Below are positions 1-64,000 of a stretch of 64,000 nucleotides of DNA, one piece after another. How positions within the stretch are numbered: position 1 is the stretch's first letter; each line of letters opens with the position of its first letter. Source of the DNA: Longimicrobiales bacterium (GTDB lineage Bacteria > Gemmatimonadota > Gemmatimonadetes > Longimicrobiales > Gaopeijiaceae). Made by a program: the position numbers and the translations under genes. Under the pieces are notes generated by a model. The model had not been told where the DNA came from. It saw nothing but the letters and a program-made list of their open reading frames with translations, and did not search any database. The stretch is taken from the NCBI GenBank assembly GCA_963664435.2, contig CAXXKM010000003.1, forward strand, positions 416,001 through 480,000, read 5' to 3'.

Positions 1-2488
1 CCGCCAGCTGCACAACGGGATGGTGTGCGGCGAGGAACTCGGTATCAGTGTGGTCGAAGGCGATCTCGGAATCAAACGTAACCGGCACCTGCTTGGAAAG
101 CGCCTTATGTAGGAATCGCTGGCGCGCAGCGCTGGGTGCCAGGTGCCGCACAGCCATGTCGAACTGGGGGGTCACGTGGAGGGTACGCACCCCCTCGCGG
201 CGCGCCGGACTCAAGCGCACTCGCGGGTATACACGTTCAAGAAAACCTCGAACGAACGCCTCGCGATCTGCTGCACCGAGGAATTCTCCACCACGAATTA
301 TGCGATCTAGCTGATCTTCGAAGTAGCCATCTCCGCTGACCAATCTGTTGGCTTCGGCTTCGAGTTTCTCAAGTTCGCGGCGGCGGTTCTCAATTGCGCG
401 GGCAGTTTTATCGATTCGTTCGTTCTCTTGCTCGGGGGTGAGACGGCGTGACAGCAGATCGCGCGTAAGGCGTCGGATCTCTTCGCCTATGATCGCTTCG
501 AGATCGCCAAGTGTGCGCTCGAAAACACCGATCCTGTGGTAGAGGCGAGCGAGCACTCGATCCTCAATAGTATCGGTGAGTGTGAAGTTGAAGATGAGGA
601 TTCGATCGGACTCCTGCCCAAGTCGGTCAACACGCCCGATCCGCTGTTCTATCTTCATCGGGTTCCAAGGCAGGTCGTAGTTGATAACGATGTGGCAGAA
701 TTGGAAATCGAGGCCTTCGCTGCCAACTTCCGAGGAGAGCAGTAGACGGACGCTTGGTTCTTCGCGGAATCGCCACATTCGCTTGCCGCGCTCGTCGCGT
801 TCTGGGTGTCGAGGATCGCTCGTGATCCCGCCATGGATCAACTCGCACGTGATTCCGTCGTGGTCCAATCGCTTCTTCAGGTATTTCAAGGTCGGTTTAT
901 AATAAGCAAATAGAATAATCTTCCTGCCGGGTTCCTCTTCATCAAGGTTCTTGAGGAGGCGCCGAAGTTGCTCGTACTTTGTGTCGGTGTTCCCTAGGCT
1001 TCGGGCGGCGTCGACCACCCTCTGGGTAATCTCGACCGAAAAAGTATGGGCAATATCTTCAAGATCGTGTGTCTCGGCGTCAAGTACATCCTCAAGACTC
1101 CATGTCGCCCTTCGCAAGAACCGGTTGCGGACGGCGGGCATGCAGGACGCGGCCTGTCGCTGCGCTCCCATGACTGCAAAGTATCTGATTGCACCCTTGT
1201 CGCTGGGAGCGTTGTCGCGGACGAATTCGGTAACTGCATCATAGAACTCGCGTTCCGGCAGGGTAAGGGCGATGGGGATTACCCGTGCAGTCCGAATGGT
1301 GGCATCAGGGAATACATCACGCTTCTTGGTGCGCGAGAAAATATGGCTCAGAAGACTGAGCTCCTCGAGGTCGTGCTGCAAGTCCGCGGCCCATGCGTGC
1401 CCGTTGTCGTCAGCGGACTCGGGAGGAGTTCGGATCTCCCGCCGGACGCGATCGTAAATCGGGTTGCCACCGAAGAAGCTTGCTCGTCCACCCATCCCGA
1501 GACTCTCGATCCGGTTCCGAATCTCATCGATGGGAGGCGGGACCGCCCGGGCCAGTCGCTGCGCTTCGACGACCGGTTCATTCGCGCGCAAGCGCTCCTG
1601 GAAGACTTCAAAATCATCAAACTCTGAGTCATCGAGCAACTGAAAGAGGTTGAAGAGGTTTTCCTCGCCGAGTTGTATGGGCGTGGCAGTCAGGAAGAGT
1701 ACAGCGTGGGCACCCCGGGCGAGAGCTCGGACCGTGCGGTGGCTGAGCGTCTGACGATTGCGGAGGTGGTGAGCTTCATCGACGATCAGGAGATCGAGTG
1801 GAAGCGGGGTTTCATTGAGGAGTTCGAGATGATCCTCATTGCGTACAGCCTGGAGCGAGATGATGTCCCGAGCTTCGGGAAGGTCTCCCAGTTGGGCGAG
1901 TTGTCGAAGCTGCTCCCGAAATTCGGCTGCCACGAGGATCTTGAACTCCTCATCGAATCGATGCCACATCTCTTCGCGCCATTTCAGGCACAGCGCGGCC
2001 GGGCAGACAACCAGCACGCGACGGAGAGCCCTCCGAGCCCTTTGTTCGATCAACACCAAACCTGCTTCGATCGTCTTTCCCAGCCCGACCTCATCCGCGA
2101 TTAGGAGACGTTGGTCAGGTGAGTCGAGGAACTTGAGGAGCGGCTTGTATTGATGCGGATAGAACGCAGTACGGGAACCCTGCAATGAGTATAATGTGTT
2201 GTCGAGCGGCGTATCGAGTTTGTGGAAGGTCACGAGTCGCAGGAAATCGTCCTTGTCGCCGAAAGCGTGCCTGAGTAGGAGTTGGTCTGGCGAGACTTGC
2301 GCTTCGAAGCTTGTGAGATCCGCTTCGTGGGAGACGATGAGTCCCCCTGCATGGAGCCTGATGCGATACCAGTAGGCACCGCCAAGCAGGTTGGGAGGCC
2401 GTATGACGTGCCCCACCTTCGAGCGGTCGCTGCGTAGCTGGACCTGGTCGTCCTGGGCGAAGCGCGGAATCGGAGTCGAGGGGGTCAT
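1..2488 (-). CDS. SNF2/RapA-like superfamily 2 helicase (3' end runs off the window; not in the ORF track)
   Basis: Manual minus-strand translation from ATG 2488 (MTPSTPIPRF...) gives YPHQYKP..LLIADEVGLGKTIEAG (motif I), LIVDEAHHLRN (DEAH), LLTATP, SEVGSEGLDFQ and NYDLPWNPMKIEQRIGRVDRLGQ (motif VI). The + strand ORFs here are its antisense shadow. Confidence 0.92.
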   Translation of the reverse strand, partial: MTPSTPIPRFAQDDQVQLRSDRSKVGHVIRPPNLLGGAYWYRIRLHAGGLIVSHEADLTSFEAQVSPDQLLLRHAFGDKDDFLRLVTFHKLDTPLDNTLYSLQGSRTAFYPHQYKPLLKFLDSPDQRLLIADEVGLGKTIEAGLVLIEQRARRALRRVLVVCPAALCLKWREEMWHRFDEEFKILVAAEFREQLRQLAQLGDLPEARDIISLQAVRNEDHLELLNETPLPLDLLIVDEAHHLRNRQTLSHRTVRALARGAHAVLFLTATPIQLGEENLFNLFQLLDDSEFDDFEVFQERLRANEPVVEAQRLARAVPPPIDEIRNRIESLGMGGRASFFGGNPIYDRVRREIRTPPESADDNGHAWAADLQHDLEELSLLSHIFSRTKKRDVFPDATIRTARVIPIALTLPEREFYDAVTEFVRDNAPSDKGAIRYFAVMGAQRQAASCMPAVRNRFLRRATWSLEDVLDAETHDLEDIAHTFSVEITQRVVDAARSLGNTDTKYEQLRRLLKNLDEEEPGRKIILFAYYKPTLKYLKKRLDHDGITCELIHGGITSDPRHPERDERGKRMWRFREEPSVRLLLSSEVGSEGLDFQFCHIVINYDLPWNPMKIEQRIGRVDRLGQESDRILIFNFTLTDTIEDRVLARLYHRIGVFERTLGDLEAIIGEEIRRLTRDLLSRRLTPEQENERIDKTARAIENRRRELEKLEAEANRLVSGDGYFEDQLDRIIRGGEFLGAADREAFVRGFLERVYPRVRLSPARREGVRTLHVTPQFDMAVRHLAPSAARQRFLHKALSKQVPVTFDSEIAFDHTDTEFLAAHHPVVQLA

Positions 2489-2512
2489 CAGCAGGCGCAG
2501 GCCGAGGGAATC

Positions 2513-3550
2513 TTATGCCAATAGTTCAAGTAGTTTCCGTAGTTTTCCGATCTTATCCAAGTTCTCCGACGACAAGTCGTCCGGGCTGAAATGCATGATC
2601 TCGTTCCGCACGTCCCTGACGTCACGTAGGAGCTTGACGAACACGCGGCGATCAAGGGGCAGCGTGAGCCGGTGCCAGTTCTTGCGCGCCTCGACCAAAC
2701 GAATGTATTCGCCAAAACTCAGATCCGCTGCGCTTCTGATCTGCCGTCTGTCGTCCCGAGGATCTCTGGCTTCCGCCATCTCTTCTCTGGAGAACACCTC
2801 ATCGATGAGCAGTCGTAACCGGTATTCGATCTCCTGAAGTAGCAGGAACGGAGCGGCTAACTCGTGGTATTTGAGGCTGAGGTCGCTGGTCGTGACGATG
2901 CCCGTAATTCTCTTATCAGGTCCCAAGACGAGCACGGCCTCCTGTTGCGCGATCTCCGCGACAGCGTCGAGGAGAGGAGTATCTAGTTCGACCGTCGAGT
3001 AGTCCTTATCGAGGCAATTTCGCACGTACTCGCAATCTGCATCCTCCTTCTTCGTTCTTGCGACACCAATCGAGCGCCAACTGATCATGCCGTCGATTCG
3101 ACGCAGATCTTGGGTAACGGGTAGTTGGGAATAGTTGTGATACATCATCTTGGTGACCGCGGCCGACAAGTTGTTATCGCGCTTGACGGACACAACTCCG
3201 CTGGTCGCCGCGGGCAGCATGCCCACATACAACGCAGGGTCCTTGGCTTGCGCCTCGGTATCTCTGGTGTCGCGAATAGACTCATCTTCCCCATTGTCGA
3301 CGTCGCCCTCGCCATTGGAAGGCTTCGCAGTTGCTAGTGAGAGATTTACGAATGCATCTATCCCGACGGTAGCGAAGTCAGGATCGGTGCTGAGGCCGAG
3401 GTCTTGCAGAGCGCGCCGGATGATCCAGACTACGGAAGAACCGCGGCGCTTGTGCCCGAACCAGGAGAGTAGGGTTCTTACCTTGACCCGGCGGCGGCTC
3501 CCGGCTTGCACGGACTGGGCGGCATCGATTAGTTGGGCGGGAATCGACAT
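2513..3550 (-). CDS. CBS-domain protein with C-terminal HEPN (Swt1-like) RxxxxH motif
   Basis: Tandem CBS pair (MMYHNYSQLPV..GMISWRSI; AVLVLGPDKRITGIVTTSDL), then LLQEIEYRLR..DLSFGEY..VRDVRNEIMH. Start taken at ATG 3550 (ORF track opens at 3619). Confidence 0.75.
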   Translation of the reverse strand: MSIPAQLIDAAQSVQAGSRRRVKVRTLLSWFGHKRRGSSVVWIIRRALQDLGLSTDPDFATVGIDAFVNLSLATAKPSNGEGDVDNGEDESIRDTRDTEAQAKDPALYVGMLPAATSGVVSVKRDNNLSAAVTKMMYHNYSQLPVTQDLRRIDGMISWRSIGVARTKKEDADCEYVRNCLDKDYSTVELDTPLLDAVAEIAQQEAVLVLGPDKRITGIVTTSDLSLKYHELAAPFLLLQEIEYRLRLLIDEVFSREEMAEARDPRDDRRQIRSAADLSFGEYIRLVEARKNWHRLTLPLDRRVFVKLLRDVRDVRNEIMHFSPDDLSSENLDKIGKLRKLLELLA

Positions 3551-3737
3551 GTTTGTTGACGCGTGGATGAAGTTCACCAAGAGCCGAGAGACGGTAGCAG
3601 GAATGATGGCTCTTGGCAACGTGGAAGCTCGGAGCTGAATGACAACTGGGTCACCGTCGGAACGGTGTCAAATAGCAAGACGATCCTCAGGAGCACTGCA
3701 CTGCTCCCAGCCGCCCTGCTTGAGTACCACTCAACAG

Positions 3738-6700
3738 TCAACCCAGGATCACCCGGTCGATCACCGATGCGATCGCCGCCGCATCTAGCCCTCCGCCCGG
3801 CTCGTCGCGCGTTTCGATCAGCGTTCCTTCCAGGCCTTCACCGACTTCCGGCGGTCGGATACCGCATTCCAGGTACTCGGCCCGCTTCTTCTCCCATCGG
3901 GTCCGGTACCCATGATCGTCGAGCATCCCGAGATGCTCCCAGTAGAACGTCACGCCCATCGCGTCGTCGGCGATCGTGAAATCCGGGTAGCGCGTGCGTC
4001 CATCGGGAAGCACGAGTGGCTGCTCGTAGGCGTAGTCGATCCCACGGGCGTGAAGCTTGTCAGCGATCACCAGCTCCGACTTCGAGCGTACGAGGTCACC
4101 GCGCTCCGTTCGATGAATCAGCCCTTCCTCGAGGAAGCGTTGCTGGGCGTCTACGGTTACTTCGCGCGGTAGCGGATCCGCGAAGAGGTTCGTCATGCGG
4201 CGAGCGATCTCCGAGTGTTCGTCACCGGGCATAGCGACGATACTCGACAAACGGCCCCTGATGAAGGATGACCAACCGATTCTGGTGGCGCGTTAGCGCC
4301 GTGTACAGTAGCTCGCGGGAGAGCAGCCAGCAGGGGTTGGAGATCACGACGAACGTGATGCCAAATTCGCTGCCCTGCGTTTTGTGAACCGTCAGGCAGT
4401 ATGCCAACTCGAGCGGGTTGATGGCCTCGTCCCCGAATTCGCCGGGGTTGAAGCGATACTTGGGTCCAAGCTGGCTGGCGAACTCGACCTCAAGTTTCCG
4501 CGGCAGGCCTTTGAACTTCCTCGTCTTGTATTGCCCAACAACGATGCCAATGTCGCCGTTGGCTAGGTAAGCTTCTCCAGCGGGCTTCGGCCAGACGTCG
4601 CGCCGGCGCTGGTTGATGACGTTGATTACTTTGTCGCCGTAGAGGAGCATCTGTGGACCCATCGGGCGTGGCATCTTGCGGCCCCAACCCTCCACGTCTG
4701 CAGCTTCGCGCGCCTTCGCCCGGAATCGCTTCTGGAGCATCCGGTTCAGCGCATCAACTCCCACGAGCCCGGCGCGTACAGGCGAAAGCATCTGCCAACC
4801 TTCCGCGCGTGCGGCGGCCCCCGGTCTGTCGCCGAAGCGGCTCCAGAAGAAGGCCCATGGAATGTCCCGATAACGCGCACCGCCCAAGGATTCCTCGAAT
4901 CCCAGTTCGTCGTCCGGCCCGGCGAGATCAAGCGCCTCGACCAACTCTGCGACAAGCTTCTCTTGAAGCTCCTCCGGGTGGTCCCACCGTACGAGGCGAA
5001 GACCTCCGCCTATTCGCCCGTCGCCCGCATCCAGCACGGCATCTGCGCCAGGATCGAGCGGCTGCCCGCTGAAATGCGATGCCAACAGGACATCGGCCCG
5101 GGCCGTGCCGCGCTGACGCCGGGGGATCGTAAGCTCGGCGTAGCTTGGCCCACAGCGTGGAAAAGGGGTCTCGAAGGTGTCGGGCTCCAACTCTTGGCAA
5201 ATGTCCACGAAGGGGCGACCCGCCCCGATAGGCGGGAGCTGGCGCGGATCCCCGACGAGCACGAGACGCTCGACGTTGCTGAGGGAGTCGATCAGCGCTG
5301 CGAGCTGTTCTTCGGTCAGCATCGAACACTCGTCCACCACCACGGTCCGGTAGTGGCTACAGCGAGGCGCCATCGCCTTGGGAAAGTAGGCGCTTGTCTC
5401 CGCGTCGTAGCGCTGCTGCCGGATAAGAAACTGCGCCAGCGTCTGGCCGGAACCCCGCATGCCGGTCTCGTCTTCCAAGCGCACACGAGCCTTGCCGGTG
5501 GGTGCGAGAAGCAGCAGCCCCTTCTCCGTAAGCCCGGGAAGCGAGCAGAGCATTCTCAGCAGTGTTGTCTTGCCCGTCCCTGCCGGGCCGATCAGCACAC
5601 ACAGACGTGAACGGAAAAGCTGCTCGAGCGCCGTCGCCTTCTCTCGCCGAGCGCGCTCCTCCAGCGCACGTTCGTTCCGATCCACGGGTAATGGATCACC
5701 AAGTCCCACATCCACGAGTCTACGCCAGTCGAGATCGACCAAGTGCGGCCTGCCCTTTTTTCGGCGCAGTACTTCGCGGCGGATGATCGTACGACACTCC
5801 GCGAGCCGGTCGACCTGATAAGCAGGCTCGTTCGCGCGGGTTGCTGCGCGGGTAACAACTGGCGCGAAGCTCTTCGCGCAAGCGTCGAGCACGTTCTCGC
5901 CGAGCGGGCAAGGCGGCTGGAGCGCGTGCTCCCGCGCCCTGCGGATGACCCAGCTTCGAGGGAGCAGGGTGTGTCCCTCGACCGCCGCCTTCTCTAAGAG
6001 ATCCACGACCAGTGCACGCACCCGCCGTTCGTCCGCCGGATCTTCGATGCGGCTCGGTTCCGCCAAGGGGAACTGCTCCCTCACGGTCTCGTCCGGGAAA
6101 AGGCCGCGGTCCACACTGCCAAACGCGATGGGGTCGGCGGAGCGCCTGTCGCGCTCGAAGATCAGGTACGGGTTGCGCAGGAGTTCTGTATCGTTGATCT
6201 GGAGACCGGCCTCCGCCCGCTCCGCGGTGTCGTAGACACGCAGCGCCTGTTTCTCTGAGATCGCGCAGCGGCTGAGGAGTTGGAGCAGGTCCCGCCGCTC
6301 TGCCGAGAGCCGCTTCCAGCCCCTCCGTAGCCCGTGCGTGAGGAGTTTCACCATGGGCCCACCGAGCCTCGCCGGATCTGCCATCACGGCGTCCACGAGC
6401 ACCCACGGATCGTCGCCGCCTCCGCGCTCCCGCAGCAACTCGATCTCGTACGCGAGCAGGCTACCGTGCTGGAAGCCCCACTCGTAGCCGAACGCCGAGA
6501 GCGCTGATCCCAAGCTGGGGAACGCACCACGCGCCTTCCAAAGCCGGTTGAGTTGCTTTCCGATCCATGCGATCGCCTGCTCCCACGGGCCATCGATTCG
6601 GCCGCGGACGCGGTGCAGCGTCGCAGCGCAGGCCACAAGGGACGCCACGGCACCGTCATGAGTTAGGAGCTCAGAGCCGTATGAGTAGGCGTCGAAGTGC

Positions 6701-7548
6701 TCGTCTGGAGCAAACGCCACGAACTCCTCGGGGTCGATCCCCTCGCGTTCGGCAAGAGCGAGTGCCTCCTGGTACGGAAAGAGGAAGCCATCCCCGAAGC
6801 CTGGTCGGACAGAATGGCCCACATTGCGCTCCCAAAGCACGCACCGTAGCGGTCGTCTTTCGCCCTTGTAGGCATACTCAGTATGGTCGCCTAAGGAGAG
6901 AACACGGCCCGCCCCGATGATCACACGGCGGGACTGTTCCGACAGCGGGGTGCGCTTCGCGTAGAAGAAGCAGAGCGATTCCTCTGGCCTGAGCGCGCTG
7001 AAAAAGGTGTCGAGCAGTGCGAGTTGGTTCTCGCGCTCCTGTACCCACGCCGTCTCCACCTGTTTGCCTTGGTGACTGCGGATGTCGGGTTCTCGGTCCG
7101 GCACCCAGCCGATCTTCAGTCGCTCGGCGATCCCTACCTCATTGTCCCTGGCGTTCCCCTCGACCTTCTCGCGCAGCATCCATCGAAACGGTACGCAAGC
7201 CGCAGAGTACGCCGGCTGGACGAAGCGGGTTGGAGCGAAATGACCGTGCGTCTCGGGGTAGAATCCCGTGTACGGATGGGTCATCGTCCGCGGGAGGTCG
7301 AAGGGAGCCATGAACGAGACACGCTCGCCTACACACGGTGGCAGGTCAGCGCGGTCAAGCGCGTCTAGCCGCTGGCCAGCACAGCGCGTTTCTATTTCGT
7401 CGCGTCGGCCTTCGCCGATGCGGGGCAGGATGAGGCAGCTTGAGTTGTCTAGGGGTCGGGCACATACCGTGCCAGTCCAGCCCCCGTCGTGCCATGGGAC
7501 ACGGATGGTGATGTGGTGAGGTGGTAGTTCGCGAGCGTCGGCAATCAT
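3738..7548 (-). pseudogene. RecD-like SF1B helicase with C-terminal PD-(D/E)xK-type nuclease, split by a 1-nt frameshift near 4227-4229
   Basis: ORF 4222-7548 has GPAGTGKT, VVVDECSM, LVGDPRQLPPIG, AYCLTVHKTQGSEF and ELLYTALTR. ORF 3738-4250 has RSKSELVIAD..YEQPL..PDFTI..YWEHLGM. Removing one base gives continuous YRRYAGDEHSEIARRMTNLF. Confidence 0.8.
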
Positions 7549-7552
7549 CTAC

Positions 7553-7747
7553 TCAACTCCCGGCAACAAAAGGTGCCTCCTGCAAGCGATTGGGATTCTG
7601 AACGACAAAGAACTTGACGAGGTATCCAACATTCTCCGAGGTCCACAGACTCTTCTCCGTGAACACGGATCCGTCGTCTCGAAGGCAGCGGTCCCGCCAA
7701 CGGGCAGCTGCACGCAGAACAGGGTGGTCGGGCGATGGTTTGGGCAT
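7553..7747 (-). pseudogene. Truncated N-terminus of an McrB-like AAA+ restriction protein
   Basis: HPVLRAAARWRDRCLRDDGSVFTEKSLWTSEN resembles, from memory, N-termini of McrB-family proteins. Only 64 aa with no AAA motifs. Confidence 0.4.
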
Positions 7748-8005
7748 TGCGCTGTGGACCCCGGGGATGGGTAAGCTGATGTTGGTCGAACGCGTCCTCG
7801 TGTGTCCCCGGCTCTACCGAATCGGCATATCGACAGACCTACCCTTGCATGCCATCTTGCGTGAGGCAAGTCGCGACGACCTCGTCCAGGCCACCTCCCG
7901 CGGCGTCTTGGACGCGTCGACGGACACCATCGATCAAGCGGTCCGGGTGGTCGAAGCCCTCCTCGACCGGGAAGACCCGAAAAAGGAAACGGCGTGCAGC
8001 CCGAG

Positions 8006-8932
8006 ATGACTCCCGAACGATTCCTGCGGCTGGTGAACGACATCACCATCTGGAAGAAGGGTAGTCAGCGGGCACCCCACAAACCGCTCCTGCTTCTTCT
8101 TATGCTTGGTCGCTCCTTCCATGGCGAGGTACGCCTGATTCCATTCACCGAGGCGGAGACGCGCTTTGGAGAGTTGTGGCGCAGATTCGGCCCGCCGAGG
8201 CGAGGGCTCGTCCAGTATCCGTTTCGATATCTCGAGAACGACGGCATCTGGGAAATCCCCCGAGTATCCGAGCTGCCTTCGTGGGACACGGACTATCTGC
8301 GTTTGACGGACCTGAGAAAGCATGATGTCGAGGGAGGATTCACTCGCGAGGTCTCCGAATTGCTGGAGTCCGACCCGGAGTTGGCTCTCAGAGCCGCCAG
8401 ACTCCTCCTCGCAGGCCATTTCCCGATCTCTCTGCACGACGAGATTCTCGAAGCCGTCGGCCTCTCCCACGACCTGTGGGTGCCGGGATTACCCCGCCTG
8501 CGCGAGCCCGGCAAGAAGCAACGAATGGTGGTCTACCGCAGACCGCGACGCCTGGTATTCCGCAAGGAGGTGTTGGAGGCGTACGACGAGCGCTGCGCGA
8601 TCTGCGACTTCGATCTCCGGATCAATGACGAACTGCTGGGACTCGAGGCCGCGCACATCCAGTGGCACTCCCACAACGGGCCGGACAATGTGTTCAACGG
8701 CTTGGCCCTCTGTCTGCTTCATCACCGGGCGCTCGATCGAGGCGCGGTTGGACTGGAAGCCAAGGGCAAGGGCTATCGCGTGCTGGTCTCCGGCCACGTC
8801 CGGGGAAGCAAACCCAGCGAGAGCCTCCTCTCCGATTCCTCAGGGCAGCTCATTCGGCCTCCGCAAAGCAGACTGCACGTGCCTCATCGCACCTTCGTTG
8901 ACTGGCACCGGGCGCAGGTCTTCCGGAACTGA
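8006..8932 (+). CDS. SBD-HNH endonuclease (phosphorothioated-DNA-dependent type IV restriction enzyme family)
   Basis: N-terminal RAPHKPLLLL and YPFRYLENDGIW sulfur-binding-domain motifs. C-terminal CAIC..LEAAHI..NGLALCLLHH HNH motif. Confidence 0.82.
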   Translation: MTPERFLRLVNDITIWKKGSQRAPHKPLLLLLMLGRSFHGEVRLIPFTEAETRFGELWRRFGPPRRGLVQYPFRYLENDGIWEIPRVSELPSWDTDYLRLTDLRKHDVEGGFTREVSELLESDPELALRAARLLLAGHFPISLHDEILEAVGLSHDLWVPGLPRLREPGKKQRMVVYRRPRRLVFRKEVLEAYDERCAICDFDLRINDELLGLEAAHIQWHSHNGPDNVFNGLALCLLHHRALDRGAVGLEAKGKGYRVLVSGHVRGSKPSESLLSDSSGQLIRPPQSRLHVPHRTFVDWHRAQVFRN

Positions 8933-9430
8933 AGCCCCGCTCGACCAAGACAGTACCAGGAAGAAGGAAAAAATGAGCCCTCGCGAGCGCGAGGTCCGGC
9001 AATGCCCCACCGACCGCCTCTCCCACCTGAGCGTCACCAGCGTCCCGATCGATCCCGTCCGGATCGCCCGCCGGCAGGGGACTCGCCGTCGAACAAGGGC
9101 CCCTTCCCTCCGGGGTCTACGGGGCGCTCTGGAAGAAGGGCAACCGGCCAAGACAGAACACCGCAATACGACGTAAACGTATTAGTGATAGTGGTTTCCG
9201 AGATGCTATCACCCGGAGTTGAGGACAGCTTGCGAGGAGGATTACCACGGTTCTTGCGCCGAAATCGCGGAAAAAACGTGGCCCCCGGAACGCCAATTGC
9301 CACTCCAGGCGAACGGCGAGCGGCTTGACATGAAGGCTGGAGCGCCCCCACTCTGCTTGGCGTCGGGATGACGGCGGTTACCCAACGGCTCACCAACCCA
9401 CTGACGGTCCCCCGCATTCCGGGGGCTTGT

Positions 9431-9504
9431 GGCCAGATAGCTCAGCTGGATAGAGCACCGGTTTGCTAAACCGGGGGTCGGGGGTTCGAGTCCCCCTCTG
9501 GGTC
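9431..9504 (+). tRNA. Atypical tRNA/pseudo-tRNA, anticodon GCT, short variable loop, Arg-like D-loop
   Basis: Cloverleaf GGCCAGA-TA-GCTC AGCTGGATA GAGC-A-CCGGT TTGCTAA ACCGG-GGGTC-GGGGG TTCGAGT CCCCC-TCTGGGTC. Acceptor stem imperfect, no encoded CCA. Confidence 0.8.
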
Positions 9505-9531
9505 TGGGATAGCCGCCGTCACCTCGGCCCG

Positions 9532-9690
9532 CTAGAGCCCAGTCAGCGCCCGCGCGTCGGAATCGCTCATGCCAGCTTCCGTCAGCGCCTTGCAGGCTGT
9601 CGCGCGCCCCTGAATGTCATGGGCATGGAGATCCCGGCGAAGTCGATAGTGACCTCCGGCTCCAGCTTCTCAGCGCCGAGCGCCCGTCGG
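9532..9690 (-). pseudogene. Possible phage portal protein C-terminal remnant
   Basis: Frameshifted EKLEPEVTIDFAG / LHAHDIQGRATACKALTEAGMSDSDARALTGL* resembles portal C-termini (recalled similarity only). Confidence 0.3.
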
Positions 9691-10030
9691 ATTCAAGGGA
9701 CCTTTTCCGCGTCCAGAACAGGGCGAACAAATACACAATCGTACGGGTTTACGAGAGAGCGAGGTTGCAGGGGTGGAGCATCAGGTGGAAGCGCTCCCAC
9801 CCGACATAGGCTTCGGAATCCACCTTCTAGTACCCGGCCCGCTTGAGGTGCTTCTGGACGCACCCCCGGGACTTGTGTTACCGGCCATGCAAAACTTCAC
9901 AGATGTGGCCGTCCAAATCTGCACACTTCCGGGCCCGAGGGGCGGCTGCGGTAGAGGGTTGGATCCGAGGTTTGCGGGTGTTGCGGGACTGCTGGGCAAT
10001 CTTGCGTCTCCATTGAACGGAGGAGGCGCA

Positions 10031-10986
10031 GTGATCGGGAGGGAGAAGCGGATGCTCTTGCGACATTATCTCGAGCAGGGGATGCCGAAGGCCGAGATCG
10101 CGCGGCAGCTGGAGATCAGCAGGCGGACGGTGTACAACTGGATCGAGGCCGGGGAGCTGGACCGAGGTGCGGACAGCAAGGCGGTGAGGTACGGGCCCAG
10201 GCCACGGCGGCCGTCGAAGCTCGACCCCTACACGGGCATCATCGACGCGCGCCTGGCCGAGTATCCGAAGCTGAGCGCCGTGCGTCTGTTCAACGAGGTG
10301 CGGGCGGCGGGCTTCGGAGGCGGCTACGGGCAGGTGAAGCGCTACGTGCGCGAGGTCCGGCCGCGGGAGCCTGTGGAGCCGGTCCGGAGGTTCGAGACCG
10401 CTCCGGGCCACCAGGGCCAGGTGGACTTCGCCGACTTCCGGCTGCCGTGGGGCAAGCGGCACGCGCTGATCGTGGTGCTGGGCTATTCGGGGCGGATGTG
10501 GTTGAGGTTCTACGAGCGCCAGACGATGCCGGTCGTAATGCGGGGGCTGGAGGCGTCGTTCGCCTACTTCGGCGGTGTGCCGTCGGAGTTGCTGTTCGAC
10601 CAGATGAAGGCCGTCATCACCGCGCATGCCGTCCGTACCGCGCCCAGACGAAGGGGAAGGTCGAGCGGCCGGTCCGCTATATCCGGGACAACTTCTTCTA
10701 CGGCCGGGAGTTCGTGTCCGACGACGACCTCAACAAGCGGATCCTGCTGTGGCTCGACGGGGTGGCCAACGTTCGGGTCCACGGCACGCTGAAGGAGCGC
10801 GTGGCGGACCGGTTCGACCGCGAGAGGCCAAGCTTGAGTCCCTTGCCTCCCTGGCCCTACCGTCCCGTGGCGCCGCGGCACGAGCCTTGGACGACACAGA
10901 CTGAAGCACCGTCGGCGCCCCCCGTCGCGGAGGTTGAGCGCCGTCCGCTGTCCGAGTACGCCGGGATCACGGGAGAGATCTCGTGA
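10031..10986 (+). pseudogene. istA: IS21 transposase IstA, internal deletion and frameshift near 10620
   Basis: HTH, SKLDPY, RFETAPGHQGQVDF and LLFDQMKAVI, then a jump to RACRPYRAQTKGKVER in another frame. The usual intervening segment is missing. Confidence 0.88.
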
Positions 10987-11804
10987 AGGCGCGGTCCCGA
11001 AGCACGCGCATCGCGGCCCAATTGGCCGATCTGAAGATGCCCGGCGCCCTGGAGGCCCTCGATGACGTGCTCGCAGGCGTGGACGGCGGCGGAACCACCG
11101 CGGCCGAGGCCATCGAGTTGCTGCTGGTCGCCCAGATCACGCTGCGCAACAGCCAGCGCCTTGCAACCGCCATGCGATCGAGCCGTCTTCCGGCGATCAA
11201 GACGCTGGCGGACTTCGACTTCAGCTTCCAGCCCTCGGTCAAGCGGGAACAGATCGACTCGCTCCACGAACTCGGGTGCCTGGAACGGAAGGAGAACGTG
11301 GTCTTCCTCGGCCCGCCCGGCGTCGGCAAGACGCACCTCGCGATCAGCCTGGCCATCACCGCAGCCGAGAGCGGCCGCCGAGTCTACTACGGAACGCGGG
11401 CCGACCTCATCGACTCCCTCGAAGAGGCCCCGGCCGCCGGCCGGCTCAACCACCGGCTCAAGACCCTCACCCACCCGGCGCTCCTGGTCGTGGACGAGAT
11501 CGGCTACCTCCCGGTCACCCGCAGCGGCGCCATCCTGTTCTTCCAACTCGTCAACCGCCGCTACGAGCATGCCTCGACCGTGGTCACCTCGAACAAGGGC
11601 TTCGAGCAGTGGGGCGAGATCCTGCACGACGAGGTCATGGGCGCCGCGCTGCTGGACCGGCTGCTCCACCGCTGCCACATCGTCAACATCCGCGGCAACA
11701 GCTACCGGATGCGACGCCACATGGAACTCTCCAAGGCCATCCACCCGACGGCCTCCCGCGCCGTCTCCGCGGAGCACGCCGGCAACGGGGAAACAGGGTC
11801 ATGA
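10983..11804 (+). CDS. istB: IS21 helper ATPase IstB
   Basis: KTLADFDFSFQP, GPPGVGKTHLA, LLVVDEIGY, TSNKGF, LLDRLLH, GNSYR. Confidence 0.93.
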   Translation: MKARSRSTRIAAQLADLKMPGALEALDDVLAGVDGGGTTAAEAIELLLVAQITLRNSQRLATAMRSSRLPAIKTLADFDFSFQPSVKREQIDSLHELGCLERKENVVFLGPPGVGKTHLAISLAITAAESGRRVYYGTRADLIDSLEEAPAAGRLNHRLKTLTHPALLVVDEIGYLPVTRSGAILFFQLVNRRYEHASTVVTSNKGFEQWGEILHDEVMGAALLDRLLHRCHIVNIRGNSYRMRRHMELSKAIHPTASRAVSAEHAGNGETGS

Positions 11805-11952
11805 CAGGTGTCCGGACTCCATCGGGAGCCCCCGCTCCGGTCGCTTCGCTTCCTGCGCGGCGGCTCCCGAAAAGTGTACATTTTTCAATGGCCAGAAGTG
11901 TGCACTTTTCGGTGGCCATTGACACATATTGCACGAAGCGGCCATCCAGACA

Positions 11953-12822
11953 CTATCCGCTGCTCCGAAGACCGTCCAAAGCTCCCAAGAACTCTAACCT
12001 GACCGCATTCCACTCGTGATGTGACTGTACCACCGGACACCAAAACCGCACCGAGTCAGCTGCGGCGTCGAAACCCTCCATGGGAAACGTCAAGACACCC
12101 TTCAGTTCGATGCCCAGCGTGTCACGGCCGACGTAGTGTGAGGTCACGTAGTCGTGAGCCGGGCTCCATCCTTCGCGCACTCGCACTTCACTCTCGTTCA
12201 ATCGATCCCTGAGGCGCTGCCCTACCGACCTGAGGCGTTCCTGAACTAGGCCCGCGACCAGATTCCGTGGCCGCTCCTGCAACGTTTCTTCAACTTCCGC
12301 CAGGGTTTCATAGCTTCCCCTAGTGCTTCGGAGCAACTCATCGCGCTCCGCGTCGGTATCGAGTTCAGGCAACGGCTGCCACCCCATAGTACCGTCCAAG
12401 AACCACCCGCCGTGCGTCGGAGTCGCCCTATACTGCCAAGCGTACACTCTTGCGTCCACCGCCATGCGCGCGACATCCAATAATCCGAGTTGGCCGCTAA
12501 GCTCTTCGAACGCCGCTTCATCGCTTGATGTCAAGGACGTGTCCGGCATGGCTACTTGGAAAAAGACTCCGTCCGTGGTAGAGAGGGGTTCGCTATTCTC
12601 ATTCACCTGACACCAGTATCCCAAGGTGACGGGAATGGTATCGCGCCCGGCGGTCAGCAACTGCGTCGGGCCAAAGGAACGAAACATCCCCGTTCTAGCC
12701 CCGGTGAGATCATCTACCTCGGCCTGTACTGAGCCCGGCCAAGGGATCCGGCTTGGGCGGCCATCCGCGCAGCTAGACGCTACTATGACGAGGGCGGCCA
12801 GCGCCGGTACTACACTCCTCAT
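11953..12822 (-). CDS. Hypothetical lipoprotein
   Basis: 289 aa ORF with signal peptide/lipobox (LVIVASSC) and GGAG... context. No recognised domain. Confidence 0.6.
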   Translation of the reverse strand: MRSVVPALAALVIVASSCADGRPSRIPWPGSVQAEVDDLTGARTGMFRSFGPTQLLTAGRDTIPVTLGYWCQVNENSEPLSTTDGVFFQVAMPDTSLTSSDEAAFEELSGQLGLLDVARMAVDARVYAWQYRATPTHGGWFLDGTMGWQPLPELDTDAERDELLRSTRGSYETLAEVEETLQERPRNLVAGLVQERLRSVGQRLRDRLNESEVRVREGWSPAHDYVTSHYVGRDTLGIELKGVLTFPMEGFDAAADSVRFWCPVVQSHHEWNAVRLEFLGALDGLRSSG

Positions 12823-13311
12823 GGAAGACCTACTGGGTGCTGCGGTTGCTCGGCTGGCTGTGCCTTCATGATTCCGGTTTCCCCTCGCCGTGGGCTCAGA
12901 ACCCGAGGCGGGGATCTTGTGAACATGGAGCGGTTCGCAGTTTCAAGTCAGCTTCGAACGACCTCAGCGTACACCTCGGGACGCACTCGGACAAGTGCTG
13001 CGTCGCCAGGGCCATCCTGCGGCGGAGGACGTGTCCCGCCTCTAGCGCAAGAAGGTGGTCAGAGGCACGGTCGGTCCCCTTGCCCAGGGGTCGGCTCGTG
13101 ATCCATTATCGGTCAGGAGGCAGCATACCTCGGAAAGGGCGGATTCCGTGCGGTTCGGGGCCGTAGGGCGAGTGTCCGTTCGACATCGGGGGGCGACCGG
13201 ACACGAAATCGTGTTTCCGACGGACAAGCCACCAGTCCGCCATGTCATTGGACGGCTTGCGGTTGCGCCTCTTCCGGACGAGAGGTCGTGACGCGCGGGC
13301 GCTGGCGAGTG

Positions 13312-13689
13312 TGGCCGGAGCGACCCCCCGCCCATGGCCCTTGACGTGCCATGGGGGAGGATCGGCATGGACACGCCATGCCATCCTCCGCGGGAGGTCG
13401 CTCCGGTCCAACGATCCTTTGCAGGAAGGCTTTCAAGGGCAGAATGGGGCGGGCGCGTTCGGTGCCCGCCGTCCGCGACCGCCGCGTCCCGGCCTGGCGC
13501 GGCAACGCTGAACAGCCCAACGTCCAGCAGGTCGGCGAACGGGTCCTCCGCCGCCCCGACGCGGCGCTCAACACCCTTCCGGGACGGATCGCTGGTCAGG
13601 GAGCGACCCGCCGGGGAGGGCGGCATGGGCTTGCACATGCCGAACCTGCCCTATGCCGCACTAAGATACCGAAAGGGCGGGTCGCTCCC
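13312..13689. repeat. Two related palindromic elements closed by GGAGCGACC/GGTCGCTCC stems
   Basis: 13317-13331 pairs with 13390-13404 (one mismatch) around two hairpins. 13599-13612 pairs perfectly with 13676-13689. Confidence 0.6.
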
Positions 13690-14206
13690 GCCACGGCCGG
13701 TGCGGCCCCTCCGGCAACGGACGGCCGGGCGCGAGGCCGCAAGACACCACCGCGCAAGCGAATCGACGGCAAGCCCGGGTTGAATCGCCGAAGGGCCGTC
13801 CGTGAAACGACCCCGCGCGTCGTTTTCACGCCGCGGTGCGGCGTAGGCGCGAGTGCCGGGGCATCGGCGACGCATGCTTTGCCCGCCTACCCCGCCGACC
13901 AGAGGCACCGGCCTCGGGACGAGGGCGCCTTTCGTCTATACGCTGTGCTCCACGTCCGGGTTTTCGGCGGGCTTTACGCCCCTCGCTGCCTGGTGCGGGA
14001 AACCCAAGAGGTCTAACGGGAGCGGAGCTCTCCCCTTGCCAGCCCGCGATGTTCAACGTCGCGTCGGCGGATCCGCTGAGGCCCAAATCACGGCAGGAGA
14101 TAACGTAAGTCTAACTGGGACTGCACGACCTGCCACTCTTGCCGTTGGACTGGACCCTGCTGGACCGTGCCGCGAAAGCGGGAAAACCGGACTCGAATGG
14201 CGGGAA

Positions 14207-17200
14207 TCACCGAACCTCCGATTCTACGTCTTCTTGCCGAACTATCATATCGGAGTGTCGCGGTTCTCTTTCCGCACACTGCGCCCACATGTCAGCATAG
14301 AAGCCGTATCGAAGCTGGCCGCGATTCCGCGTCCATGGGATGGGAAAGACTCGCGGATTATCCGTCTCCGTGCGATCGACTACATAGAGCCAGTATTCCA
14401 GTTCGTCCTCTGTGTGCTGGAGGGCGTCCTCCACCTGGCGCGCGGTAAGAAGCACGCTCGCATCCTCCGCGAAATCCCCCTTGACACCCTTCACTTCGAT
14501 GCGTCGCTGCCGCCCCGTCACGGGGTCGTCGCTGAGAACATCGAAGCCCGGTTGACCGGCTGGCATTTCCTTAGCCGGGCGTTTGTGCCGTATCTCGTAC
14601 TTGACCACGGCAGCGCGCGCCTTCTTATCGTCCTTCGGTGGAGTACTGGTCTTGGTTGGCTCGACCGCATCCGAGCCCCCCGCACCGGACACCGAGGACG
14701 CCCTTCCCTGATTCCTGGCGATGAGAATCGCGAATTGGTCTGCTGCGGGGCTCGAATCAGGCGCTGTCCTTTTCGATTGGGTGGCCCGACCCTTGGGTGC
14801 GACCCTGCGGCTTTGGTCGTCGGGCGGTTCCCGACCCGAATCCGGGCCAGCTCGAGTCGTGCCTGCTGGCTCCGGATCAACGGGACCTGTCGGCAGGGGT
14901 TCTCTCGTGTCTGTCTCAGGTCTATCGATCGTTGGCTCCGGTACGGACAACCCGAGGCCGCTGGCGAGCACTTTCAGATTCTCAGAAAACCGTTCATCCT
15001 CCGCAAGGGAACCAAGCGCTGCCGTGAGCCGCGGTATCGAGTTACCTCGCTGTCCCAACTGGAAATGCTCGACGAGTTGCTCAGCCGCTTCCGTACCGAA
15101 GGTCGCTGGAGTCCCAGTGACCATGAGTTCATCATGGACGAGATAGGCGGTGACTTGGTGCCTCTCGCCTTCGACCCACAACGCAAGGTGTAGGCGGCAG
15201 GTAATCCTGCTCAGGGGTTGGCGACCCTCAAGGGTGCCAAGAGCCACCACAAGTCTCTTTAGATTACCCATCCACGGCGGTCGGGGAAGCTCACGTCCTT
15301 TACTTATCTTGATCTTGGTCGAAAGGCACGCGATCCCAAGTTCGGCCGCAACGAGGCGAATCTGTTCTGGGACACCTCCGAGGTGTGCGGCCGAGATGGC
15401 TACCCGGTTGGCTGTAAGCAGTTGGCGAATGAAGGGGGATCGGACATCATCGACCACGAGTGAGTCGCTGATCTCATGCCAACGACCCTTGCCATAGAGC
15501 CGAGCCTCTTGCTTTGCGTCGCGCCAGACTCCACGGTCCAGATCGTCGCGCTCCAAGTCTTGAAGGACGTAGCGATACGCGGACGCTGTGTGGGCTCGGA
15601 TCTCATCCACGGACTTCGGCCTAAGTCTCCAGCATTCAGAGAGATATCCGAGAGCCTGCTGGCCCGTGGTTGTCCTGGGCAGCTCGATCTCAATTCGATC
15701 CACCGCCGCAGCCAAACCCGCCTCGACAGAGGAAAGCGCCACGACCCATCCGCCGAGGTCACTTCGCGTCCCGGGACGACCAGCCTCTCGCACTACACGC
15801 TCCAGTGGGACGCCGCGTAGCTTCACGGAGCGAAACGTGGCTATCAGTTCATCGCGCGTCACGTTGCCCGCCTCGATCTCTGCCAGCGCCTCTTCGAGCA
15901 AACCCGCCAGATCGGCGTCCGGCAAGTTAGATGAGCCTCGCTTCTCCAACCGGCGCAGCACGGGAGAGAGAGATGTCGGCGCCGAAACGAACCCCTTCCT
16001 GCTTCAAGCGGTTCGCTAAGTCCGGGTCGATACGCGCGAGGGGCGCATCTTCGTAGTCGGGGTCGGCGTCGAGTAGCAAATCTGCGGGCTTCCTGCGTTG
16101 GCCATCTTCACAGAGAATCCACGGAAGCTGCTCCAGTGCTTTAACCCACAGCGAGCGTCGTTCTCCGTCAGTTGTCTTCGGCCCACGGTAGCTGCTGGTC
16201 GCCTTCACCCTGCCCTTGCGCGCAAGAAGGGTATGTTCGCGTGAAAGCCACCTCTGTAGGGCATCAAGTGGGACGGTTTGAACCTTGAAGGGCAGGTCGT
16301 AGTCGAGCACAGTCCATCCCGACGCTTGCGCTGCACGCTTAATCCGGTCCAACTCGATCCCGAGCAGCTTGCCGACGGCCTGCTTGTCGTAGCCGACATG
16401 GACGCGCCGTTCCGTCAGGGTGGCGTCACCACGAACCCCAAGTCGTTCGATGAAGCGCACCGCCGCCTGCTGGTCGTCGATAAGAGCGTAGTCCTCCACG
16501 AGCGCTGGCACGCTCGGGAAGAGTCGGCGTCGATCCTCTCCGCCCGGCACGAGCGGATCCGCCAGCAATGCTGCGGATGGCTTGTGCGCACCACCCTCGG
16601 TCATGACCAGCGGCACTAGGTCTTGGCGGTTCGGATTCCGGGAAACGGCCCAATCCAGGAGTTCGACGAGCGGGAAGGCGTCGCCGTCTCCGGCATCGGT
16701 GCAAACTTGCCGAACGATGTCTTTCAACCGCTGCTCCCGGTGCCGTTCCTGCAGCCAGGTGACGCCTGGGTGGGTGCGATGTTGATTGACAAGCGCGCGG
16801 ATTCTCGGTGGCACGCGTTGTTCGGCGGCAGGCAAGAAGCCAGCGAGCGCCTCGGCGACCACAGCCCCACTCGGTTCCTTGACGGACGGCGGTTCTTCGT
16901 TGAGCCAGCACGTATCGTCGGCGCGGAGCCACCCGTCGGCTTCCGTAGGGACGACGGGTGCGTGGTGCCATTCCTGCTCGGAGACGCACGACCAAAGCGC
17001 AAAGAGCGCGTCGGTGTTCCCCTCCACCGCGGACCACCAAGGCGGTAGCGTGACAGTCCACTCTACGGCATCAGGATCGATGTCGAGTCCCCACCCAAGC
17101 CAGTTGGCGAACTGCACGGCGCGACTCCCCAAGAGACCTTCATCCATCAGGTCGCGGTCAAACAGCAAATCTGGACGCCACGCCGGGCGTTTTCCAAACT

Positions 17201-18503
17201 CGCTGAGAAACCGGCCGGGAAGGCGCACGATGTCTCTTGGTGTGGAGAATCTGGTTTCTGGGCGGAGAACCGGAACGATCTTGAGATCCCCGAGCAAACG
17301 GATGAAATCGCACCGTAGGGCACCAAGTACATCGGAGACCTCCCCTTCGAGCCGGGTGGGGTTAGACAGTATCCGGTAACCCCGGCTCATGGCGGATTCC
17401 GACTGCTCCTTCAGCCAAAGAAGTATTTCTCGCACAAGCATCGGGACTTGCTGCACGATTGCTTCCTGCCAAGGATCTCCTCTGATGGCCCGGAGGCTCT
17501 GACGTTCCAGGTTGACCAGCCAGTCCGCCTGCAAATGGAATCCGAAGGGAATGGACACCCGAGTCGGAAGTGTCGCGTAGACCCGACCTTGGGACGGTGG
17601 GTTCGGTAACCCGTCCTCGTCCAAGGGCACGAGCGCCACGACGCTCCGCTTCGGCCGCTCTGACCCACTGGCCTCTTGGTACGTGAGGTCTTGGCGCGCC
17701 TCCAAGAACCGTCGCATCGCGGCGTCATCCGGGCGATAGCATGACACGAAGAATCGCCACCGCCGAGAGAGCCCATCGGGCGCGCGACGAACTTCGACCA
17801 CTCCGTCCCGCACCGAGAGGTCCCAAGTGACATCGTCAATGCACACCTGCTCCAAGCCCCGCAACGCGAGCACGGACAACGGAGTTGGGTCGTCTGGGGA
17901 CGCTAGGCGCGCTAGGTCGTCGGCCAAGCGGGCCGCCGGGGCTACGGGACGAGTAAGGTGAAAGGCGGTAGTGTAACCAGCATCGGGATCGAGCCGCTCA
18001 CGGTCCCAGTGTGGCTGTAGGGCGTCGAACCAGTCAGAGACCGTGGCGCCGAGCGCCCCGTGGCGCTTTCCGATGTCGAACCTAATGCGCCAGCCGAAAC
18101 CCGAAATCCGCGCTGTTCGAAACCGATTGAAGACTGACTTGAATCCAACTCCCATGAACCCGATGGCGTCCTGCCCCTTGGTCGAAGCACCAATCGAAGA
18201 CAGCCCATCCACACCAGGTTCGTCCAACGCAGCGTCCCCATCATGCTGGAACAACAGCGACCCACCGTTGGTCCTCCAGTAGATTCGTCGAGCACCCGCA
18301 TCGATTGCGTTCTGTGACAAGTCGTAGACGTAGGCCCACGGGTGCGGGTGTCCGGCAGCGAGCATGGTCTCGACCATCTTGCGTGCAGGTGGGCCAAAGT
18401 GCTCGTCGTTCTCGCGGCGCACCTGCTCGACGAAGGCGCGCCGTTCCCGCTCGCCTACATTCACTGTCACGCCCCGGTCCTTCCCAGACGTTACCTCGCT
18501 CAT
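14207..18503 (-). pseudogene. Sacsin-like GHKL ATPase with C-terminal DUF3883/NOV-C nuclease-like domain, split at a (TC)5 tract
   Basis: ORF 15927-18503 has YDLSQNAIDA, FQHDG, IGFMGVGFKSVF and LPT..PFGFHLQADW. ORF 14207-15961 ends GFDVLS..RRIEVKG..LTARQ..YWLYVV. Adding 2 nt at 15964-15973 fuses them. Confidence 0.8.
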
Positions 18504-19764
18504 GAGCCCTGCTCGGGGGAAGGACGTGGTGGATCAGTCGGATGCAGCATGCCGCCCCTCCGGCTGAAGAGCCCCCACGGCGCACGGCCTCCTCCCCTTG
18601 GTTCGAATGCAGGTCGGTGACCCGCCGGAGGCTGGCGGTCGGGAGTTCGAAGACCTCGATGCCGAACCGACCCTTCCCAACGAAAGGGCCTTTGGCCGTG
18701 CGGTCATCGCCTTACTGGGAGGAGTTTCGAGGTCACAGAGCATGGGGGATGGCATGGTCAAGGTTCAGCGGGTGGAGACTCAAGCAACCAACCTAAACGT
18801 AGCTGGGGCAGCGGTGCGTGGGCATCCCTCAGCCCGCCGCTGGGTGGTAGGGAGAGGACGACTCGCTCGGAATACCGAGAGGAGAGGAATGGTCGGGGTG
18901 TATCCGCCGTCTACCGGCGGGCGCGCCCAATGTCCGGTGCCTATCCGGGCCACCACTAATCGAGCTTGTGAGAACCGTTAGGGTGTTCGCCGAAGCGTCG
19001 ACGGGGGCGTTCCGACAAGCCGCTGGCGACGGCATCCGACGAGGCTGAGACCTCCTGACACGACCTCGAACGTTCTGGAACAGTGGGGTATTTCCTACCG
19101 GGTTGACGCGCTTACGGGTCGCTCTTCAGCGTTCGGACATGGAGACGGTGAAGCAAGAGTTCAACTCGTTCGCGGGTGGGGTTCACGGACGCGCACCCGA
19201 ACAGGCGCCGCGTGGGATGCACATGCCGGTCGCGCGGAGCTTGGCCGCCGCGGAGCGCGCGCCCGACAAGACGCTGGCCGGACTCTACGGCGGCCGCGTC
19301 GTCAAGGTCGCCGGGGAGGACCACCGGCTCCTCGAATCAGACGCTTACCGGGCGGCGATCACGTCGAACTGAAGCCCTCGGGCTGAGGGGGGCATGAGCG
19401 CGTCGACGAGGCGGATGCCGCGCGTCGAGCCAGCCCGTTCACGGGCGCGGCCCACGGGGGCGTTGGGCGCTGTTAGGGCGTCCAGCCAGCCTACCCCTTG
19501 TCATACCGAGGGCGCGATCATGGCTCCCGCGGTAGCCGCCGTCGCCGCCCTCGGACGCGTCCGGCCCCGCCGTTCCGGACCTCGCCTTCGAGGACCCTCC
19601 GCACGGTGTCTTCGGCGGGCGCATCCGAGTGGCGCGCCGAGGCGAAGAGCCACCGGTTGACCGCACCGGATCTTCCGTTTCACTTGTTGTCGTCGAGTAC
19701 CCTTGGCGTAAGGGCCGATGATGTTTGGTGCGTCCTGATGCTGCTTCTACAGGGAGGGATCGCT

Positions 19765-20667
19765 TTGGATCGGTGGTGTAGGCGGGTCGAGCACGTTGAC
19801 AGCGAACAGGTAGTTCCAAACTGGTTCCGACAGATCGGAGCAACCGATCCACGTTTCGTCGGGGACAAGGGGAAGCAAGGCCCCCCCGATTGGGTAATCC
19901 AATTCGGGGGTCACACCATTGCGGTAGAGGTGAGACTGCTTCGCGACGAGACGAAGGGTTGGCCTCGGGCTATGGAGATGGGGATTGAGAACAAGCTTTG
20001 TGGACTCGTCGAGAAAGTGTCGCGGGAGCACGGCAGCCCGCTGAGATGGCACGTTTTGTGTGAGTACGCTCCTGAGCAGCCACCCCAGACGATGAGAACG
20101 GGGAAGTGGGCCAACAGGGCACTGGAAATCCTTCGTAGCGCGGCCTCGGCGGCTCCGGTTCAATTGATGGACCGCCGCTTGCTAGCCAAGGAGAAGACTC
20201 GCGACTACGGGTGGGGTGTTTTCTTGGATGTGACTGCGGTTCCCGCCAAGGAGAACTTTGCGCTAGTCCAGGTGAGCATTGGACAGGGCGATCTCGTCAA
20301 TAAAGTGGTTATTCAGAACGCATCCTCTGCCATCGAGCACAAGGCCAAGAAACTTCGTGACAGCATCGCCAGGGGCGAGCGTTCTCAGCTCTACGACAAT
20401 TGGTGGCTGGTGTTCGATGACGAAGTGCTCATGGCACCCATCCTCGAGGACGACGAATGGAAGCGCATCGACCAAGAGATTCAGGCGTGCCCAAGGATTG
20501 ATGCGTGGCGCAAGGTGGTATTGGTGAACAGATTTCAGCCTGTCGACACAACCCGGCCGACGAACAAGTGGTACCATGCCTTTTGGGAGGATCCTGGTCA
20601 CCCGCCGCTCCCACCCTCCCCGGCATGGGGGTCGTATCCGGATTGTACACATACGGTAATCACCTGA
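19765..20667 (+). CDS. Hypothetical protein with PD-(D/E)xK-like motif; extreme 3' end formed by an IS end
   Basis: GGGAGG RBS before TTG 19765, PPDWVIQ..IAVEVRLL motif. The last codons overlap the IS481-like end at 20644. Confidence 0.5.
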   Translation: MDRWCRRVEHVDSEQVVPNWFRQIGATDPRFVGDKGKQGPPDWVIQFGGHTIAVEVRLLRDETKGWPRAMEMGIENKLCGLVEKVSREHGSPLRWHVLCEYAPEQPPQTMRTGKWANRALEILRSAASAAPVQLMDRRLLAKEKTRDYGWGVFLDVTAVPAKENFALVQVSIGQGDLVNKVVIQNASSAIEHKAKKLRDSIARGERSQLYDNWWLVFDDEVLMAPILEDDEWKRIDQEIQACPRIDAWRKVVLVNRFQPVDTTRPTNKWYHAFWEDPGHPPLPPSPAWGSYPDCTHTVIT

Positions 20668-20878
20668 CACCCGGCCTTACCGAGGTCAGGTCCTACGCTG
20701 CTTTCTTCACCTCCTTCCTGGCCGAGGGTTTGCGGGTGCGCTTCCGGGCGATCCCGGCCTTGAAGACCGCGTAGGGCGTGCGTCCCTTCATGCCGCGGCC
20801 CTGGTGCGGTCGCCGCTGGTTGTAGGTCTCAAGATACACGTCCAGGTCCTTCTGCATCTCCTCGACGGTCTCGTACCC
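20644..20878 (-). mobile_element. IS481-family remnant (transposase C-terminus plus terminal repeat)
   Basis: YETVEEMQKDLDVYLETYNQRRPHQGRGMKGRTP..EVKKAA* followed by ...TGTCAGGTGATTACCGTATGTGTACA end. Confidence 0.75.
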
Positions 20879-20922
20879 TATAGTGCCCCCGATTTCTCTG
20901 GACAGTAGTCTAGCAACCCCAC

Positions 20923-21579
20923 CTATGCTCGAGGCCCTTCGGTGCCGGCGTTGTTTCCCGCACGGCTTGCCGCCTCGTGGGCCTTCCAGGCCGCGTAGGT
21001 CTTTGGGATGTCCAGCGCCTTCAACCGGTTCCACGTCCGCGTCGCATCGGCCATGGCGGCATCCTCCTCGTTAGCGAAGTAGTCCGCGATGAAGTTGATG
21101 TAGCGGGCGTGAGGGATCCGATCGTAGCGCTGCCCGCCGAGGCTCAGCTCCACATAGCGCCGCACCAGGTCGCCGTAGGTCAGTCGGCGGCCGTTCGCCA
21201 GCTGTTCCTCGCGCCAGCGGTTCAATCGGTAGCGAGCCCCGGATCGCTCCTTGAACGCCGGCGCGAGCCTGGCGGCTTCAGTCACGAGAAACCGCTTCGT
21301 TTCTCTGTCGTTGACGTAGTTGACGACGGGCAGATCGAGGCTCAGTCCCTTTTCCACGTCCCGCCGTTTCGAAGCCGGTCTGGGCCTCCCGGCCGGCGAA
21401 ACGATCCGTCCTGTTTCGAGGAAGGTGCGAATGGCCGCTTCCAGTTCATCCTTCCTCCAGCGTGTCGAACGGGGAATGCCGATCTGCGCGGCAAACTGCG
21501 CGAGCTCGGTCGCGTACCAATAGCCCCGGTCGAATTGGGCCGTGGTCATGGACTTCGAGAGTGCCGTCTTCCTCGGCAT
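20923..21579 (-). CDS. SAP-like/DUF6434-like hypothetical protein
   Basis: FDRGYWYATELAQFA..GI..KDELEAAI..FL, then LTYGDLV and YINFIADY..W..LK..PKTY. Confidence 0.55.
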   Translation of the reverse strand: MPRKTALSKSMTTAQFDRGYWYATELAQFAAQIGIPRSTRWRKDELEAAIRTFLETGRIVSPAGRPRPASKRRDVEKGLSLDLPVVNYVNDRETKRFLVTEAARLAPAFKERSGARYRLNRWREEQLANGRRLTYGDLVRRYVELSLGGQRYDRIPHARYINFIADYFANEEDAAMADATRTWNRLKALDIPKTYAAWKAHEAASRAGNNAGTEGPRA

Positions 21580-21729
21580 GAGTCGCCTGGTGTCCACTCG
21601 GGTTGGCCATCCACTCCATCGCACCGACGCCTACATGGCCAGGGCGCATCGGGCAGGGGCAGGCGCCCCAAAATGGGAGAAGCGGCCCTATGCCACCAGA
21701 TACGGATGCGAGTGCCACCGGCCTTCCTG

Positions 21730-22971
21730 TCAGCGCTCGATTGGGTAGACCTTGACCAGAGTTTCGTCAAAAACGCCCTTTTCCCGGACGAGTACCCGGT
21801 CCTCCGAAATATCCAGAACGTGCAGGCTCGCAGGCATCTCGATCCGCTTCTTCCGTTCCCGCGCCTCGCTGAAACCGACCCAGACCACTTGGTCTTGAAG
21901 CGGGTCAGGGTACTCCCGGATCCACAGAAGGCCGTCGGCGCCGCCCTTCATAGCGGAAAAGCCGGGAAGGGTGGGGCGCGCCGGCAGGTCCTCAAGCAGG
22001 CGGAGTTCGAATTCCGCCATGCTCAAGAGGAAGTTCCTTCCGCCGAGGAATATCTTCCCCGGCTCGGTACTCTCTAGACGCGCTCGTATAGTGTCCCTGA
22101 CGAACTGCACCCAGGCTGCCGCCGCGCCCTCTCGGGGCTGCTCGAATGAAACGTCCACGGCGGTTCCGGCCTCGTCGTAGCGCGTGATCGTGATCGAGTC
22201 GGTCGTCGCCAAGTAGGCGTAGCGGTCGGTGACGGCAGAGACGGCAGTCCGTCCGAAGATCACGGGTAGCCCGCCGTGCCTTCGCCCGCCGTCAGTTACC
22301 TCCCTCGCCGCCCACTTCTCTTCACCTGGACGGGTGCCCTCGAAGAGGACCTCCCCGTCAGAGAGACGAGCGATCTCATATGCCACCCGCAACCGGATCT
22401 CCATCGGCCTAACGGCTGTGGGCCCCGGGAATCCCCGCTCCGAAATTTCGAGCAGCACGCTGTTTCCGAAGACGCCAACGATCCTGCTCCTTCCACGACG
22501 TGGTCTGAGCGTCGTTTCGCCGATGTACCCCCCGGAGGAGTCGAGTCGGGTTACTCGGAAATGGTTTCCGTCCCAAGTGACCAGTCCATCCGCGTGGCGA
22601 GCGATCCCGGCCAGATTCTTGTACTCGCCGGGACCAGATCCAAACCTGCCGTGCCGAGAAAGCAGCCGGCCCGCAGCATCCAGGATCAGGACTTCGCGCG
22701 ACAGGCTATTCGCGATAGCGATGCCATCGCCGAAGAAGACCGCGCCGCGGACCACATCCAGCGGGAGGGACTCGTCCAATCCCACCACCAGGCTTGGTTC
22801 CGCGGCGATCCGAAACGACTCGTCACCAGGCCACGAGGAGAACAGGTCCGCGGCCGCCGCGTTACCCGTCGCCCCAGGGTCCGATGCGTCGCCCAGGCAG
22901 GCGGCGCAGAGCACCAGACAGGAAACGGCGAGCATCGGTGTCGCCAGCGGTCCATATAGGGCGTCCGCCAC
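21730..22971 (-). CDS. 6-bladed beta-propeller lipoprotein
   Basis: Signal peptide, GRFGSGPGEY motif, DGLLWIREY, C-terminal DETLVKVYPIER. Confidence 0.7.
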   Translation of the reverse strand: MADALYGPLATPMLAVSCLVLCAACLGDASDPGATGNAAAADLFSSWPGDESFRIAAEPSLVVGLDESLPLDVVRGAVFFGDGIAIANSLSREVLILDAAGRLLSRHGRFGSGPGEYKNLAGIARHADGLVTWDGNHFRVTRLDSSGGYIGETTLRPRRGRSRIVGVFGNSVLLEISERGFPGPTAVRPMEIRLRVAYEIARLSDGEVLFEGTRPGEEKWAAREVTDGGRRHGGLPVIFGRTAVSAVTDRYAYLATTDSITITRYDEAGTAVDVSFEQPREGAAAAWVQFVRDTIRARLESTEPGKIFLGGRNFLLSMAEFELRLLEDLPARPTLPGFSAMKGGADGLLWIREYPDPLQDQVVWVGFSEARERKKRIEMPASLHVLDISEDRVLVREKGVFDETLVKVYPIER

Positions 22972-22978
22972 GGCCGTT

Positions 22979-23182
22979 CTAGCGCGACCGTTCGATCAGC
23001 TCGCGGAGCTGTTCCTCGTTCGCGTATCCGACATGCTCCGCGAACCGGCTAATCCGAGCGCGCAGGGTCTCGAAGTAGGTTGTGTCGGCCATGACCGAGG
23101 GTGGCGACTCCGCGCCTTCAAGCAGGAGGTTGCGAAGTTGCCGCCCATCTCGGTCGTCGCGAGTCGATTCCCGTTTTGCCAT
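22979..23182 (-). pseudogene. ParD-like antitoxin C-terminal fragment lacking the RHH domain
   Basis: RQLRNLLLEGAES..ADTTYFETLRARI resembles ParD C-terminal halves. No parE adjacent. Confidence 0.45.
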
Positions 23183-23268
23183 TCGTTCGCCCCCGGTTTC
23201 TCACCATCGTTCTACGGCATCCATCGAGTAGTCTACCCTGTGCAGCGGTGGCAGGCACCGCCCTGTAC

Positions 23269-23283
23269 ATCCCGATTCGGGAT
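23269..23283. promoter_or_regulatory. Palindromic operator upstream of higBA remnant
   Basis: ATCCCGA-T-TCGGGAT perfect inverted repeat 18 bp before the higB stub ATG. Confidence 0.55.
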
Positions 23284-23301
23284 AACTAGTTTGGGTACGT
23301 C

Positions 23302-23339
23302 ATGCGGATCATCGCAAAGAGGACGCCTCCCAGGTGTAG
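23302..23339 (+). pseudogene. higB: higB toxin stub (almost entirely deleted)
   Basis: ATG CGG ATC ATC GCA AAG AGG ACG (MRIIAKRT, typical HigB start) joined to CAG GTG TAG just before the higA RBS. Confidence 0.65.
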
Positions 23340-23348
23340 GAGTCCAGG

Positions 23349-23720
23349 ATGACCATTAGACCTATCAGAAGCGAAGCCGACTACGACGAGGCGCTGGCTG
23401 AGATCGACCGCCTCATGGGGGCTACCCCGGGGACGCCGGAGTCCGATAAGCTGGAGATCCTGGTGACCCTCGTCGAACGGTACGAATCGGAGTACTGGGC
23501 CATCGAGGCTCCGGATCCGATTTCGGCGATCCATCACGTCATGGAGGCCCGTGGCCTGCGCCAGAAGGACCTTGCCGCACTCATCGGGTCGCAGTCCCAC
23601 GCGTCGGAAGTACTTCGCCGCCGTCGGCCCCTCTCCCTGGCGATGATTCGGGTGCTGGCTCGGGAATGGAGCCTTCCCGCTGACGTGCTGGTGCGAGAGT
23701 ACGAGCTGGCGACTGGCTGA
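23349..23720 (+). CDS. higA: HigA-family antitoxin (HTH)
   Basis: IRPIRSEADYDEAL..LEILVTLVERYE..PDPISAI..MEARGLRQKDL..SEVL..RRPLSLAMIRVL. Confidence 0.9.
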   Translation: MTIRPIRSEADYDEALAEIDRLMGATPGTPESDKLEILVTLVERYESEYWAIEAPDPISAIHHVMEARGLRQKDLAALIGSQSHASEVLRRRRPLSLAMIRVLAREWSLPADVLVREYELATG

Positions 23721-23845
23721 GGGCTGACCTCCATCCCGTTCTGAGAGACCCCGGACGGACCATCCCCCGCCCTGTGCATCCCGAACCGGTGCGGCTAGTC
23801 TTGAAGTGAACACCGAACGCCAGTCGACCGAACACCCGGGAACAC

Positions 23846-24361
23846 ATGCTCATCTCCTTCACCCACCGCCCCCTCTCCGCCCTCATCCTCCTCCCCCTCG
23901 CCCTTGCCCTGGCGGCCTGCGGCGGCGACGAGAGCGGCCCCGCCGAAGTCGTCCTTCAGGACCCGGCCGACCTTACATACGCCTCGTCCCTGGGCGTGGA
24001 CCTCTCCGCGATGGAGCTGCAGTCGTCCGGGCTCTACATCAGGGACCTCCAGGTAGGCGAGGGCGACCCCACCGTCGCTGGCGACGTCATGGTCGTCCAC
24101 TACAGCGGCTGGATTAACGACGGCACGCTCTTCGACTCCTCCCGCAACCCCGGGCGCGACCCGTTCCCCGTGAGGGTCGGCGCTGGCAGCGTCATCGCCG
24201 GATGGGAGGAGGGCCTGGTGGGCATGAGGGTCGGCGGCGTGCGCCAGCTCGTCATCCCCCCGCAACTCGCCTACGGCGCCCAGGCCGCGGGCCCCCTCAT
24301 CCCCGCCGGCTCGGTGCTCATCTTCGAGGTCGAGCTGCTGGAGGTGAACCCGGGGTCGTAG
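23846..24361 (+). CDS. FKBP-type peptidyl-prolyl cis-trans isomerase (lipoprotein)
   Basis: VHYSGW..FDSS..VIAGWEEG..MRVGG.R.LVIPPQLAYG..IPAGSVLIFEVELL, lipobox LAAC. Confidence 0.95.
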   Translation: MLISFTHRPLSALILLPLALALAACGGDESGPAEVVLQDPADLTYASSLGVDLSAMELQSSGLYIRDLQVGEGDPTVAGDVMVVHYSGWINDGTLFDSSRNPGRDPFPVRVGAGSVIAGWEEGLVGMRVGGVRQLVIPPQLAYGAQAAGPLIPAGSVLIFEVELLEVNPGS

Positions 24362-24429
24362 CGGGCCCACGCCGCGGTCATTGCGGGCGGCGGCGGTCGC
24401 GGGAAAGCGGCGCCGCGTCGTCCCGCGCC

Positions 24430-24984
24430 CTACAGCTTCGGCAGCGTAACCCCTTTCTGGTTCTGGTACTTGCCCTTCCGGTCCGCGTACGCCACCCGCG
24501 GCTCCCGGTCGCCCTGCAGGAAGAGCAGCTGCGCGATGCCCTCGTTGGCGTAGATCTTCGCGGGCAGCGGCGTCGTGTTCGAGATCTCGAGCGTCAGGTG
24601 GCCGCACCAGGTGGGTTCCAGCGGCGTCACGTTGACGATGATCCCGCAGCGCGCGTACGTCGACTTGCCCACGCACACCACCAGCGTGTCCCGCGGGATG
24701 CGGAAGTACTCGACGGTGCGTCCCAGGGCGAAGGAGTTGGGCGGGATGATGCACGCATCCTCGGGGATGTCCACGAAGGAGCGGTCGTCGAAGCCCTTGG
24801 GATCGACGATCACGTTGTGGACGTTGGTGAACACCTTGAAGTCGGCGGCGACGCGGATGTCGTAGCCGTAGGACGACAGGCCGTACGAGATGCATCCATC
24901 GCGCACCTGTCCGGCCTCGAACGGCTCGATCATCCCGTGCTCCTCCGACATCTTCTGAATCCAGTGGTCGCTTCGGATTGGCAT
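24430..24984 (-). CDS. dcd: dCTP deaminase
   Basis: [47 protein letters not shown]. Confidence 0.96.
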
Positions 24985-25255
24985 GCGGGATCGAGGAGGG
25001 AACGGGTTCAGGAGGAGGCCCGCCAGGCGCCGGCGCGCGGCCCGCGGCGGACGATGGCGAGGCAACATAGGAAGACGGCTCGCGGATGCCAAACCGGCAG
25101 GCGCTGCGGTCCCTCCGTGCCGGCTCCCCCTCCACGGGCGCCCGGATGCGGGATCGGGACGCGGTCCGCAGGCGTCATTGTATCGCCCTGCGCTCGCGCG
25201 TTATCCTTCCGCCAGCCAGAGGGAATCGACGCGGGCATCCACCGGAGGAACATCC

Positions 25256-26038
25256 ATGCGTGCACTGACAGGACTGGGAACGCTGCTCGCGGCGCTGGCC
25301 CTCGCCGGCGGCGCCGAACTCTCCGCCCAGGCCGGCTCCGGCCCGGACTCCGCCGATCCGGACGCGATGGCCCTGGTCGACGCCTGGATCGAATCGGTCG
25401 GCGGCATGGAGACCTACGCCGGGTTCCACAGCGCCCGCTACACCTTCACCACCGAGCTCTACGACCCCGAGACCGGCCGCATGCGCCGCGCCCGCCCGCG
25501 CTACGTCACCATCGCCCGCACCGAGATGGGCGAGCTGGCGCGCATCGACCGCTGGGAGGGCAACGACTACATCCAGCAGGGCTGGGACGGGGTCGCCGAC
25601 TGGGCCGTCCGCAACGGCGAGCCGCTCGAACCCGGAGACCGCGACCGCGACGAGGTGCGCTACGTTTCGGGCGACGTCAACTACTGGATGGCGCTCCCCT
25701 TCAAGCTGCGCGACCCCGGCGTGAACCTCTCCTACCAGGGGCGAGACGCCCAGGACCGCCACGACGTCATGGTCACCTTCGGCGAGGGGGTCGGCAGCGA
25801 CGTCTGGCACTACTATTTCGAGGACGGGCGCACCTGGCCGGCCGAGGTGACCTACCAGACCGGCGGAACCGGCGGCGTCGACCACAACCGGTGGACGGAC
25901 CTGCGCACCGACGAGGGCTATCCCTACGTCGGTGCCCGCGTCCACGTCAGGCAGGGCCGGGTGTGGAAGATCCTGCGCATGAGCGAAGTCGAGATCAATC
26001 CCGCGGACCTCGACATGGCGGTGTTCTCGCGCCCCTAG
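25256..26038 (+). CDS. Secreted hypothetical protein (possible LolA-like/DUF6503-like fold)
   Basis: GGAGG RBS, signal peptide, [14 protein letters not shown] motif. Confidence 0.65.
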
Positions 26039-26964
26039 CTGAGCGCCGCCATCGTCGAACGCACGTGCTCGGCGCTGCCGTCGAGCATCGCCTGCTCCTC
26101 GTCGGAGAGCTTCAGCTCGACCACCTCCACGAGCCCGCCCGCGCCCAGCTTGCACGGCACCCCGAGGAAGATGCCCTCGTGGCCGTACTCTCCCTCCAGG
26201 TACGCCGCGCACGGCAGGATGCGCCGCTTGTTCTTCACGATCGCCTCGGCCATCTGCACCGCGGCCGCGGACGGCGCGTAGTAGGCGCTCCCGGTCTTCA
26301 GGTACCCGACGATCTCCGCGCCCCCGTTGCGGGTCCGCTCGAGGAGCGCGTCGATGCGCTCGCGCGGCAGCAGCTCCGTCAGCGGGATCCCGCTCACCGA
26401 GGTGTAGTTCACCAGCGGCACCATGGTATCGCCGTGCCCGCCCAGCACCAGCGCCTGGATGTCGGCGACGCTCACGTCCAGCTCCAGCGCCACGAAGGAG
26501 CGATAGCGGGCCGTATCCAGCACCCCGGCCATGCCGATCACGCGCTCGCGCGGGAATCCCGTGGTATCGAGCGCCACGTGGGCCATCACGTCCAGGGGGT
26601 TCGAGACCATCATGACGATCGAGTCGGGCGCGACCCGGGCGATTTCCGACGACACCGACGCCACGATGCGGGCGTTCGTGTTCAACAGATCGTCGCGCGA
26701 CATCCCCGGCTTGCGCGCGATGCCGGCCGTGACGATGAAGATGTCGGACCCGGCCGCGGGCTCGTAGTCGTTGGCCCCGACGACGCGCGTGTCGAACCCC
26801 TCGATGGGCGCGCTCTCCCACTGGTCCAGCGCCTTCCCCTGGGGAATGCCGTCGATGATGTCGATGAGGACGACTTCCTCCGCCAGCTCCTTCTCCGCCA
26901 GCCGCTGGGCGCAGCTCTCGCCCACATGGCCGGCGCCAACCACGGTGATCTTTCGTGCGCTCAT
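26035..26964 (-). CDS. mdh: Malate dehydrogenase (LDH-like)
   Basis: [45 protein letters not shown]. Confidence 0.96.
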
Positions 26965-27037
26965 GGAGTTTCTCGCAATCCTCCCAAAAGACAGGGTGTG
27001 AGTAGGAATTCGGCGGAGGCGGGGCTGCGGCCGGTCA

Positions 27038-28087
27038 CTACCCGCCGGTCTGGCTCAGCGCGATCAGCCCGCCGGAGCCCTCGGCGCTCCCCTGCACCAG
27101 CCAGTGGCGCTCGGGCTTGATGCGCAGGGTTTCCTCGACGAGCGGCCGGACATCCTCGCCGCCGCGCAGCGCGCTCCGCAGGTCGGTCTGGATCGAGCCG
27201 AACAGGCATGGCCGCAACTGCCCGTCCGCGGTGAGCCGCATGCGGTTGCAGCGGTCGCAGAAGTTGTGGCTCATCGGGGTGATGACGCCGATGGTGCCGG
27301 GCGCGCCGTCGAAGCGGTAGTAGGTCGCCGGGCCGTTGCCCAGCGGGCCGTCGACGGGCTTCAGGTCGCCCAGCTGCCGCACCCGCTCGAGCGCCTCGTT
27401 GCACGAGATGAAGCTCTCCGCCGACAGGTCGGTGTTGGAGCCGGTGGGCATGATTTCGATGAAGCGGATGTGCCAGGGGCGCTCGCGGGTGATAGCCGCG
27501 AAGTCCGCGATCTCGTCGTCGTTGGAGTCGCGCATCAGCACGACGTTGAGCTTGATGGGGTCGAAGCCGACCACCTCCGCCGCGTTCAGCCCCCGCAGCA
27601 CCTTGTCGAGCGTGCCCGGCCGCCGGGCGATGGTGTCGGCCCGGTCCGCGCGCAGCGAATCGAGCGAGATGTTGACCCGGTCGACCCCCGCCGCCTTCAG
27701 GTCCTCCGCCTGGTCCTCGAGCAGCACCGCGTTCGTCGAAAGGGCGATGTTCTCGATGCCGTCGATGGCCGAGAGCATGCGGATCAGCGATGAGAGGTCG
27801 CGGCGCACCAGCGGCTCGCCCCCGGTGATGCGCAGCCGCCTGAGCCCCATCTTCGCCATCACCCGCACCACGCGCGCGATCTCCTCGTAGTCCAGGATCT
27901 CGTCGCGCTTGAGCCACGGCAGCCCCTCGACGGGCATGCAGTAGACGCAGCGCAGGTTGCACTTGTCGGTGACCGAGATGCGCAGGTACTCGATGCGCCG
28001 CCCGAAAGAGTCGACCATGGAGCGCGAGGCGGCGGCAGCGGGCAGGCTCCGCACCTTCGAAGAATCCGGCCTGGTCTCAGCAATCAT
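27038..28087 (-). CDS. moaA: GTP 3',8-cyclase MoaA
   Basis: [35 protein letters not shown]-terminal GG. Confidence 0.96.
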
Positions 28088-28115
28088 CGGGCGCTCCTGG
28101 GTGCGCGGCGGATGC

Positions 28116-28583
28116 TCACGGGTCGCCGGCACCGGAATCGGGGGCCGGGCTTCCGTCGGCAGGGGGAACCGTACCCCTCACCCACCGGGGGGCTCCTTCA
28201 ACGTAAAACTCCTTTTTCCAGACCGGAAGCCGCCGCTTGATCTCTTCCATGACGTAGCGGGAGGCGCCGTATGCCTCCGCCCGGTGCGGGCTCGAGACCG
28301 CCACCACCACGCTGACCTCGCCGATCTCGAGCGCCCCCAGGCGATGCGCGACCGCCAGGTTGGGGGTGGAGAAGCGCTCGCTCGCTTCCTCGGCGATGCG
28401 GCGCAGCACCTCGAGCGCCATCTCCTCGTAGCCCTCGTACTGCATCCCCGACACCGATCGTCCGTCGGCGTGGTTGCGCACCGTGCCCAGGAACAGGAGC
28501 ACGGCGCCGTCTTCGGGCGAGCCCACCCGCGCCCGCAAACCGGCGGGTTCGAGTGGCTCGGAGGTGATCTCCGCGTAGGGCAT
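28116..28583 (-). CDS. moaE: Molybdopterin synthase catalytic subunit
   Basis: FLGTVR, HRLG.L.IGE, SSPHR, IK..LPVWKKE. Confidence 0.95.
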   Translation of the reverse strand: MPYAEITSEPLEPAGLRARVGSPEDGAVLLFLGTVRNHADGRSVSGMQYEGYEEMALEVLRRIAEEASERFSTPNLAVAHRLGALEIGEVSVVVAVSSPHRAEAYGASRYVMEEIKRRLPVWKKEFYVEGAPRWVRGTVPPADGSPAPDSGAGDP

Positions 28584-28590
28584 TGCGCGC

Positions 28591-28836
28591 TCAGCCGCCG
28601 GCCACCGGCGGGATGAAGGCCACCTCGTCTCCGTCGCGCAGCCCGGCGTCGGTGGGGGCGTATTCGAGGTTGACCGCGACCGCGGGCTTCGGCGGGAGCG
28701 CGGCGAAGGACGGCCCGCGCGCGCGCAGGGCGTCGATGAGATCGGCCACCGTGGCGCCCTCGGGGAGGTCGACCTCGGTGTGCGAAGCGCCGGTCAGTTC
28801 GCGATACGCGGCGAAGAAGCGCGCCTGTACCCGCAA
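28591..28836 (-). CDS. moaD: Molybdopterin synthase sulfur carrier
   Basis: FFAAYRE..G, AVN.EY, GDEVAFIPPVAGG. Confidence 0.93.
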   Translation of the reverse strand: MRVQARFFAAYRELTGASHTEVDLPEGATVADLIDALRARGPSFAALPPKPAVAVNLEYAPTDAGLRDGDEVAFIPPVAGG

Positions 28837-28852
28837 GGGACGGCCCCCGCGC

Positions 28853-29155
28853 TCAACCGCCCGAATCGTCGTCCAGGCGAACGACCTGCGAGCGGAGCAG
28901 CCGGGACGGCTTGAAGACCGGGACCGCGCGGGCGGGCACCCGCACGGGATCTCCGGTGCGGGGATTGCGCGCCATGCGCGCCTTGCGCCGGCGCACCTTG
29001 AAGGTGCCAAAGCCTCTGATCTCGATGTTCTCGCCGCTGGCCACGGCCTGCTTGATGGCGTTCAGGAAGCCATCCACCACAAGTGCGCAGTCCTTCCTGG
29101 TGATGCCGGGTCCGATGGCGTCCGCAACTTGCTGGACGAGATCCGCTTTGGTCAT
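28853..29155 (-). CDS. HU/IHF-family DNA-binding protein
   Basis: MTKADLV..IEIRGFGTF..R.ARNPRTG..VPVFKPS. Confidence 0.93.
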   Translation of the reverse strand: MTKADLVQQVADAIGPGITRKDCALVVDGFLNAIKQAVASGENIEIRGFGTFKVRRRKARMARNPRTGDPVRVPARAVPVFKPSRLLRSQVVRLDDDSGG

Positions 29156-29432
29156 GCGAAGCCTGTGGGAATCAGAAGCTGATGAGAAGACGATGTTCGC
29201 CGGGGGATCCGCAGTCCCCACTGCGAAATTGTGGCATGAACCTCGGTGTTCCGGCGCCCTGATGGGATCATACCGGCGCGCGGGCACGGGGCTTAGGGTA
29301 CGGGCAATCCGGAGGAGCGTCAAGCATCGCGGCTTCGCCTTTGCGGCTTGCCGTGCCCCCCGCCGCCACTGCGTCGCGCGGTGCAATATGAGCCTGTACG
29401 GGACTCGCGCAAGGTGGCGTTCGCCCGTCCGT

Positions 29433-30554
29433 CTAGCCGGACGCTTCCATGAGCGAAACGAAGTCGTCGAACAGGTAGCGGCTGTCGTGCGGGCCGGGCG
29501 CCGCCTCCGGATGATACTGCACGCAAAAGACCGGGAGGGAGCGGTGGGCCATGCCTTCGACGGTGCCGTCGTAGAGGTTGACGTGGGTGAGGCGCAGCTC
29601 CGGGGCTCCCGGGATTTCGTCCCCGTCTCCTCCCCTGACGGCGAAGCCGTGGTTCTGCGAGGTGATCTCCACCGTGCCCAGCTCCAGGTTGCGCACCGGA
29701 TGGTTGGCGCCGTGATGTCCGAAGGGGAGCTTGAAGGTCTCCGCTCCGAAGGCGCGCGCGATCAGTTGGTGGCCGAGGCAGATGCCGAACACCGGCACGC
29801 CCTCGCGCGCGCAGCGGCGGATGGTCCCGATGGCCATCTCCACCGCGGCGGGGTCGCCCGGGCCGTTGGACACGAAGAGCCCGTCGGGCCGTTCGCGCGC
29901 GATCTCCTCCGCGGACGTGTCGGCGGGGACGACGGTCACCTCGCACCCGCGCTCGGCCAGGAGCCGCGGCGAGTTGGCCTTCACCCCCAGGTCGTAGGCG
30001 AAGACCCGGAACCGGGTCCGGTCCTTTGGCTCGACCACGTAGCGCTCCGGGGTCGAGACCCCGCAGGCCAGGTCGAGTCCCTCCATGCGGGGATGGGCGC
30101 GGATGCGCTCGAGCAGCGCCTTCTCGTCGGTGCGGGCGTCGGCGATGGCGGCGCGCATGGCTCCCGCCGCACGGATGTGGCGGGTCACCGCGCGCGTGTC
30201 CACCGACTGGATGCCGACCACGCCGTGGCGGATCAGGTAGTCCTCCAGCCCGGCGTCGGCTCTCCAGGAGCTGTGTGCGCGCGCGACTTCGCGCACCACG
30301 AAGCCGGCCGCGGCGGGACGCGACGACTCCTGGTCGGCATCGTTTACGCCGTAGTTGCCGATGAGCGGGTAGGTCATCGTCACCAGCTGCCCCGTGTAGG
30401 ACGGGTCGGTGAGGATCTCCTGGTAGCCGGTCATCGCCGTGTTGAAGACGATCTCGCCGAGGGTCTGTCCGCGCTTCCCAAGGAAGAACCCGTCGAAGCG
30501 CCGTCCGTCTTCCAGGAGCAGGCATGCTTCGGCGCGCTGGCTGGTCTGGATCAA
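29433..30554 (-). CDS. carA: Carbamoyl-phosphate synthase small subunit
   Basis: GEIVFNTAMTGYQE.LTDPSY, SNGPGDP, FGICLGHQ, QYHPEAAPGPHD. Confidence 0.97.
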   Translation of the reverse strand: MIQTSQRAEACLLLEDGRRFDGFFLGKRGQTLGEIVFNTAMTGYQEILTDPSYTGQLVTMTYPLIGNYGVNDADQESSRPAAAGFVVREVARAHSSWRADAGLEDYLIRHGVVGIQSVDTRAVTRHIRAAGAMRAAIADARTDEKALLERIRAHPRMEGLDLACGVSTPERYVVEPKDRTRFRVFAYDLGVKANSPRLLAERGCEVTVVPADTSAEEIARERPDGLFVSNGPGDPAAVEMAIGTIRRCAREGVPVFGICLGHQLIARAFGAETFKLPFGHHGANHPVRNLELGTVEITSQNHGFAVRGGDGDEIPGAPELRLTHVNLYDGTVEGMAHRSLPVFCVQYHPEAAPGPHDSRYLFDDFVSLMEASG

Positions 30555-30659
30555 GGGCGACGGAAGGATGGAGGAGCGACTGCGGGTCGCGGGCGGAGGA
30601 GCGTCGGCAGGAATCTAGGAAGTAGCGGGCGGGCGTCCAAGGTTCCGTTAGATTGGAGC

Positions 30660-31220
30660 ATGGTCTACATCCATGCCGACGAGTCCTGCCTGGGCAACCA
30701 GTTCAGGGACCGACAGCGGCCGGGGGGCGCGGCGGGACTGCTCGAGTTCTGGCGGGGAGACGCCTGGGTTCGCAAGGACTTCTGGCTCTCCGAGCCCGAC
30801 ACCACCAACAACCGCATGGCGCTGATGAGCGCCATCGCCGGACTCGGCGCGATCCGGCGGCCGAGCCCGATCCACTTCGTCTCCGACAGCCAGTACCTGG
30901 TGCGCGGCATGAACGAGTGGGTCCGGGGATGGCGCGCCCGCGGATGGAAGCGCAAGGGGGGCACGGTGGAGAACGTCGAACTCTGGAAGCGGGCGCTCGG
31001 GCTGGCCGAATCCCACGAAGTAAGCTGGGAGTGGGTCCGCGGGCACGCGGGGAACCCCCGAAACGAATACGTGGACGTCCTCGCGGTGCGCGCCGCGACC
31101 GAGCAGCTCAACTCCGGCGGTGCGGTGCCTTCCGGCTTCGAGGAGTGGCTGGAGGAGCAGCGCGAGACGAAGGAGCGCTACTTCGACTTCTTCGAGGGAG
31201 CGCCGCCGGCGGCGCGTTAA
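30660..31220 (+). CDS. rnhA: Ribonuclease HI
   Basis: ADESCLGN, TTNNRM, SDSQYL, W...GWK, N.ELW, WVRGHAG..NEYVD.LA. Confidence 0.9.
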   Translation: MVYIHADESCLGNQFRDRQRPGGAAGLLEFWRGDAWVRKDFWLSEPDTTNNRMALMSAIAGLGAIRRPSPIHFVSDSQYLVRGMNEWVRGWRARGWKRKGGTVENVELWKRALGLAESHEVSWEWVRGHAGNPRNEYVDVLAVRAATEQLNSGGAVPSGFEEWLEEQRETKERYFDFFEGAPPAAR

Positions 31221-31269
31221 ACAAAGCGGCCCCCCGGGTCGTCACGCCGATCCCGGGGGGCCCTCTTTT
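31221..31269. terminator. Bidirectional intrinsic terminator
   Basis: GCCCCCCGGG..CCCGGGGGC hairpin with CTCTTTT on + and GCTTTGTTT on -. Confidence 0.7.
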
Positions 31270-31540
31270 CGCTGCCGGCACCAGCTCCGTTGCTTGAACC
31301 CGACCGCGTGCGGCCGACCGGCTCTGGTCCCTTTTCCCCCTCGCCGCGCAGCGTGCGGCTCAGGTGCCCCTTCGCTTTCGGGGCTACTGGCGGAGGACAG
31401 CGACCCCTCCACCGGCTCACCGGGGCTCAAGTCCCGGCTCGCGCCCGCTGTCGCGGCGTCCCGCCCAGCGAACCTCCGCTCCCAACTGCTCTCCAGGGAT
31501 GACCATCGCCATCGACTGTGAGCCTACTGCGCTCGAAGCG
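31270..31540 (-). ncRNA. Structured ncRNA, probably 6S RNA
   Basis: No credible ORF between a consensus promoter and terminator. CTTGAGCC...GGGTTCAAG long-range pairing plus ATCCCTGG and GGGGCACCT motifs reminiscent of 6S RNAs. Confidence 0.5.
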
Positions 31541-31547
31541 GACTACC

Positions 31548-31576
31548 ATGCTAAGGGTTGGTTACGGCCGTGTCAA
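31548..31576 (-). promoter_or_regulatory. Sigma70-type promoter
   Basis: TTGACA-17 bp-TAGCAT on the minus strand. Confidence 0.75.
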
Positions 31577-31595
31577 GGGGTGGATGGGACGGATT

Positions 31596-32609
31596 TCACA
31601 GGATCCCTTCCATCTCCCTCAGGAAGAGGCGTGCGTCCAGCCAGTAGTTCGGATAGGCGCGCCGCACGTCCTCGAGCGAGTCCGTGGAAACGAGCACCGC
31701 GTCGCGGCCCTCTTCCTCGAACATGAGGTAGTCCGCGGTGGCGTCCTCGAGTTCGTCCTTGTCGTAGGGGATGATGAGCGTCGTCCTTTCGACCGGCCTG
31801 CGCTCGAGCAGGAAGTAGTAGGCGCCGATGCGCTTGAACGTCGATATGTTGCGGATGAGTTGCCCGTACTCGCGCATGCGCTCGACCACGTTCAGGCGCG
31901 TGGCGTACTCCTGCACCTCCCGATGAAGGGCCGGCTTTCGGGAAGGCGTGTCCGGGACCGTCGCACTCCCCTCCTTCAGGGCGAGCGCGGAGCTGGCCAG
32001 GGCGAAGAACCGCAGCCACTCCTCTTCGCCCTCGTTGAACTTGAGGGCGTGCTGGAGAAAGGCCCCGGCCGTTTCGACCGCGGTCGCCCAGGCGTGCTGC
32101 AGCCGGGAGCGCATCTGGACCTCGACGATCAGGCCATTGAAGGCGTCGTCGCTCTGGTACCGGTAGATGAGGTGCACTCCGCGGTATCCGGAGGGCTTGG
32201 GGCGGTCGATGTAGTCCATTTCCCGGATGAGCTTGTGCCCCGAGTCCGAACCCACGTAGGCCTTCTGCAGCTCCCGCACCTGGTCGATCGTGTGGAGCGC
32301 GGCCCGGCACCCGCCCAGGTCCTGCATCCGGGCGAGCTGCATGCGGGGGAAGCGCCGCAGCTTGGAGAGCGTCGAGGGCGTGGTCTTGAGCCGCTGGGAA
32401 ACGACGGCGTCGCTGGCGATGCGCGTCGCCAGCGCGCGCAGCCGGTCGTGCAGTTGGCTCAGCGGGAATCCGTGGGCGGCTCTCCAGTTGTTGAGCACGC
32501 GCATGTCTTCGCGGAACTCCGGAGACTCGCGGTCCCTGTCGGCGGTGGCGAGCGCCTTGCCGGCGCGGTTGATGCGCCCGCGCGAGTATCCGGGAGTGGT
32601 CCGGTCCAT
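31596..32609 (-). CDS. Fused CapRel-like toxSAS (RelA/SpoT synthetase domain plus C-terminal antitoxin with YxxY)
   Basis: YSRGRINRAG, NWRAAH, SQRLK, RMQDLGGCR, DYI..PKPSGYRGVH, EVQMRS.LQHAWAT. C-terminus YFLL..AVLV..AYPNY. Confidence 0.8.
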   Translation of the reverse strand: MDRTTPGYSRGRINRAGKALATADRDRESPEFREDMRVLNNWRAAHGFPLSQLHDRLRALATRIASDAVVSQRLKTTPSTLSKLRRFPRMQLARMQDLGGCRAALHTIDQVRELQKAYVGSDSGHKLIREMDYIDRPKPSGYRGVHLIYRYQSDDAFNGLIVEVQMRSRLQHAWATAVETAGAFLQHALKFNEGEEEWLRFFALASSALALKEGSATVPDTPSRKPALHREVQEYATRLNVVERMREYGQLIRNISTFKRIGAYYFLLERRPVERTTLIIPYDKDELEDATADYLMFEEEGRDAVLVSTDSLEDVRRAYPNYWLDARLFLREMEGIL

Positions 32610-32622
32610 TGTCGGGCGAGCC

Positions 32623-33378
32623 TCAGGTGCGGGTGGCGGGATCTTCCCGCGGACCCGCAGAGGTCTCGCGGCGGCTCGGCGGGCCAGCGGCCCATTCCAG
32701 CTGGCGGCGATGCACCGGAGAGAGCCCGAACACCTCCGCGAAGGCGGAGACGGCCGCGTCCTCGACCGCCGCCATGGCCACGGGGCCGCCCGTGCATTCG
32801 GCGAGCGAGGTGACCTCGCGGTCGGGGATGCCGCAGGGGACGATGGTCGCGAAGTAGTCGAGGTCCGGCTCGACGTTGAGGGCGAACCCGTGCGAGGTGA
32901 CCCAGCCCGAGGAGACCCGGATGCCGATGGCGGCAATCTTGCGCCCCCCGGTCCAGACCCCGGTGAGGCCGTCCGCCCGCCCGGCTTCCACGCCGAACGC
33001 CGCCACCGTGCGAATGAGCACCTCCTCCAGATCCCTCAGGTAGCGGTGCAGGTCGCGGCGCCCGGGGGCGAGCCGGAGGATCGGGTAGCCGACCAGCTGT
33101 CCCGGCCCGTGGTAGGTGACGTCCCCGCCCCTGCCCGCCTCGAAGAGCTCGATGCCCCGCGCCCGCAGCTGGTCGTCGCTGGCCAGGACGTGGTCGCGGT
33201 GGGCGCTCGACCCCATCGTGAGGACGTGCGGGTGCTCGAGGAGGAGGAGCTGGTCGGGGATCTCGCCGGCCGCGCGGCGGCGCACCAGGTCGGCCTGCAG
33301 GTCGAGGGCGCGCGCGTACCCGACCAGTCCCGGGCGGGTGACCTCGAGGGTCGGCTGCTTCAGCGCCGCGGGAGACAT
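32623..33378 (-). CDS. lipB: Lipoyl(octanoyl) transferase
   Basis: LLLEHPHV.T.G, RGGDVTYHGPGQLVGYPI, KIAAIG, HGFALN, IVPCGI. Confidence 0.95.
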   Translation of the reverse strand: MSPAALKQPTLEVTRPGLVGYARALDLQADLVRRRAAGEIPDQLLLLEHPHVLTMGSSAHRDHVLASDDQLRARGIELFEAGRGGDVTYHGPGQLVGYPILRLAPGRRDLHRYLRDLEEVLIRTVAAFGVEAGRADGLTGVWTGGRKIAAIGIRVSSGWVTSHGFALNVEPDLDYFATIVPCGIPDREVTSLAECTGGPVAMAAVEDAAVSAFAEVFGLSPVHRRQLEWAAGPPSRRETSAGPREDPATRT

Positions 33379-33481
33379 GGCGGAAAGGTCCTGGCGGTCC
33401 GTGGATGAATCCGCGCGAGCGGCGGGGCGCCGGGCGGACGGTGGAGACGCGGCGGACGGTGGCACGGCGGGCGCGGGCCGG

Positions 33482-34969
33482 TCAGGCGTCCTTGGGGAAC
33501 TCTGCCAGGGTGGTCCGCAGGTCGGCGATGAAGCGGGCGGCGTCGGCCCCGTCGACGATGCGGTGGTCGTACCCGAGCGAGAAGAACGCGCGCTTGCGGA
33601 TCGCCATGGCGTCCTGGCCGCTGGCCGGATCGGTCACCACCACGACCCGCTTCTCGATGGCGCCCGTCCCCAGGATGGCGGCGGTCCCCTTGGGGATGAT
33701 GGGCATGCCGACCACGGTGCCCAGCACCCCGGGATTGGTGAGCGAGAAGGTCGCCCCCTGGATGTCCGCGGGGTCGAGCTTGCGCGACCGGGCGCGCGCG
33801 GCCAGGTCGGCGATGCGCCGGGCGATGCCCACCAGGCTGAACTCGTCCGCGTCGTGGATGACGGGCACGATCAGGCCGGGGTTCAGGTCGACCGCGATGC
33901 CCAGGTTCACGTTGCCCCGGTAGATGACGCTGCGGCCGGACACGACGGAGTTGACCATCGGGTAGTCGCGCAGCAGCCGCGAGCAGGCCCACGCGACGAA
34001 GGCGGTGTAGCTGACCCGCGCCCCGCGCGCCTTCCACGCCTCGCGGTTCCGCCGCCGCAGCTCGTCGATGCGGGTGAAGTCCACCTCGATGAACGAGTGC
34101 ACGTGGGGCGCCACCCGCTTCGCCACCACCATGTGGTCGGCGGTGAGCCGGCGGATCTTGTCCATCGGCTCCACGCGGTCGGCGGAGCGGGCGCGGAACT
34201 CCGGGTTGCGCACCTCACCGTAGAAGGTCGCCCACAGCTGGTCGGCGCCGAGCACGGGACCGGGGGCGGCATCGGGAGCGGCGGGGGGGGAGGGGTCGGT
34301 CGCGGGGGCGGCGGCCGGGGCGGGGCCGGCGGCGGCCGGGGCGGGGCCGGCGGCGGCCGCAGCCGCAGCGTCCTGCTTGCGGGTCTCGATGAAGTTCAGG
34401 ATGTCCTGTTTGGTCACGCGCCCGGCGTGGCCGGTGCCGGCGACCTGGCCGATGTCGACCCCGTGCTCGGCGGCGATGCGGCGCACCACCGGGGTCGACC
34501 GGCGGCGGAGGCGTTCCTCCGCGGTCGCGGGGGTGGAGGGGCGGTCGGTGGTCGCGGGGGAGGGGTCGGTCGCGGGGGCGGGTTTCCCGTCCGGTGCTCC
34601 GGCGAGGCCCGCGGTTGCCGCGGCGTCAGCCGCTTCCGCCCGGGCCGCCTCTCCGGCGGGCTCGCCGGCCACTTCGGTCGACGAAGCCCCGCGCGCGGCC
34701 CCGTCGGCCGCCGCGCCTCCCGCCGAATCGATCACGCCAACGATGGTCCCGACCTCCACCGTCTCCCCCTCCGGGACCGTGATCTCCACCAGCACCCCGC
34801 CGGTGGGAGACGGAATCTCCGCGTCGACCTTGTCGGTCGAGATCTCGAGAATGGGTTCGTCCACCTCGATGCGGTCTCCAACCGCCTTCAGCCAGCGCGA
34901 GACCGTCCCCTCGGCGATCGACTCGCCCATCTGGGGCATCGGCACTTCAATGCGGGACACGACAGACAC
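33482..34969 (-). CDS. 2-oxoacid dehydrogenase E2 dihydrolipoamide acyltransferase
   Basis: Lipoyl domain EISTDKVDAEI, E3-binding STPVVRRIA..GTG..GRVTK.D, catalytic DHRIVDG. Confidence 0.95.
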   Translation of the reverse strand: MSVVSRIEVPMPQMGESIAEGTVSRWLKAVGDRIEVDEPILEISTDKVDAEIPSPTGGVLVEITVPEGETVEVGTIVGVIDSAGGAAADGAARGASSTEVAGEPAGEAARAEAADAAATAGLAGAPDGKPAPATDPSPATTDRPSTPATAEERLRRRSTPVVRRIAAEHGVDIGQVAGTGHAGRVTKQDILNFIETRKQDAAAAAAAGPAPAAAGPAPAAAPATDPSPPAAPDAAPGPVLGADQLWATFYGEVRNPEFRARSADRVEPMDKIRRLTADHMVVAKRVAPHVHSFIEVDFTRIDELRRRNREAWKARGARVSYTAFVAWACSRLLRDYPMVNSVVSGRSVIYRGNVNLGIAVDLNPGLIVPVIHDADEFSLVGIARRIADLAARARSRKLDPADIQGATFSLTNPGVLGTVVGMPIIPKGTAAILGTGAIEKRVVVVTDPASGQDAMAIRKRAFFSLGYDHRIVDGADAARFIADLRTTLAEFPKDA

Positions 34970-35032
34970 TCCGTTGCTTGCGGCGGCGCGTTCGGGCTTC
35001 GGCGCCCGTCATCGGCAATACCCTCGACATCG

Positions 35033-36061
35033 TCAGTACTCTACAAGATAGCGGCACGCGGTGACGATATCCGACACCCGGGGCAGGAAGTAGTCCTCCA
35101 GCCCGCCCGCGTAGGGGACGGGCGAATCGATCGCGGTGACGCGCAGAATCGGCGCGTCCAGCCACTCGAACGCCTGCTCGTTCACGCGCATGGCGATCTC
35201 GCCGGCGATCCCGCCGGTGCGGGTGTCCTCGTGGACGATCAGCAGCCGCCCGGTCTTCTTCACGCTTCCGGCGATCGCTTCGTCGTCCAGGGGCAGCAGG
35301 GTGCGCAGGTCCAGGACCTCGACCGCCACCCCGTCGTCCTTCTCCAGCGCCGCGGCCGCCTCCAGGCTCGTATGCACCATCGCGCCATAGGTGACGATGG
35401 TCGCCTGCCCGCCCTCCCGCGCGCACCGCGCCTTGCCCAGCGGCACGGTGTAGTCCTCCGCGGGCAGCACCTCCCGCAGGTGCGGCGCCCGGTAGAGGCT
35501 CTTGTGCTCCTCGAAGATGACCGGGTCGTCGTCGCGGATGGCCGACTTCATGAGGCCCTTTGCGTCGTAGGCGGTGGCGGGGTAGACGATCTTGAGCCCG
35601 GGCGTGTGGAAGAAGGCCATCTCCACGTTCTGGGAGTGGAAGGGGCCGCCCCGGTTGCCCCCGCCGACGGGGCCGCGCACCACCACCGGGACGCTCCCGC
35701 TGCCCCGGTAGCGGGAGGTGGCCAGGTAGTTGGTGATGACGTCGTAGGCGGGAGAGATGAAGTCCATGAACTGCATCTCCACCACCGGGCGAAGTCCCAT
35801 GTGAGCCGCTCCCGCAGCGGCCCCGGTGAAGCCGGCCTCCGAGATCGGGGTGTCGATGACCCGTTCGGCGCCGAAATGGTCGAGGAAGCCGCGCGTCACC
35901 TTGAACGCGCCCCCGTAGACGGCGATGTCCTCCCCCATGAGAAAGACGGAGGGGTCGCGCTCCATTTCCTCGAAGAGGGCTTCGCTGATGGCTTCGAGCA
36001 GCGTCACCGGCTCCCCGCGCAGGGTCCTGGCGAGGTGCTCCGGCCTGGAGTTGCTGGTCAC
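35033..36061 (-). CDS. 2-oxoacid dehydrogenase E1 beta subunit
   Basis: GEDIAVYGGAF, DTPISE, EMQFMDF, GGPFHSQ, DLRTL.PLD. Confidence 0.94.
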   Translation of the reverse strand: MTSNSRPEHLARTLRGEPVTLLEAISEALFEEMERDPSVFLMGEDIAVYGGAFKVTRGFLDHFGAERVIDTPISEAGFTGAAAGAAHMGLRPVVEMQFMDFISPAYDVITNYLATSRYRGSGSVPVVVRGPVGGGNRGGPFHSQNVEMAFFHTPGLKIVYPATAYDAKGLMKSAIRDDDPVIFEEHKSLYRAPHLREVLPAEDYTVPLGKARCAREGGQATIVTYGAMVHTSLEAAAALEKDDGVAVEVLDLRTLLPLDDEAIAGSVKKTGRLLIVHEDTRTGGIAGEIAMRVNEQAFEWLDAPILRVTAIDSPVPYAGGLEDYFLPRVSDIVTACRYLVEY

Positions 36062-36074
36062 GGCCCGGCCCCGG

Positions 36075-37103
36075 TCACGTGGTGGACGCCAGGGCGAGCC
36101 CGCGTTCCGGCGGCTCGAGTCGATACCAGGGGGGAGTGCCCGGATCGCCGTCGTAGACGCCTCCGAGCGCGTATTCGTCGGCGGGAGGGGACTCCCCCAG
36201 CGCCTGCTCGCACGCCGACCGCACCTCGGCCCGCGCCCGGCGCTCCACCTCGTCGAGGTCGGAGGCCCGGGCGATGCGCTCTTCGATGAGCCGGACGCGG
36301 AACCGGGCTGCGGGGTCGGGTGGGTGCTCGTACGGGTGTCGTTCCCGGTCGGCCCCGGCGGCGCGGAGGGCACGTCGCGAGACCGGACAGCCTCGGGCTT
36401 CGACCAGGGTGGCGCCCTGCCCGGAACGCGCCCGCGCGGCCGCCTCCTCCACCGCCCGATGGACGGCCAGCACGTCGCCGCCGTCCACCGACGCGCTCGC
36501 GACCCCGTACCCGGCCGCCTTCTGCGCGAAGCCGCGCGCCCGCGTATGCACCCCCGTCGAGGTCTCGGTTCCGGCCTGAACGACCACGATCAGGGGACAG
36601 CGCCGGGCAGCGGCGAAGTTGGTTCCCTCGTGCCACGCGCTGGTGGAGGTTTCGTCCTCGCCCGAAAAGACCAGTCCGACCCGGTCCTCGCCGCGCAGGC
36701 GAAACGCCAGGGTGACCCCGGCCATGACCTCCACCATGGTGCCGGGAAGCGCGGCCGGACCCACGAGCCCGCGCTCGACATCGATGGGACACATCCCCGG
36801 CTCCCGGCCGCGGCCCGGCGCCGAGCCGCATGCGAGATGCTGTCGGAAGAACTCGAGCGGGGTCCCGCCGAACTCGAAGAAGGCGCCCGCATTGTCGGGG
36901 GTGGGCGCGATCGCGTCGCCGGAACCGTCGCTTGCGGCACGCAGCGCGCGCGCGGCGCCCGTCGAGACGGCTTCGTATCCCCGTCCGCAGCGGGTGGCCG
37001 CGGGAACCCGGCCCTGGTCGCGGAGGCTCTTCAGCCTCGTGGCGGCGGCCCGATGGAGGGCGAGCGCCCGATAGAGGTCGACGGCATCATCGCGCCCGGC
37101 CAC
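36075..37103 (-). CDS. 2-oxoacid dehydrogenase E1 alpha-like protein with degenerate TPP motif
   Basis: HEGTNFAA, KAAGYG...SVDGGDVLAV, G.GATLVEA and DP.ARF scaffold, but GDG..NN is replaced by GED..QA. Confidence 0.8.
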   Translation of the reverse strand: MAGRDDAVDLYRALALHRAAATRLKSLRDQGRVPAATRCGRGYEAVSTGAARALRAASDGSGDAIAPTPDNAGAFFEFGGTPLEFFRQHLACGSAPGRGREPGMCPIDVERGLVGPAALPGTMVEVMAGVTLAFRLRGEDRVGLVFSGEDETSTSAWHEGTNFAAARRCPLIVVVQAGTETSTGVHTRARGFAQKAAGYGVASASVDGGDVLAVHRAVEEAAARARSGQGATLVEARGCPVSRRALRAAGADRERHPYEHPPDPAARFRVRLIEERIARASDLDEVERRARAEVRSACEQALGESPPADEYALGGVYDGDPGTPPWYRLEPPERGLALASTT

Positions 37104-37126
37104 GGTCAGCGTCGAGCGGTCCCGGG

Positions 37127-37546
37127 TCAGAGTCCGTTGGGCGGGGGAGGTGTCCCGTCCGGCGGCGGGTCGCCTGGGGGCGTGGTCTCGCCCGCGGCGG
37201 GCACTTCGACCGGGACGGCTTCGTCCGCGGGGGCGGCGTCCTCGAGTCCGGGAAGGACCGGAGTGGGCGCAGCCTGCTGCTGGCTCTCGCGCAAGATGGA
37301 AGTCGGCGCCGTGGCCCGCGACGACATGATGGACAGGACCAGCGCGAGCAGCATGAAGATGCTGCCCGTCGTCCAGGTGGTGCGCGTAAGCACCGATGCG
37401 GCCTGACGGCCGGCGAGAATCCCCTCCGTCGGGCTGGCCCCTCCGCCCATGGCCGCCAATCCGCCTCCCTTGCCTGCCTGGAGGAGGATGACGACCCCGA
37501 GGATCAGGCCATCCAGTACGAGTAGGAACAGAAGAAAGCCATACAT
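37127..37546 (-). CDS. secG: Preprotein translocase subunit SecG
   Basis: ILLQAGKGGGLAA.GG..LTRTT with two TM helices, directly downstream of tpiA. Confidence 0.92.
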   Translation of the reverse strand: MYGFLLFLLVLDGLILGVVILLQAGKGGGLAAMGGGASPTEGILAGRQAASVLTRTTWTTGSIFMLLALVLSIMSSRATAPTSILRESQQQAAPTPVLPGLEDAAPADEAVPVEVPAAGETTPPGDPPPDGTPPPPNGL

Positions 37547-37636
37547 GCGTCTATATCCGGCTATTTCGCCCGGTTCGAGGAATCGGCGTAAACCATCGTC
37601 CCGGCCCGCTCCACTGTCAAGCGGCTCCGGCCCCGG

Positions 37637-38389
37637 TCACGGCTGAGCGGCCTCGGCGATGCGGGCGAAGGAGTCGGGGTCGAGGCTCGCTCCGCCCACC
37701 AGCACGCCGTCGATGTCGGGAGAGGCAAGCAGCTGGGCGGCGTTCCCGGGATTCACGCTTCCCCCGTAGAGGATGCGCACCGAGGAGGCGCGCTCGTCGC
37801 CCCAGGCCTCCGCCAGACGGCGCCTCAGGATTCCGTGTGCAGCGGACGCATCGGACGGGGTCGCGGTTTCACCCGTGCCGATCGCCCATACCGGTTCGTA
37901 GGCGGCCATCACGTCGTCCCCGGGGGTGAGCACCGCGAGTGCGGCGTCCAGCTGGCGGATGATGACCTCTCCGGCCCGGCCGGCCTGGCGCTCCTCGAGG
38001 GTCTCGCCCACGCAGAGGACGGGAACCAGCCCCGCATCGGCGGCGGCGCGGGCCCTGGCGGCCGCGTCCCGGTCGCTCTCGCCGAACAGGTGGCGCCGTT
38101 CGGAGTGACCGGCCAGGGCGTGGGTGGCCCCCGCCGCCCGGGCCATTGGGGCGGAGATCTCCCCGGTGAAGGCGCCGTGCGGCTCGGGGTGGATGTTCTG
38201 CACGCCCAGCTGCACGCGGGGCCGCCGGGGGAGGGCGGACTGCGCCGCCGCGAAGGAGATGGCGGCGGGAAAGATCAGGATGTCGGGTTGGGTCCCGGAC
38301 CACGAGGGGCGGAAGGCGCCGAAGAACCGGCGGGCGTCCTCGGGCGCGTGGTACATCTTCCAGTTCCCGGCGATGACCGGTTTCCTCAT
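37637..38389 (-). CDS. tpiA: Triosephosphate isomerase
   Basis: AGNWKM, GAFTGE, GHSERR, AYEPVWAIGTG, LYGGSV, LVGGASL. Confidence 0.97.
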   Translation of the reverse strand: MRKPVIAGNWKMYHAPEDARRFFGAFRPSWSGTQPDILIFPAAISFAAAQSALPRRPRVQLGVQNIHPEPHGAFTGEISAPMARAAGATHALAGHSERRHLFGESDRDAAARARAAADAGLVPVLCVGETLEERQAGRAGEVIIRQLDAALAVLTPGDDVMAAYEPVWAIGTGETATPSDASAAHGILRRRLAEAWGDERASSVRILYGGSVNPGNAAQLLASPDIDGVLVGGASLDPDSFARIAEAAQP

Positions 38390-38473
38390 GCGGCCTCCAG
38401 CTTGTTTGCGCGGCCTCAAGTTGTTTGCGCGTCGGTCCCGTCCTGCGCGCGGCGGGATCTGCGCGGCGTTCCC

Positions 38474-39673
38474 CTACGCGTCCGAGAGCGCCTCCACTCC
38501 GGGGAGCGTCTTCCCCGCCAGGAACGCCAGCGAGGCGCCCCCGCCGGTGGAAACGTGGGTGAAGGCGTCGGCGAGCCCGGCGGCGCGCACCGCGGCCGCG
38601 GAGTCCCCTCCCCCGGCGATGGTCAGCGCTCCCGATGCCGTCGCCACGGCCACGGATCGTGCGACCGCGGCTGTTCCGGCGGCGAACGGGGGCATCTCGG
38701 ATACGCCCATGGGCCCGTTCCAGACGATGGTGCGGGCCTGCTCCAGCTCGCTTGCGAACAGGCGCCGGCTCGCGTTCCCGATGTCGCCGATGCGGTCCTC
38801 CGCTCCGACCTCGGCCCGCGGCACTTCCCGGGTGGCCGTGACGGCGTCGATGCGGGGCGCGACCACGCAGTCCACCGGCAGCATCAGGCGGTCGCCGGCG
38901 CGGTCCATCAGCCGGGCCGCGAGATCCACGCCCTGCTCATCCACGAGGGACCGGCCGGTCTCGAGCCCCAGCGCCCGGAAGAAGGTATTGGCCATGGCGC
39001 CGCCGACCAGCACCCGATCGGCCCGCGCGCGCATCTTTTCGATGACGGCGATCTTGTCCGATACCTTGGCGCCCCCCAGGACCGCCACGAAGGGCCGCCC
39101 GGGACTGTCCAGCGCTTCGCCCAGAACGCGGATTTCGCGCTCGAGGAGCAGCCCCGCCACCGCCTCCCCGCCCCTGGCTCGCATCGCCAGGGCCAGGCCG
39201 GCGGTCGAGGCGTGCGCCCGGTGCGCCGTCCCGAAGGCGTCGTTCACGAAGTGGTCGCCGAGCGCGGCGAAAGCGGCGGCCAGTTCGGCGTCGTTGCCCG
39301 TTTCGCCCTCGAGGAAGCGGGTGTTCTCGGCCACCAGGATCTCGCCGGGAGCGAGTGCGCGGGCGCGGGCCAGCGCTTCCGGTCCGGCCGTCCCCGGGCT
39401 GAAGCGCACGTCCTCGCCGAGGAGTTCGCCCAGCCGGGCCGCGACCGGACGGAGGGAGAGCTCCGGGCGGGGCCGGCCTCCGGGGCGGCCCAGGTGGGAG
39501 AGGAGGACCAGGCGGGCGCCGGTGGCGGTGAGCCGCCGGAGGGTCGGCAGGGTGCGTTCGACGCGGGTGTCGTCCATGACCCGCCCGTCCCGCAGCGGGA
39601 CGTTGAAGTCCACGCGTACGACGATGCGGTCGCCGTCGCGCGCGGCGAGGTCCCTCAGGGTCTTCTTGCGCAT
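38474..39673 (-). CDS. pgk: Phosphoglycerate kinase
   Basis: RVDFNVP, SHLGRP, NDAFGTAHRAHAS, GGAKVSDKI, WNGPMG, STGGGASL. Confidence 0.97.
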   Translation of the reverse strand: MRKKTLRDLAARDGDRIVVRVDFNVPLRDGRVMDDTRVERTLPTLRRLTATGARLVLLSHLGRPGGRPRPELSLRPVAARLGELLGEDVRFSPGTAGPEALARARALAPGEILVAENTRFLEGETGNDAELAAAFAALGDHFVNDAFGTAHRAHASTAGLALAMRARGGEAVAGLLLEREIRVLGEALDSPGRPFVAVLGGAKVSDKIAVIEKMRARADRVLVGGAMANTFFRALGLETGRSLVDEQGVDLAARLMDRAGDRLMLPVDCVVAPRIDAVTATREVPRAEVGAEDRIGDIGNASRRLFASELEQARTIVWNGPMGVSEMPPFAAGTAAVARSVAVATASGALTIAGGGDSAAAVRAAGLADAFTHVSTGGGASLAFLAGKTLPGVEALSDA

Positions 39674-39697
39674 CGCCGGCGGGCTCGCGGCCCGGAA

Positions 39698-40726
<1,029 letters not shown>

Positions 40727-40817
40727 GGATGGCGCTGTCTCCCGGGGCGTGTCTGATGCTTCCTTGGGGAATCTGCCCGGACGCACCCCGCTGGCGGGTC
40801 AGAGTTCCAGGAACAAA

Positions 40818-41591
40818 CTAACGCGGAAGGGCCCGCGCGAAGGTGACCAGCGCGACCCGGCCCACCCCGGCGCGGACGAGCGTCTCGGCGGCCGCCCGGG
40901 CGGTGGCCCCGGTGGTCAGCACGTCGTCGACCAGGAGCACGTCGCGCCCGCCGGCCGGCTGTCCGTCGGCGGGCCGGTGCGAAAAGGCGTCGCGCACGTT
41001 GGCCATCCGCTGCTGGGGGTGCAGCGAGACCTGGGTTCGCTTCTGGCGGCCGCGCGCGAGCAGGTGCGCGAAAGGCAGGCCGGTGCGCCCGGAGAGCGCG
41101 CGGGCCAGCAGCTCCGCCTGGTCGTAGCCCCGGCGCCGGCGGTGGGCGGCGGAGGTCGGGACGCAGGTGATGACGTACTCGTCCAGGTCGTCGAGTGCGT
41201 CGAGGGCGGTGAGCAGGCGGCGCTCCATGAGCTCGGCCATCAGAGGCGCGAGTTCGCGCCAGCCCTCGTACTTGAGGCCGTGCACGAGGACGTCCGCCGG
41301 CGGGCGCAGCGCCACGGCCGAGCGCGCCATGAACAGCGCTTCCGGCCAGTCCAGGCACTCCAGGCAGGGTCGGCCGGGCCGATGGCCGGTGCCCGCCGGA
41401 TAATCGCAGCGCTCACAGCGCGGGGCCGGAGGGGGGCGCAGGCGGCCCCGGCAGGGCGCGCACACCAGGCCGCCGCGCGCGATGCGCGAGCCGCACGCGA
41501 TGCAGGCGCAGGGAAGCAGAAAATCCACGAGCGGGGCGAGCGCGCCCCGAACCGCGCCGAGACGGGTCCCGGTGGACGGCGCCATCCTCAT
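40818..41591 (-). CDS. comF: ComF-family protein (zinc ribbons plus phosphoribosyltransferase domain)
   Basis: CxxC pairs, RRGYDQAELLA, R.ANV..AF, LLVDDVLTTGAT. Confidence 0.9.
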   Translation of the reverse strand: MRMAPSTGTRLGAVRGALAPLVDFLLPCACIACGSRIARGGLVCAPCRGRLRPPPAPRCERCDYPAGTGHRPGRPCLECLDWPEALFMARSAVALRPPADVLVHGLKYEGWRELAPLMAELMERRLLTALDALDDLDEYVITCVPTSAAHRRRRGYDQAELLARALSGRTGLPFAHLLARGRQKRTQVSLHPQQRMANVRDAFSHRPADGQPAGGRDVLLVDDVLTTGATARAAAETLVRAGVGRVALVTFARALPR

Positions 41592-42484
41592 GAGGAGCGC
41601 CGGCCCGACCCGCGCCCGGTCCGTCGCGCCCCCTCCAGGGCCTCGCGCATGGCGGCGAGCGGAGCTTCGCGCCCCCACCAGAGCTCGAAAGCGGCGGCGC
41701 CCTGGCGCAGGAGCATCTCGCCTCCGTCCATGGCCGGGATGCCGCGTTCCCGGGCGGCGGCCGTCAGGCGGGTTCCGCGCGGCGAATAGACCATGTCCAT
41801 GACGGCCCCGACCGGTCCGAGTCGATCGAGGTCGACCGCGAGCGGATCGTGCGGGCCCAGCCCGAGGGAGGTCGCGTTCAGAACCAGGTCGAAGGCCTGC
41901 CCCTCCAGGGCCCGGGCGTCGGCAGCCACGCCCACCCGCGCGTCCCCGACCTCGCCGGCCATGGCCAGGGCGCGGGCGCGAGTGCGGTTGACGACCCGGA
42001 CCTCCGCGGCGTCCTCGTCCAGGAGGGCGGCGACCGCCGCGCGCGCACCGCCCCCCGCGCCCGCCAGCAGCACGCGCGCTCCCCGGGCGGGCCCCGCCAG
42101 CAGCGCGCGCACGGCACGGCGGGCTCCCTCGACGTCGGTGTTGTCCCCGCGGATGCGCGCGCCCTCGCCCCAGAAGGTGTTGCAGGCGCCCGTCCGTGCG
42201 ACCGCGGCGGCCACGTCGTCGAGAGTGGCGACCGCCCGCCCCTTGTGCGGAACCGTCACGTTGCCGCCGCCGCCGGCCCGCGCCAGCGTGCGCATCACCG
42301 GGGCGACGTCCTCCGGTTGGCAGGCGATCGCCACGTACCGGCCGTCGAGCCCGGCTGCACGGAGCGCCGCGTTCTGAATCGCGGGCGAGAGCGAATGCGC
42401 CACGGGGTTGCCCAGGATGGCGAAGACGCGCGTCCCCGCGCGGGGAACGGGCGGGACCGTCACGGCGCCTCCTTCGCCGCTCAC
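41588..42484 (-). CDS. aroE: Shikimate dehydrogenase
   Basis: GNPVAHSLSP, NVTVPHK, ACNT, NTDV.G, GAGGGAR, NATSLG, DMVY.P. Confidence 0.94.
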   Translation of the reverse strand: MSGEGGAVTVPPVPRAGTRVFAILGNPVAHSLSPAIQNAALRAAGLDGRYVAIACQPEDVAPVMRTLARAGGGGNVTVPHKGRAVATLDDVAAAVARTGACNTFWGEGARIRGDNTDVEGARRAVRALLAGPARGARVLLAGAGGGARAAVAALLDEDAAEVRVVNRTRARALAMAGEVGDARVGVAADARALEGQAFDLVLNATSLGLGPHDPLAVDLDRLGPVGAVMDMVYSPRGTRLTAAARERGIPAMDGGEMLLRQGAAAFELWWGREAPLAAMREALEGARRTGRGSGRRSS

Positions 42485-43710
42485 CCGTCCGCTCCCGGTT
42501 CGAGACGGTCGAGGACCGCCTCGACAAGTCGTCCGAGCTGCGCGCAGGTGTCCCGGTAGTGCTCATCGCTGCCGCCAAACGGATCCGCGACACCGCCGGA
42601 TGGGTCGCCGGCGAACTCCGTGATCACCTCCGCGTAGCAGCGGCCCCGGCTCAGCGCCTCCACCGCCGCCAGGTGCGACGGCGACATCACCAGCACCAGA
42701 TCGGCCCACTCCAGCTCCTCCTCGCCGAGCAGTCGCGCGGCGTGACGATCCAGATCGAGGCCCCGCTCGGCCACGGCCGTGCGCGCGCCGGCGGAGGCCG
42801 GAGACCCGTCGAACGCCATGGTGCCGGCGGACCGGACGCGGATGCCGCGCGCTTCCCGCCGGGCGGCGCGGGCGCGCGTGATCACCTCCGCCATCGGGCT
42901 GCGGCAGGTGTTTCCGGTGCAGACGTAGAGGAGGCGGACATCGTGCTCGGCGGCATCCGACGGGCCATCGTCCATTTCAGCGCTTTCCCCATCCGGCGGG
43001 ACATCGCCCGTTTCAGCGCCTCCCTCGTCCGGCGGGACATCGTCCATTTCAGCGCCTCCCTCGTCCGGAGGACAGATTTCACGGACGTCGGACGGGTTCA
43101 GCCCGCCCGCCCGCAGCACCACCGGGTCTCGCCCGGTGCAATCGACGATGGTCGAAGTCGGCGCCGGCGGAAGCTCGCCGGCATCCAGTACCCACAGCCG
43201 CTCGTCGGCGCCGAGGGAGCGCGCCGCCTGCCACGCCTCTTTCCCGGAGAGCGCGGGCGCGCCGCCGGGCGGGTTGGCGCTCGTGGAGGTCAGCGGGGCG
43301 CCCACCTCGTCCAGGATCCGCCGGACCAACGGAGCCGGGCTCATGCGGACCGCCACACCACCGCTCCCGCCCCGCACCTGCGCGGGGAAGGTGCGCCCCG
43401 GATCCGGCAACACCAGCGTGAGCGGCCCGGGCCATACGCGCTCGGCGAGCCGGCGCGCGCACCGGTTCCAGATGAGCCCGGGAGCCGCCCGCCGGCCGGG
43501 CAGCAGGAGGAGGAAGGGCTTGTGCGCATCGCGTCGCTTGAGCGCCGCCAGCGCGTGCAGGGGGCCCTCTTCCACCAACCCTCCCAGCCCGTACACCGTC
43601 TCGGTCGGGTAGGCCAGCAGCCCTCCGGACCGGAGATGCCGGCCCACCTCGCGCAGTTTCCGCGCGGGGAGCCTTCCGTTCCGGCAGGGGACGATGCGCG
43701 GTGCGCTCAC
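42481..43710 (-). CDS. TsaC/Sua5 threonylcarbamoyl-AMP synthase fused in frame to a low-molecular-weight protein (Tyr/Arg) phosphatase
   Basis: YPTETVYGLG, WPGPLTLV, TSTSAN and STIVD, then a repeat linker, then VCTGNTCRSPMAE..SAGT..DPFGG. Confidence 0.88.
   Translation of the reverse strand: MSAPRIVPCRNGRLPARKLREVGRHLRSGGLLAYPTETVYGLGGLVEEGPLHALAALKRRDAHKPFLLLLPGRRAAPGLIWNRCARRLAERVWPGPLTLVLPDPGRTFPAQVRGGSGGVAVRMSPAPLVRRILDEVGAPLTSTSANPPGGAPALSGKEAWQAARSLGADERLWVLDAGELPPAPTSTIVDCTGRDPVVLRAGGLNPSDVREICPPDEGGAEMDDVPPDEGGAETGDVPPDGESAEMDDGPSDAAEHDVRLLYVCTGNTCRSPMAEVITRARAARREARGIRVRSAGTMAFDGSPASAGARTAVAERGLDLDRHAARLLGEEELEWADLVLVMSPSHLAAVEALSRGRCYAEVITEFAGDPSGGVADPFGGSDEHYRDTCAQLGRLVEAVLDRLEPGADG
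42964..43071 (-). repeat. Three 36-bp tandem repeats (PPDEGGAEMDDV-like)
   Basis: CCG GAC GAG GGA GGC GCT GAA ATG GAC GAT GTC unit x3, imperfect. Confidence 0.85.
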
Positions 43711-44420
43711 TCGCCTTCGTCCGCCAGCTCGAGCAGGCGCTCCGCCAGGACGAGATCGTCCGGGCGGGTGACCTTGAGGTTGCGCGGCGATCCCTCTACC
43801 ATCTCGACCTCGCCGCCGAGGAGCTCCACCAGCGAGGCGTCGTCCGTGCCCCTGACCCCGTTCTCGCGCGCCCGGCGGTAGGCGCGTTCCAGAAGCGGCC
43901 GCGGGAAGGCCTGGGGGGTCTGCGCGTGCCAGTAGCGGCCGCGCCGGGGAGTGCGCACCACCCGTCCGCACGCGTCGACCTCCTTCAGGGTGTCCACTGC
44001 GGGCACGCCGGCCACCACGGCCCTTCCGGCGGCCGCCGCGCGCAGGCAGCGCTCCACCAGGCTGCGCGTCACCAGCGGCCGGGCGCCGTCGTGCACCATC
44101 ACCACCTCCACACCCGGGGGGAGGGCGGCCACCGCCGCCGCGACCGACTCGCCCCTCGTGGCCCCGCCCGCGACCACCCGGACGCGGGGGTCGGCGCCGG
44201 TCAGCCACGCCGGCGGGCGCGCGGCCCGGTCGGGGGGGAGGGCCACCGCCACGCATTCCACGCCTGGGGTCTCCAGAAAGGGACGGATGGCGCGCAGCAG
44301 CACCGGCTGCCCGGCAAGCTCCAGAAAGGCCTTGCGTACACCTCCCATGCGCTGGCCCGCGCCCGCCGCCGGCACGGCAACTCCGGCCCGGCAGGGAGAC
44401 CGCCGGTCGCCCGGGTTCAC
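43707..44420 (-). CDS. ispD: 2-C-methyl-D-erythritol 4-phosphate cytidylyltransferase
   Basis: PAAGAG.RMG..KAF, GGATRGESV, VHDGARP, AQTPQAF, TDDASL, NLKVT.PDD. Confidence 0.95.
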   Translation of the reverse strand: MNPGDRRSPCRAGVAVPAAGAGQRMGGVRKAFLELAGQPVLLRAIRPFLETPGVECVAVALPPDRAARPPAWLTGADPRVRVVAGGATRGESVAAAVAALPPGVEVVMVHDGARPLVTRSLVERCLRAAAAGRAVVAGVPAVDTLKEVDACGRVVRTPRRGRYWHAQTPQAFPRPLLERAYRRARENGVRGTDDASLVELLGGEVEMVEGSPRNLKVTRPDDLVLAERLLELADEGE

Positions 44421-45853
44421 CCCTGGAATCCGCCGCGCGCGCCGCTGCGTCCACCCGGCGTGGGTGGGGCGGTGCTGGTTCCTTCCGACGCGAGGGGCAG
44501 GAAGCGCGCATGGGCACTGTCGAAGTGGAGCGGGACAACCCCGGTGGGGCCGTTGCGCTGCTTGCTCACGATCAGCTCCGCCTTGCCTTCCAGCGAGTTG
44601 CCGTCGCGGTCGGTCTCGGCGTAGTACTCGGGCCGGTAGAGGAACATGACCAGGTCGGCGTCCTGCTCGATGCTCCCGCTCTCGCGCAGATCGGACAGCT
44701 GCGGCCGATGGTCGGCGCGCTGCTCCGGAGCCCGGCTGAGCTGGCTCAGCGCCACGATCGGCACGTCCAGTTCCTTGGCCAGCGCCTTGAGCCCGCGCGA
44801 GATCTCGCTCACCTCCTGCTGCCGGTTCTCGCTGTTCCGGGACCCGGCCATCAGCTGCAGATAATCGATCACCAACAGCCCGAGCTGGCTCTCGGCCTTG
44901 AGGCGGCGCGCCTTGGCGCGCACCTCGAGCACGGTGTTGCCCGGGGAGTCATCGATCCAGATGGAAGCCGTGTTGAGGTGGCCGGCGGCAGCGGCCAGTC
45001 TCTGCATCTCCTTGGTGGTGAGCTCGCCCCGGCGCAGTCTCTGCGCGTCCACCGGCCCGTCGGAGCACAGCAGCCGCTGTACCAGCTCCTCGTTCGACAT
45101 CTCCAGGGAAAACACGCCCACCGGGACCTCTTCACGCGCGGCGTTCCGGGCCACGTTCAAAGCCCAGGAGGTCTTCCCCATGGACGGTCGCCCCGCGACG
45201 ATCACGAGATTGCCCTTCTGCAGGCCGCCGGTGAGATAGTCCAGCAGGGTGAATCCGGTCGCCACCCCGGTGAGTTCGCCCTTGGCTTCCTGCAGCCGCT
45301 CGATGTGCTCGAATGCGGGCCAGAGAAGCTCCTTGATGCGGACGAAGCCCTCGCGGTCGTGCCCGCTGGCCACCTGGAAGATGCGCTGCTCGGCCTCGTC
45401 CACGAGCTGCTCGACGGAGCGTTCGCCCTGGTCGTAGACGTCGCGGATGATGTGCGAGGAGGCGTCGATGAGGCGGCGCAGCAGCGCCTTGTCGCGCACG
45501 ATGCGCGCGTGGTGCTCGATGTTCGCGGCGGTGGGGACCGCGTCGAGCAGCTCGGCGAGGTAGTCGTATCCTCCGGCCGCCTCCAACTCCTCGGTCTTGC
45601 CCAGTTCGTCGCTGACGACGATGACGTCGACCGCGTCGCCGCGCTCGAACAGGCGCAGGATGGCGCGGTAGATGCGCCGGTTGGCCTCCGAGGCGAACAT
45701 CGTGTCCACGACGACTTCCACGGCGCGCGCCACGGCGTCGCGGTCGATGAGCATCCCCCCCAGCACCGCCACTTCGGCCTCCAGCGAAACCGGCGGCTGG
45801 CGGTCGTACGCGGGCGGCTGTTCCTGCGCGACGGAAAGGACGGAGGTACTCAA
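44417..45853 (-). CDS. dnaB: Replicative DNA helicase
   Basis: AGRPSMGKT, FSLEMS, IDYLQLM, LSQLSR, SDLRESGSIEQDAD, KQRNGP. No intein seen. Confidence 0.97.
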   Translation of the reverse strand: MSTSVLSVAQEQPPAYDRQPPVSLEAEVAVLGGMLIDRDAVARAVEVVVDTMFASEANRRIYRAILRLFERGDAVDVIVVSDELGKTEELEAAGGYDYLAELLDAVPTAANIEHHARIVRDKALLRRLIDASSHIIRDVYDQGERSVEQLVDEAEQRIFQVASGHDREGFVRIKELLWPAFEHIERLQEAKGELTGVATGFTLLDYLTGGLQKGNLVIVAGRPSMGKTSWALNVARNAAREEVPVGVFSLEMSNEELVQRLLCSDGPVDAQRLRRGELTTKEMQRLAAAAGHLNTASIWIDDSPGNTVLEVRAKARRLKAESQLGLLVIDYLQLMAGSRNSENRQQEVSEISRGLKALAKELDVPIVALSQLSRAPEQRADHRPQLSDLRESGSIEQDADLVMFLYRPEYYAETDRDGNSLEGKAELIVSKQRNGPTGVVPLHFDSAHARFLPLASEGTSTAPPTPGGRSGARGGFQG

Positions 45854-45899
45854 GCGCCTCGGCGGTTGTGTGTGAACGGTCGAAGGACGAGGAGCGAGC

Positions 45900-46622
45900 C
45901 TACCCGCTGCCGGACCGGCGGGTGCGGTCCATCGTGTTCCGCAACAACTGGAGGTCGTCCCACGCGGGTTGCGTCCAGCCGCGGTTCCGGAGCAGCGCCG
46001 CCGGATGATAGGTCACCACCGCCGGCACGCCCCTGTAATCGTATATCTCGCCCCGGAGCTTGCCCAGAGCAACCTGGCGTCCGGTGATGAACTGCGCGGC
46101 GAACCCGCCCACCGCCAGGATGACCTCCGGAGCCACCAGCTCGATCTGCCGCTCGAGGTAGGGGGTGCAGGCTTCGATTTCATCCGGAAGCGGGTTGCGG
46201 TTTGCCGGCGGCCGGCACTTGAGGACGTTGCAGATGTAGACCGAGTCCTTGCGCGAGAGGCCGATCGACGCCAGCAGCAGGTCGAGCAGTTTGCCCGCGC
46301 GGCCCACGAAAGGAAGCCCGGTGCGATCCTCGTGCGCGCCCGGCGCCTCGCCGATGACGACCAGCCTGCCCTGCGGGTTTCCGTCGGAGAAGACGACCTG
46401 CGTGCGGCCCCCGGCAAGCCGGCAGCGCTCGCAGGCGAGCGCCGTGCGGCGAACCTCCTCGTAGTCGCCGGAAAGCGGGAGCGACGTCTCGCCGGCCGGG
46501 GCCTCCGGGCGGGCGCGGGCCAGCGCGAGCGCCTCGTCGACGCTCAGACGGCTGAGCACGATGTCGCCCTCTCCCAGCTCGCGCCGCTGGTTCAGGTAGC
46601 GGGCCACCGATTCCTTATCCAA
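45900..46622 (-). CDS. Uracil-DNA glycosylase family 4 (Fe-S)
   Basis: CERC.L, GEAPG..ED.TG.PFVG.AG, NVLKCRPP.NR.P, YHPAALL. Confidence 0.94.
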   Translation of the reverse strand: MDKESVARYLNQRRELGEGDIVLSRLSVDEALALARARPEAPAGETSLPLSGDYEEVRRTALACERCRLAGGRTQVVFSDGNPQGRLVVIGEAPGAHEDRTGLPFVGRAGKLLDLLLASIGLSRKDSVYICNVLKCRPPANRNPLPDEIEACTPYLERQIELVAPEVILAVGGFAAQFITGRQVALGKLRGEIYDYRGVPAVVTYHPAALLRNRGWTQPAWDDLQLLRNTMDRTRRSGSG

Positions 46623-46637
46623 GCGGCGCGCGGGCGC

Positions 46638-47891
46638 TCACGACGACGCCCCGGAAAAGCTGGGCGCGGGGGCGCCGTCCAGCCGGTCGAGCACGGCTTC
46701 CGCGATGTCGGTCTTGGGCATGACCGGCAGTTCCTCGGCGGCGCCGTCGGGAGCCAGCAGGGTCACGGCATTGCGTTCGCCGAAGGGGTTGCCGCCGGGA
46801 CCGCCTGCGTGGTTGGCGACGATCAGGTCGAAGGCCTTGCGCTCCATCTTGCTCCGTGCCCGGGCGATCAGGTCGTCGGTCTCGAGCGCGAAGCCCACCA
46901 CCCTGGCCCCCGGCTTCCGCAGCGGAATGGTGTCCAGAGCCACGTCCGGGTTGGCGGTCAGTTCGACCGACAGGGAGCCGCCCTCCGCGGCGCGCTTGAT
47001 CTTGCCTGAGCGGGGGCGTGCGGGGCGGTAGTCGGCCACGGCGGCCGCGAAGATCACCACGTCCGCGCGCGGGATCGCCTCGGATACGGCGTCCAGCATT
47101 TCGCGCGCGGTGGCGACGCGGGTGCGCCGTACCCCGGGCGGGCGGGCCAGGTGGGTGGGACCGGACACCAGCACGACCCGGGCGCCCCGCCGCCAGGCCG
47201 CGCGGGCGAGCGCGTGCCCCATCCTGCCCGAAGAGCGGTTGCCGACGAATCGCACCGGGTCGACGGGTTCCCAGGTCGGCCCGGTCGTGATCAGGACCTG
47301 TTTGCCGGCCAGGAAGGGGTCGTGCTCGAGCGCCCGCCCGACATGCTCGACGATGTCCCGAGGCTCGAGCATGCGGCCCGGCCCCTCCCCTTCCCCGAAC
47401 GCCAGCGGTCCGGTCGCGGGACCCGCCACCGCATAGCCCAGCTCGTCCTGCAGGTACGCGAGGTTGCGGGTGGTCTGCGGGTGCGCGTACATGCGGTCGT
47501 TCATGGCCGGGCAGATCAGCACCGGGGCGCGCGTGGCCAGGAGGGTGGTGGCAAGCAGATCGTCAGCGCGGCCGGCGGCGGCCCGCGCGATGAGGTCGGC
47601 GGTGGCGGGAGCCACGCAGACGGCATCGGCCTGCGCGCCCAGCCGTATGTGCATGGCCGCGCCCTCGGCCGAGAAGAGTTCGGTCAGGACCTTGCGGCCG
47701 GTGACCGCCTCGAAGCTGAGCGGGGTGACGAACCGGCTCGCGCCCCGGGTGAGCACGACGTCCACCTGCGCGCCCAGCCGGGTGAGGTCGCGCGCGAGCT
47801 GGACGGACTTGTACGCGGCGATCCCCCCGGCGACCCCCAGGACGATCCGGCGATCGCGCCAAGGGCGCCGCGGCACCAGCGCGCCGGACAC
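46638..47891 (-). CDS. coaBC: Bifunctional phosphopantothenoylcysteine decarboxylase/ligase
   Basis: GGIAAYK, APATAD, PAMN..M, TGPT.EP.DPVRF.GNRSSG.MG, AAVADY, GFALET. Confidence 0.96.
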   Translation of the reverse strand: MSGALVPRRPWRDRRIVLGVAGGIAAYKSVQLARDLTRLGAQVDVVLTRGASRFVTPLSFEAVTGRKVLTELFSAEGAAMHIRLGAQADAVCVAPATADLIARAAAGRADDLLATTLLATRAPVLICPAMNDRMYAHPQTTRNLAYLQDELGYAVAGPATGPLAFGEGEGPGRMLEPRDIVEHVGRALEHDPFLAGKQVLITTGPTWEPVDPVRFVGNRSSGRMGHALARAAWRRGARVVLVSGPTHLARPPGVRRTRVATAREMLDAVSEAIPRADVVIFAAAVADYRPARPRSGKIKRAAEGGSLSVELTANPDVALDTIPLRKPGARVVGFALETDDLIARARSKMERKAFDLIVANHAGGPGGNPFGERNAVTLLAPDGAAEELPVMPKTDIAEAVLDRLDGAPAPSFSGASS

Positions 47892-47909
47892 CGACCAGGC
47901 CTCCCGGGG

Positions 47910-48122
47910 CTATTCCCCGCCGTGGCCCCGGACGTGCAGCCGGTACTCGATGTGGTCGGAGGTCAGCGCCTCGAGCGCCTTCGTGGTGAGCTTCTTCTCG
48001 TCGATGGGCATCGCCTCGCGCGGCATCGCGTTGAGCTCCCGCGCGTACTTCGCGGCGATCAGGACGCCCAGGTACTTGCTCATGGCGGGTTCGGCGACTT
48101 CCTGGGGGGTAAACACACGCAT
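47910..48122 (-). CDS. rpoZ: RNA polymerase omega subunit
   Basis: SKY..VL.AAK.AR.L..K....AL..L motif in gmk-rpoZ-coaBC synteny. Confidence 0.88.
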   Translation of the reverse strand: MRVFTPQEVAEPAMSKYLGVLIAAKYARELNAMPREAMPIDEKKLTTKALEALTSDHIEYRLHVRGHGGE

Positions 48123-48143
48123 CTGGCTTCTCCGTCGATGTGG

Positions 48144-48806
48144 TTATCCAGGTAAGATATCGAAATCCCGGGTGAGAAGGGTATCGATCCCCCGGCGGAG
48201 CGACTCCGCCTCCTCGCTCCCACCGCGCATCGACCCGGCTCCGCCCCCGCCTCCGCGCGCGATCCCGCGCACTGCCTCGACGGTCGCGTCCAGGTCGGCG
48301 TTCACCAGCACATGATCGAATTCCGGCACCCGGGCCAGCTCGTCGCGCGCCACCCGCAGCCGGCGGGCGACCTCGTCCCGCGGTTCGGTTCCGCGTCCCG
48401 ACAGCCGCGCCAACAACGCCTCGAGCGACGGCGGCAGCAGGAAGATGCCTACCGCCGAGGGAACGTTGCGGCGCACCTGGGCGGCGCCCTGGACATCGAT
48501 GTCCAGCAGTACGCAGCGCCCGTCGCGGCCGGTCAGATTGCGCCGCGGGGTCCCGTACAGGTGGTCGTGCACCCGCGCCCATTCGGCGAGTTCGTCGGCG
48601 TTCACCATGCGCTCGAACTCGTCCCGGGAAACGAACTCGTAATCGTCGCCGTCACGCTCGCCGGGGCGGGGGCGGCGGGTGGTCGCGGAGACCGAGAAGA
48701 CGAAGCGGTCCGGGTCCGCGGCCAGCGCGCGGGCCACGGTGGTCTTGCCGACGCCGGTGGGACCCGCCAGCACGATGGGGCCGTCTTCGCGCAGCTTCCG
48801 CGTCAC
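48144..48806 (-). CDS. gmk: Guanylate kinase
   Basis: GPTGVGKTT, SVSATTR.PRPGE.DG.DY.F, YGTP, LDIDVQGA, IFLLPPS. Confidence 0.95.
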   Translation of the reverse strand: MTRKLREDGPIVLAGPTGVGKTTVARALAADPDRFVFSVSATTRRPRPGERDGDDYEFVSRDEFERMVNADELAEWARVHDHLYGTPRRNLTGRDGRCVLLDIDVQGAAQVRRNVPSAVGIFLLPPSLEALLARLSGRGTEPRDEVARRLRVARDELARVPEFDHVLVNADLDATVEAVRGIARGGGGGAGSMRGGSEEAESLRRGIDTLLTRDFDILPG

Positions 48807-49690
48807 TGGACGTTTTCCAGTTGTTCGCGGATGCGCTCCACCCCTCCCTTGAGCGACATCACCCACTCCGCCATGCGGGCGTCGTTGGCCTTGGCGCCGA
48901 TGGTGTTGGCCTCGCGGTGCATCTCCTGCATGACGAAGCCCAGCCGCTTGCCGACCGGCGCTCCGTCGGCTCCATCCAGCGTCTCCTCGAAGAGAAGCAT
49001 GTGCGACCGCAGGCGCACGATCTCCTCGTTGATGTCCCATCTCTCGGCCAGGTGGGCGATCTCGCGGGCGATCCGGTCCGGGTCCGCGGGCACGTTGCCG
49101 AGCAGCTCCTCGATGGCCGCGCTCAGGCGGTCGCGCTCCTCGGCGAGACGCGCCGGAGCCCGTTCCTCCACGCGGCCGAGTTCCTCGCGCATGGCGGCCA
49201 GCACGCCCAGGAGATCCGCCTTCAGGCGCTCCCCCTCAGCCCGCCGCATTCGGACCGCCGCGTTCGCCGCATCCTCCGTCACCCCGCGGAGGACGTCTTC
49301 GTCGATGTCGATCTGGAGACGCGCCGGCTCCCTGCTCCGGATCACGCCCTTGAGCCGGATCAGCGCATCGAGCCCGATGCGGCTCTCGAGCCCCAGTTCC
49401 TCAGCCAGATTCTCGAGCGATCCCGCCCAGGCGCGGGCACGTTCCACATCCACGAGGAGCCCCGGGTCGGCGCCTTCGCCGGGATCCAGCGTGAGCGAGT
49501 AGCTGACGTGCCCCCGGGGCAGCGACTCCTTCAACCAGCGCTCGATGCGGGCGTGATGGCGTTCGCACCCTGGAGGCGTCCTGAGATTGGCATTGAAGAA
49601 GCGGTGGTTGACCGTGCGGATCTCCACCCGCAGACGGCCGCTGTCCGTCTCGCGCGCCGCTTCGCCGTATCCCGTCATGCTGTGAATCAC
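48803..49690 (-). CDS. yicC: YicC/YloC-family endoribonuclease
   Basis: SMTGYG, EIRTVNHRF, DINEEIVRL.SH, GKRLGF..QEM.RE.NTIGAK, REQ.ENV. Confidence 0.94.
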   Translation of the reverse strand: MIHSMTGYGEAARETDSGRLRVEIRTVNHRFFNANLRTPPGCERHHARIERWLKESLPRGHVSYSLTLDPGEGADPGLLVDVERARAWAGSLENLAEELGLESRIGLDALIRLKGVIRSREPARLQIDIDEDVLRGVTEDAANAAVRMRRAEGERLKADLLGVLAAMREELGRVEERAPARLAEERDRLSAAIEELLGNVPADPDRIAREIAHLAERWDINEEIVRLRSHMLLFEETLDGADGAPVGKRLGFVMQEMHREANTIGAKANDARMAEWVMSLKGGVERIREQLENVQ

Positions 49691-49700
49691 GTGCCCCGCC

Positions 49701-51785
49701 TCAGTTCCACAGCGTCCACTTGATCCCGTAGATGGAGCGTCCACCGGGGAGAAACCGCTCCGGAAAGTCCTGCAGCTCCCGCTCCGCGGTGAAGTTCTCG
49801 GTCAGCACGAAGAGATGGAACGTCAGGACCCTGAGCTGAAGGCGGAAATACCAGCTCTGGTGATAGGGCACCGTGAGGAACCCGGGCGAAGCCATCTCTC
49901 CTTCAGGCTCTCCTTCGGGGTCGACCTCTCCGGGAAGCTCACCGCCGGGGTCCTCCGGCGCCAGGAAGGGCACGGCCATGGGCTCGCGTCCCTCCACGCC
50001 GATCTCGGTCCAGATCTCGAAGTTTCCCGTCGCCAGGAAGGTCCTGTGATACCCGAACTGCCCGTTCCAGCTCTCTTCCGGCAGATAGCGCCAGTCGGGC
50101 GCATCCTTGTCCCAGACCTGGTAGGACACCGAGGCGTAGAGGCCGTCGAAGTACAGGGGCACCCGGGCGCTGGCCTCGATTCCGGAGCGCTTGCCGCCGT
50201 CCTGCACCACGCCGGCGGAGTCCATCGGGAACCCGAAGGGCGTGAGCCGGTCCTGCTCGAGCTCGACCTGCGCCGCCCCCATCGACAGACCGCGCCACGC
50301 GAACTGCGCCCCGACCCGGGTGGAGCGCCGCTCGGTGGTGAAGGAGACGGGAGGCCCGGCGAGCCGCGGGATCTCCGGGATGGTGTCGCGGGGATCGAAG
50401 AGGCGGAAGGGAACTCCCGTCGCGCCGTCCCGGGTCTCGCCGAAGAACGAGAGGCCCAACAGGGGCGCGGTCCACGCCCGCAGGCTGTGAAGCGAGAGAT
50501 CCTCCCCGAGCCATTTCTCCCGGCTCCAGTCTCCCTCGACCCCTCCCAGAAACGTGTTCAGGCCGGCGGCGACCTCCAGGGTCTGCTCGGGCCACGCGTC
50601 GCCCCCCATCGACGCCCAGCGTCCGGTGCTCCACACGCCCAGACGTTCCCCGAAGGCGTGTTCGGCGGCGAGCCGGATGCCCGTCTGACCGCGGCTGAAG
50701 GCGGCCGCGGCCGAATCGGGGTTCTGTTCGTCCACCGGAGCGGTCGTGGAGGACCTGCCGGTGAAAACCTCGGCGGTGACGCCGGGAAGCAGGTCGGCGC
50801 GGGCGCGCAGGTTCCAGTCGTTCCTGCCCTGCTGCGCGGGCGTGTAGAGCGCGCTCGGGCGAGAGGCCGAGATGCGGCGCAGCTCCCCGCGCAGGCTCAC
50901 GCGCGAGCCGAAGTGCCGGCTGTAGCGGAGCCAGCCGCCGGTCGTGGCCCCAGGCTCCCGGCGCCCGGTGCCCTCGGTGTCGAGGCGGTCCAGCGTGAAC
51001 GCCAGGCTGCCCCCAAGGGTTGCGGGATGGGAGAAGGTCGCCCGCAGCATGTTGGTCTGAAGGTCTCCCGTTCCCACTTCCACCAGGGAGTAGGGTCGCG
51101 GGTCGTCCACCTCGAGGCTGGTCAGCTCGACGCGCAGGCCGTCGGTGGAGCGGCGCACGCGCACATGCTGAAAGCCGGCCAGTCCGACCTGCGCCAGATC
51201 GGGGGCGCCCGCCCTGAGCGGGACCATCTCGAAGCCATCGATGTAGAGGCGCACCCGCCCGCCGCCACCCCCGAAGGCGGTGACGATGTTGGGGGTTCCG
51301 AAGTCGCCTCCCCTCAGCGCGATGGTCCCCGGAATCTGATCCAGAAGCTGCGCGAGCGAGAGCGCCTGGTTGCCGAGCAGCGCCTCGCGGTCCCATTCCC
51401 ACACCCCGGCGCCCCATCCGCCGCGGGAGGGATCGGGGAGCTCGGGGAAGAGCTGTACGACGAGGGAGTCCGCCGCGAGGAGCGAGTCCGAAGGCACGGC
51501 AAGGGAGTCGGACACGGGTGCCAGCGAGTCGGCAACCGGCGCGAGGGAGTCGGCCGCGGCAACGAGCGAGTCGACCGCGGCCGTGTCGGCGGGAGGCACC
51601 GAGTCGGGGGGCTCCTGGGCCGCGGATGTGCCGGGAAACAGACAGAACGGAATGAGGAGCCGGATGGCGCCGCATCGGAGGGCGCGCGCGAGGCTCCGCG
51701 GCACGAGAAAGCCGACACCCGGAGACGCGAACGCCCCGCCTCCGGGGGAGCGGGGCGCAACTGCGGTTGGCCGGGTCGAGGTCAC
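49701..51785 (-). CDS. Outer-membrane beta-barrel protein with TonB-dependent-receptor-like plug
   Basis: Signal peptide, DS-rich repeats, LLDQIPG..YIDG plug-like segment, C-terminal YGIKWTLWN. Confidence 0.65.
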   Translation of the reverse strand: MTSTRPTAVAPRSPGGGAFASPGVGFLVPRSLARALRCGAIRLLIPFCLFPGTSAAQEPPDSVPPADTAAVDSLVAAADSLAPVADSLAPVSDSLAVPSDSLLAADSLVVQLFPELPDPSRGGWGAGVWEWDREALLGNQALSLAQLLDQIPGTIALRGGDFGTPNIVTAFGGGGGRVRLYIDGFEMVPLRAGAPDLAQVGLAGFQHVRVRRSTDGLRVELTSLEVDDPRPYSLVEVGTGDLQTNMLRATFSHPATLGGSLAFTLDRLDTEGTGRREPGATTGGWLRYSRHFGSRVSLRGELRRISASRPSALYTPAQQGRNDWNLRARADLLPGVTAEVFTGRSSTTAPVDEQNPDSAAAAFSRGQTGIRLAAEHAFGERLGVWSTGRWASMGGDAWPEQTLEVAAGLNTFLGGVEGDWSREKWLGEDLSLHSLRAWTAPLLGLSFFGETRDGATGVPFRLFDPRDTIPEIPRLAGPPVSFTTERRSTRVGAQFAWRGLSMGAAQVELEQDRLTPFGFPMDSAGVVQDGGKRSGIEASARVPLYFDGLYASVSYQVWDKDAPDWRYLPEESWNGQFGYHRTFLATGNFEIWTEIGVEGREPMAVPFLAPEDPGGELPGEVDPEGEPEGEMASPGFLTVPYHQSWYFRLQLRVLTFHLFVLTENFTAERELQDFPERFLPGGRSIYGIKWTLWN

Positions 51786-53272
51786 GCGGCCCGCTTCCTC
51801 ACCCACTCGATGAGCAGCCGGGTCGGAGCCCCGTAGCCGCCGGGCCGCTGGTAAGGCAGTTTCCCTTTCCCGTACGCGGTGCCGGCGATGTCGAGATGGG
51901 CCCACTTCGCATCCCCCACGAACTCGCGCAGGAAGCAGGCGGCCGTGATGGTGCCGGCCGGGCGTCCCCCCACGTTTTTCAGATCGGCGGTGTGGCTGTC
52001 GAGCTGTCGGCGGTATTCCGGCCAGATCGGCAGCGGCCAGCAGCGCTCGCCGCTCAGGTCGCCGGCGGCGCGCAGCTCCTCAACGAGGGCGTCATCGGTC
52101 CCGAGGACCGCGGATGCATGGTGTCCGAGCGCGACGACGCAGGCGCCGGTCAGGGTGGCGCAGTCCACGATGGCTTCCGGCTCGAAGGTGCCCGCGTACG
52201 ACAGGGCGTCGGCCAGAATCAGCCTGCCTTCGGCATCGGTGTTGATCACTTCGATGGTCTTGCCCTCCCGGGATCCGATGACGTCTCCCGGCTTGACCGC
52301 GCTTCCGTTGACGAGGTTTTCGGAGCTGGGAACGATGCCCACCACGTTGACGTCCAGGCCGAGACGGGCGATGCCCCGCATGGCGCCCAGGACGGCGGCT
52401 CCGCCCGACATGTCGAACTTCATGTCCTCCATGCCCTTTGCCGGCTTGAGCGAGATGCCCCCCGCGTCGAAGGTCAGCCCTTTGCCCACCAGTACCAGCG
52501 GAGCATCGCCGCGAGTTCCGCCGTGATGTTCGAGGACGATCAGCCGCGGCTCCTCGGCCGAGCCCTGGGCGACGGCCAGCAGTGCCAGCATGTTCTCGTC
52601 CCGCATCTCCCCCGGCCCGAGCACCCGCACCTCGAGACCCACCTCCGAGGCCAGATCGCGCGCCCTGTCGGCCAGGTGGCTGGGCGTGGCCACGTTCCCG
52701 GGCCGCGACTGGAGGGTGCGCGCGAAGTTCTCCGCCTCCGCCACGATCGCCCCCGCGCGAGCGCCCGCCCGGGTCGCATCGAGGTCGGAGGCGGCCGCAA
52801 CCTCCACGGTCGTGACCCTCGAGGCGGGCGGATCCATCTCGCCACGCCGGGTCTTCAGTTCGTCGAAGCGCCAGGCCGCGAGGACGGCGCCCTCCGCCAC
52901 CACCTGGCCAAAGCGCTCCGGCTCGATGGAGGGGACGCCCAGCCCGTCGATGGTGACCCGCTCGATGCCCAGCTCGGAAGCCTTGCGCACGGCGCGCGCG
53001 GCCAGCCGCCTGACGGCCTCCGGATCGCAGTCGTCCGGTTTTCCCGCCCCGAGCAGAAGAAGCCGCAGCGGGCCGGCATCGCCGGGGTCGGCGTGGAACA
53101 GGTGGCTGCTTCCGGAGCGGCCGCGCAGATCGCCGGCGGCGCGCGCCACCGAACGACCGAGGACGGAGCCGGGGACGGCCAGGGCGGGAGCGTCCCGGCC
53201 CTCGAACAGAAACCCCGCCAGCAGCGGCGTGTCATGCCGGCCGGCCGGCCCGCGAACGACCTCTACCCGCAT
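51782..53272 (-). CDS. pepA: Leucyl aminopeptidase (M17)
   Basis: VGKGLTFDAGGISLK, MKFDMSG, NTDAEGRL.LAD, ATLTGA, HLDIAG. Confidence 0.96.
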   Translation of the reverse strand: MRVEVVRGPAGRHDTPLLAGFLFEGRDAPALAVPGSVLGRSVARAAGDLRGRSGSSHLFHADPGDAGPLRLLLLGAGKPDDCDPEAVRRLAARAVRKASELGIERVTIDGLGVPSIEPERFGQVVAEGAVLAAWRFDELKTRRGEMDPPASRVTTVEVAAASDLDATRAGARAGAIVAEAENFARTLQSRPGNVATPSHLADRARDLASEVGLEVRVLGPGEMRDENMLALLAVAQGSAEEPRLIVLEHHGGTRGDAPLVLVGKGLTFDAGGISLKPAKGMEDMKFDMSGGAAVLGAMRGIARLGLDVNVVGIVPSSENLVNGSAVKPGDVIGSREGKTIEVINTDAEGRLILADALSYAGTFEPEAIVDCATLTGACVVALGHHASAVLGTDDALVEELRAAGDLSGERCWPLPIWPEYRRQLDSHTADLKNVGGRPAGTITAACFLREFVGDAKWAHLDIAGTAYGKGKLPYQRPGGYGAPTRLLIEWVRKRAA

Positions 53273-53282
53273 GTGCCTCCGC

Positions 53283-54518
53283 CTACATGTGGTCGATCAC
53301 GGCCTGTCCGAAGGCCGAGGTCGACACCTTGGTCGCGCCTTCCATCTGGCGCTCCAGGTCGTACGTGACCGTCTTCGCCGCGACCGCGCCCTCCAGGCCC
53401 CGGTCCACGGCCTCCGCCGCCGCCGTCCAGTCCATGTGTTGGAGCATCATGGCTGCGGACAGGATCAGCGACCCCGGATTGACCTTGTTCTGGCCGGCGT
53501 ACTTCGGGGCCGTCCCGTGGGTGGCCTCGAAAAGCGCGACTTCGTCCCCCACGTTCGCGCCCGGCGCCATCCCGAGTCCGCCCACCTGCGCCGCGCACGC
53601 GTCGGACAGGTAGTCGCCGTTGAGGTTGGGCGTCACGATGACGTCGTATTCCGAAGGCCTCAGCAGCACCTGCTGGAACATGGCGTCCGCGATGCGGTCC
53701 TTGACCACGATCCGGCCCGCGGGATCCGCACCGTCCCAGATCGCCGACTCGGGAATCGTCTCGTCCCCGAAATCCCGGGCCGCCACCTCGTATCCCCAGT
53801 CGCGGAACGCCCCCTCGGTGAACTTCATGATGTTGCCCTTGTGCACGAGCGTCACCGAGCTGCGTCCGCGCGCCACCGCGTAGCGCAGCGCCGCCGCGAC
53901 ATGGCGATGGGTTCCGAACGGGCTGATCGGCTTGACTCCGATGCCGCTCTGCTCGCGCACGTTGGCGCCCATCTCGTCCACCAGGAACGAGCGCACCTTC
54001 TCCGCGCCTTCGCTTCCGGAGGCCCACTCGATGCCCGCATACACGTCCTCGGTGTTCTCCCTGAAGATCACCACGTCAAGCTTCTCCGGCTCGCGCATCG
54101 GAGAGGGCACCCCGGGGATGTAGCGCACCGGGCGAATGCACGAGAAGAGGTCGAGTTGCTGGCGCAGCGTTACGTTGAGCGAGCGAATGCCCTTCCCCAC
54201 GGGCGTCGTCAGGGGACCCTTGATGGCCACCTTGAACTCGCGCAGCGCATCGTAGGTTTCGTCGGGCAGCCACTCCCCGGTCTTCTCCTGCGCCTTTTCG
54301 CCCGCGTACACCTCCATCCACATGATCTCGCGCGAGCCGCCATAGGCGCGGGCCACCGCGGCGTCGACCACGGCGCGTGTGGCGTGCCAGATGTCGGGGC
54401 CGATGCCGTCGCCTTCGATGAACGGGACGATAGGCCTGTCCGGCACGTTGACCACGCCGTTGTGAACGGTGACGGTCTCGCCCGCGGAGGGCACCTGCGC
54501 GTACTTGTATTGTGCCAT
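53283..54518 (-). CDS. icd: NADP-dependent isocitrate dehydrogenase
   Basis: [56 protein letters not shown]. Confidence 0.97.
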
Positions 54519-54975
54519 GAGGCTTCGGGGGAGATAGGATGTAGGAGTGAGTTCCGGCGAGCGCGAACTCGCGCGGGTTTGAAGGACCCGCGAAGTTTAC
54601 CGCGGGCGTCAGCCGCTAACAAGCGATTGCCGGGTTGGGCGTCGTCGATTGGGGGCGGCGCGTGCCGGGTGGCATGAGAGCCCAACCGGGGACAATGGAG
54701 AGCCGAAGTGCGACGTACGAAGGAGGATCGACATCAGGGCGGCTTCAAGCTTGTGCTGGTGCTGACCCCTTTCCTGCTCGTGCTGGTTCTCGGAATGATC
54801 GAGTGGTGGCTGCGCTCGCGCGGTCCATAGCCCGGGCCTGTCCAACTCCCGGCCCGGCGTCGTCCCGGAAATGGGACGCTTGCCGGCGCCGGGCGCGCTC
54901 AGGTCGAGGAGATTGTCGGTGGCACGGTTTCTGCTTCAGTTTCCCCATAATGTCCTGAAGCCCCGGGAGGGAATC

Positions 54976-56634
54976 ATGCGCGGAATCCTCTGTAGTGCGG
55001 CGATGGTGATGGCGGCAGCGCCGGTCTGGACCCCGGGTGCGGCGGCGGCTCAGGAATACGCCGGGGAGTCCTCCCTGTCCTTTGCGGTGGGCGCTTCGGT
55101 CTGGGACGGAGTCGGCGTCGGGCTCACCTACCGGTCCACCTCCCTTCCCTCGCGAACCCCCGCCCCGGCGGCCGAAGTGTTCTTCGGCGTCGGGGTTAGC
55201 GACCGCTACTACGTCGATTCGTACACGGGATACGACTACTCCGGACCTCGGTGCCGCTGGTACGGGGGCGACTACCTCTACGGCTGGATCGACCGGTATG
55301 ACTACTCCATACACCGGTGCCGGCGGCGGGTGAGCCGGTGGGGGCTCGCGATCTCCTTCGGCTTCGGATGGCACTACCCCGCCTACTACAGCCCCTGGTC
55401 CGCCTGGCACGACCCCTTCTGGAGCCCCTGGTACGCCTTCGATCCCTGGATCGGGAACGGCTGGTTCGCGTTCGGATGGCGCAGCCGGAGCTACTCCCCC
55501 TGGTACTCGTATCCGGTGTACCACGGCTACCCCGGCTACCATGGCTATCCCGCGTACCACGGCTACAGCTCCCACTACTACACGCCGCGCTACCGCTACG
55601 TGAGCCGAGGCCGGCTGGCGTACGGGTCGGGATACGTGGGCGCTCCTGCTCCAGGGGTCCGGTACAAGGAAGATCCGCGACGGACGGCGGTGCCGCGTAC
55701 GGCGCGCGTGGCGCCGCGCACGGCCGCGGGCCGGGTTTCGGACCGGTCGGCGGCCACCTCGTCGCCTGCGGTCGAGAGACGCTCGGGCGTGAGGACACAG
55801 CCCGGCGTGAGTGCGCGCCCGCGCGTCGTGCTTCCGGAGCCGAGTTCGCCCAGGACCGCCCGGCCGCGAGGGACAGGAGGCTCCACCGAGGCGGTCCGGC
55901 CCGGGACGCGAACCGCGACGCCGCGCATCCAGTCTCAACCACGGACGCCGCAGGTCCGGCCGGGGTCGGCGGCGACCTCCGTCCGACCCGGGACATCGAC
56001 CCGCGTCCAGCCGCAACCCGGCGCCTCGCGTGCCCAGCCGCGCGCCTCCGCACCACCGAATGTGCGCTCGCGGCCGACCCCCACGCTCCGCGTTCAGCCG
56101 CGGTCCAGCACACCCCGCGTCCAGTCCCGGCCCGGCAGCCCGCGACCACAACCCCGCGCGTCGGCACCACCCAGCGTGCGCTCGCGGCCAACCCCCGCGC
56201 CCCGCGTCCAGTCCCGGCCAAGCAACCCGCGACCACAACCCCGCGCGTCGGCACCACCCAGCGTGCGCTCCCGACCGACTCCCGCGCCCCGCGCCCAGTC
56301 CCGGCCCGGCAACCCGCGACCACAACCCCGCGCGTCGGCACCACCCAGCGTGCGCTCGCGGCCAACCCCGGCACCCCGCGTCCAGTCTCGGCCGGGCAAC
56401 CCGCGACCGCAGCCCCGCGCGTCGGCACCACCCAGCGTGCGCTCCCGGCCAACTCCCGCGCCCCGCGTCCAGTCCCGGCCCGGCAACCCGCGACCACAGC
56501 CCCGCGCGTCGGCACGCCCAAACGTGCGCTCCCGGCCAACCCCGGCGGCCCGCGCGCGACCCCGACCGGCCCCGGCGCCGCGTGCGACCGCGCGACCCAC
56601 CCGTCCGCCCCGCCGTCCCCCCGGCGGCCCGTAG
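54976..56634 (+). CDS. Secreted protein with Tyr/Trp-rich domain and long Pro/Arg-rich repeat tail
   Basis: GGAGG RBS, signal peptide ending AAAQE, aromatic-rich segment, then 29-aa repeats. Confidence 0.7.
   Translation: MRGILCSAAMVMAAAPVWTPGAAAAQEYAGESSLSFAVGASVWDGVGVGLTYRSTSLPSRTPAPAAEVFFGVGVSDRYYVDSYTGYDYSGPRCRWYGGDYLYGWIDRYDYSIHRCRRRVSRWGLAISFGFGWHYPAYYSPWSAWHDPFWSPWYAFDPWIGNGWFAFGWRSRSYSPWYSYPVYHGYPGYHGYPAYHGYSSHYYTPRYRYVSRGRLAYGSGYVGAPAPGVRYKEDPRRTAVPRTARVAPRTAAGRVSDRSAATSSPAVERRSGVRTQPGVSARPRVVLPEPSSPRTARPRGTGGSTEAVRPGTRTATPRIQSQPRTPQVRPGSAATSVRPGTSTRVQPQPGASRAQPRASAPPNVRSRPTPTLRVQPRSSTPRVQSRPGSPRPQPRASAPPSVRSRPTPAPRVQSRPSNPRPQPRASAPPSVRSRPTPAPRAQSRPGNPRPQPRASAPPSVRSRPTPAPRVQSRPGNPRPQPRASAPPSVRSRPTPAPRVQSRPGNPRPQPRASARPNVRSRPTPAARARPRPAPAPRATARPTRPPRRPPGGP
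56030..56550 (+). repeat. 87-bp tandem repeat, about 5-6 copies
   Basis: Unit encodes PRVQSRPGNPRPQPRASAPPSVRSRPTPA. Confidence 0.9.
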
Positions 56635-56664
56635 GGTGCCCACGACCTTCCGCGCCCCACCGGA

Positions 56665-59600
56665 GTGACCGGACCGATCGGAAGCGGCCGGGCGGTTCTC
56701 CGGAGGGGCGCACCGCGCGTCCTTGCGCTCGCCAGCCTGGCCTGGGCCGTGTCCTGCGCCGACGAGGAACCGGCCGCGCCTCCACCTCCCAACCGCCCCC
56801 CGGCAGCCGAGCGCACGATTCCCGCCCAGAGCCTCAAGCCCTGGGACACGATCACGCTCAACGCGGCCCATTTCTTCAGCGATCCCGACGGAGAGCAGCT
56901 CACCTTCACGACGACGAGCTCGGACATCGCCGTCGTTTCCGTGTCCGCCATGGACAGCACGCTGACCCTCTACGCCGAGGGACCGGGAACGGCCAGGATT
57001 TCCGTGACCGCCCGCGACCCCGGGGGGCTGGCGGCCGATCAGATCATCGACGTAACGGTCGGTCCGTACTCCGACCGCCAAATCCTCGTCCTCTTCTACG
57101 AGGCCGCCGGCGGCCCGAGCTGGTACGGCCGGGAAGGCTGGCTCTCCGACGCTCCACTGGAGGACTGGCTGGGGGTCGAGGTTGACGACGACGGGAACGT
57201 GATCGAGCTCGAGCTCTACCGGAACAACCTGGTCGGCTCCATCCCGCCGGAACTCGGCGGGCTCGCCAGCCTGTCCCGCCTGCAACTCGCGTCGAACCAT
57301 CTGAGCGGCCCGATTCCCGCGGAGCTGGCGGAGCTCTCCAACCTGTCGTTCCTCGGGTTCTTCAACAACGATCTGGAAGGCGCCGTCCCGCCGGAACTCG
57401 GCGGCCTGGCCAATCTCACCCAGCTGGAACTCGACCGTAACCGACTGACGGGCTCAATTCCGCGGAGCTTCCTGGAACTCGATCGGCTGAGGCGCTTCTA
57501 CTTCGCCGAGAGCAGCGGGCTTTGCGTCCCCGGCTCGCCGGAGTTCACCGCCTGGATCTCGGCCATGAAGGGGGGAGGCCAGGGGCCGTTCTGCAACCAG
57601 TCCGACCTGCGCGTGCTGGAATCGCTCTTTCTGGCATCCGGAGGGGAGGAATGGACGAACGCCGCCGGCTGGCGCGAAGGCGCCGCCGCGGCCCGGCGCT
57701 ACGGGGTCGGCGCGGACGCGCTGGGCCGGGTCACGGCGCTCGACCTGACCGGCAACGGACTGACCGGCCGCCTTCCCGAGAACCTGGGACAACTGACGCT
57801 GCTGGCCGAGCTGCGGGTCGCGGACAACGCGCTCTCCGGGCGGCTGCCCCCGTCCCTGTCGGCGCTCCCGCTGCGGTGGTTCGAGTACGCGGAAACAGAG
57901 CTGTGCGTCCCGCCGGACCCGTTTTTCCGGAGCTGGCTCGGCGGAATCGAATGGCACCAGGGGACGAGCATCGACTGTGCGCCTCCCTCCGACCGCGATG
58001 TCCTGGTGGCGCTCTACGACGCGACCGGCGGGCCCGACTGGACCGGTCGCGACAACTGGCTGACCGATGCGGAACTCGGCGAGTGGTACGGCGTCGAGAC
58101 CGATTCCGCGGGCCGGGTGACCGCGCTCCGGCTGCAGAACAACGGCCTCGAGGGCCCGATTCCGCCGGAACTGGGGCACCTCTCCGCATTGCGGGAACTG
58201 ATTCTCTGGAACAACGACCTGTGGGGTCCCATCCCCCCGGAGCTCGGCGGCCTCCGCAACCTCGCCAGCCTCGTCGTCCTGAACACCGACCTGTCGGGGA
58301 CCATTCCGCCGGAGCTCGGCGATCTGGCCGCACTCAGAGTCCTGATTCTGGCAAACAGCCAACTGACGGGACCCATCCCCGCGGAACTGGCCAATCTGGC
58401 CAACCTCACCAGCCTGGGGCTCGACGACAACGCTCTGGACGGTCCGATCCCGCCGGAACTGGCAGGCCTCACCGCGCTCGAGTCGCTGACGCTCTCCCGG
58501 AACGAACTCACGGGCTCCATCCCGCCGGAACTGGGGAGCCTCTCGAGCCTCCGCGAGCTGCACCTGGGGAACAACGAGCTCACGGGCTCCATCCCTGCCG
58601 AACTGGGAATGCTGGGCGAGCTGCAGACCCTGATCCTCTCCGACAACGGTTTCACCGGCGCACCGCCCGCGGAACTCGGCGATCTCGGCAAACTGATCTA
58701 TGTGACGCTCGCGGGGAACGACCTGACCGGTCCCATCCCCCCGGAATTCGGCGCCCTCGCGAACATCCGATACCTGACCCTTGCCGACAACGACCTGGCA
58801 GGCCCGATCCCGGCCGAGCTGAACCGCCTGATCGGGGCAATCGAGCTGGATCTGAGAGGCAACGCCCTCACCGGCCCGATCCCGGCCGAACTGGGCCGGC
58901 TGCCGCGCCTGGTGCGGCTGTCGCTGGGCCGCAACGGACTCAGCGGTCCGGTCCCGCGCGAGATGGGAGGAATGCGCCACCTTCGCGAGCTCGACGTGAC
59001 GGACAATGCCGGGCTCTCGGGAGCCCTCCCGGAGGAGCTGACGGACCTGAGCATCGACCTGCTGGCGACAGGGGGAACGGACCTTTGCGCGCCGGCCGAT
59101 GACGGGTTCCAGCAATGGCTGGATGCCATCCCCAGGCAACGCGTGATCACGTGCCTGAACAGCGAACCGGCGTCGGCGTACCTGACCCAGGCAGTGCAGT
59201 CGCGTTCGTACCCCGTGCCGCTGGTCGCCGGTCGCCCGGCACTCCTCAGAGTGTTCGTCACCGCTGCGCGCGCCGGCGGCGCAGACATGCCCGCGGTGCA
59301 GGCGAGGTTCTACCGGGACGGCGTCGAAACATACATGGCGGACGTCGCATCCTCCGGGATGCCCATCCCGACCGACGTGGACGAAGGCGACCTGGCGGCC
59401 TCCGCCAACGCCGAAATCCCCGGGGCGGTGATCCAGCCGGGCCTCGAGATGGTGATCGAAATCGATCCCGAGGGACTGCTGGACCCGACGCTGGGGGTCG
59501 CCAGGCGTATTCCCGCGGAGGGCCGCGGCGCGGTGGACGTCCGCGCGATGCCCATGCTGGAGCTGACCCTGGTGCCCTTCCTGCTGGAGCAGACCCCGGA

Positions 59601-60633
59601 TTCCTCGATCCTGGCCCTGACCTCCGGCATGGCGGCGAACCCGGGCGGGCACGAGCTGCTCCACGACACACGGACGCTGCTGCCGGTCGGGGAACTCGCC
59701 GTGACGGCCCACGAGCCGGTGCTGATTTCGTCGAACAACGCCTATGACCTGTACCGGGAGACCGCTGCCATCCGGGCCATGGAAGGAGGGTCGGGCTACT
59801 ACATGGGCACGATCAGCGGACGCACGACCGTCGCCCGCGGCCTCGGAAGCCTCCCGGGCCGAATCAGCTTCTCGCTGCCCGACCCGCGCATCATCGCGCA
59901 CGAACTGGGGCACAACCTGAATCTCCGTCACGCCCCCTGCGGCGGTGCCAGAGGCACGGATCCTTCGTTCCCCGAGCCGGACGGATCGATCGGCGCCTGG
60001 GGATACGACTTCCGGCGCGGAAGTCTGGTCGCGCCCGGCCGGCACGATCTGATGTCGTATTGCGAGCCGCCCTGGGTCAGCGACTACTACTTCACCAACG
60101 CGCTGCGCTTCCGGATCCGGAACGAGGTGGAGCGGAGGGCGCATGCCGCAGCGGCACCCGGCCGCTCGATCCTGCTGTGGGGGGGCGTCGACCCGGAAGG
60201 CAAACCATTCCTGGAGCCGGTCTTCGTCCTGGAGGCCCCGGCGACCGTCCCGCCACCGGGCGACGAATACCGGATCGAGGGGGTCGACGCGCGCGGCCGC
60301 GAGCTCTTTTCGCTCGGTTTCGACATGCCGGTGCCGGCCGACGGCGACGGCAGGGCCGCGTTCGCCTTCATGCTTCCGGTGCGCGACGGCTGGGCCCGGG
60401 ACCTGGCCGGCATCACGCTCGCCGGTCCGGGCGGCTCGGACACGCTGAACCGGGAGTCGGCGCGTCCGATGGCCATCCTGCGCAATCCGCGGACCGGCCA
60501 GGTGCGTGGAATCCTGCGTCGGCTGCCCCCCGTCGCACAGGCCGCCATGGACGGGGCCGGCGGCGTCGCCGAACCGGGCATGGACGTGTTGCTCAGCCTG
60601 GGGCTCCCGGACCCGGAAGCGTGGCGGCGGTGA
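56665..60633 (+). CDS. Lipoprotein with Ig-like domain, three plant-RLK-type LRR blocks and a zinc metallopeptidase domain
   Basis: Lipobox AVSC, FSDPDG..L, repeated L.L..N.LTG.IP.ELG.L units with DR.VL.ALY.ATGG..W caps, IIAHELGHN..L.H, DLMSYC. Confidence 0.88.
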   Translation: MTGPIGSGRAVLRRGAPRVLALASLAWAVSCADEEPAAPPPPNRPPAAERTIPAQSLKPWDTITLNAAHFFSDPDGEQLTFTTTSSDIAVVSVSAMDSTLTLYAEGPGTARISVTARDPGGLAADQIIDVTVGPYSDRQILVLFYEAAGGPSWYGREGWLSDAPLEDWLGVEVDDDGNVIELELYRNNLVGSIPPELGGLASLSRLQLASNHLSGPIPAELAELSNLSFLGFFNNDLEGAVPPELGGLANLTQLELDRNRLTGSIPRSFLELDRLRRFYFAESSGLCVPGSPEFTAWISAMKGGGQGPFCNQSDLRVLESLFLASGGEEWTNAAGWREGAAAARRYGVGADALGRVTALDLTGNGLTGRLPENLGQLTLLAELRVADNALSGRLPPSLSALPLRWFEYAETELCVPPDPFFRSWLGGIEWHQGTSIDCAPPSDRDVLVALYDATGGPDWTGRDNWLTDAELGEWYGVETDSAGRVTALRLQNNGLEGPIPPELGHLSALRELILWNNDLWGPIPPELGGLRNLASLVVLNTDLSGTIPPELGDLAALRVLILANSQLTGPIPAELANLANLTSLGLDDNALDGPIPPELAGLTALESLTLSRNELTGSIPPELGSLSSLRELHLGNNELTGSIPAELGMLGELQTLILSDNGFTGAPPAELGDLGKLIYVTLAGNDLTGPIPPEFGALANIRYLTLADNDLAGPIPAELNRLIGAIELDLRGNALTGPIPAELGRLPRLVRLSLGRNGLSGPVPREMGGMRHLRELDVTDNAGLSGALPEELTDLSIDLLATGGTDLCAPADDGFQQWLDAIPRQRVITCLNSEPASAYLTQAVQSRSYPVPLVAGRPALLRVFVTAARAGGADMPAVQARFYRDGVETYMADVASSGMPIPTDVDEGDLAASANAEIPGAVIQPGLEMVIEIDPEGLLDPTLGVARRIPAEGRGAVDVRAMPMLELTLVPFLLEQTPDSSILALTSGMAANPGGHELLHDTRTLLPVGELAVTAHEPVLISSNNAYDLYRETAAIRAMEGGSGYYMGTISGRTTVARGLGSLPGRISFSLPDPRIIAHELGHNLNLRHAPCGGARGTDPSFPEPDGSIGAWGYDFRRGSLVAPGRHDLMSYCEPPWVSDYYFTNALRFRIRNEVERRAHAAAAPGRSILLWGGVDPEGKPFLEPVFVLEAPATVPPPGDEYRIEGVDARGRELFSLGFDMPVPADGDGRAAFAFMLPVRDGWARDLAGITLAGPGGSDTLNRESARPMAILRNPRTGQVRGILRRLPPVAQAAMDGAGGVAEPGMDVLLSLGLPDPEAWRR

Positions 60634-60675
60634 CGATGCGCGACTCCGGCCCACAGAGGCCCGCGCGGCCGGAGC

Positions 60676-60813
60676 CGCCGAATCGGGGCACCCCGGCGAA
60701 TCGGGCTATCTCGGGCGGACCGGGCCATCTCGGCGGACCGGGCCATCTCGGCGGACCGGGCCACCCCGGCGGACCGGGCTATCTCGGCGAATCGGGCTAC
60801 CCCGGCGAATCGG
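60676..60813. repeat. 18-bp tandem repeat, about 7-8 imperfect copies
   Basis: GGGCCATCTCGGCGGACC-like units with no spacers, overlapping the stop of the cupredoxin gene. Confidence 0.85.
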
Positions 60814-61316
60814 TATCCGGCGCGACGGTGAAGTCGGTGAACATGCCCCGGCCGTCGTGGCCCGAGAAGTCGCAGATCGCCGTATAGGCTCCCGGCTCGA
60901 GCTCGACGGTCACCACCCGGCGTTCGCCAGGGTTGAGGCGACGCTCCAGAACCCAGGCTGGAGCGGTGTCCTCCCTGCGGCGGAAGTAGATGTTGTGCTC
61001 CTCGAACCCGGCGTTCACGAAGCGCACCGGGTGCGGTCCGGCGGGGAGGACGAGCGGCATCGAGATGGTGTACTCGTCCATCAGGACCTGCATGGTGTCC
61101 ACCCGCGGGGATGGCGGAGTCTCGGTCGGCGGAGTCTCAACCGGCGGCCCCGCACGATCGTCGTCCGGGGCCGCGCATCCCCCTGCGGCGAAGCATGCGG
61201 CGACGAGCGCCAGCAACCCCGGGGCTGGTCGGGTTTTCGCGGAGCGTCCCGAGCGGCCCGGGCAGTCCCGCTGACGTGCGCGCGGGCGAGGAGGTGGACG
61301 TGCGGACGCCCGCACC
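60797..61316 (-). CDS. Cupredoxin (type-1 copper) lipoprotein; start uncertain
   Basis: Lipobox AGGC, N.G..EHN, LEPG.Y..ICDFSGHDGRGM (H..C-x4-H-x4-M ligands). Confidence 0.75.
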
Positions 61317-61518
61317 TGCTCTCGCCGCGAGGTGCTGCGGCGAACCTGTTCTGGCGATTCCGGATACAAGGAAGCTGCGAGCCGCACGAGAAGTGTCACC
61401 AGCGATGGGAGCGCCTCCGCCCGCCGCGCCTGGTCGGAGACAGGTGGGCGGCGGAACGCGCGGTCCCCCGCCGGAGACCCGCGCCCGGACCGGCGAGCAA
61501 CCCGGCGCTGCCCTGCAG

Positions 61519-61589
61519 AGGCGCCGGTCGGAATCGAACCGACGATCGAGGATTTGCAGTCCTCTGCCTTACCACTTGGCCACGGCGCC
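61519..61589 (-). tRNA. tRNA-Cys(GCA)
   Basis: GGCGCCGTGGCCAAGTGGTAAGGCAGAGGACTGCAAATCCTC..GGTTCGATTCC..GGCGCCT, U73 discriminator. Confidence 0.96.
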
Positions 61590-61638
61590 AAAAGGAATGG
61601 GGAGCCGACGAGCGCGCTCCCCATACCGGCTTTGCAAG

Positions 61639-61711
<73 letters not shown>

Positions 61712-61860
61712 AGATGAAGCATCATGAGGTTAGAAACAGCCACCATGGGTGTCAACCACCCGCGCGATGGTTTTCCGTGCTTCGGCCCGTGACTACCTTT
61801 GCACGTTCTCGCCGGCAACTGGCGCCCGGCCCGCGCGCACCATCTTCCCCCCGCTTCCCC

Positions 61861-63498
61861 TTGCCCCACCCCTCTCGCGGGCACCTCGCGCTTACCCGGA
61901 TTGCGCCGCTCCTTCCCCGGCTGCTGACGCTTCTTCCGGCCCTCCTGCTGCCCGCGGCGGCCAGTGGACAGCTTGTCGGGGGGCCGATGGTCCCTTCGGG
62001 CCATCTGCGGCTGGACATCGACGCGAACTACGTCACCTGGAGCGAGCGCTTCGGCCTGCGGTCCGAGGGGGGATCGCTGGTTGAAGAAGTGGAGCCGCTG
62101 GGGTGGAACCTGAGCAGCGACGCGCTGGGATCGGACCGGCTTCCGGCAGCGGCGCTCAGCGAGGCTCGGCTCCGGACCTTGTTCGGGAACCCGGACTACC
62201 GATTCAACCTCGGGAGCACCAACCATCTGCTCGCGGCCCATATCCGGCGCGTGCCGCTCGGGTTCCGACTCGGAGTATTCCGCTGGCTGACGGTGGGGGC
62301 ATCGCTGCCCATGGTGCAGCGCAAGCTGGACTCGGAGCTGGTCTACTCGTCCGGGGAAGCGAACGCCGGCCTGGCCCCCGCCCCGTCCGTGAGCGCCCCC
62401 TTCATGGACGAATACCGGAACGCTCTTTCGGAGGCGCACGCCGCCATCGCCAGCCTGTGCCAGGTGGACGACAGCACGCCGGAATGCCGGACGGGGCGCA
62501 CCGTGCTCGCGGAGGGCGACGCGTTCCTGGCATCCCTCTCCACGCTGTTCGGCGAGGCGGTCTTCTTCCCCCTGCAAGGTTCCGTCGCGGGGCAGGATCT
62601 CACCGACCGCCTGGAAGCGGTGCGGACCGGCCTGGAGGACATCGGCGTGGCGAGCTTCATGGCCGAGCTCCCTCTCGGCACCCCCCTCGACCAGGCCGGC
62701 TTCGATTCGCTGGTCGTCGCTCCGGTGTTCGGCAGGGACGGTCTTCCCCTCAAGGGAATGGACGCCCTCTGGGAACCCGGAGACCTGGAGGTCGGCGCGG
62801 CCCTTCAGGTCCTGAACATTACCCCGCGTGCGCCGGACCCCCGGGCATCCGGAGAGGCGGCCGATTCCGCCGCCGGCCCCGAGCGGGACTCCGGGGGCGG
62901 CTTCGGGATTCGGCTGGGCGTCGCCGGCACGCTTCGTCTGGGAACCGGCGCCCCGCAGGACACCCTCCGCGACTTCCTGGACATGGAGGTCGCGGACGGC
63001 CAGATGGACATCGAGGTGCGCGCGTTCGGCGGCGTCGACTGGGCGCGGCGCGTGGGCCTGACCTTCGATGTACGCTACGGGATCGCCTCGCCCGTGTACG
63101 TCCGCCGGCGCATCGGCCCGCCCGATACGGGCTTCGCCCCGCGTCCGCCGCTGGAGACGGTGCAGTGGCAGCCGGGCAACTACCTCGAGTACGCGATCGC
63201 CCCACAACTGCTGCTCACACCCGAGTTTGCGGTCGGATTCGTGTACCGGTCCCTCAGCCGCGGGGCGGACAGCTTCGCGGGCGACGCGACAGACCTGGCG
63301 CCGCTCTCCCTCGAGACCGACGCCGAAGTGCGGTCGATGGGGGTGGACGTCCGGTACTCCAGCTTCCTGGGAGGCGGTTTTCCGGTTGTTGCCCGCTTCG
63401 GCTGGGAGGCTGCGCGGAACGGCGCCGGAGGCCGGACGCCCAAGACGGGAAGGGTGCGCTTCGGGGCAAGCCTCTTCTGGAGGCTGTGGGGCGGCTAA
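61861..63498 (+). CDS. Secreted/outer-membrane hypothetical protein; start uncertain
   Basis: Signal-like LLPALLLPAAASGQ, amphipathic strands, aromatic C-terminus. Codon usage matches the core genes. Confidence 0.6.
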   Translation: MPHPSRGHLALTRIAPLLPRLLTLLPALLLPAAASGQLVGGPMVPSGHLRLDIDANYVTWSERFGLRSEGGSLVEEVEPLGWNLSSDALGSDRLPAAALSEARLRTLFGNPDYRFNLGSTNHLLAAHIRRVPLGFRLGVFRWLTVGASLPMVQRKLDSELVYSSGEANAGLAPAPSVSAPFMDEYRNALSEAHAAIASLCQVDDSTPECRTGRTVLAEGDAFLASLSTLFGEAVFFPLQGSVAGQDLTDRLEAVRTGLEDIGVASFMAELPLGTPLDQAGFDSLVVAPVFGRDGLPLKGMDALWEPGDLEVGAALQVLNITPRAPDPRASGEAADSAAGPERDSGGGFGIRLGVAGTLRLGTGAPQDTLRDFLDMEVADGQMDIEVRAFGGVDWARRVGLTFDVRYGIASPVYVRRRIGPPDTGFAPRPPLETVQWQPGNYLEYAIAPQLLLTPEFAVGFVYRSLSRGADSFAGDATDLAPLSLETDAEVRSMGVDVRYSSFLGGGFPVVARFGWEAARNGAGGRTPKTGRVRFGASLFWRLWGG

Positions 63499-63533
63499 AG
63501 GGCCGTGGGAGCGGCTAAAGAGCCCTGGGGCGG

Positions 63534-64000
63534 CTAAAGGACAGCCTCCGCAACCTCCTGCCCGGCGGCGCGCAACAGCTCGCGGGCGTGCTCGCGGGAA
63601 GCCGCGGAGTCCGGATCGCCGCCCAGCATTCGGGCGATCTCGTGGACGCGCGTGTCCCCCTCCAGAGCGAAGGCGCGCGTACGGACCATGCCGTCATCCG
63701 CCGAGAGCCGCTTTTCGACCAGCAGGTGGTGGCTCGCCCGCGACGCGATCTGGGCGAGGTGGGTGATGGCGAGCACCTGGTGCGCCCGGCCGGATTCCTG
63801 CAGCCGCGCGCCGACGGCGTTGGCGATCTCGCCCCCGACCCCGGCGTCGATCTCGTCGAACACCAGCGTCGGCACCCGGTCCGCGGCACCCAGAATCGAC
63901 TTGAGGGCGAGCATCACCCTCGAGAGCTCCCCGCCGCTCGCGATCCGGCCGAGGGGCGCGGGCGGAAATCCCGGGTTCAGCGAAGCCAGGAACTCCACCC
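63534..64000 (-). CDS. recN: DNA repair protein RecN (C-terminal part)
   Basis: ASGGELSRVMLALK, LVFDEIDAGVGG, QVLAITHLAQIA, EIARMLGG. Confidence 0.95.
   Translation of the reverse strand, partial: VEFLASLNPGFPPAPLGRIASGGELSRVMLALKSILGAADRVPTLVFDEIDAGVGGEIANAVGARLQESGRAHQVLAITHLAQIASRASHHLLVEKRLSADDGMVRTRAFALEGDTRVHEIARMLGGDPDSAASREHARELLRAAGQEVAEAVL

Follow-up and report, generated by a model that had tools for sequence, protein, structure and literature searches.

Genes and remnants at the locus

The window, by which we mean the whole stretch of 64,000 nucleotides analysed, begins with a stack of co-oriented minus-strand open reading frames (7553-7747, 4222-7548, 3738-4250, 2513-3550 and 2-2488), spaced by intergenic gaps of 4, about 188 and 24 bp and matching Pfam AAA_30/UvrD_C_2, CBS and SNF2/Helicase_C. 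This ORF list agrees with the first-pass annotation, which had described four co-oriented minus-strand genes with gaps of 4, about 190 and about 25 bp. The features are given below, with contig coordinates where marked C3.

7994..8932, plus strand: SBD-HNH phosphorothioate-dependent restriction endonuclease (NCBIfam PT-DNA_restrict 278 bits, cut-off 180)
7553..7747, minus strand: mcrB-like remnant of 64 aa, N-terminal ~50 residues only (tblastn to the N-termini of plasmid 'AAA family ATPase' genes)
4222..7548, minus strand: 5' part of PDC-S68, 1108 aa (PADLOC PDLC05065 1300 bits, profile 5-1066 of 1221)
4227..4229, minus strand: one-base insertion in a C run, between the helicase and nuclease domains of PDC-S68 (absent in L104/L105)
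3738..4232, minus strand: 3' part of PDC-S68, predicted PD-(D/E)xK/Vsr-type nuclease (PDLC05065 192 bits, profile 1062-1219)
2513..3550, minus strand: intact DS-11-family CBS-HEPN protein, 345 aa from ATG (NCBIfam DS11_antiphage 339.1 bits, cut-off 260)
1..2488 (C3:415384-418488), minus strand: intact RapA/DrmD-like SNF2 ATPase, 1034 aa (PADLOC DrmD 572 bits, the best model)
C3:414431-415387 and 412620-413300, minus strand: actin/Hsp70-type ATPase split by IS630, outside the window and 3' of SNF2

The SNF2 gene runs 616 bp past the window start and overlaps the gene for the actin/Hsp70-type ATPase by 4 bp; this fifth gene was missed earlier because it lies beyond the window edge. The divergently oriented SBD-HNH gene is an island neighbour outside the operon, and the crowded island also contains Zorya I, PDC-S37, Tiamat-like ORFs, sacsin/DUF3883 ORFs and IS elements. 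Profile matches recovered both the SBD-HNH and the sacsin-DUF3883 genes named at first pass, and the defence context proposed for the genes is supported as well. Promoter and terminator scans gave none above shuffles (1 versus 1.7, and 9 versus 6.5), and a 13-kb stretch searched as DNA over 150 host-family genomes returned matches swamped by IS630 copies.

Catalogued modules and their lesions

Within the window the locus consists largely of catalogued parts that are decaying. At its head, the mcrB-like remnant is 50% identical to the start of an McrB-like ORF in L154 and 55% identical over 42 residues to a Rhizobium 'AAA family ATPase' gene, which matches the McrB model below its cut-off and is followed by McrC; the same stub is present in L104. 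In the window the remnant has no GTPase domain, and the next gene is PDC-S68 with no mcrC, so that an McrBC identity is rejected on the absence of both the McrB GTPase domain and a following McrC.

The two PDC-S68 ORFs together span the 1221-position PDLC05065 profile. The 5' part comprises a Cys/His-containing N-terminal region and a RecD-type SF1B helicase (Pfam AAA_30, UvrD_C_2) with the motifs GPAGTGKT, DECSM and HKTQG. The 3' ORF, 170 aa from a TTG or 164 aa from the in-frame ATG at 4232 that overlaps the upstream stop, matches the PD-DEXK model weakly and carries SKSE...PDF...WEHLG, motifs from which we infer the catalytic assignment of the putative nuclease. In its RecD-type helicase, C-terminal nuclease-like domain and coverage of the whole profile the gene is like PDC-S68, from which it differs in that a frameshift divides it in this strain, and the family itself is a candidate only. 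PDC-S68 comes from the PDC set of 10.1101/2024.01.29.577857; the name is absent from the main text of that preprint and from the full texts searched.

The split results from an extra C at window 4229 relative to the 99%-identical loci L104 and L105, where PDC-S68 is uninterrupted (1269 aa in L104). Contigs of all four runs (X1, X3, X5, X6; three studies) span the insertion without difference, which rules out sequencing error as the source of the frameshift or the IS. Both lesions, the PDC-S68 frameshift and the IS630 split, are real and absent in the 99%-identical allele; the frameshift had already been called at first pass.

By sequence, the CBS-HEPN gene belongs to DS-11, an RNase family with proven anti-phage activity. 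Its score covers positions 1-305 of the 305 in NCBIfam NF053863, above the equivalog cut-off, and like DS-11 (DefensePredictor; NCBIfam NF053863) it joins tandem CBS and HEPN domains in one protein. It matches Pfam CBS, aligns over its full length with DS-11 WP_000257686.1 (39% identity across 346 columns), contains the HEPN motif RNEIMH, and has homologues at 67-88% identity that are mostly 344-346 aa long. E. coli DS-11 is described in PMC13092281 as a validated one-gene anti-phage system in which CBS Y157 and HEPN R330 are essential, and that alignment places both here (Y157=Y140, R330=R315), together with H335=H320. The suggestion of a nucleotide-gated HEPN RNase made at first pass coincides with the DS-11 model in PMC13092281. 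The setting differs: the E. coli KE47 copy stands alone beside an integrase, and the present one lies between PDC-S68 and the SNF2-actin pair.

The SNF2 gene and its actin/Hsp70-type partner

The SNF2 protein resembles DrmD (class 1 DISARM), BrxHII, ArmA (ARMADA II) and IetH (ietHAS) in being RapA-like, about 1030 aa long and intact in its motor motifs, and comparison of these four indicates that such helicases recur with different partners. It differs from DrmD and its relatives in that the partner here is an actin/Hsp70-type ATPase without a family model. Class 1 DISARM and type 3 BREX are defined by gene lists that include drmMI, drmA, drmB, drmC or pglZ/brxC. PADLOC profiles were scanned on two sets of neighbouring ORFs (10 and 14, part of the island), and among these there was no drmMI, drmA, drmB, drmC, pglZ/brxC or methyltransferase; the 99%-identical L104 allele scored 366 bits with the NCBIfam DrmD model, whose equivalog cut-off is 610 bits. 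DISARM membership is rejected on this score and on the neighbour genes absent among the ORFs scanned, and BREX membership on the lack of pglZ/brxC among the same ORFs.

The partner is intact in L104 (543 aa), and its family is large and unnamed, with 1,956 clusters (50% identity) at E values up to 1e-30. Its predicted actin/Hsp70/sugar-kinase fold rests on motifs and profile matches: five motifs (G83-D85-G87-T88-K92, P281-E282, D309-G311-G313-T314-D316, G436-G438 and G504-L505), which correspond to phosphate 1, connect 1, phosphate 2, adenosine and connect 2, are invariant or nearly so in 54 sequences of the family, and the family profile matches actin-like, Hsp70, FtsA and MreB chains at E about 1e-7. 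A complex prediction of the actin-like protein with two parts of SNF2 (residues 1-110 and 650-1034, the motor core being omitted for its size) scored 0.00 and weighs neither for nor against their association.

The combination of HEPN and McrB-related genes with an Hsp70-like ATPase domain in one defence locus recalls CnuD/CnuCD of CoCoNuT, a system that PMC11090510 defines by an McrB GTPase with an NxD motif, McrC/DUF2357, and a coiled-coil tandem with an Hsp70-like unit. The present locus differs in having no McrB GTPase, McrC or coiled-coil tandem and in having SNF2 as the partner, and CoCoNuT membership is rejected on the missing McrB GTPase and McrC in the operon. Moreover, the CnuD motifs are described there as degenerate (PMC11090510), whereas all five are kept in the fifth-gene family. 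PDC-M61 is likewise rejected, PDC-M61A and PDC-M61B both being without a match in the genome at E 0.001 in a search where the M61A control also gave no match at all; homologues of the actin-like partner match M61B weakly, over short stretches.

On sequence comparison, SNF2 and the actin/Hsp70-type ATPase are a conserved two-gene unit. Among SNF2 relatives with a downstream ORF, that slot is filled by the actin-like gene in 20 of 54 loci and, in a sister SNF2 clade, by a sacsin/TmtA-like chaperone-fold ATPase in 30 of 54. All seven actin-like matches in the host family lie directly behind SNF2. In the SNF2 tree a single clade (support 0.996) takes in each of the 27 actin-partnered proteins and, besides them, one sacsin-partnered SNF2. 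For 22 pairs, 10 of the 11 supported splits are common to the trees of both genes, which match across phyla. The proposal that all the genes are recent independent hotspot insertions without shared history is consistent with the crowding of the island and with the chance-level overlap of DS-11 and the pair in host-family genomes (1 of 313), and is largely refuted for SNF2-actin by these matching trees. The chaperone-fold ATPase behind the sister-clade SNF2 recalls the Tiamat-like GHKL ATPases beside Swi/Snf helicases (10.64898/2026.09.30.754977); the slot here differs in holding an Hsp70/actin-fold ATPase that is unrelated to GHKL and has no detected nuclease domain.

We regard the pair as likely an undescribed defence module of its own. 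The literature and libraries searched hold no description of the pair or of the cassette, most subscription journals and bioRxiv supplements lying outside that search. Type I R-M, AbiE, DrmB, Zorya, HNH and GmrSD/WYL are found as defence neighbours of the pair, and PDC-S68 is also directly upstream of it in L018 and L111/L112. In five loci (L007, L008, L010, L017 and L021) the pair lies directly behind housekeeping genes; its defence role is therefore one that we infer, and the notion that it always needs an upstream nuclease is weakened. The pair also occurs in culturable hosts (L009, L011 and the Sphingobium plasmid L157). The five housekeeping loci, its occurrence on plasmids, the RapA model match and the lack of any nuclease or toxin domain in either protein in domain scans would also suit a RapA-like remodeller of a mobile element or of host transcription that merely resides in defence islands, with only DS-11 and PDC-S68 being defensive. 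We consider that improbable, given that the best models are the defence helicases DrmD and BrxH, that Tiamat-like sacsin ATPases partner the sister SNF2 clade, and that the pair is patchily distributed (7 of 313 family genomes), often with R-M, Abi or Zorya nearby.

Linkage between the modules and a probable layered cassette

Each module occurs without the others. DS-11 was found near none of 80 SNF2 relatives, and among 41 PDC-S68 loci it was found near two, each of which is a copy of the allele in the window. Among 313 other host-family genomes, 16 have DS-11, 7 the actin-like gene and one both, an overlap of about chance; among 300 phylum genomes, 4 have PDC-S68, 3 have DS-11 and 3 have SNF2, and none has all three. 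The claim of an undescribed combination acting as one system is not supported: two of its three intact-type genes are entries already named or catalogued (DS-11 and PDC-S68), an outcome that had been named as refuting at first pass, and SNF2 has its conserved partner in another gene, beyond the window.

Nonetheless, DS-11 seems to have been co-inherited with the SNF2-actin pair in one close clade, a linkage that appears to be new. By a proxy (contigs of equal size), 12 of 35 close DS-11 clusters are linked to actin-like homologues versus 0 of 84 more distant ones, and adjacency of DS-11 to the pair is seen directly in G456 (L153). Over 14 linked pairs the distances of DS-11 and the actin-like gene correlate (r 0.62, Mantel p 0.0002), and DS-11 and the pair co-diverge to identities as low as about 65% and 59%. 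All 14 linked DS-11 copies keep the HEPN R/N/H, and 12 of them keep the CBS Tyr. Independent neighbours in a hotspot, the alternative offered at first pass, came nearer the data than the single system had, and it falls short in that the modules appear co-inherited in this clade; with this co-divergence added to the matching trees, separate insertion of all the genes is very unlikely.

The recurrence of DS-11 and PDC-S68 beside the pair could reflect functional coupling. One version would have a single system in this clade, in which the SNF2-actin pair, alone or together with PDC-S68, detects or processes the DNA of an invader and, through its ATP turnover or by direct contact, turns on the DS-11 RNase via CBS. 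The tight spacing (24-bp gaps and a 4-bp overlap), the co-divergence and kept residues of the 14 linked pairs, and three further contigs (61733, 23069 and 29852 bp) that by proxy seem to hold PDC-S68, DS-11 and the actin-like gene together all point that way, and PMC13092281 leaves the natural DS-11 ligand open. We nevertheless think coupling of this kind unlikely: in E. coli DS-11 protects alone, close pairs at 80-82% SNF2 identity are without DS-11 (L141, L152), 15 of the 16 host-family genomes with DS-11 have no actin-like match, and physical linkage alone accounts for the co-divergence.

Overall, we favour with fair confidence three separable modules stacked behind an mcrB remnant, which likely make up a layered cassette against phages, now in decay in this strain. 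In such a cassette the RecD-type motor of PDC-S68 would unwind and its nuclease tail cut invader DNA, and the split halves might still be made separately. The CBS domains of DS-11 would, as in E. coli, bind adenine nucleotide and license the HEPN RNase, which probably stops the infected cell. SNF2 may move on double-stranded DNA and strip or remodel nucleoprotein complexes of the invader; the actin-fold protein, broken here by IS630, would be its ATP/ADP-switched regulator. The modules are likely additive rather than one machine, and intact DS-11 is probably the only working layer in this strain. DS-11 appears to have joined the SNF2-actin pair once in the close clade and then to have been lost repeatedly.

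The intact allele at L104:10001-19793 offers one construct in which to examine PDC-S68, the ATPase family that travels with the DrmD-like SNF2, and whether DS-11 gains anything from the pair. For the DS-11 ligand, an open question in print, an obvious starting point is the clade in which DS-11 is retained next to two ATPases. Bolder still, and in our estimate decidedly improbable, the SNF2-actin-fold pair might be a new two-component immune machine that captured DS-11 as its effector in this sponge-associated clade, its activity on phage DNA supplying the adenine-nucleotide signal for opening the CBS-gated HEPN RNase. Eukaryotic Snf2 remodellers with actin/Arp subunits provide a parallel to the pairing of SNF2 with an actin-fold protein.

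A decaying composite cassette

The cassette entering the window from its left edge (window position 1 is position 416001 of contig C3 in the strain's own genome, G000) is a composite of a validated family (DS-11), a catalogued defence candidate (PDC-S68) and an unnamed conserved pair (SNF2 and a stand-alone actin/Hsp70-type ATPase), whose parts appear to be inherited together within one narrow clade and are breaking down in the window's strain. The first-pass annotation had proposed a candidate undescribed defence operon; that reading is borne out in part, with this composite in place of the single unit. Its four co-oriented minus-strand genes, and the gaps between them, agree with our ORFs:

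7553-7747, minus strand: stub ORF, 64 aa (ORF scan)
4222-7548 and 3738-4250, minus strand: PDC-S68 ORFs, 1108 aa + 170 aa (ORF scan)
2513-3550, minus strand: CBS-HEPN ORF, 345 aa (ORF scan)
running out of the window at left, minus strand: SNF2 gene, 1034 aa in full (genome sequence)

Beyond the window, the SNF2 gene overlaps by 4 bp a fifth, actin-like gene, into which an IS630 element (about 1.13 kb, with an identical copy on contig C1) has inserted. The frameshift and IS630 lesions are real. Two metagenome alleles of the operon (L104 and L105, 99.2% identity) have neither the IS630 nor the C inserted at window 4229, and their products are intact: the helicase-nuclease has 1269 aa and the fifth protein 543 aa. 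Contigs of 4/4 sequencing runs (3 studies; one labelled sponge metagenome) span the extra C without difference, bearing out the frameshift suspected in the helicase/nuclease gene; contigs of all four also cross at least one IS630 junction. Because every helicase motif lies ahead of the break, and the stop codon of the upstream ORF overlaps with an in-frame ATG, the split PDC-S68 could possibly still be a working protein. Only DS-11 and SNF2 are intact cassette genes in this strain.

The stub, also present in L104, reads as the start of an McrB-like protein, since it matches the N-termini of plasmid AAA ATPases, one of them upstream of McrC. The PADLOC profile PDC-S68 is covered by the 1108-aa and 170-aa ORFs jointly; PDCs are described as candidates found by embedding, their function predicted only, in a paper whose main text, tables aside, does not mention "S68" (10.1101/2024.01.29.577857). 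We assign the window's CBS-HEPN protein, on its sequence, to DS-11; it passes the NCBIfam DS-11 cut-off and shares 39% identity across 346 aligned columns with the published DS-11 protein, WP_000257686.1, annotated in an E. coli genome; its Y140, R315 and H320 fall in register. DS-11 is reported to be a one-protein system that protects alone and depends on essential residues in both its CBS and HEPN parts, Y157 and, in HEPN, R330 among them (PMC13092281), and HEPN-CBS fusions were predicted to be ligand-regulated RNases already in 2013 (PMC3710099). The reverse domain order, in which HEPN (RNDVMH) precedes the CBS-like repeats, occurs in genome G482 (locus L154, about 6150-6984), in a gene behind McrBC and 4 kb ahead of an SNF2-actin pair, whose protein does not match the DS-11 profile.

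SNF2 and its actin/Hsp70-type partner

The window's SNF2 is DrmD/RapA-like, scoring under the DrmD cut-off. The fifth protein matches no Pfam family and MamK only weakly. Its family is large; all five actin/Hsp70 motifs persist across 54 aligned homologues, and the profile of that alignment matches actin-like, Hsp70, FtsA and MreB structures about equally. Neighbourhoods were drawn from the best 80 of 581 SNF2 relatives in species genomes, of which the 60 longest matches were analysed and 20 shorter, more distant ones left out; with one locus lacking a usable ORF and five lacking downstream DNA, 54 were counted. The gene downstream is actin-like in 20/54, belongs to one other cluster in 30/54 (sacsin domain in 5/5 tested, one just under the cut-off; the Tiamat protein TmtA in 4/4 tested) and is something else in 4/54, while the upstream gene varies.

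In a FastTree of 77 SNF2s (L019, with a split ORF, was dropped), all 27 actin-partnered proteins and one sacsin-partnered archaeal member form one clade (0.996), sister to the sacsin clade (1.0). Trees built for SNF2 and for its partner from 22 pairs agree in 10/11 supported splits (distance r 0.97), which shows shared inheritance and not contact. The actin-like gene occurs in 7/313 genomes of the window's family, directly behind an SNF2 in all 7; the pair is also found on plasmids, in one case with the gene order reversed. A partner swap is suggested at L020:13029-19130 (Methanosarcina), where an SNF2 that groups with the actin-partnered proteins has a gene for a 2033-aa sacsin protein behind it in place of the actin-like gene.

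DrmD-like helicases reportedly recur alongside different partners in ARMADA II, BREX-related systems and ietHAS (10.1101/2025.09.22.677730, PMC12839542, PMC13069673), Swi/Snf helicases are said often to adjoin Tiamat-like ATPases (10.64898/2026.09.30.754977), and Hsp70-like units are described in CoCoNuTs (PMC11090510). The literature searched contains no description of an SNF2 paired with a stand-alone actin/Hsp70 ATPase, although supplements outside that search might.

Two further arrangements were seen. Protein cluster P0152, from one contig of 7525 bp, is a 937-aa protein in which residues 360-874 of SNF2 run on into the actin-like protein at its residue 115; it may be a naturally occurring fusion, the product of an in-frame deletion or an artefact of assembly. 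Behind PDC-S68 at L129:13955-23132 and L136 lies a run of five genes that includes two ORFs matching the actin-like profile weakly (E 8e-16, 2e-4), with no SNF2 directly ahead of them; we take this run to be a different Hsp70-like module.

Separability and co-inheritance

That the genes are independent neighbours, an alternative already raised in the first-pass annotation, agrees with the finding of each module apart from the others. DS-11 lies near 0/80 SNF2 loci (best 80 of 581 relatives) and, among 41 PDC-S68 loci, near only L104/L105 (of the 37 metagenome loci, several of them duplicates, 19 extend at least 1.3 kb past the gene); elsewhere PDC-S68 comes after PLD-SNF2/Type ISP pairs, LexA and other genes. 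Among 300 phylum genomes, PDC-S68 is found in 4, DS-11 in 3 and SNF2 in 3, never all three together; genome G374 has DS-11 and an SNF2 326 kb apart, and in the family DS-11 occurs in 16/313 genomes, with the actin-like gene in one.

Several results nonetheless speak against full independence. Genome G456 has DS-11, SNF2 and the actin-like gene side by side (68, 79 and 57% identity, respectively). By a proxy in which protein clusters with the same longest-contig figure share a contig, though not a gene order, and which misses true cases such as G456, 12/35 close DS-11 clusters (63-88%) are linked to an actin-like cluster vs 0/84 more distant ones among the clusters listed; two of these contigs measure just 6.4 and 7.5 kb, and 3/12 match a PDC-S68 cluster too. 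By the same measure, 5/119 listed PDC-S68 clusters are linked to an actin-like one. DS-11 and the actin-like protein co-diverge over 14 linked pairs (r 0.62, Mantel p 0.0002), all 14 DS-11s retaining their HEPN residues, and because close SNF2-actin pairs without DS-11 (L141, L152) nest among the linked ones, the pattern suggests one gain of DS-11 linkage and repeated loss. PDC-S68 stands directly ahead of the pair, without DS-11, in L018 and L111/L112. The arrangement is thus a recurrent one in which no partnership other than SNF2-actin is obligatory.

A defence role for the SNF2-actin pair is likely, and we put it no higher because no nuclease domain was detected in either protein and the pair is also found behind housekeeping genes. 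Beyond the identities, lesions and linkage, which are shown, we infer a mechanism in which PDC-S68 would unwind and cut invader DNA; SNF2, regulated by the actin-fold ATPase, would translocate on DNA and remove or remodel invader complexes; and the three layers, PDC-S68, DS-11 and SNF2-actin, would add up.

The surrounding island

The G+C content of the first 24 kb is mostly 0.58-0.66, vs about 0.70 for the remainder of the window, and this lower-G+C island extends leftwards past the window start. There it holds a complete Zorya type I operon (ZorA-D; L002:9983-17580, C3:393983-401580), adjoined by a 1706-aa gene for the PADLOC candidate PDC-S37. A Tiamat-like gene at window 14207-18503 (minus strand) consists of two overlapping ORFs, an 858-aa sacsin-type N-part and a 584-aa DUF3883 C-part, each matching TmtA models, and may be a further defence gene that is split. 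A tRNA-Ser(gct) call of only 74 nt at window 9431-9504 (plus strand) is followed by ORFs at 9773-11804 (plus strand) that we take, by eye, to be IS21 istA (apparently frameshifted) and istB; this may be where the island integrated. The cassette is flanked by two similar unannotated ORFs whose starts resemble signal peptides (window 11953-12822 and L001:3336-4364, both minus strand), and pRiA4b ORF-3-like genes occur three times in the left flank. Relatives of the SBD-HNH gene (window 7994-8932, plus strand) lie near the SNF2-actin pair in 4/7 family loci (L142, L153, L155, L156), at L153 immediately upstream of DS-11 on the same strand.
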